In this document: positions 1-29,127 of the stretch, piece after piece
How the letters are laid out: every line of letters starts with the position of its first letter
Position numbering within the stretch: position 1 is the stretch's first letter
NCBI GenBank assembly: GCA_048940925.1
Contig: JBHLOC010000029.1
Location: 33,299 to 62,425, forward strand
Source: Promethearchaeota archaeon
GTDB lineage: Archaea > Asgardarchaeota > Lokiarchaeia > Sigyniarchaeales > SOKP01
DNA length: 29,127 bases
Direction: 5' to 3'
Program-made: the position numbers and the translations under genes
Notes under the pieces: generated by a model
Seen by the model: only the letters and a program-made list of their open reading frames with translations
What the model was told of the DNA's origin: nothing
Database searches by the model: none

Positions 1-456
1 CGTCATTATCGCAGAGCAGGTTACTACATCCTTCGCAAGATAATGGATTCTGGTGGCGCTCTTGGGGCAGAGATTCGAATTAGTGGAAAAGTCACTAGTC
101 AACGAGCCAGAACCCAAATATTTCGAGCAGGTACTATGACTAAAAGCGGATTTCCTGCTCAGGAAGGGGTGGATAAAGGCGTGGCCCAATGTATTCAAAA
201 ATCAGGCGTATTGGGTGTAATTGTAAAAATTTTTCATGCTGATACAAAGATGGGAGATGAAATTAAAATAAAGGAAGATCTATTGACTAAAGCACAGGTA
301 GAAGCTGAAGCTAAAATAGCTAAAACTAGAGCTGAGTACGCGATTGAAGAAGAAGAAATAGCAGTAAGTGAAGAAGATAAACAATTAATAGATGAGGTAG
401 ACGAAGAAGCTATTTCCGAAATTTCATTAGCTCCTGATAAAAATAATGATAAATGA
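1..456 (+). CDS. rps3: 30S ribosomal protein uS3, 5'-truncated at window edge
   Basis: Frame open from base 1 (RHYRRAGYYILRKIMDSGGALGAEIRISGKVTSQRAR...GVLGVIVKI), the uS3 C-terminal domain; acidic tail; first gene of the cluster. Confidence 0.95.
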   Translation, partial: RHYRRAGYYILRKIMDSGGALGAEIRISGKVTSQRARTQIFRAGTMTKSGFPAQEGVDKGVAQCIQKSGVLGVIVKIFHADTKMGDEIKIKEDLLTKAQVEAEAKIAKTRAEYAIEEEEIAVSEEDKQLIDEVDEEAISEISLAPDKNNDK

Positions 457-485
457 TTTTGATTAAAAAATTGGATATGATTATC

Positions 486-689
486 ATGGTCGATATATTA
501 ACTGCAGAAAAAATTAGAGAAATGGAAGAGAGAGAAGTAGAAAGAGCATTAGTTAATTTAAGAGAGGAATTAATGCTGCTTTATTCAAATCAGACTGGTG
601 GAGGAATTTCTGATAATCCATCTAAAGCAAAAATAATAAGAAAGCAAATAGCAAGAATATTAACTGTAATGAATGAGGAAAAGCGATGA
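486..689 (+). CDS. rpl29: 50S ribosomal protein uL29
   Basis: EKIREM...LREEL...NPSKAKIIRKQIARILTV motif; position after uS3; start chosen at ATG 486 (453 or 477 also possible). Confidence 0.92.
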   Translation: MVDILTAEKIREMEEREVERALVNLREELMLLYSNQTGGGISDNPSKAKIIRKQIARILTVMNEEKR

Positions 690-1000
690 TTAATCCTAAA
701 TATCTAATATATCATGATTTAATTGGTATTCATGCATTCGCTAAGATAAAATCAAAATCTACGGATACAAAATTCTCTGATATAGGAATAATAATTGATG
801 ATACAAAAAATATGTTAATTACTGAAAAGGGGAACAAAATCAAAAAATATATTAAAAAAAATTATCTGTTTAGGTTTAAAATTCCAAAATTTGATAATGA
901 AGATAATGACTATTATTTAGAAGTTCTTGGAAATAAAATTGTTGGCCATCCATTAAATAGATTAAGAAGTTTAAAAAAGAAGAGATGGGTAAAAAGATGA
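686..1000 (+). CDS. rnp1: Ribonuclease P protein subunit Rpp29/POP4
   Basis: HDLIG...GIIIDDTKNML...F.F...G.KIVGHP.NRL pattern; conserved position between uL29 and uS17. Confidence 0.88.
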   Translation: MINPKYLIYHDLIGIHAFAKIKSKSTDTKFSDIGIIIDDTKNMLITEKGNKIKKYIKKNYLFRFKIPKFDNEDNDYYLEVLGNKIVGHPLNRLRSLKKKRWVKR

Positions 1001-1350
1001 GTAGAAATATTGGAATCCCTGGTGTAACTCCTCCTAAAGTTAAAACAGAAGAATGTAATGATCAATTTTGTCCCTTTCACGGCACTACTAGGATAAGAGG
1101 AAAAATTACACAGGGAGTTGTAGTAAGTAAAAAATCGCAAAACACAGTCATTATTAAACGCGATTATGTTCAATTTGTTAAAAAATATCAAAGATACGAG
1201 CGTCGTAATATGCGACTTGCGTGTCATTTACCTGAGTGTTTAAACCACGAAATTGAAATAGGAGATCTAGTTAAAGTTGGAGAATCTCGTAAAATTTCGA
1301 AAACAAAAGCATTTATCGTTTTAAATAAAATATCAAGTGGGGAGACATAA
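997..1350 (+). CDS. rps17: 30S ribosomal protein uS17
   Basis: RNIGI...C.D.FCPFHG...RG...KKYQRYERR...GDLVKVGESRKISKTKAF. Confidence 0.96.
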   Translation: MSRNIGIPGVTPPKVKTEECNDQFCPFHGTTRIRGKITQGVVVSKKSQNTVIIKRDYVQFVKKYQRYERRNMRLACHLPECLNHEIEIGDLVKVGESRKISKTKAFIVLNKISSGET

Positions 1351-1775
1351 TGGGAACTCGAAGAAAACTTGGTAAGAAAAAGATCTCTAAACCACGTACT
1401 AGCTACGGTTTATGTACTGGATCACGTCTTTTTATCACCGACAATTCCGGAGCTAAAATTGCTCAAATTATTAATGTTGATCATTATAAATCAAGATTAC
1501 GTAGATTATCTAAAGCAACTGTAGGAGATATTTGTACCGTAACTATCAAAAAAGGAAGACCTGAGATGCGTGGAAATATTATGAAAGCTGTAATTGTTAG
1601 ACAAAAGATGATATATCGTAGACTTGATGGAACAAGATTATGCTTTGAAGATAATGCTGGAGTATTAGTAACTAAAGAAGGAGATCCACGTGGAAGCGAG
1701 ATAAGAGGTCCTATCGCTCGAGAAGCAGCTGAAATGTTTCCAAGGTTAGCATCTATATCATCCCTAATAATTTAA
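1350..1775 (+). CDS. rpl14: 50S ribosomal protein uL14
   Basis: DNSGAK...VGD...KKG.PEMR...AVIVRQ...FEDNAGVL...GPIAREAA. Confidence 0.97.
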   Translation: MGTRRKLGKKKISKPRTSYGLCTGSRLFITDNSGAKIAQIINVDHYKSRLRRLSKATVGDICTVTIKKGRPEMRGNIMKAVIVRQKMIYRRLDGTRLCFEDNAGVLVTKEGDPRGSEIRGPIAREAAEMFPRLASISSLII

Positions 1776-1787
1776 AGAGTGATTCAA

Positions 1788-2216
1788 ATGAAAATAAAGT
1801 CAAAACAACCAAGAAGACAACGAAAAGCCCTCTATAATTATAAGGGCAATCAAAGGTCAAAACTGCTAAGCACTAGGATAGCAGATTATCTTCGTGAAGA
1901 ATACGGGATTAAAAGGCTTCCTCTAAGAGTTGGTGATCAAGTAAGAGTATGTAAAGGTGAATTCAAAGATTTTGAAGGAGAAGCAATGGAAATTACAAAA
2001 GATTTAAGATGTAGAATCAAAGAAGCTCAATTTGAAAAAACAGATGGAACTCAATATCATCCTGCGATACATATTTCTAATTTAATTATTACAAAATTTG
2101 CTGAAGAAAAAAAAATGGATCCATGGCGAGTAAGTATGATAGAAAGAAAAGCAGGATATGGAATTTTTGAAGAAGAATTAGTTGCTCCAAAAAAAAAGAA
2201 AGAGGTTGAGAAATAA
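1788..2216 (+). CDS. rpl24: 50S ribosomal protein uL24
   Basis: SKQPRRQRK...RVGDQVRVCKGEFK (KOW motif)...IHISNLIITK. Confidence 0.95.
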   Translation: MKIKSKQPRRQRKALYNYKGNQRSKLLSTRIADYLREEYGIKRLPLRVGDQVRVCKGEFKDFEGEAMEITKDLRCRIKEAQFEKTDGTQYHPAIHISNLIITKFAEEKKMDPWRVSMIERKAGYGIFEEELVAPKKKKEVEK

Positions 2217-2218
2217 AT

Positions 2219-2974
2219 ATGACTAGACATGGGGGTCAAAAGATTCTTAAAAGGCTTAACACCCCGGCCTATTTACAGATTAAAAGGAAACATGGAAAGT
2301 TTCATATAAAACCTTCATCAGGTCCACACCCTAGTCGATTTTGTTTACCACTTCTCCATATTGTAAGAGATCTTCTAAAAATAGTAGATAATTACAGAGA
2401 AGCAAAAAAATTAATTGGTTTAGGTTATTTTAAGGTTGATGGGGAAGTTATTAGAGATATATCATTTCCAGTTGGACTAATGGATGTCCTTTCAATTGAA
2501 AAAATGAACAAAAATTTTCGAATTCTCCCAGACTCTCATTATGGATTAATTTTACATGAAATTTCTGAAGAAGAAAGTACATTTAAACTATGTAGAATCA
2601 ATAATAAGACAACCCTTAAAGGTGGACATATTCAATTAAATTTACATGATGGAAGGAACATTTTAATAAAAGTTAAGGATGCTAAAAATCCAAAAGAAGA
2701 TAAATATGAACGAATGGAAGTTTTGAAAATTTCTATCCCAGAGCAAGAGATTCTTAAAAAACTAAGATTTAAAGAGGATAACTTAGCGATTATAATGTCT
2801 GGTAAAAATATAGGGCAAGTCGGAAAGATTATAAATATCTTGAAAAGATTTGGTCCAAAAGCGAGTACAGTATCAATTCAACATAATGGAGGGCATACAG
2901 AAACACTATATGACTATACTTTTATCATTGGTAAAGACCAATCTGAAATAAGTTTACCAAAAATAGAAAATTAA
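2219..2974 (+). CDS. rps4e: 30S ribosomal protein eS4
   Basis: LKRL..P...PSSGPH...PVGLMDV...KLCRI.NKT.LKGG.IQLNLHDGRN. Confidence 0.97.
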   Translation: MTRHGGQKILKRLNTPAYLQIKRKHGKFHIKPSSGPHPSRFCLPLLHIVRDLLKIVDNYREAKKLIGLGYFKVDGEVIRDISFPVGLMDVLSIEKMNKNFRILPDSHYGLILHEISEEESTFKLCRINNKTTLKGGHIQLNLHDGRNILIKVKDAKNPKEDKYERMEVLKISIPEQEILKKLRFKEDNLAIIMSGKNIGQVGKIINILKRFGPKASTVSIQHNGGHTETLYDYTFIIGKDQSEISLPKIEN

Positions 2975-2993
2975 AAAAGGTAGAGCAAAAAAA

Positions 2994-3587
2994 ATGTCTG
3001 CAGAATCCAAAATAAAAACTTCAAGTGCCTTATCTAAAGAATTAGATGAAAAATGGAAAAATCCTATGAAAAAACCTTATTTAGAAAAAGTTGTTTTAAA
3101 TATTGGAGTTGGTGCAGGAGGGGAAGAATTAGAGAAAGCAATTTCTGTATTACAACAAATAACTGGCAAAAAAGCTATTAAAACACTCTCAAAAGTTAAT
3201 GTAAAAGAATTCAATTTAAGAAAAGGACGTCCGATTGGGTGTAAAATTACAATTCGAGGTAAAGAAGCAGAAAATCTATTAAAACGTTTATTAATAGTTA
3301 ATAATAATAAAATGTTAAAATCAAGCTTCGATGATTACGGAAATTTTGCTTTTGGTATTGATGAACATATAAAAATCCCGCAAACAGAATATGAAGCTTC
3401 TATAGGATTATGGGGTTTAGATGTTTGTGGAAGGATAGTTAGACCTGGAATGAGAGTAAAATATCGGAGAAATGCTAGGACTAAAATTCCAAAACACCAT
3501 TATGTCTCGCGTAATGAGGCTCAATACTTTTTAAAGCAAAATTTTGGAGTTGATATTGTAAAAGAATTGGATTTGGAATTTATTTAA
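2994..3587 (+). CDS. rpl5: 50S ribosomal protein uL5
   Basis: NPMKKP.LEKVVLNIGVG...PIGCKITIRG...FD.YGNFAFGI.EHI...RPGMRV. Confidence 0.97.
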   Translation: MSAESKIKTSSALSKELDEKWKNPMKKPYLEKVVLNIGVGAGGEELEKAISVLQQITGKKAIKTLSKVNVKEFNLRKGRPIGCKITIRGKEAENLLKRLLIVNNNKMLKSSFDDYGNFAFGIDEHIKIPQTEYEASIGLWGLDVCGRIVRPGMRVKYRRNARTKIPKHHYVSRNEAQYFLKQNFGVDIVKELDLEFI

Positions 3588-3606
3588 AGACAAATGGTGA
3601 GATAAG

Positions 3607-3756
3607 ATTCCAAAAGGTAAAAGATATGGAAAAGGTCAGAGAGAATGCAGGCGTTGTCATACTCATAGAGGAGTAATCCGAAGATATGGATTGTATATTT
3701 GTAGACGATGTTTTTATGAAATTGGAGGACAAATTGGATTTAAAAGATATGAATGA
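3607..3756 (+). CDS. rps14: 30S ribosomal protein uS14 (Zn-finger type), absent from the ORF track; apparent ATT start
   Basis: Translates (I/M)PKGKRYGKGQRECRRCHTHRGVIRRYGLYICRRCFYEIGGQIGFKRYE*, with two CxxC motifs, between uL5 and uS8. In-frame TGA at 3598-3600 and no ATG/GTG/TTG before the conserved region; GGTGA SD-like motif at 3596-3600. Confidence 0.93.
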   Translation: MPKGKRYGKGQRECRRCHTHRGVIRRYGLYICRRCFYEIGGQIGFKRYE

Positions 3757-3787
3757 AGTTAAAAAAAAGAGATGGATGTGAAAACTT

Positions 3788-4171
3788 TTGACTAATACTA
3801 TAGCAGATGCATGTTGTGTGCTCAAAAATGCTGAAAGAGCAAGATTAAAAGAAGTTATAATTAGTCCAGCTTCTAAAACTCTACAACAGGTTCTACGAAT
3901 CTTCCAGAAAAATGCCTACATTGGAGAATTTGAGAGATATGATGATGGTCGTCAAGGTAAGTTTAAGATTGCATTGCTAGGTAAAATTAATGAATGTGCA
4001 GGTTTAATGAGGCTGAACTATAAACTTCCTCAATTTGAGATGCTTGAAAGAAAATTATTGCCCGCTCCGGGTTTAGGTTTAATTATTTTAACTACAAATC
4101 AAGGAATAATGACATTAAAAGAAGCGGAGGAAAGGCAAATAGGTGGCCATACTTTGTGCTTTATTTATTAA
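3788..4171 (+). CDS. rps8: 30S ribosomal protein uS8 (TTG start)
   Basis: IAD...KNAE...PASK...YIGEFE..DDGR.GK...LLGKINECA...LPA...G.IILTTNQGIMT..EA...IGG. Confidence 0.96.
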   Translation: MTNTIADACCVLKNAERARLKEVIISPASKTLQQVLRIFQKNAYIGEFERYDDGRQGKFKIALLGKINECAGLMRLNYKLPQFEMLERKLLPAPGLGLIILTTNQGIMTLKEAEERQIGGHTLCFIY

Positions 4172-4194
4172 AATAAATATGAGGTCAAAAAAAT

Positions 4195-4773
4195 ATGGTT
4201 AAAATTGCATTCTTTAAAGAAGAATTGGATATTCCCAATAATGTAGAAGTACTATTAGAAGGAGGTCACCATATTAGAGTTAAAGGACCTAATGGTGATG
4301 TTACTAAGGACTTTTCCCATATAAGAGGAATTAATGTCTCAATTCATGATAATAAAATAATTTTCTCGACTAATTTTCCAAAAAGTGGAACTCTTGCGTT
4401 GATCAAGACAATTCTAAGTATTGTGAATAATTTAATTAATGGTGTTCAGACAAATTATAAATATGTCTCAAAGATTTGTTATTCTCATTTCCCTTGCTCA
4501 GTTAGAGTAGATGAGAAAGAAAATATGATATATATTGAAAATTTCTTAGGAGAAAGAGCCCCAAGAAAAGCAAAGTACCCCGAAACCGTAAAAGTAGAAG
4601 TGGAAGGAGATGATGTAATTATCAGTGGTCCGGACAAGGAACTTCTTGGTCAAACAGCTGCGAATGTCAAAAGAGCTTGCCGCATAAGGAAAAAAGATCC
4701 TCGAGTCTTCCAAGATGGTGTATATTTATACAAGAAAATGGCAGGAAATGAAATAATTTGGGAAATAAAATAA
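4195..4773 (+). CDS. rpl6: 50S ribosomal protein uL6
   Basis: VKGPNG...YSHFP...NFLGERAPR...GQTAANV...KDPRVFQDGVY. Confidence 0.97.
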   Translation: MVKIAFFKEELDIPNNVEVLLEGGHHIRVKGPNGDVTKDFSHIRGINVSIHDNKIIFSTNFPKSGTLALIKTILSIVNNLINGVQTNYKYVSKICYSHFPCSVRVDEKENMIYIENFLGERAPRKAKYPETVKVEVEGDDVIISGPDKELLGQTAANVKRACRIRKKDPRVFQDGVYLYKKMAGNEIIWEIK

Positions 4774-4788
4774 TAAATTGGTGGTAAT

Positions 4789-5274
4789 ATGGTTGGGAAT
4801 AGACGACTAATAGAACTTCGGAAAAAAATAAATAAAAAAAGGCCAAAATTTAGACGAGTTGAGTCTTGGAGATATAAAAGAGTAAAGGATTCATGGAGAA
4901 AAGCAAGAGGTATTGACTCAAAGACTCGAAAAAAGAAGAAATCAGGGATTAAATCTCCTTCAGTGGGATATAGAGGACCTAAAAAAGTAAGAGGTTTACA
5001 TCCTTCCGGATATGAAGAAGTTCAAATAGTATCTATTGACGATTTACAAAATTTAAATAAAAAAAACCATGCTCTTAAAATTTCAGGGAAATTGGGTGCT
5101 AAAAAGAGGATTTTTCTAATTGATTATTGTCAAAAAAGAGGCTTTAAAATATTAAACCTTGGAATTTCACAAAAAGAAATAGAAGCCTTGGAAGAAATGG
5201 CTGAAGCTCCTATTGGTGAGATAGAGAGTGAAGATTTTATTGATATTGAAGATTTGGATGATTCTCTTGAATAA
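4789..5274 (+). CDS. rpl32e: 50S ribosomal protein eL32
   Basis: RPKFRR.ES.RYKRV..SWRKARGIDSK.R...GYRGPKKVRGLHPSG. Confidence 0.97.
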   Translation: MVGNRRLIELRKKINKKRPKFRRVESWRYKRVKDSWRKARGIDSKTRKKKKSGIKSPSVGYRGPKKVRGLHPSGYEEVQIVSIDDLQNLNKKNHALKISGKLGAKKRIFLIDYCQKRGFKILNLGISQKEIEALEEMAEAPIGEIESEDFIDIEDLDDSLE

Positions 5275-5305
5275 TATGATGAAAATTAAGATGATGTGAT
5301 TAAAA

Positions 5306-5761
5306 ATGAATTTAAAACCACAAAGAAGAATGGCAGCAGAGATTCTCAAATGTGGTGAGAATCGGGTATATTTTGATCCTTACTTAATCGAAGATATCAG
5401 TTTAGCAATTACTAGGGACGATATTCGCAATTTAATTAAACAAGGTGTTATTCAGAAAAGATACAAAAAGGGAACTTCAAAATATCGAAAAAATCTTTTG
5501 CACCAGAGAAAGAAAAAAGGTAGAGCAAGAGGTTTAGGAAAAAGAAAAGGGACAAAATACGCAAGAACTCCCAAAAAGAGAAATTGGATTAAAAGAATAC
5601 GACCAATTAGGAGAGAATTGAAAAAATTAAGAGATAGAAAACTAATCACAGCAGCTAACTATAGAAAATTATATAAAAATGCTAAAGGTGGAATGTTCAC
5701 TAGTGTTGCTCAATTAAATCGATTTATAAAAGAGAAAGAATTAATAAGGAGAGGTCGATAA
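5306..5761 (+). CDS. rpl19e: 50S ribosomal protein eL19
   Basis: QRRMAAEILKCGENRV.FDP...AITRDDIR.LI...G.GKRKG...AR...W...IR..RR.L. Confidence 0.97.
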   Translation: MNLKPQRRMAAEILKCGENRVYFDPYLIEDISLAITRDDIRNLIKQGVIQKRYKKGTSKYRKNLLHQRKKKGRARGLGKRKGTKYARTPKKRNWIKRIRPIRRELKKLRDRKLITAANYRKLYKNAKGGMFTSVAQLNRFIKEKELIRRGR

Positions 5762-5765
5762 TAGA

Positions 5766-6359
5766 ATGGCGAAAGGTCCAAGATATAGACGCTCTTTTCG
5801 AAGACGATTCGAAGGGAAAACTAATTATCAAAAGAGGTTAAAATTATTAAAATCAAAACAATTGAGAATAGTAATTAGAGTTTCTAATAACCATATAAAT
5901 GTTCAATTTGTTCAATCCAATTTAGGCGGAGATAGGATCTTGGTGTCAGCCTTTTCTAAAGAATTAACCTCGAAATATGGTTGGGGGGCTAATACAGGTA
6001 ATATACCTGCAGCATATTTAACTGGATATTTAGCGGGAATTAGAGCAAAAAAGAAAAAATTAGAAGAGGGAATCTTCGATTTAGGTATCTTTTATCACAG
6101 AAATCGAGTACTTGCTGCTTGCAAAGGTGTTATCGATTCTGGAGTAAAAATTCCTTATCGTGAGGAATTTTTTCCAGAAAATTTGGATGAGCGAATTAAA
6201 GGTTTTCATATTGAAAATTATGCAAAACTCTTAAAAAAAGAAGTTCCAGAAAAATATGAACACATCTTTTCTGGGTATATTAAGAAAAAGAAAATTGATC
6301 CCACCAAAATTAATCAACTATTTTCAAATATATTAAAAACTATCAAATCTAAAGCTTAA
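5766..6359 (+). CDS. rpl18: 50S ribosomal protein uL18
   Basis: GPRYR..FRRR.EGKTNY.KRLKLL...GD.ILVSA.S.EL...N.PAAYLTG. Confidence 0.97.
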   Translation: MAKGPRYRRSFRRRFEGKTNYQKRLKLLKSKQLRIVIRVSNNHINVQFVQSNLGGDRILVSAFSKELTSKYGWGANTGNIPAAYLTGYLAGIRAKKKKLEEGIFDLGIFYHRNRVLAACKGVIDSGVKIPYREEFFPENLDERIKGFHIENYAKLLKKEVPEKYEHIFSGYIKKKKIDPTKINQLFSNILKTIKSKA

Positions 6360-6373
6360 AAAAAGTGAATTAA

Positions 6374-6988
6374 ATGAGTCGCTTACGAAATATTGAAGAG
6401 GAGTGGATTCCCAAAACCGAGTTAGGAGAATTAGTACAACAAGGACTAATAACTTTAGATAAGATCTTTCAAAATAATTTAGTTGTAAAAGAAAAAGAAA
6501 TTATTGATATTCTACTCCCACAGCTTGCTGAAGACGTGGCTATTATCAAGATGGTACAGCAAATGAGTGCTAGTGGTCAGAGATCGAAATTTAAAGCAGT
6601 TGTTCTTGTAGGAGCGGATGGTTTTATTGGAATTGGAGCAGCCAAATCACGAGAAGTTGGTCCTGCAATAAGGAAGGCAATTGATAAAGCAAAACTCTCT
6701 GTTGTTCCTGTTATTAGGGGTTGTGGAAGTAAAGAATGTGGTTGCGGAGGAACGCATAGCATACCTTTTAAGATTAATGGTAAATGTGGGAGTATTCGAG
6801 TACAATTGATTCCTGCTCCAGCAGGAGTTGGATTAGCTTGTGCAGATAAAATTAAGCAAGTGTTAAGATTATGTGGTATTGAGGATATATGGAGTAAGAC
6901 CTTTGGAGATACAAGAACAACTGAAAATCTAGTAAAAGCGACCTTTGATGCTTTAAAGAATGCTCATAAATTTAATTTCAATATTTAG
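6374..6988 (+). CDS. rps5: 30S ribosomal protein uS5
   Basis: WIPKTELG...GQR.KFKAVVLVG...AIRKAI..AKL...RGCGSKECGCGGTHSIPFK..GKCGS. Confidence 0.97.
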   Translation: MSRLRNIEEEWIPKTELGELVQQGLITLDKIFQNNLVVKEKEIIDILLPQLAEDVAIIKMVQQMSASGQRSKFKAVVLVGADGFIGIGAAKSREVGPAIRKAIDKAKLSVVPVIRGCGSKECGCGGTHSIPFKINGKCGSIRVQLIPAPAGVGLACADKIKQVLRLCGIEDIWSKTFGDTRTTENLVKATFDALKNAHKFNFNI

Positions 6989-7004
6989 AAAGAGTGGTGT
7001 TGGT

Positions 7005-7529
7005 ATGGCAATGGCAAAAAAGAAAATTAAATCAAAAGAAACTGAATATATTCCAAAATTATACTTTGCGGTACGTATAAGAGGATCACCTGGTATGAAA
7101 CGTAAAATTCTTGATACTCTTAAAATGCTAAGAATGCATAAAGTAAATCATGGAGTCTTAATCTGGGGTACGAGGAGTTATAATGGAATGCTTATGAAAT
7201 GTAAAGATTACATTGCCTTCGGTGAAATTAACGAAAAAACTTTAATTAGATTGTTAAGAGTTAGAGGCAGAGTAGAAGGAAATAAACCACTCACAGAAGA
7301 GCATATAAAAAACTTAACTAATTACAAAAACTTTAGAGAATTAGCAAGGGCTTTATTGAATGGAGAGATTCAATATAAAGAAAAAGATTTATTTAAAATC
7401 AAACCAGTATTCCGTTTACATCCGCCTAGAAAAGGACATCGAGGTTCAATTAAAAAATACTACGCTGAAGGTGGTACTCTAGGTAATGTAGGTTTATATA
7501 TTAATGAATTAATTCACAAAATGCTATAA
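7005..7529 (+). CDS. rpl30: 50S ribosomal protein uL30
   Basis: AVRIRG...DTLKMLR.HKVN...KDYI.FGEI...PVFRLHPPRKG; start 7005 or 7011. Confidence 0.95.
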   Translation: MAMAKKKIKSKETEYIPKLYFAVRIRGSPGMKRKILDTLKMLRMHKVNHGVLIWGTRSYNGMLMKCKDYIAFGEINEKTLIRLLRVRGRVEGNKPLTEEHIKNLTNYKNFRELARALLNGEIQYKEKDLFKIKPVFRLHPPRKGHRGSIKKYYAEGGTLGNVGLYINELIHKML

Positions 7530-7548
7530 TAAAAGAGTGATTGTATTT

Positions 7549-8028
7549 ATGAGAAAATATACTAGAAAAGTTCAAAAAATGAGAGGGCGTCGAACCCGTG
7601 GTTATGGAAAAGTCGGTCAACATAGAAAAACTGGACAACGCGCTGGGAGAGGTAAAACTACTCAATGGAAAAAAAGTAAAAAAAGTTATTATTTAAAACA
7701 AAAAGAATTAGGATTTCCTGACCCAGATTGGAAAATGGGCAAGAAAGGTTTTAATAGACCTCAAGATCTAAAGCGAATTTATAAAATAAATACTTTAAAT
7801 ATTAAAGATTTAGATCAGAAAATCGAGAATTTAGTATTAGAAAATAAAGCAACGAAATCAGGGAATACTTTCACTATTAATTTAAGCAATATTAATATAC
7901 AGAAAGTTTTAGGCCGCGGAAATCTAAATAAAAAAATTAATATTACGGTAAATAAAGCTTCAAAACGAGCTATTGAAAAGATAGAATCTGCTGGTGGAAA
8001 AATAACTTTATTATCAGCAACAGAATAA
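7549..8028 (+). CDS. rpl15: 50S ribosomal protein uL15
   Basis: KMRGRRTRGYG..GQHR..GQRAGRG...GKKGF.RP...KVLGRG...AS..AIEKIE.AGG. Confidence 0.95.
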   Translation: MRKYTRKVQKMRGRRTRGYGKVGQHRKTGQRAGRGKTTQWKKSKKSYYLKQKELGFPDPDWKMGKKGFNRPQDLKRIYKINTLNIKDLDQKIENLVLENKATKSGNTFTINLSNINIQKVLGRGNLNKKINITVNKASKRAIEKIESAGGKITLLSATE

Positions 8029-8111
8029 ATTTTACTACCCTTATATTTATATTAAGGACTATTTTTTATTAACTATTACAAATGCATTTCTTTTACTCCT
8101 TAGATCGTACA

Positions 8112-8264
8112 ATGAATTCAAATCTGAGTAATCTTGAAAATAATAATGAAATTGATAAGAAAGATAAAGAACGTAAAAAAAGAAAAAAATGCATATTAAT
8201 CTGTGTTATCTTAATATTAATTATGATGCTTCCTTCTACCTTAGCATTACTAGCTATTTTTTAA
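8112..8264 (+). CDS. Small putative tail-anchored membrane protein
   Basis: Polar N-terminus, polybasic KKRKK, then C-terminal hydrophobic segment CILICVILILIMMLPSTLALLAIF; stop lies 2 nt from the convergent gene; start 8082 or 8112. Confidence 0.45.
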   Translation: MNSNLSNLENNNEIDKKDKERKKRKKCILICVILILIMMLPSTLALLAIF

Positions 8265-8266
8265 GT

Positions 8267-8935
8267 TTAATTATTAATTTGGGAAAGTAATTTATTTACT
8301 AATTGGATTAAACCAGGTAATATAAAGATAAAACCAAGGGTATTTCCAATAATATGAATAATAGTAAATGGAATTCCAGTAAGAAAATAAGGGAGAAATT
8401 TATTCATTGTACCATAAAATGAAAAAACGTCTATTAATGAAGAGAAAATTTGGTAACTTGTGGTAATTAATGCTCCAATAAGACCAAATATCGACATTAT
8501 ATTTAACTTATATAAATCCTCATTTGGATCAAAAAACTTGGTATTATTTAAGAATTTACCAGTTATAGCACCTAATAATCCCGTTAAAGAATAATGTACC
8601 AATTGAAATGTTAAAAGAGGTAAAGGAGAAGCTCCAAAAGGGTTAAAAAAACAAAAAATAAATGAACTTAAAAAACCTACAATCATTCCATCTCTTTTAC
8701 CTAATATAAAACCTGATAGGAAAATAGTTAGGGTAAATAACTCAATATTAGGTATATATGCTAATAAATAACCTAAAACAACTGCCAATGCTGTAAAAGT
8801 GCTAAGTAAAGCAATCCTAAAAGACTTTCTCTCTAACCAAATTGAATGATTAGCTTTTATTACATCAGATTCTGTAAGTTCATTTGGACGATTTTTATCT
8901 TTAATATTAGATTCTAACTCCAATTGTTCTCTCAC
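8267..8935 (-). CDS. ECF transporter S component, CbrT-like (probably cobalamin)
   Basis: IALLSTFTALAVVLG.LLA.IPNIEL...G...G...G and C-terminal G.PF...HIIGN pattern; about 6 TM helices. Confidence 0.8.
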   Translation of the reverse strand: MREQLELESNIKDKNRPNELTESDVIKANHSIWLERKSFRIALLSTFTALAVVLGYLLAYIPNIELFTLTIFLSGFILGKRDGMIVGFLSSFIFCFFNPFGASPLPLLTFQLVHYSLTGLLGAITGKFLNNTKFFDPNEDLYKLNIMSIFGLIGALITTSYQIFSSLIDVFSFYGTMNKFLPYFLTGIPFTIIHIIGNTLGFIFILPGLIQLVNKLLSQINN

Positions 8936-8969
8936 AGTATCTTAATTTTTATTAAATGGACGAAAATGT

Positions 8970-9003
8970 TAAGAAAAATAGGATAGGTTTCCTATTTTTC
9001 TTA
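8970..9003. promoter_or_regulatory. Palindromic operator-like site, copy 1
   Basis: TAAGAAAAATAGGA-taggtt-TCCTATTTTTCTTA, a perfect 14-bp inverted repeat in the divergent intergenic region about 35 nt upstream of the ECF S gene. Confidence 0.6.
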
Positions 9004-9090
9004 TTAATTTTATAAAAGAAAGATACAATTTAAAGATATAGTAATGAGTTTATAATTTAAGGCTATTTTAATTTTATTAATGAGTTAAAA

Positions 9091-9555
9091 TTGGAGAATA
9101 TTATATATATCAGAGAAGAAATTGAATGTGATATTCCAACAGCTTTTAAATTTTTTACAAAAAATGATATGTTGGAAAGTTGGTTAACTGAAAAAGCCGA
9201 TGTGAATCCTGAAGTTGGAGGTAAATATGAACTCTTTTGGGAACCTGAAAACAGAGAAATCAATAGTACAATCGGATGCATGGTTACTGGTATTGAAGAA
9301 AATAAATTTATTTCCTTCGATTGGAAGGGACCAGTTCAATTCAAAACATTCATGAATATTTCTGATCCTCTTACACATGTAATTGTATTTTTTTCATCTG
9401 ATCTCATTGAAAAAAATAAAACAATTATTTATCTTTTCCATACAGGTTGGAGAAAAGATGAGCGCTGGCAAAGAGCACGAAAATTCTTTGAAAATGCATG
9501 GATAAAAGCATTGCACGTATTAAAGGAAAAAGTTAAGGATAAGTTATCACCTTAA
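9091..9555 (+). CDS. SRPBCC/AHSA1 (START-like) domain protein
   Basis: AF..FT....LESW...GGKYELFW...ISFDW...T.VIV.F...T.IYL.HTGW...W..AL..LK. Confidence 0.85.
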   Translation: MENIIYIREEIECDIPTAFKFFTKNDMLESWLTEKADVNPEVGGKYELFWEPENREINSTIGCMVTGIEENKFISFDWKGPVQFKTFMNISDPLTHVIVFFSSDLIEKNKTIIYLFHTGWRKDERWQRARKFFENAWIKALHVLKEKVKDKLSP

Positions 9556-9801
9556 CTTTTTTCCTATTCCAATTCGTACACTTATTAACCTTCAGGATAA
9601 AAAATCATAATCAGTTAACTGAAGTGCTAAAAAAATCCTAAATAAACCACACTCAAATCATAACATCAAATCATTTTAAATTTTATAGGTTTAATCTATA
9701 TTTACTAAATTATCAAAATTGAAATCATAATAATTATACATTATTGATTCAACAACTAAAATCGTAAATCTTTTAAAAAATGTTTGAAGGATCTAGAATA
9801 G

Positions 9802-9825
9802 AAATAGGATAAGTTTCCTGTTTTT
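9802..9825. promoter_or_regulatory. Palindromic operator-like site, copy 2
   Basis: AAATAGGATAAGTTTCCTGTTTTT, 22/24 identical to 8976-8999, about 41 nt upstream of the DUF4430 gene. Confidence 0.55.
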
Positions 9826-9866
9826 ACATACATTTATGTCTAATAAAAAAAAATAGATGTCATACG

Positions 9867-11084
9867 ATGATCAAAATAGAAAAGACTATAATTCTAATTG
9901 GTTCTTTAATTTTGATCCAACTCTTATATCAAAGCTCTGTTCCAATAGTAAAAGCTGAAAATAATATTCCAAATTCTTACTATCAAGAACTTAATTTAGA
10001 AGATACATATTTTTATGAAGTTTTGGGGTATGGTGGCGCAGCAGGGTGGTATAATTTTACACCATGGCCAGGAAATTCTTATGAGGGGAAATGGAATACT
10101 AGTATTGGGGGACAGATAATTATTAACTTCTCTGGGTTTCATGATAAGGATCCAAATGATTGGGGGAATATTTTCGATGATCCTATCCCTTGGTTTGATA
10201 TAAGTATCTTAAATAATAATACTGGAGTTTTAAAGACAAATTTTACATTAGATAATAGATCTAACAGTGAAATTGCCAGAGCTTTAACACTAGGGTATAA
10301 TTCTTTTCAACCGGGATTCTTAATTCCAAGTAATAACTTAACAACTGTAAAAGAACTAGCTATTAATCAATCAGATCCTGGGGGATTATGGGATATTTTA
10401 GGAGAAGTTAATGTAAAAGAAACCAATGATCTACTTTATATAAGCTTTGATCAAGTTGGAGGTGATCAGAAAACTTATCTGGTCTATGATACGTTAAGAG
10501 GATTTCTGATATGGGCAAAAACTAGCATAGGAGGATATTTACTCGAAATAAAATCTCTGAATTTTATATTTGATTACTCAATGCCTCAGAAGGAAAATGC
10601 TTTGATACAATTTTTACCATATTTATTAATTATTTCTATAAGTCTTATTTCAATAGTCTCATCTCTTATTTTAGCAAAAGTGAATGATAAATTCCGGAAA
10701 TTCAATAAATATGTGTTAATTGCTATTATAGGAATAGCTAGTATTACTTCTTTTTTAATTTTCACCTCAAGTTTAGGGGTAACTGAGGTAAATAAACCCC
10801 AAAAAGAAGTCAAAGACATAACATTAATAGTAGATTATGGAAATGGTACGATAAAAACACAAGAAAATTTTCAGTTAATCAATTACAATACAACTGTATT
10901 TGACGCTTTGATAAAATGGTGTAAGGTAGAATATCATGATTATGGTGATATGGGAATTCTTATTGAAAGTATTGATGGAGTGAGTGGAAATTGGCTTTAT
11001 TCAGTTAATGATGATTTTCCTGGCATATCATCTGATATGTATAATATAAAAAATGGAGACACAATAAAATGGATATTTAGTTAA
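9867..11084 (+). CDS. Secreted/membrane protein with C-terminal DUF4430 (transcobalamin-like) domain
   Basis: Signal peptide, extracellular domain, two TM helices, then LIVDYGNG...TTVFDAL...G.LIESIDGV..NWLYSVN.......D.Y.IKNGD.IKW. Confidence 0.8.
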   Translation: MIKIEKTIILIGSLILIQLLYQSSVPIVKAENNIPNSYYQELNLEDTYFYEVLGYGGAAGWYNFTPWPGNSYEGKWNTSIGGQIIINFSGFHDKDPNDWGNIFDDPIPWFDISILNNNTGVLKTNFTLDNRSNSEIARALTLGYNSFQPGFLIPSNNLTTVKELAINQSDPGGLWDILGEVNVKETNDLLYISFDQVGGDQKTYLVYDTLRGFLIWAKTSIGGYLLEIKSLNFIFDYSMPQKENALIQFLPYLLIISISLISIVSSLILAKVNDKFRKFNKYVLIAIIGIASITSFLIFTSSLGVTEVNKPQKEVKDITLIVDYGNGTIKTQENFQLINYNTTVFDALIKWCKVEYHDYGDMGILIESIDGVSGNWLYSVNDDFPGISSDMYNIKNGDTIKWIFS

Positions 11085-11157
11085 AAACTCCTAATTTTAT
11101 TTCTTTTTTTTATTGTTAACTGATCAGTGATAAGGATAATTTAAGAAATAGATTCCT

Positions 11158-11592
11158 TCAATATTTTACATCTTTTGTTTCTATTTTTTTAAGAACAGAT
11201 TCCATTTCTCTAAATGCTTTTCTAATTTTATGGAAATAATATCCTAATTTATAACCTTTTTTACAATTAGTAAAAAGCATAAAATCATTATCAGCATCAC
11301 CTACTAGGATGATAGTATATCCTTTAGTCCCTCTAATAACTACATCCCTCAACTCACCTTGTTGCAATCCTTCACTGATTTTTTCTCCGAGGGAAATCAG
11401 AGTTGCGGGGCTAGCACTATATATATCCGTAATAATATCAGCAGTTTCTGAACTGGCAATTCTTAATCCTGTTTTTGAAACAATAGCCGTTCCTTCTAAA
11501 TCAGTGGAACTTTCTAATTGTTCTAATGATCTCATCAGCTCATCTAATATATCTTGGCTGATATCAAGTTCAAATTCATGAGTCTTTTCCAT
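11158..11592 (-). CDS. Roadblock/LC7 (MglB-like) domain protein
   Basis: DLEGTAIVSKTGLRIAS...A.LISLGEKI...L..GEL..VVIRG.KGY.IIL...LG; AAGGTG SD-like motif before ATG 11592. Confidence 0.88.
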   Translation of the reverse strand: MEKTHEFELDISQDILDELMRSLEQLESSTDLEGTAIVSKTGLRIASSETADIITDIYSASPATLISLGEKISEGLQQGELRDVVIRGTKGYTIILVGDADNDFMLFTNCKKGYKLGYYFHKIRKAFREMESVLKKIETKDVKY

Positions 11593-11632
11593 TGTTAACA
11601 CCTTTATTATGAATATAATAATTTTTAAGAAT

Positions 11633-13051
11633 TTAAATGTTTTTTAGATGAAAACTACGCAATTCCTTTAAAAACACTGGATCTCCCTTCCTAACTACAA
11701 TATCATTGGTTTTAATTCCCACGATCACAGCTCCTTTAGTGCCAAATGTATTTAAAACTTTTGTAAAGGGAGGTTCTAATTTCTTTCCTATAATTTTTTT
11801 AGCCCCAATGGCACTTTGAGCTAAGCCTGTGCAAATAATTCCTTGAGGATGATCTGGATTTTTAATAAATCCCTTTTTAATCTTGTATCTATAAAATAAT
11901 GGAGGTTTATCATAGATTTTTAATACATCTGCAGATCCTAAGATTCTTAAAGTTGTTGGTGGTAAATCTAACCGACTAATAAGCAAAATAGCTTTCCTCT
12001 TTCTAATTAATACTTTATCCTTAAATATAATTATAGCTTTGAACCTATTATCTTTATTAGACACTGATTTTTGAACTCTTTTTCCATTTACCTCATCGAA
12101 TGGATAAATACTGCCTGAAATAGTCACCATTCCTATGGTAATGTGAACCTGTGTCCCAAAATGAGTATCCGGCTTAAATAAACTATTATTGTTCACTTCT
12201 ACGCCAATTATATCGCAATATTCAAAAGATTTTGAATTATTTGTAGCATAGCAACCGCGATATACTTTCTTAGCATCTATTCCTTTAATGTTAAGTCCTA
12301 CACGATCACCTGCTTTTGCTGAATTAACATTTTGATGAAAAATTTGAACACTTTTAATCCTACCTAAAGAATTGATAGGTAAAATTTCTATCTTTTGATT
12401 CAAACTTAATGTTCCACTTAATATCGTTCCAGTTAGAATTGTTCCAATTCCCTTAATTGGAAAATGATGATCAATAGGTATTATAAGATCTCCATCAATA
12501 ATCCTTTTTATCTTCAAAAAATTAATTTTCTCCAAAATTCCCTTTTTTAATTCTTCAAATCCCACTTTATTTTTAGCTGAAACAGCGTATATTGGTATAT
12601 TTGAACCAAAGGATGTTGAATCAAAAAATTCTCTTATGTGTTTTATTTCTTCTTCTATACTTTTTTTAAAGAGATCGATTTTATTAAGAATGACTATAAT
12701 ATCTTTAATTCTGAGTGATTCAACCATAATGAGATGCTCTCCAGTTTGAACTTGAGGACCTTTATTTATATCTATAACAATTAAAGCAATATCGATAATC
12801 TCAATCGAAGACGCACTAATATTTATTAAATCAGCATGACCTGGACCATCTACTAAGGTAACTAGATATTTATCAAGAAGAAAACTGGTGAATCCTAAAT
12901 CAATAGTAATACCTCTTTCTTTACTTTGTGGATGGGCATCGATACCTGCTGTTGAGATGATTTCTGATAATACTTCAGCTATAGCTGTTTTTCCAGAGTC
13001 TATATGACCAAATAAACCAATATGCACAGGAGTTTTATTTTCAATATGCAT
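11633..13051 (-). CDS. selB: Selenocysteine-specific elongation factor (aSelB/eEFSec)
   Basis: GHIDSGKT (G1), TAGIDAHPQSKERGITIDLGF, DGPGHADL, QTGEHL, NKID, IDHHFPIKGIGT, RLDLPPTTLRI and a short archaeal/eukaryotic domain IV (TFGTKG); near tRNA-Sec and SepSecS. Confidence 0.93.
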   Translation of the reverse strand: MHIENKTPVHIGLFGHIDSGKTAIAEVLSEIISTAGIDAHPQSKERGITIDLGFTSFLLDKYLVTLVDGPGHADLINISASSIEIIDIALIVIDINKGPQVQTGEHLIMVESLRIKDIIVILNKIDLFKKSIEEEIKHIREFFDSTSFGSNIPIYAVSAKNKVGFEELKKGILEKINFLKIKRIIDGDLIIPIDHHFPIKGIGTILTGTILSGTLSLNQKIEILPINSLGRIKSVQIFHQNVNSAKAGDRVGLNIKGIDAKKVYRGCYATNNSKSFEYCDIIGVEVNNNSLFKPDTHFGTQVHITIGMVTISGSIYPFDEVNGKRVQKSVSNKDNRFKAIIIFKDKVLIRKRKAILLISRLDLPPTTLRILGSADVLKIYDKPPLFYRYKIKKGFIKNPDHPQGIICTGLAQSAIGAKKIIGKKLEPPFTKVLNTFGTKGAVIVGIKTNDIVVRKGDPVFLKELRSFHLKNI

Positions 13052-13234
13052 CTCTTATTACTAAAAAAAAAATAAGAATAAATACATTATTATTCTTACA
13101 TTCTCTCTCTTTAAACAATGAGACTTGATTACTAATAAATAATTCTTTTAAATATTGGACTCTAATAAAATTATAATTGAAGTTTTATATTTCTTATATT
13201 AAAGAATATTATAATATTTTTGAACGTGGAACTT

Positions 13235-14086
13235 ATGCCTAAATTTTGTCCTTACTGTGGAAACCCAGTAAAAGAAACAGATAAATTTTGCATCATATGT
13301 GGCAAACCTCTTATTACTGACATTCCAAAAGCAGTAAAAGAAACTGAAATTAAGGAATCGAAGATTAAGGAAGAAGAAAAAAAGGTCGAGGAAAAACCTG
13401 AAGAAGTACTTTTAGAAGAAGAAGAGAAAGAAATTGATGAAAAGAAAAAATCAAAAAAGCAAAAGGAGAAAGAAGAAGCCAAACCTTTACCTGAAGATGT
13501 AAAGGAACAAATGGTTTATTATATTGAATATAACGATATCCAGTTAAATAAAAAGGTTCTAGCAGAAAAATTAAAAGAAATTTCAAAACTAACTAAGGAT
13601 CCTAAATATGATTATGATATCGACTTTAAAAAGCAATTTAATATAAAACTAGAAGCAATTAAAACACTCATAGAAGAACTAAAGCAAAGGGAAAGCGTTA
13701 TCAAACAAAATCTAGATGAACCCTTTATAGTACAACGTATCTCTCATGATATTGAAACAAAAACATTTCAATTAGAGAATTTATCTCGTGAGCATAAATT
13801 ACGCAAAGTAGATAAAGAAACATTTGAAAGATTAAAGGAAAAGTATAAACAAGAAAAATCAGAATTAGAAAATGAAAGAGATGATTTAATTAAAGGTATG
13901 AAATTATGGATTCAGGATTTAAAATTGGAAAAAGTGGAACTCTCTAGTGAGAGAAAACTTAACAAGGGTCGATTTCATGCGAAAGAGATTTCAGAAGAAG
14001 AATTCAATAAGAATGATAAAGATTTTGACTTAAAATTAAATAAAGTTAATACAAAAATCAAAACCTTAGAAGAATTAACCAAATAA
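13235..14086 (+). CDS. Zinc-ribbon protein with coiled-coil, CdvA-like C-terminal region
   Basis: CPYCG...FCIICG ribbon, Glu/Lys linker, then two helix-turn-helix units KVDKETFERLKEKY and KEISEEEFNK resembling the CdvA coiled-coil domain. Confidence 0.6.
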   Translation: MPKFCPYCGNPVKETDKFCIICGKPLITDIPKAVKETEIKESKIKEEEKKVEEKPEEVLLEEEEKEIDEKKKSKKQKEKEEAKPLPEDVKEQMVYYIEYNDIQLNKKVLAEKLKEISKLTKDPKYDYDIDFKKQFNIKLEAIKTLIEELKQRESVIKQNLDEPFIVQRISHDIETKTFQLENLSREHKLRKVDKETFERLKEKYKQEKSELENERDDLIKGMKLWIQDLKLEKVELSSERKLNKGRFHAKEISEEEFNKNDKDFDLKLNKVNTKIKTLEELTK

Positions 14087-14132
14087 AATTGAAAATATAT
14101 ATTTAGCTCTATATATTTTAATACCTATACCT

Positions 14133-14258
14133 ATGAGAAACAAAATAATTGCAATAATCATTTTAATTATAGCAATTTCCCTAGTAACAATTGGTCTAAT
14201 TCAAAATCAACAGTTTTTAATCGATCAGTTTTATGATAAAATGGCGGCTTTTCGTTAA
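14133..14258 (+). CDS. 41-aa single-TM microprotein (below ORF-track cutoff)
   Basis: MRNKIIAIIILIIAISLVTIGLIQNQQFLIDQFYDKMAAFR*; its TAA overlaps the convergent gene's stop in TTAA at 14255-14258. Confidence 0.5.
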   Translation: MRNKIIAIIILIIAISLVTIGLIQNQQFLIDQFYDKMAAFR

Positions 14259-14554
14259 ATCTCCCAATTTCCTCTTCTTATAGCAAGTGTATCATCTAAA
14301 AATCCCTTTTTCTGAAAGACCTTTTCTTGTGTTTTTCTAAATTTATTGGATTGATTATAATGAGCTTTGCAAAGATAAACTCTGTGGTTTGAGTTTTCTT
14401 TATATTTTAAGCCAGCTTTCTCGATATATATTTTCCAACCATTTTCTGAAAGAGAACGAATAGCATTTTGATTACAATTTTTTATTGAACAATTTCTAAC
14501 CTTAGTAGCCCTAACCAAATCTTTTTTATCTTTAAGTTCCTTCGGAAGTTTCAT
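14255..14554 (-). CDS. Small basic Zn-binding protein (C-x4-C ... C-x2-H), uncharacterised archaeal family
   Basis: CSIKNC...AIRSLS...KAGL...VYLCKAHY. Confidence 0.65.
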   Translation of the reverse strand: MKLPKELKDKKDLVRATKVRNCSIKNCNQNAIRSLSENGWKIYIEKAGLKYKENSNHRVYLCKAHYNQSNKFRKTQEKVFQKKGFLDDTLAIRRGNWEI

Positions 14555-14637
14555 AATAACCACATGCTATAAACTTTTTTAGAATAAAATATTATGATTT
14601 TTAAATAAATATTAGCTTAAAATTTTTGCTATACCTT

Positions 14638-15348
14638 ATGGATACAAAAGAACTGATTTATAATGAAAGTCTGATTAGACAGAAAATTTACCCGTTTAAT
14701 TCTCCTTTGAGACTTACTTTAGAAGATGATTTTTTTACTAAAGCTGCAGTTGTTTTTTCGATTATCCCATATGAAAATAAACCTTATGAACTTATCTTAA
14801 TTCATCGTTCAGATAAAGGCATAAGACATAGAGGCGAAATGTCTTTTCCAGGTGGAAAATTCGACCCTCAATTTGATACTTCATTGAGAGATACTGCTTT
14901 AAGGGAAACAGAAGAGGAGATAGGTGTCCCTCGGAAACTAGTTAAAATAATAGGGTGTTTGGACGATTTTCCTACAATGACCCAATTCATTATTACTCCT
15001 TTTATAGGGATAATTGATAAAAATCAAGCTTTAATAAGAGATGAAAGAGAAGTTCAAAAAATTTTGAAAATTCCTATTGATTTTTTTACTAGTAAATCGA
15101 ATTTCAGAGAACAAGCTATTGATATTGAAGATAAGAAATTTCCTATTTTTTACTTTAATTATATTGATCATGAAACTGGACAAAAATATACTGTTTGGGG
15201 GGCAACAGCATATATGATATCAACTTTCCTTGAAAAAATTTATGGATTAACTATTTCTACTTTAGGATTAGAACGATTTAAAATTGAAAAAATTAAAGAC
15301 CTTAAGGACTATATTAAATATAGAAACAAGATTACTAGTAATTTTTAA
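14638..15348 (+). CDS. Nudix hydrolase, CoA pyrophosphatase (NudL/NUDT7-8 type)
   Basis: AAVV...LILI.RS...HRGEMSFPGGK...TALRETEEEIG...ITPFIG...VWGATA. Confidence 0.9.
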   Translation: MDTKELIYNESLIRQKIYPFNSPLRLTLEDDFFTKAAVVFSIIPYENKPYELILIHRSDKGIRHRGEMSFPGGKFDPQFDTSLRDTALRETEEEIGVPRKLVKIIGCLDDFPTMTQFIITPFIGIIDKNQALIRDEREVQKILKIPIDFFTSKSNFREQAIDIEDKKFPIFYFNYIDHETGQKYTVWGATAYMISTFLEKIYGLTISTLGLERFKIEKIKDLKDYIKYRNKITSNF

Positions 15349-15528
15349 AAATCTAAATTATTGAAAAGAATTAACAATTTTAGTTTTGATAAAAATCATA
15401 ATCAAAACATATTAAAAGATTATTATTCTAAAAATTTACACTAACATCTTTAGAAAAAAAATAATAAAATTCAATTAATATTCTAGATTTTTACATTAAA
15501 AATTATAATTACAACAAAGAAGATTAAT

Positions 15529-16746
15529 ATGAAGTATAGAAAAATGGGTTCACTTGAGTGGGAAGTCTCTGCTCTTGGTTTTGGAGCAATGAGATTGCCT
15601 ATGAACCAAAATATGCAAGTTAATGAAGAAGAAGCAATTAAAATGATTCGCTATGCAATTGACCATGGTGTCAATTATGTGGATACCGCTTATCCTTATC
15701 ATCTTGGCACAAGCGAAGTGATAGTTGGAAAGGCCTTAAAAGATGGATATCGGGAAAAAGTTCACCTCACAACAAAACTTCCATTAAGGATGGTGAATAA
15801 AACAGAAGATTTCGATAAATTTTTCAATGAACAAATTGAACGGTTACAAACTACACCAGATATTTATTTATTTCATGGAATGAGTGCGAATGGACTTAAG
15901 AGAGTTAAAAATTTGAATTTAATAAAAAAAATGGAAGAAGCTAAAGCGAAAGGATTAATAAAATATATTGGCTTTTCTTTTCATGATAGTTTTGAGGCTT
16001 TTAAAGAAATTATTGATTTTTATGACTGGGACTGCTGTCAAATTCAATATAATTACCTTGATATTGAATATCAAGCAGGAATAAAAGGTGTAAAATATGC
16101 TGGGAGTAAAGGTATTGCTTTGATAATAATGGAACCTATTCGTGGGGGACAATTAGCCATTCCTGACCATGTATTAGAACGAAAGCCTGAAATCAAAACT
16201 GTGCTTGATAAATCAACAATAAAAAGAACAATGCCTGATTGGGCTTTACAGTTCGTTTGGAATCATCCAGAAGTTTCAGTAGTTCTAAGCGGGATGAGTT
16301 CTATGCAGCAAGTTGTAGAAAATGTAGAATCTGCAAATAATTCAAAAATTGATGGGCTCACAGAAGAAGAATTAAAAATTATTTCTGAATTACGGGAAGC
16401 CTATAAAAAATATATTTTGATACCGTGTACGAGCTGTGGATATTGCCAACCCTGTCCTAATGGAGTCACTATTCCTCAAGTCATTAGATTGATAAATGAT
16501 TTCTACTATTGGGGTGAAAGGGGTAGACAAAGACTTAACTTTTTCTACAGTAGAATGGTAAAAACTGAAGATGTATTTGAAGAAAAGAAAGCTAAGGGAG
16601 AAGACTTTCAAGGTGCTGCTACTTTATGTATACAATGCGAAGAATGTCTTGAAAAATGTCCTCAACAAATAAATATTCCATCTTGGATGGAAAAAGCTAA
16701 TGGTTTATTTGAAGAAGGAAAAAGTCTTTCAGAAGTGGTTGATTAA
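15529..16746 (+). CDS. Aldo/keto reductase with C-terminal 4Fe-4S domain
   Basis: VSALGFGAMRLP, GVNYVDTAYPY, IGFSFH, QIQYNYLD, MEPIRGG, VLSGMS; CTSCGYCQPCP and CIQCEECLEKCP. Confidence 0.92.
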   Translation: MKYRKMGSLEWEVSALGFGAMRLPMNQNMQVNEEEAIKMIRYAIDHGVNYVDTAYPYHLGTSEVIVGKALKDGYREKVHLTTKLPLRMVNKTEDFDKFFNEQIERLQTTPDIYLFHGMSANGLKRVKNLNLIKKMEEAKAKGLIKYIGFSFHDSFEAFKEIIDFYDWDCCQIQYNYLDIEYQAGIKGVKYAGSKGIALIIMEPIRGGQLAIPDHVLERKPEIKTVLDKSTIKRTMPDWALQFVWNHPEVSVVLSGMSSMQQVVENVESANNSKIDGLTEEELKIISELREAYKKYILIPCTSCGYCQPCPNGVTIPQVIRLINDFYYWGERGRQRLNFFYSRMVKTEDVFEEKKAKGEDFQGAATLCIQCEECLEKCPQQINIPSWMEKANGLFEEGKSLSEVVD

Positions 16747-16750
16747 CTAG

Positions 16751-16843
16751 GGCCCTTGACGGTTAGAGTGGTCTCTGACGCTGGGCTTCAAACCCAGTTA
16801 TCCTGCGGAGGGATAGGGGTTCGATTCCCCTCAAGGGCCGCCA
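16751..16843 (+). tRNA. selC: tRNA-Sec (anticodon UCA), 9/4 fold, CCA encoded
   Basis: Acceptor GGCCCTTGA/TCAAGGGCC (9 bp), G73, CCA; D stem GTTAGAG/CTCTGAC (7 bp, loop TGGT); anticodon stem GCTGGG/CCCAGT with loop CTTCAAA; variable arm TATCCT/GGGATA; T stem GGGG/CCCC with loop TTCGATT. Confidence 0.96.
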
Positions 16844-16859
16844 ATTTTCTCCCACAAAA

Positions 16860-17100
16860 GCCATATTTTTTTTTTAATCTTTCTAATTTTTCCTAATTGT
16901 TCTAGACGATCAAGATAATTCATAGTCTCATATCTTCGAAATACCTGTATTAAAGGAATTTGACTCCAGAAACCAATATTTCTATCACAGTTAAGGAAAT
17001 GTATTCTACATTGAGGATCGAAAATAATTAAGGCTTTTCCTTCAGACTAGAGATCTATATGACAATGTGAGAATCTTCCTTCATGATCTCCATAAATTAA
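16860..17100 (-). pseudogene. Possible decayed gene fragment (MBL-fold hydrolase-like)
   Basis: Minus frame LIYGDHEGRFSHCHIDL*SEGKALIIFDPQC...YETMNYLDRLEQLGKIRKI, with an internal TAG (17047-17049) and no start for the N-terminal part. Confidence 0.3.
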
Positions 17101-17282
17101 AAATAGACTTTTAATACCGTTAATACAATGAATTGAAATTGTTTTTCTCCCTTATCAGACTAATTTTATTAATAATTCATCTTAACAATTTAGAATAATA
17201 TTATAGAAAATAACAAAAGAATTATTTGGCAATATACTTTATTTATTTTATTTACTTTGTATGAATGTACAAGTGATATCAC

Positions 17283-18650
17283 ATGGTTAATTTTAATAAG
17301 CTAAATGAGTTTTTACACAAAACCTCTATTCCTCAAAATATGTTAGATCGAGGACATATTGTGCTTAATAATTTTATGAAACCCTTAAAAATTCTGTTTG
17401 AACAAAAGAGCGTTCCAAAAGAATCTTGGAGTGATGAGCAAATTGAATATCTCCTAAGGACTCTTTCCAGTATGGATACGGATAAAGATAGTAAAGCAGC
17501 AAGAGTAGGAGAAAGAGAGGCAAGAATAGCATCAAAACTACATTTACAAACTTCTGCAGGATTTTGTCATGGAGTAGGAAGAAGTGGATTTCTAACAGCG
17601 CCCCAACCTAAAGCTCCTGGGGGATCAATCATGTATGAAATCTCTAATTATTTAGCGCGTGATATATTAAGGAATTTTGGATTACCAAATATAAGAAAAG
17701 CAATTGTAGTCCCATTATGTACCGGGATGTCTTTATCCTTAACATTAGGTGCTTTAAGACCTGATGGAGAGGATAAACATTTAAATAGTAAAAGAACTGT
17801 ATTGGTTCCTCAAATTGACCATAAATCTTTGTTAAAATCGATAGACTTAATGGGATTTAAAACTAAAATTGTAAAAGGCAAAATTTTTGGAGATTCTGTA
17901 AGGATTCCAACTGAGGATATAGAAAATAATATTGATGATGATTGTTATGCAATTGTCTCTATCACAAGTTTTTTTCCACCTAGAGAACCTGATAATATAA
18001 AGGAAATAAGCAAATTAGCACAGGAAAAAAACCTTAAACACATAGTCATCAATGCATATGGAGTTCAAAGTCCTGAGTGGATGAAATTAATTCGTTCTGC
18101 AATAGATACTGGGAGAGTTGATGCAATAATTCAATCAACTGATAAAAATTTTCTCACTCCTGTTGGAGGAGCATTGATTGCTTCTCCTATTAAAGAAAAT
18201 ATAACTAAGATCAGCCAAACTTATGCTGGAAGAGCATCAGCGACCCCAATTGTTAATTTTTTAATATCTATGCTCTCTTTAGGAGTTAATGGTTATCAAA
18301 AATTAATCGAAGAACAACAACAAAATAGAAAATTACTTGAAGAAAAATTATCAATTGTAGGGAATAATATAAATGAGAGAGTATTAGAAATTTATAATCC
18401 TGTTGCAGTGGCTTTATCTCTTGAAAATTTAAAAGAAGAAAATTTATTTGCAATTGGGGGGGCATTATATAATCTAAGAGTTACTGGACCTCGAGTATAT
18501 AATCCAAAAGAAAATGCATTTGGTACATGTTGTGAGAATTATCATACTCCATATATAGTAATGAATGCTGCGATAGGCTCAAAAACAAAAGATATTATAT
18601 CTGCTGTAGAAAGATTTGAAAAAGCTTATTTACAAATCACTCAAAAGTAA
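17283..18650 (+). CDS. spcS: O-phosphoseryl-tRNA(Sec) selenium transferase (SepSecS)
   Basis: MDTDKD...VGEREARI...FCHGVGRSG.L.APQPKAPG.S...TGMS...DHKS...FFPPR.PD...NAYGVQ...GRVDA.IQSTDKNF.TPVGG...YAGRAS. Confidence 0.96.
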   Translation: MVNFNKLNEFLHKTSIPQNMLDRGHIVLNNFMKPLKILFEQKSVPKESWSDEQIEYLLRTLSSMDTDKDSKAARVGEREARIASKLHLQTSAGFCHGVGRSGFLTAPQPKAPGGSIMYEISNYLARDILRNFGLPNIRKAIVVPLCTGMSLSLTLGALRPDGEDKHLNSKRTVLVPQIDHKSLLKSIDLMGFKTKIVKGKIFGDSVRIPTEDIENNIDDDCYAIVSITSFFPPREPDNIKEISKLAQEKNLKHIVINAYGVQSPEWMKLIRSAIDTGRVDAIIQSTDKNFLTPVGGALIASPIKENITKISQTYAGRASATPIVNFLISMLSLGVNGYQKLIEEQQQNRKLLEEKLSIVGNNINERVLEIYNPVAVALSLENLKEENLFAIGGALYNLRVTGPRVYNPKENAFGTCCENYHTPYIVMNAAIGSKTKDIISAVERFEKAYLQITQK

Positions 18651-18771
18651 GGATCCTTACCATATTTAAATTTTCTAATCAATCAGAAATAAAAATAATT
18701 AAAAACTAGAAGAACTATATTTTAATAAAATTTATTCTAACTTTATTTTAACAAAAAATAAGCGATTTTTT

Positions 18772-19452
18772 ATGGAGAACCGACTTTTAGATCAGTTTAA
18801 TAATGTAATTTCATCTCAATGGCAATTCAAGCAAATAGAAGAACAATATGAACCTTTAATCCCTCGAGATTTATTTGAATTAGCCTATCATACATGTAAC
18901 AGTATAGCTATGAGAAATATTTATATAAAACAGTCTGCTGATGAGAATCAAGGTGGTTCTAAGGCTATATTATATTCAAATACTAAAAAGTTTATTTCAA
19001 TAGAAGCCCTAGACTCTTCTTTAAAAATAACTAAATACTTTAGTGAAGGAAGTACAGGAGATAAGTTGATCTCTGAAACACAACCAATCTTTAAAGAAAG
19101 AAAAAAAAAATTTGCGGCTAAAGAATCAGATATTAAAACACAGATATTAAAATGTATTTTGGTTGAGAGAAAACTTGATGAATGTGTCAATTTAGTAATG
19201 TTAAAAGGAAACAATAGAAAAATATATTTTGCCATAGGTGATGCGAGAGAGTCGGCCGCTGTAGTTCCTATGTTCATGGAGGCTGAAGGGGCAAGTTTAG
19301 TACAATTAGCATTAAATAAATGGATGGAAGCAGCTCAAAGGTTGGATCATGAACAAAACTTTCCTGAAAATCTTATTCCCGGTATTCTTAAAAACTTAAC
19401 CCAAATTAAAAGATGGCTTCTTGATTTAATTAGTACTAACTTAGATAAATGA
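18772..19452 (+). CDS. Hypothetical protein
   Basis: 226-aa ORF with protein-like composition; no family recognised. Confidence 0.75.
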   Translation: MENRLLDQFNNVISSQWQFKQIEEQYEPLIPRDLFELAYHTCNSIAMRNIYIKQSADENQGGSKAILYSNTKKFISIEALDSSLKITKYFSEGSTGDKLISETQPIFKERKKKFAAKESDIKTQILKCILVERKLDECVNLVMLKGNNRKIYFAIGDARESAAVVPMFMEAEGASLVQLALNKWMEAAQRLDHEQNFPENLIPGILKNLTQIKRWLLDLISTNLDK

Positions 19453-19601
19453 TATGAATCTCATTTATTTTTAAAAAAAAATATTGTAGCTCAAAGTATT
19501 AACTTGAGTTAACTTTTAGAATATTCACAGATATATATCTAAACACGTGAAATAGATGTTTCACGAACTATATATTATAGATATGAAATAAAAATAAAAG
19601 A

Positions 19602-19787
19602 TGGGCCATCGGGGATTCGAACCCCGGATTTACCCGCTAAAAGGATAACACCTTTTAACTCTCAGGTTTTCATTGATAACGGACACAAATTTGTTCATTT
19701 ATCTTGTATGTCCGATGGTCATTTATAAGACCTGCGCTTGTTGACCAAGCATATAAAACCTTGTTAACCAGGCTGAGCTAATGGCCC
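19602..19787 (-). tRNA. tRNA-Ile (anticodon UAU) with three predicted introns
   Basis: Acceptor GGGCCAT/ATGGCCC plus A73; T arm CGGGG-TTCGAAT-CCCCG; anticodon stem CAGGT/ACCTG with loop CT-TAT-AA. Removing 19764-19740, 19722-19668 and about 19660-19630 gives a 75-nt cloverleaf. Confidence 0.82.
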
Positions 19788-20013
19788 TTGATATTTGTAT
19801 TTTGTATCTCTTCTGCCGAAATGCATATTTTCAATATAAATTTTTATTTATAACCCATTTCAATGCTAAAATATCTTGACTATAATTATAATCTAATAAA
19901 ATCAGAAAAAAGATAAAAATTTTTTTATGTTTGAAATATGTTATATTTATAATTGAATTTAAATTAACAAAAAACTAGTATATTTTCTATTGATATTTTG
20001 AGCGTGAATTGAC

Positions 20014-20427
20014 ATGGCTGAAATGTTAACAGACCTCCTACAAAATATCTATAAAAGAATCGCTCAATTAGGAGGATCCATTCAGGAGCTAAGTAACTCT
20101 CTCAATTCCTTAAATAAAAATATAGAGGAAAAAATAACAAATTTGAGTTCAAAATTAGAGGAATTTTCTACTGAGATTAATCTGACACAAACTAAACATA
20201 TTGATGCTGTTAAAGAGATAGGCGATATAACAACCAAGGAATTGAAAGTAGTACAAGAAGGATTAGGTTTAGATGCATTGAAGCTATTAATTAAGAAACT
20301 TGAGGATATAGTCAAGCTCTCTGAAAGTGTACTTAATCAAGATACAGTTAATTTACTTTTATCAGAAGCTATTGATTCTGTAAAGAAATTAAAAGAATCT
20401 ATTAAAGAAGAAGAGGTATTAGAGTAA
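20014..20427 (+). CDS. Coiled-coil protein (paralog A)
   Basis: All-helical heptad pattern; N-terminus resembles the next ORF. Confidence 0.75.
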   Translation: MAEMLTDLLQNIYKRIAQLGGSIQELSNSLNSLNKNIEEKITNLSSKLEEFSTEINLTQTKHIDAVKEIGDITTKELKVVQEGLGLDALKLLIKKLEDIVKLSESVLNQDTVNLLLSEAIDSVKKLKESIKEEEVLE

Positions 20428-20463
20428 ATTTTCATTTAAATTTCTTAATTAGGTGATAAAAAA

Positions 20464-20886
20464 TTGGCAGAACAACTTCTAGATGAAATGATACAAAAAA
20501 TAAATCAAATAATGAGCTCATTAGATGGAACTATAGCACAAATTAATCAAATGAGTGCTTCAATTAACCAAATGAGCCAAAATTTCTCTGAACAGACCGT
20601 TTCTATAACAGAAAACATTAGATTAATTGTAGAAGTGTTAAAACAATTTAGAATCCAATCAACAAAAAATCTTCAAGAAATTTCTGATGATTTTAATAAT
20701 AAAGTTAAAGAATTATGGGATAAAAAAGCAATCGAAACAATCACAGATGAAGAGAAAAAAGCAATTGACATAATAAAACAAGCTTCTAAGGCTGTTTCAG
20801 ATAATCTCTATTATGCTCAATTGTTAAATATTATTCAATCGATCAGAGAAGAAACTAATAGAATAATTAGTGCAAAACAATCTTAA
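20464..20886 (+). CDS. Coiled-coil protein (paralog B), TTG start
   Basis: Heptad pattern; AGGTGA SD-like motif upstream. Confidence 0.75.
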   Translation: MAEQLLDEMIQKINQIMSSLDGTIAQINQMSASINQMSQNFSEQTVSITENIRLIVEVLKQFRIQSTKNLQEISDDFNNKVKELWDKKAIETITDEEKKAIDIIKQASKAVSDNLYYAQLLNIIQSIREETNRIISAKQS

Positions 20887-20957
20887 ATGAATAAATTTTT
20901 TAATATTAAGTAGAATTCCTTTTAAAAAATAAAACTAAAAAAGGTGCTATCTTTTAT

Positions 20958-21863
20958 ATGCCCACAGGTATTTTTGTCGTATTATTACCGAGTGATTCTG
21001 ATTATAAAATTATGGGTTATTATTTTAAAGAAGGAGAACCTAATTTTGAAATTTCAAGTGATCTCTTTTTAAGATTAAACCTTGATCACTCAAAGAATGA
21101 GTATAACTTATTAAAACTAAAAGAGGTTATAATTTTCTCATATCTTCATAAAATTAAAGGGAAACTAGCAAGAAATGCCCATGGAATCATCCTTGGATTA
21201 TTGTTAAACGAAGATGAGGAACCTGAAAAATATCGTTCGTCCCTAAAAGAAGTAGCTGAAGCTTTTGAAATGCCAAGTTTAAATATATTAAAGAAATCTA
21301 AAGAAGAATTTGAATCTATTTTAAAAGATCTTTACTTAGACCATTTAGAACCATTAATTGATATACTTCAACCAGAATCGTTGAAAAATAATATTATAAA
21401 TATAACCAAATTCATGTTAAGTGGAGGTAAAAAAGAAAGAAAAATCGCTCAAGAGCTTTTAGAAAAGATTGAGAGGGGAGAACATATAAAAATTACTGAT
21501 AATTATAAGCTTGCCGAATCTGCTATGAAATCTTCAGAGTACGAAAAAGCTGCTAAATTCTATAGTAAAGCAGCAGAAATATCAGAGGAATTATATATAA
21601 TGGATATTGCTTCTTCTTTAAAAGAGAAAGCAGAATTTTTACAGCAAATTCCTGAATTATCAAAAGAAAGAGTAAAAACAGTTCAGGAGGCAAGAAATGC
21701 TTTGAAAAATGAAGATTTTCATACAGCATATAAATTATATAGAAGAGCAAGTGAAATTTCTAAAAAATTAATCCAATATGATAAAGAAGAGGAATATCGA
21801 TTGAAATCTAAAGCATTGGAAGATTTTTATAAGATAGATCAAAAGTATAGTAAGAATAAATAA
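20958..21863 (+). CDS. Longin/uDENN-like N-terminal domain plus TPR/MIT-like helical repeats
   Basis: MPTGIFVV..(beta)..GYY...(helix)...IFSY...IILGLLLNEDEEPEKYRSSLKEVA fits a longin topology; C-terminal repeats YEKAAKFYSKAAEIS and FHTAYKLYRRASEIS. Confidence 0.55.
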   Translation: MPTGIFVVLLPSDSDYKIMGYYFKEGEPNFEISSDLFLRLNLDHSKNEYNLLKLKEVIIFSYLHKIKGKLARNAHGIILGLLLNEDEEPEKYRSSLKEVAEAFEMPSLNILKKSKEEFESILKDLYLDHLEPLIDILQPESLKNNIINITKFMLSGGKKERKIAQELLEKIERGEHIKITDNYKLAESAMKSSEYEKAAKFYSKAAEISEELYIMDIASSLKEKAEFLQQIPELSKERVKTVQEARNALKNEDFHTAYKLYRRASEISKKLIQYDKEEEYRLKSKALEDFYKIDQKYSKNK

Positions 21864-21925
21864 ATTTTAAGTGTTATATTTATTACAATTTAGAGCTATT
21901 CAATAAATTCCTTGTTTTTCTTGAG

Positions 21926-22756
21926 ATGTCAGATTTTAATCAAAAAATTATTTGCTTATTAACTGATTTTGGTGTCAGAGGTCAACATTATGTCGCAAGC
22001 ATGAAAGGAGTAATCCTAAAAATAAATTCTACCATTAAGATCATAGATCTTTCGCACCAAGTAACACCTTATTCAATAATCGAAACCTCATTTATATTGA
22101 GGGCAACTTATAAGTATTTTCCTAGAGGAACAGTATTTATCATTGTAGTTGATCCTGGAGTGGGGAGTCCTCGAGAAATTTTAGCATTGCAAACAAACTC
22201 TAACTACTATTTTATTGGTCCAAATAATGGAATATTCTCTAGCTTTTTTGCTGATCAAATAATTGAATGTGTAGAAATTCAGAATGATAAATATTTTATT
22301 AAACCTACTTCAAATACATTTCATGGAAGAGATATAATGGCCCCAATAGGTGCTTATCTATTATCTGGTATTCCATTAGATAATTTTGGCCCTAAATTTA
22401 ATCTTAATGATTTAAAAGAATCTTCTGCTGTATACAAGATAGACATCGAAAAAAAAATCATTCGTTGTTCAATTCAATATGTCGATTCTTTTGGAAATGG
22501 AATAACTAATGTTCAGATTGAAAATAATAAAATCATGAATACTGAATTAAAAGTACCCGAGGGAGCAAATATTAAACTTCATATTAGAGGGAAAACATAT
22601 GAAGGTAATTATACATCTCAATTCTCGGATGTGTCCCCTAACACCCTTTTATTTCTTGTTGGATCAACTGGTTTTCTTGAAATTTCAATCAATCAGGGAA
22701 ATGCATCAAAAACATTAGCCTTCGATTCAGGAGAAATTATAACTATAAAGTTGTAA
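21926..22756 (+). CDS. SAM hydrolase / chlorinase-fluorinase family (DUF62)
   Basis: LLTDFG...YVASMKGVI...IDLSH...VVDPGVGS.R...GPNNG...SNTFHGRDI.AP...DSFGN...G.LEISINQG.A. Confidence 0.92.
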   Translation: MSDFNQKIICLLTDFGVRGQHYVASMKGVILKINSTIKIIDLSHQVTPYSIIETSFILRATYKYFPRGTVFIIVVDPGVGSPREILALQTNSNYYFIGPNNGIFSSFFADQIIECVEIQNDKYFIKPTSNTFHGRDIMAPIGAYLLSGIPLDNFGPKFNLNDLKESSAVYKIDIEKKIIRCSIQYVDSFGNGITNVQIENNKIMNTELKVPEGANIKLHIRGKTYEGNYTSQFSDVSPNTLLFLVGSTGFLEISINQGNASKTLAFDSGEIITIKL

Positions 22757-22772
22757 TGGAGAATAATAAAAA

Positions 22773-23894
22773 ATGGAGCAAGAACTTTTAGCATGTATTG
22801 ATAATGAAAACAAGAAATTTTTACAATCAGGCCAAATTTCTAAATATATTTTTCCAATGGAGCGATCAGAGGCTCATAATAAAAAGATAAGTCATTTAAT
22901 CACCAGATTTTTTATTATAACAATAAATACTGACGGAGAAATATTATATTTGGTTCAGAAAAGAGGAAAAAATAAGAAAACATATCCTGAATATTTTACT
23001 GACTCCTCTTCAGGACATATAAACTATGAAAAAAATTTGGATTTAAATAAAATTAAAAAAAATGCAATTAGAGAGCTGGAGGAAGAATTTGGTATCCCCA
23101 TAAGTGCTCTTCAAAAAGTGCTCTTTTATGATTTTAACACAGAAGAACAAGAAATCGCATACATTTTTTTCGGAATTGTTAAATCCGATGTTATTCTCCA
23201 TCCTGATCCTAAAGAATTGGAGGTTCAATCTAGTAGATTCTATACTAGAAATGAACTTGAAAATATATTGGAGCATAAGAAAAACGTTGATTACTCAAAG
23301 AAAATTTGGCAGAAAATATTAAATACTGATATAATCTCTCTTTTTGAAAAAGAGACAGAACCAATAAAAGAAAATGACAGCAAAATTGCGTTATTTATAG
23401 GCAGATTCCAGCCTTTGCATCATGGTCATATCTATGTTATTAGACAAATTTTAAAAAAATATGAATTAATAAAAATTGGAATCGGTAGCTCCCAAATATC
23501 ACATACAATTAATGATCCATTTACTAAAGAAGAAAGGAAAGACTTTATTAAGGCTGCTTTTGAAAAAAGGAATATTGCGTCAAATCGGTATGAGATCTAT
23601 TATATTCCAGATATTTTTAATGCAAACAAATGGGTAGATCATGTTATCTCAATTATTAGTGAATTTGATTCTGTGGTTTCTAATAGTGATTGGGTTAGAG
23701 AATTGTTTATTAAAAAAGGAATTAAAGTAGAGAAAAAAATATCCATTTTTCTAAAAAAATTTAATGGAAATAATATCAGAAACCTAATACTACAAAATAA
23801 TAAAAAGTGGAAAAATTTAGTGCCAAATGAAGTTATAGAATTAATCCAGGAATATAATGGAATTAATCGCATCAAAGCTTTAAGTAAAAAATAA
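22773..23894 (+). CDS. Fusion of an N-terminal Nudix (IDI-like) domain and a C-terminal NMN adenylyltransferase (NadM)
   Basis: QKR...K.TYP...SSSGH...AIRELEEEFGI, followed by ALFIGRFQPLHHGH...IGIGSSQ.SHT.NDPFT..ER...W..LVP. Confidence 0.85.
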   Translation: MEQELLACIDNENKKFLQSGQISKYIFPMERSEAHNKKISHLITRFFIITINTDGEILYLVQKRGKNKKTYPEYFTDSSSGHINYEKNLDLNKIKKNAIRELEEEFGIPISALQKVLFYDFNTEEQEIAYIFFGIVKSDVILHPDPKELEVQSSRFYTRNELENILEHKKNVDYSKKIWQKILNTDIISLFEKETEPIKENDSKIALFIGRFQPLHHGHIYVIRQILKKYELIKIGIGSSQISHTINDPFTKEERKDFIKAAFEKRNIASNRYEIYYIPDIFNANKWVDHVISIISEFDSVVSNSDWVRELFIKKGIKVEKKISIFLKKFNGNNIRNLILQNNKKWKNLVPNEVIELIQEYNGINRIKALSKK

Positions 23895-23902
23895 TCTAAC
23901 TC

Positions 23903-24964
23903 ATGAATGAAGCAAAATTTTTAGAGATAGAAGGGTCTTTAGGAGAGGGAGGTGGCTCAATACTCCGCTTGGGGGCTGGATTTTCAGTCCTATTCAATCA
24001 ACCAATTAAAATAATAAATATACGTGCAAATAGGCCTAAACCGGGATTAAGGTTACAACACCTAAAGGGATTAACGATGTTGGCAGAATTAACAAATAGT
24101 ATTCTCTCTAATTGTGAAGTGGGAACGAAAGAAATAACATTAATTCCTAAGATAATTCCAAAAAAACAAATTGAGGTTAATATTGGAACAGCCGGAAGTA
24201 TAGGTTTATTACTTCAACCAATTCAGATTGCATGCTTGGGATTTAATCAACCAGAGAAAATCGAAATCATAATAAATGGTGGAGGCACATTCGGTAAATG
24301 GGCTCCAAGTCTTAATTATCTTAAAGATGTCACATACCGAATTTTTAATAAGTCTGGTTTTAAAGTGGAAATTGATATTCTACAACATGGATTTTACCCC
24401 AAAGGAGGCGCTCATGTAAAATGTATTCTATATCCCCCTAAAAATAAACTAAAACCTATTCTTTTAACTGAACTGGGAAGAATGGAGCTAATTGAAGGTG
24501 AGATTATTTGCACTACTCACCTAAAAAAAAAGAATGTAGCTGAACGCATAATAAAGTCAGCTCAACAACAATTAAAAACATATGTAAAGATAAATAGTAA
24601 AATTAATTATAAGTACGTTAATTCTATAAGTCCAGGCGTAGGACTCTATTTAAGAGCATGCTCAGATACAGGAGCTATCATTTCTTCAGGAACAGTATTA
24701 GGGGAGAGAACTATTTCATCGGAAGAATTAGGTAAATTTGCGGCGAATGAACTTTTAAAATATATTAAGAATGATATTCCTGTTGACAATTATCTAAGCG
24801 ACCAATTAATACCTCTCATGGGATTCATTAATAAACCATCGAGAATTAAAGTTCTTGAACTTACTAGCCATACAAAAACTAATTTAGAATTAATTAAATT
24901 GTTTTCAAATAGAACTTATAAAATATATAAAGAAAATAACCATTTCATCATAGAATTTCAATAA
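23903..24964 (+). CDS. rtcA: RNA 3'-terminal phosphate cyclase
   Basis: GSLGEGGGSILR...NIRANRPKPGL..QHL...TAGSI.LLLQ...GFYPKGG...VD.YLSDQLI...TSHTKTN (catalytic His present). Confidence 0.93.
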   Translation: MNEAKFLEIEGSLGEGGGSILRLGAGFSVLFNQPIKIINIRANRPKPGLRLQHLKGLTMLAELTNSILSNCEVGTKEITLIPKIIPKKQIEVNIGTAGSIGLLLQPIQIACLGFNQPEKIEIIINGGGTFGKWAPSLNYLKDVTYRIFNKSGFKVEIDILQHGFYPKGGAHVKCILYPPKNKLKPILLTELGRMELIEGEIICTTHLKKKNVAERIIKSAQQQLKTYVKINSKINYKYVNSISPGVGLYLRACSDTGAIISSGTVLGERTISSEELGKFAANELLKYIKNDIPVDNYLSDQLIPLMGFINKPSRIKVLELTSHTKTNLELIKLFSNRTYKIYKENNHFIIEFQ

Positions 24965-25088
24965 TTATTTAAAAACTAAAACATAAGTAGAGTGATTATT
25001 ATTTTTTGATTAAAATTTAAAAGAAATTTTTAAAAGATCAATTTATTATATGATTATTAAAAATAAATTATAAGAATCAATAAGAAGA

Positions 25089-26018
25089 ATGTCTCAAACG
25101 GTTACTGTATTCCAACGTTGTCCTAGATGTGGAAATGAAAATCCTGCTGAAAGTTTTGCGTGTAATTTCTGTGGTGTTAGATTAAAAATAGAAAGAATTG
25201 AAAAATTTTCTATATTTAGAAGAGTGGAGAAAGAATGGATTAAACCTGAATCATGGTATACAAAGTTTTTTTGGCTTTTGGTAAAACCAAATCATGCTTT
25301 CTGGGACATCAATCATAAAAGGAGTAAAGCGCCTGGAGGATATATTCTATTATTTTGTTCTTTACTTTACGGACTTATGGGTTTAGCAGTTGCTTCTCAT
25401 TTTAATTTGGTTAGCTTCTCCCCATATTCCCCAATGGTAATATTTTTCTATTTTACTTTCTTTGTTACTTTCTTTGTATTTGGATTTTTTTTTCAATTAA
25501 TATTTTTTGCTATTTTAATATGGTTATTTACAAAAGGAGCAAACTACGCAGTAGGCTTTACAGAGCGATTAGAGACTCGCTTTGGAGGATTAAAAGAGAC
25601 AAAAGAAAAATATAAGGAGGCAGAGATTAGTCCATTTAGTATATATAAAGGAGGTACTATGTTGCAAATAGAGGCATCTCATAAATTTAGTATGATGCTA
25701 TGTGCCTTTACTCCTTTTATAGTAATTAACACTATTAAAATACTTATTATGCTAGTAGGCTTTCAGACAATACCCATCGAAGAATTCAATTATAATCTAT
25801 TTGATGAAATTTTAGATCAAATATTTGCTTCACCAACCTGGGGTGTTATAGATATGATAGATGCATTAACTATTGCAATTTGGGTCCCTATATTGACAAC
25901 TTTGGCTATTAGAGAACTAAGTAATTCTTCAACATCTCGAGTTTTAATTCCAAGTTTGATAATAGGTATTACTGTTGCAATAATATTCTATTTCTTACGT
26001 CCTACATTGTTTGGTTAA
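25089..26018 (+). CDS. Zinc-ribbon plus Yip1-family membrane protein
   Basis: CPRCG.EN...CNFCG ribbon; LLVKP..AFWDI motif followed by about 5 TM helices. Confidence 0.7.
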   Translation: MSQTVTVFQRCPRCGNENPAESFACNFCGVRLKIERIEKFSIFRRVEKEWIKPESWYTKFFWLLVKPNHAFWDINHKRSKAPGGYILLFCSLLYGLMGLAVASHFNLVSFSPYSPMVIFFYFTFFVTFFVFGFFFQLIFFAILIWLFTKGANYAVGFTERLETRFGGLKETKEKYKEAEISPFSIYKGGTMLQIEASHKFSMMLCAFTPFIVINTIKILIMLVGFQTIPIEEFNYNLFDEILDQIFASPTWGVIDMIDALTIAIWVPILTTLAIRELSNSSTSRVLIPSLIIGITVAIIFYFLRPTLFG

Positions 26019-26080
26019 ATTTATTAACTAATATTCCAATGTTTATATAAAATTCTTGTTTGTAAATTGTAAAACTGAAG

Positions 26081-26734
26081 ATGGTAAAGGAAAATCTTAA
26101 CTCTAATATAGAATCCAACATTGAATCTGAATTATATGCGCTAATTCATACTATTCTTAATGCGTATGAAAAATTTAAAGAAGGAGTTATTAATAATATC
26201 TACTTTCGAAAGACAGTAAAAAATGCAATAAATGAATTACTTAAATTTAATTTCATTCTGGATGAGAAAAAAATAGAACTCTCTACTCTCCTTAAAAAAA
26301 TGAATTTTACTAAGCAATATTATAAAGCAATTGGTATTATCAATAAACTCTCGTCTCTAGAATTCTCTAAGAATCTTTCTGAAACTGGTATAAGTGATCA
26401 ACTTCCTATTTCAAATGAGATAAGTTCCATAGTTTTAGAACTCCCGGGTATTACTTTAGAAATAACTTCTTCTTTTATAACTTTAATGGATGCTTTAAAA
26501 TTAAATGGATTCAAAGAAAGAGAATTAATAGAAGAATTATTTAGAGAATTGATTAATAATATGGAGAGATTTCCTGGCATAGATACTCTTCTCTTAAAAG
26601 TTAAAGCAATCTTTAATCAATCATTCAATAATAAAACTAATTTTGATGATCTTACTAAATCTAAAGAAATAATCGTAGATGAAATTTATCAACTCTTTAA
26701 AGAATTTCAAAATAAACTAAACCCAAAGCAATAA
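26081..26734 (+). CDS. vps28: Vps28-like protein (ESCRT-I subunit homolog)
   Basis: N-terminal SELYALIHTI...EG.I and C-terminal ITSSFITLMDALKLN, matching the Vps28 FIT.MDALKL signature. Confidence 0.8.
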   Translation: MVKENLNSNIESNIESELYALIHTILNAYEKFKEGVINNIYFRKTVKNAINELLKFNFILDEKKIELSTLLKKMNFTKQYYKAIGIINKLSSLEFSKNLSETGISDQLPISNEISSIVLELPGITLEITSSFITLMDALKLNGFKERELIEELFRELINNMERFPGIDTLLLKVKAIFNQSFNNKTNFDDLTKSKEIIVDEIYQLFKEFQNKLNPKQ

Positions 26735-26826
26735 ATAAAACAAAAAGATTAATATTCCTTCTATGCCTTAAAATTATATTAGTATAATAAATATCGCTTT
26801 GAAATTAAGGAAAGAAGGTAATTATC

Positions 26827-27096
26827 ATTCCACGCCCAGGATTAAGATCTAAAGCTCAAGCAAGAAAAAGAATTCGAACGCCAGGAAATCGAAATGTAAT
26901 TCATTATTGGAGGAGAAAACCTAAAAGAGCACATTGTGCTCTCTGTAAAAAACCGCTTCAATCAATTCCACGATTACGCCCATCTAATATGCGTAAAACG
27001 GATAAAACTGCTAGAAAAGCAAACAGAATGGAAAGTGGAAGATATTGTGCAAAATGCCTTCAAAGATTATTAAAAGAAACAGTATGGAGTCAATAA
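26827..27096 (+). CDS. rpl34e: 50S ribosomal protein eL34, absent from the ORF track; apparent ATT start
   Basis: (I/M)PRPGLRSKAQARKRIRTPGNRNVIHYWRRKPKRAHCALCKKPLQSIPRLRP...RKANRMESGRYCAKCL; in-frame TAA at 26806-26808 with no ATG/GTG/TTG before PRP; lies before cmk-eL14 as usual. Confidence 0.93.
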   Translation: MPRPGLRSKAQARKRIRTPGNRNVIHYWRRKPKRAHCALCKKPLQSIPRLRPSNMRKTDKTARKANRMESGRYCAKCLQRLLKETVWSQ

Positions 27097-27188
27097 TCTT
27101 TTATTTAAACCTATAACTTCTTCTATTTATATAGTAAGGTTTCATTAATTTATTTGAAATATTAATATTATTTAAATCAGCAATTAGA

Positions 27189-27722
27189 ATGATCTTAACA
27201 ATTTCAGGACTTCATGGTACTGGAAAAAGTACAGTAGCAAAATTAATTGCTAAGAAATTGGGAATTAATTATTATAGTACCGGACAGATCTTTAGAGATC
27301 TAGCAAAAGAAATGAATTTAACTCTAGAGGAATTTACTGAATATGCAGAAAATAATCCTAATATTGATAAAAGACTTGATGATAAAATAATTGACATAGC
27401 TAAAAATGATGATGTAATAATAGATAGCCAATTAAGTGCGTATATTCTTAGATCAATAGCAGACTTTAAAATATTACTAACCTGCCCATTAGAAATCCGA
27501 GTAAAACGAATTGCTGAAAGAGATAATTCTTCATATGAAAAAAAATTAAAAGAAACGCTATTAAGAGAAGAATCAGAATTGCAACGCTTTAAAAAACTCT
27601 ATGAAATAGATCTAAAAGATGCGGAAACGATTAGACACGTATACAATTTGATTATTGATACAGGAAACTTAACAATTGAGGAAATAATAGAAAAAATACT
27701 TTCCGCTGTCAAAAAACTATAA
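27189..27722 (+). CDS. cmk: Cytidylate kinase, archaeal type
   Basis: TISGLHGTGKST...GQIFRDLA...ID..LD...R..RIAER...RE.SE..RF..LY.ID; position between eL34 and eL14. Confidence 0.92.
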   Translation: MILTISGLHGTGKSTVAKLIAKKLGINYYSTGQIFRDLAKEMNLTLEEFTEYAENNPNIDKRLDDKIIDIAKNDDVIIDSQLSAYILRSIADFKILLTCPLEIRVKRIAERDNSSYEKKLKETLLREESELQRFKKLYEIDLKDAETIRHVYNLIIDTGNLTIEEIIEKILSAVKKL

Positions 27723-27851
27723 AGTACTATCTGTTTTTAAAAATCAAAAATAATTTATTTTTGTATATATTTTTAAACTTACTAAAAATATTCTAATTTA
27801 CTGGAAATAACAATACCCAGTAATCATTAAAATAGTTTGGTGACAAATTAT

Positions 27852-28124
27852 ATGAGCGTGTATGATATAGGAAGGCTTTGCGTCAAAACTATGGGAAGGG
27901 AAGCAGGCCATTATTGCATTATCATAGATATTATTGATAGAAATTATATTCTCATTGATGGATTAAACGTTAGAAGAAGAAGAGTTAATTATAAACATAT
28001 TGAGCCATTATCAGATACTATAGATATTAAAAAAGGAGCAAAACATGAAGATGTCGAGGCAGCAATTAAAAGCGCTAAGCTAGTAAAAAAAATGAAAGAA
28101 ACTATCTCTATTCCAATAAAATAA
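27852..28124 (+). CDS. rpl14e: 50S ribosomal protein eL14
   Basis: DIGRLCVKTMGREAG..CIIIDIID.NYILIDG..VRRRRVN.KHIEP. Confidence 0.96.
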   Translation: MSVYDIGRLCVKTMGREAGHYCIIIDIIDRNYILIDGLNVRRRRVNYKHIEPLSDTIDIKKGAKHEDVEAAIKSAKLVKKMKETISIPIK

Positions 28125-28274
28125 TTTCAACATTTACCTTTACTATTTCTCAAAATTCATAATATTTTATTTTCTCATATTTAGTTTATTGTCTTCTTGA
28201 TATCTATAATAAAATATTAAAATTTTAAATTGTTATATTGAAAATATAGCACATATAATTCGATTCTTTTTACT

Positions 28275-28375
28275 GCAGACATAGCCTAGCCTGGTACGGC
28301 GCTGGCTTGGAGCGGAGATACTCCCAGAAAGCCAGTGTGTGAATGCACTCGAGGGTTCAAATCCCTCTGTCTGCG
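28275..28375 (+). tRNA. tRNA-Ser (GGA) with a 17-nt canonical 37/38 intron (28313-28329)
   Basis: Acceptor GCAGACA/TGTCTGC plus G73; anticodon stem CTGGC/GCCAG, anticodon GGA at 28309-28311; BHB helix TTGG/CCAG; long variable arm; T arm GAGGG-TTCAAAT-CCCTC. Confidence 0.93.
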
Positions 28376-28476
28376 TTTCTTTATTTTTAGGATATATAAA
28401 TAATATTATTTAATTAAATCCTTAAATAACTTCATTATAATATAATTTTATTTTCTCTATTTCCTCAAAAAAATAT

Positions 28477-29082
28477 TCATACGTCAGGAAATTCTAAGGC
28501 TTTTGCTTTTGAAGCTCCCATCATTTGTCCCACACCACCAGATGCTTGAGTTTGAAGCTTTAAAAGTCTCTGAATTAATGTATTAAGCCCTAAAGAACAT
28601 ATAAAATACCAAGCAGTAAAATTTATCGCTATGTTTCCCGCTCTAATGAAGTTCCCTATCAACGGAATGTCGTTAGCATTCATGGCAGAGATTGCTACAG
28701 GACTCCGCCCAAAAACTACAGTATTTAAAACAGTGAAAATTATAATCATAGGAAGAAATGTAATACACGTTGGCTTTAATCTTTGCAAAGCCATACCCTG
28801 TTGCGATTTTTTATACATATCATCTTTTCGCTCCCATTTTTTTCTGAGTTTCCTATATCGCTCAGGATCAGTCTCAGCTAATGCAATTATCTTTTCTTTC
28901 TCTTCTTGATGGCTCTTGATTTGCTTTTGCTTCCTTGCTAACTCCGCTGTATCGACTAACCATTTGGTTAATAGAGTAGAAATTAATGCTGTTGTTAAGG
29001 CTAAAAGAAAAACAAAAATCATAGAACCCGGAAGGGTACTTATCAGCTCTAAGAAATCATTCTTAAAGATTAAAAATATCAT
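28477..29082 (-). CDS. EMC3/TMCO1 family (DUF106; Oxa1-superfamily insertase)
   Basis: TM1, cytosolic coiled coil, LKPTCITFLPMIIIF, and C-terminal WYFICS...IQRLL signature. Confidence 0.88.
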   Translation of the reverse strand: MIFLIFKNDFLELISTLPGSMIFVFLLALTTALISTLLTKWLVDTAELARKQKQIKSHQEEKEKIIALAETDPERYRKLRKKWERKDDMYKKSQQGMALQRLKPTCITFLPMIIIFTVLNTVVFGRSPVAISAMNANDIPLIGNFIRAGNIAINFTAWYFICSLGLNTLIQRLLKLQTQASGGVGQMMGASKAKALEFPDV

Positions 29083-29127
29083 GCTTATTCTTTAATTATA
29101 TTGTAATAATTATAAATTTTTCAGATG

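Follow-up and report, generated by a model that had tools for sequence, protein, structure and literature searches.

The window analyzed here is a 29,127-nt stretch of a Promethearchaeota archaeon contig. On its minus strand, in the intergenic gap between an ORF ending at position 19452 and the next ORF starting at 20014, the parts of a tRNA are dispersed over 186 nt (19602..19787). This locus raises the question of whether so fragmented an arrangement is a functional tRNA gene, how its interruptions could be removed, and which codon the product would read. The initial annotation had proposed that the 186-nt gene is reduced to a 75-nt cloverleaf when three inserts are taken out, and the coordinates and motifs bear this out: the gene consists of four exons and three introns, and ARAGORN identified the 75-mer as tRNA-Ile(TAT). 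The gene opens with a 7-nt acceptor strand and closes with a perfect T arm, followed by the acceptor strand's complement and the discriminator base A73, with no encoded CCA. Exon 1 (19765..19787, minus strand; nt 1–21) contains the 5′ strands of the acceptor and D stems and the D loop. Exon 2 (19723..19739; nt 22–38) contains the D-stem 3′ strand AAGC, G26, the 5′ strand of the anticodon stem and the loop CTTATAA, in which the anticodon TAT (UAU, 19725..19727) reads AUA. Exon 3 is the 7-nt micro-exon ACCTGAG (19661..19667; nt 39–45), which supplies the 3′ strand of the anticodon stem and two nucleotides of the variable loop. Exon 4 (19602..19629; nt 46–73) contains the end of the variable loop, the T arm, the acceptor 3′ strand and A73. 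A T-rich run directly 3′ of the discriminator base (19585..19601, minus strand), read from the sequence, is likely a transcription stop. The arms of the 75-mer are 7/4/5/5 bp long, and its D stem, GCTC/AAGC, is composed of 3 bp and one C–A mismatch (C13–A22); most relatives have a perfect GCTT/AAGC stem. A 7-nt anticodon loop, U33, a purine at position 37 and a class I tRNA body agree with a UAU isoleucine tRNA, and the loop CTTATAA was invariant in 42 aligned homologues. The predicted isoleucine identity itself is read from the anticodon and A73 only.

Standard software did not recognize this gene. The Rfam tRNA model gave no match to it, and ARAGORN run without introns missed it. In its single-intron mode, ARAGORN found the same two ends, forced a single 89-nt intron between them and miscalled the product as Ser. 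When positions 19400–20000 were searched against Rfam at a permissive threshold, only T-arm fragments and chance matches were obtained, with no tRNA, H/ACA or C/D family among them; the T arm in exon 4 was the sole portion of the gene that these weak matches caught. Annotation pipelines would therefore list the lineage as being without an AUA reader. The assembly (4.8 Mb in 90 contigs, approximately 30% G+C, scored as 100% complete with 8% contamination) contains a single copy of the gene, which, at 186 nt, exceeded in length every other tRNA-like gene that ARAGORN or a scan for T-arm/acceptor sequences detected there. Over the whole genome, the Rfam tRNA model detected only 30 tRNA genes; 22 of the 34 tRNA calls made by ARAGORN needed an intron, and several of the calls were plainly wrong. 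The T-arm/acceptor scan gave 35 plausible tRNA genes, about 24 of which exceeded 100 nt. Multiple introns conceal a good part of the tRNA set of this genome.

Searches by DNA similarity and by synteny yielded 83 distinct homologues of the gene; they belong to the same GTDB family, apart from a few that come from outside it. A subset alignment of 42 homologues was used for the counts of helix pairing and covariation. Across the 83 homologues, identity to the window gene was 90% in the exon columns and 59% in the intron-2 columns; by exon, it was 85% for exon 1, 98.6% for exon 2 and 92% for exon 3. The anticodon stem assembled from exons 2 and 3 was paired in 100% of the cells of the 42-homologue alignment, with a compensatory change at 28:42. 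Conservation of the exons and BHB motifs among relatives, which had been set as a check on the gene, was thus found in the exons (90%) and in the helices of introns 1 and 2, which were kept, and the micro-exon ACCTGAG stands as first described, at 19667–19661 and with its columns conserved. Judged by these comparisons, 19787–19602 is a genuine three-intron tRNA-Ile(UAU) gene, the similarity being far beyond chance.

The comparison also revealed a locus that is polymorphic for introns. Five intron positions were observed (two in the D loop and one each in the anticodon, variable and T loops), with a maximum of four introns per gene. The architecture of the window gene (D loop 21/22, anticodon loop, variable loop) was common to 13 distinct sequences, and four more added a T-loop intron to it. 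Homologues with four introns (L016:1454-1670, L061:5299-5510, L006:1501-1708) were 206–217 nt long. Relatives carrying both D-loop introns had a 6-nt exon, TGGTTA, between them, so that the 7-nt micro-exon is not unique. The presence or absence of introns varied even inside one genus, and the locus can be considered a natural experiment in which intron presence and absence fix the splice junctions without RNA data. A BLAST search of the three introns against the genome found no paralogous copies (the best other match was 15 nt, E 0.07), and there was therefore no sign of an intron family copying itself through this genome. A metagenome scan for the spliced exon 2–exon 3 junction gave one match, which was a different gene and not a cDNA. 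This match (L136:1731-1806, metagenome contig Ga0209040_10016177) is a compact tRNA-Ile(UAU) gene of another organism, which has no intron and whose acceptor stem is unrelated.

In the host genome, ATA accounts for 36 per 1000 codons and for 35% of the isoleucine codons in long ORFs. A search for TiaS_FLD (PF08489, the only TiaS domain searched) found none in this genome or in 40 others of the order, and four of four archaeal controls were positive. Since no TiaS was found and AUA is frequent, the tRNA-Ile(UAU) gene is probably essential. Considering also that the gene is single-copy, its product is probably the sole AUA decoder of the cell and under strong selection, which fits the conservation of the exons. 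Like eukaryotes, the order seems to decode AUA by means of a UAU tRNA. In archaea, a UAU tRNA-Ile has been deemed rare, with 2 of 167 genomes reported to have one (PMC6000648).

To locate the splice sites, each boundary was scored by the published motif definition, which calls for a central helix of 4 bp, bulges of 3 nt and helices on either side. Intron 1 (19740..19764, minus strand; 25 nt) lies in the D loop at 21/22 and belongs to motif class HBh′ (H 4/4, h′ 4 bp), with the central helix TGGT/GTCA, the bulges TA|A and AC|A and the inner stem CAAG/CTTG. Of the 60 genes that carry this intron, 56 had a central helix with 4/4 pairs, and the variants GTCA, GCCA and ATCA all pair. Thirteen distinct genes without intron 1 read TGGTTAAAGCGC across the site, which matches the predicted exon 1–exon 2 junction exactly. 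The D-loop intron, with its helix and bulges, was thereby recovered as originally described. Thermodynamic folding gave the intron 1 motif zero probability, and the same model misfolded the mature tRNA.

Intron 2 (19668..19722, minus strand; 55 nt) interrupts the anticodon loop, with the central helix TTAT/ATGA and the inner stem CGGACATA/TGTGTCCG. It was present in 83 of 83 homologues and absent from none, so that there was no intron-less junction to compare. In the window gene, its motif has H 4/4 and an h′ of 3 bp and falls into class HBh′ at 38/39; the h′ was only 1 bp in about half of the homologues. The hairpin is 7–8 bp long, with compensatory changes at six of the seven inner pairs among the 42 homologues. 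Of 25 genomes of the same family, 24 were found to contain the element by a covariance model of the anticodon arm and intron 2, which detected it in none of approximately 125 other genomes of the phylum. Its strict filters missed a sister-family homologue; that gene (L159; G187:C301, ~560-690) was recovered by a later DNA search. Because the model missed it, the intron 2 element may well occur beyond the family in spite of this count.

Intron 3 (19630..19660, minus strand; 31 nt) lies in the variable loop at 45/46 and forms a 9-bp hairpin with a relaxed motif. In the strict register, the window gene makes just two of four central pairs, and the strict BHB structure was not found there; either ACCT/GGGT or CCTG/CGGG can form, each with one 4-nt bulge. 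In 48 distinct relatives without intron 3, including species of the same genus, CCNGAG is immediately followed by AKC, as expected at the predicted exon 3–exon 4 junction. From these relatives, the expected variable loop is AGATC, with the cut in the window gene uncertain by 1 nt. The proposal of a variable-loop intron of about 31 nt, with a relaxed bulge and a boundary in doubt by 1 nt, agreed with these findings in each of its parts. The comparisons show how the gene is built, where the exons join across introns 1 and 3 and in which register the helix of intron 2 lies, and splicing would be expected to proceed as predicted, with the exact cuts falling in the proposed bulges.

Several other readings of the locus were weighed against this one. 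A pseudogene in decay, or an artefact of assembly, could be argued from the failure of the Rfam tRNA model to see the gene, from the C13–A22 mismatch in the D stem and from the contamination of the assembly; against this, dozens of independent assemblies contain the locus next to SepSecS, its exons are conserved and its changes are compensatory, and neither another AUA decoder nor TiaS was found, although AUA is frequent. This possibility is hardly credible. A second reading holds that insert 3 is not spliced and that the mature tRNA retains it as an extended variable arm, in keeping with its site in the variable region, its stable 9-bp hairpin and the lack of a strict splicing motif in the window gene. 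The 45/46 site, however, holds at least three unrelated insert sequences across the 83 genes. Five relatives have a strict CCTG/CAGG helix of 4 bp there, with the 3-nt bulges AG|A and AA|A, and nearly all of the others keep, a few nt ahead of the junction, an AGG or GGG that can pair with the exon CCU. Complementarity of the 3′ end to the exon CCU(G) is thus shared by inserts with unrelated hairpins; a variable arm could do without it, and it would compete with the anticodon stem. Moreover, close relatives within the genus lack the insert altogether. Given the perfect helix in these five relatives and the AGG/GGG kept opposite CCU, we consider insert 3 to be spliced and its retention to be very improbable. 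A further alternative concerns intron 2, which might be cut at the canonical 37/38 by an enzyme measuring from the anticodon stem, the helix register being misleading. In the window gene, a run of A residues makes cuts from 36/37 to 39/40 yield the same product, and the 38/39 motif is not strict, with U31 and C32 unpaired opposite the 3′ bulge and the outer helix not adjacent to the central helix. In addition, the sister-family gene L159 has a lone anticodon-loop intron with a perfect canonical 37/38 motif and a 5-bp outer helix. On the other side, nt 33–36 (TTAT) are paired with ATGA, ATAA, GTAA or GTAG in 42 of 42 homologues, whereas the 37/38 register gives only two of four pairs in the window gene, and in controls with slid partners pairing dropped to 33–42% vs 100% for the central helix. 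In three homologues without the A-run (L074, L075 and L089), the loop CTTATAA is invariant only under 38/39; a 37/38 cut would leave them with a variable nt 38 (C or T). A 37/38 cut in the window family is thus unlikely, and placement of intron 2 at 38/39 rather than 37/38, as initially claimed, is supported by the helix register. Since the L159 homologue is canonical and its intron has the hairpin-plus-ACA layout of intron 2 in the window family, intron 2 is, as far as the homologues tell, a one-nucleotide slip from an ancestral canonical 37/38 intron and not an intron at an exotic site. The statement that all three introns lie at non-canonical positions accordingly stood for the 38/39 register of intron 2 and lost force in that this register is a one-nucleotide slip of a canonical intron.

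Several considerations bear on the order in which the introns are removed. Exon 3 (nt 39–45) can pair either with nt 27–31, forming the anticodon stem that frames intron 2, or with the 3′ end of intron 3, and the two pairings are mutually exclusive, as the initial annotation had claimed when it gave exon 3 two competing partners. One conformer therefore cannot present both splice sites, and the three introns may be spliced in a fixed order. The conflict is generic to introns at 45/46 and not specific to this gene, because all of them need nt 40–43 for the central helix. Thermodynamic folding was applied to the precursor and to all partly spliced forms and was used as a hint only; the model is a poor judge, because even the mature tRNA did not come out as a cloverleaf. 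For the full precursor, it predicted pairing of exon 3 with intron 3 and a GGTC/GACC hairpin occupying nt 29–32, with the anticodon stem at P 0.28 and the ACCT/GGGT helix also at P 0.28. After loss of intron 2, the anticodon stem reached P 0.93 vs 0.001 for the intron 3 helix. Removal of intron 3 before intron 2 is favored by this modelled result, because the anticodon stem wins once intron 2 is gone, and the folding weakly suggests that order. Alternatively, the precursor may flip between conformers with no fixed order, EndA taking whichever intron shows first. For this reading speak the appreciable probability of both conformers in the full precursor, the generic nature of the conflict at every 45/46 intron and the circumstance that it is the exclusivity of the exon 3 pairings, and only this, that has been demonstrated. 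Against it stand the collapse of the intron 3 helix after removal of intron 2 and the case of the three-intron tRNA-Ile(UAU) of Cyanidioschyzon merolae, in which anticodon-intron-first intermediates were undetected, implying an order (PMC9602550). We give splicing without a fixed order a little less than an even chance, and removal of intron 3 ahead of intron 2 is the order that the folding tentatively suggests.

The machinery for such splicing is encoded in the genome. Two EndA paralogues were found. The alpha protein (198 aa) most closely resembles the catalytic alpha subunit of the Aeropyrum pernix heterotetramer, with which it has a gap-free alignment across the N-terminal loop region, Lys-Pro-Arg included; the catalytic Tyr/His/Lys residues are retained. 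In the second paralogue (200 aa), the catalytic Tyr is replaced by Phe and the His by Thr, so that this protein is most likely the structural beta subunit. Asgard archaea are reported to have an (alpha-beta)2 EndA with an L1 loop that confers broad specificity (PMC5829648). The broad-specificity endonuclease that the initial annotation had called for is therefore present at the gene level, as a predicted alpha subunit with the loop region together with a beta paralogue. RtcB is also encoded in the genome. In the pathway that we propose, the single-copy tRNA-Ile(UAU) gene would be transcribed as a precursor of approximately 186 nt plus a leader; (alpha-beta)2 EndA would cut out the three protein-spliced introns and RtcB would join the exons; and the 75-nt tRNA would receive CCA post-transcriptionally and then read AUA. 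We regard this account as a whole, namely a functional UAU isoleucine tRNA gene from which EndA and RtcB would remove three introns and whose product would read AUA, as highly probable.

Two further elements of intron 2 are conserved. A near-invariant TGACC at its 5′ end (19717-19721, minus strand) is complementary to nt 29–32, and this complementarity was kept in 76 of 83 genes; in the 42-gene alignment, the departures from it were transitions to G–U only. An invariant ACA (19692-19694, minus strand), located 2 nt past the 5′ strand of the hairpin and 17–19 nt downstream of U34, was present in 81 of 83 genes and also in the sister-family homologue. Because intron 2 was never lost and has a covarying hairpin, the invariant ACA and the TGACC complementarity, it is possibly more than a passenger. 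Cbf5 is encoded in the genome. Conceivably, intron 2 and the anticodon region fold into an element that attracts Cbf5, a pseudouridine synthase with a PUA domain, or some other enzyme, by which U34/U36 would be modified or shielded ahead of splicing; this is a speculative idea that we hold to be improbable. If it were true, UAU would read AUA and not AUG, and this would be an archaeal counterpart of the intron-dependent pseudouridines 34/36 of tRNA-Ile(UAU) in eukaryotes. Two kinds of guide RNA were considered for intron 2 and rejected. An H/ACA guide was dismissed, as the ACA comes after the hairpin's 5′ strand, toward the loop, and does not lie 3′ of the lower stem; in addition, the alignment showed no conserved GA pairs in the loop, and no H/ACA family was returned at E values up to 10. 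A C/D-box guide, as in the euryarchaeal tRNA-Trp intron, was dismissed, as no RUGAUGA box was seen by eye and homologues with CCGGAG or CCCGAG show that the CUGA of exon 3 is not kept.

Among known systems, the closest are other Asgard archaea, in which multi-intron tRNA genes with D-arm introns missed by software have been published (PMC11291895; Goswami et al. 2026, bioRxiv 10.64898/2026.10.13.758758). The statement that multi-intron tRNAs are best known from Thermoproteales is therefore outdated, Asgard archaea being the published extreme (PMC11291895; bioRxiv 10.64898/2026.10.13.758758). Like the gene described here, the published Asgard genes have several BHB-type introns per gene (up to five reported), D-arm inserts that were missed, an (alpha-beta)2 EndA and introns whose presence or absence varies among relatives. 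The published studies center on Atabeyarchaeia and on Freyr-/Jordiarchaeia, whereas the present gene belongs to a Lokiarchaeia-type family; the terms “Loki”, “Prometh” and “Ile” are absent from the main text of bioRxiv 10.64898/2026.10.13.758758. Unlike the published cases, this locus has five alternative intron positions and an anticodon-loop intron that is never lost. Multi-intron Asgard tRNA genes are thus already known, and the gene is a new, well-supported example of them; a tRNA-Ile(UAU) locus that is polymorphic throughout a family, an apparent absence of TiaS and a never-lost, structured anticodon intron with an ACA were not found described in the literature searched. The Thermoproteales genes (Sugahara et al. 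2007/2008) similarly contain two to three non-canonical introns, including ones in the D and variable loops, and are cut by a heterotetrameric EndA with a Crenarchaea-type loop. They belong to thermophiles of another phylum, for which intron families that copy between genes are described; BLAST found no paralogous intron copies in the present genome.

Similarities to eukaryotic genes for the same tRNA are also evident. The nuclear tRNA-Ile(UAU) gene of C. merolae likewise has three introns, including those in the D arm and anticodon loop (Soma 2013, PMC3728597; Nagato 2022, PMC9602550), and there is evidence of an order in which the D and T introns precede the anticodon intron, with the introns linked to pseudouridylation (PMC9602550). 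It differs in being eukaryotic and in having its third intron in the T arm rather than in the variable loop, although some relatives of the window gene carry a T-loop intron. The yeast tRNA-Ile(UAU), as summarized in PMC9602550, likewise reads AUA with UAU and has a long, always present anticodon-loop intron, which pairs with the anticodon. Pseudouridines 34 and 36 depend on this yeast intron, which also keeps ncm5U34 from forming (PMC9602550). Yeast differs in that the enzyme is stand-alone Pus1 and in the block on ncm5U34. Korarchaeum cryptofilum and Nanoarchaeum equitans also use UAU instead of an agmatidine-modified CAU, and the Korarchaeum gene has an intron (PMC6000648). These genes are reported to contain one intron at most, in contrast to the three introns here, in a locus that is intron-polymorphic family-wide. 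The eukaryote-like combination of a UAU tRNA and a never-lost anticodon-loop intron bears on the translation traits of the archaeal ancestor of eukaryotes. The locus also displays the slip of a canonical intron by one nucleotide, from 37/38 to 38/39. It offers a clean, comparatively validated case of a tRNA gene that standard software overlooks or miscalls, although its product is probably the sole reader of a codon accounting for 3.6% of the total.

Other features of interest occur near the gene. A tRNA-Sec gene (16751-16843, plus strand; Rfam, 63.7 bits) lies just upstream of SepSecS (17283-18650, plus strand; Pfam, E 3e-115). This cluster of selenocysteine machinery is about 1 kb away from the tRNA-Ile gene, an arrangement shared by dozens of related MAGs. 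The SepSecS neighbor has up to 88% identity with proteins from Promethearchaeota/Promethearchaeia MAGs, including Loki_b31 and Loki_b32, which marks the organism as an Asgard archaeon of Lokiarchaeia type. A second interrupted tRNA gene of 101 nt is located at 28275-28375 (plus strand); it matched the Rfam tRNA model with 47.3 bits, and ARAGORN in single-intron mode called it Ser(GGA).
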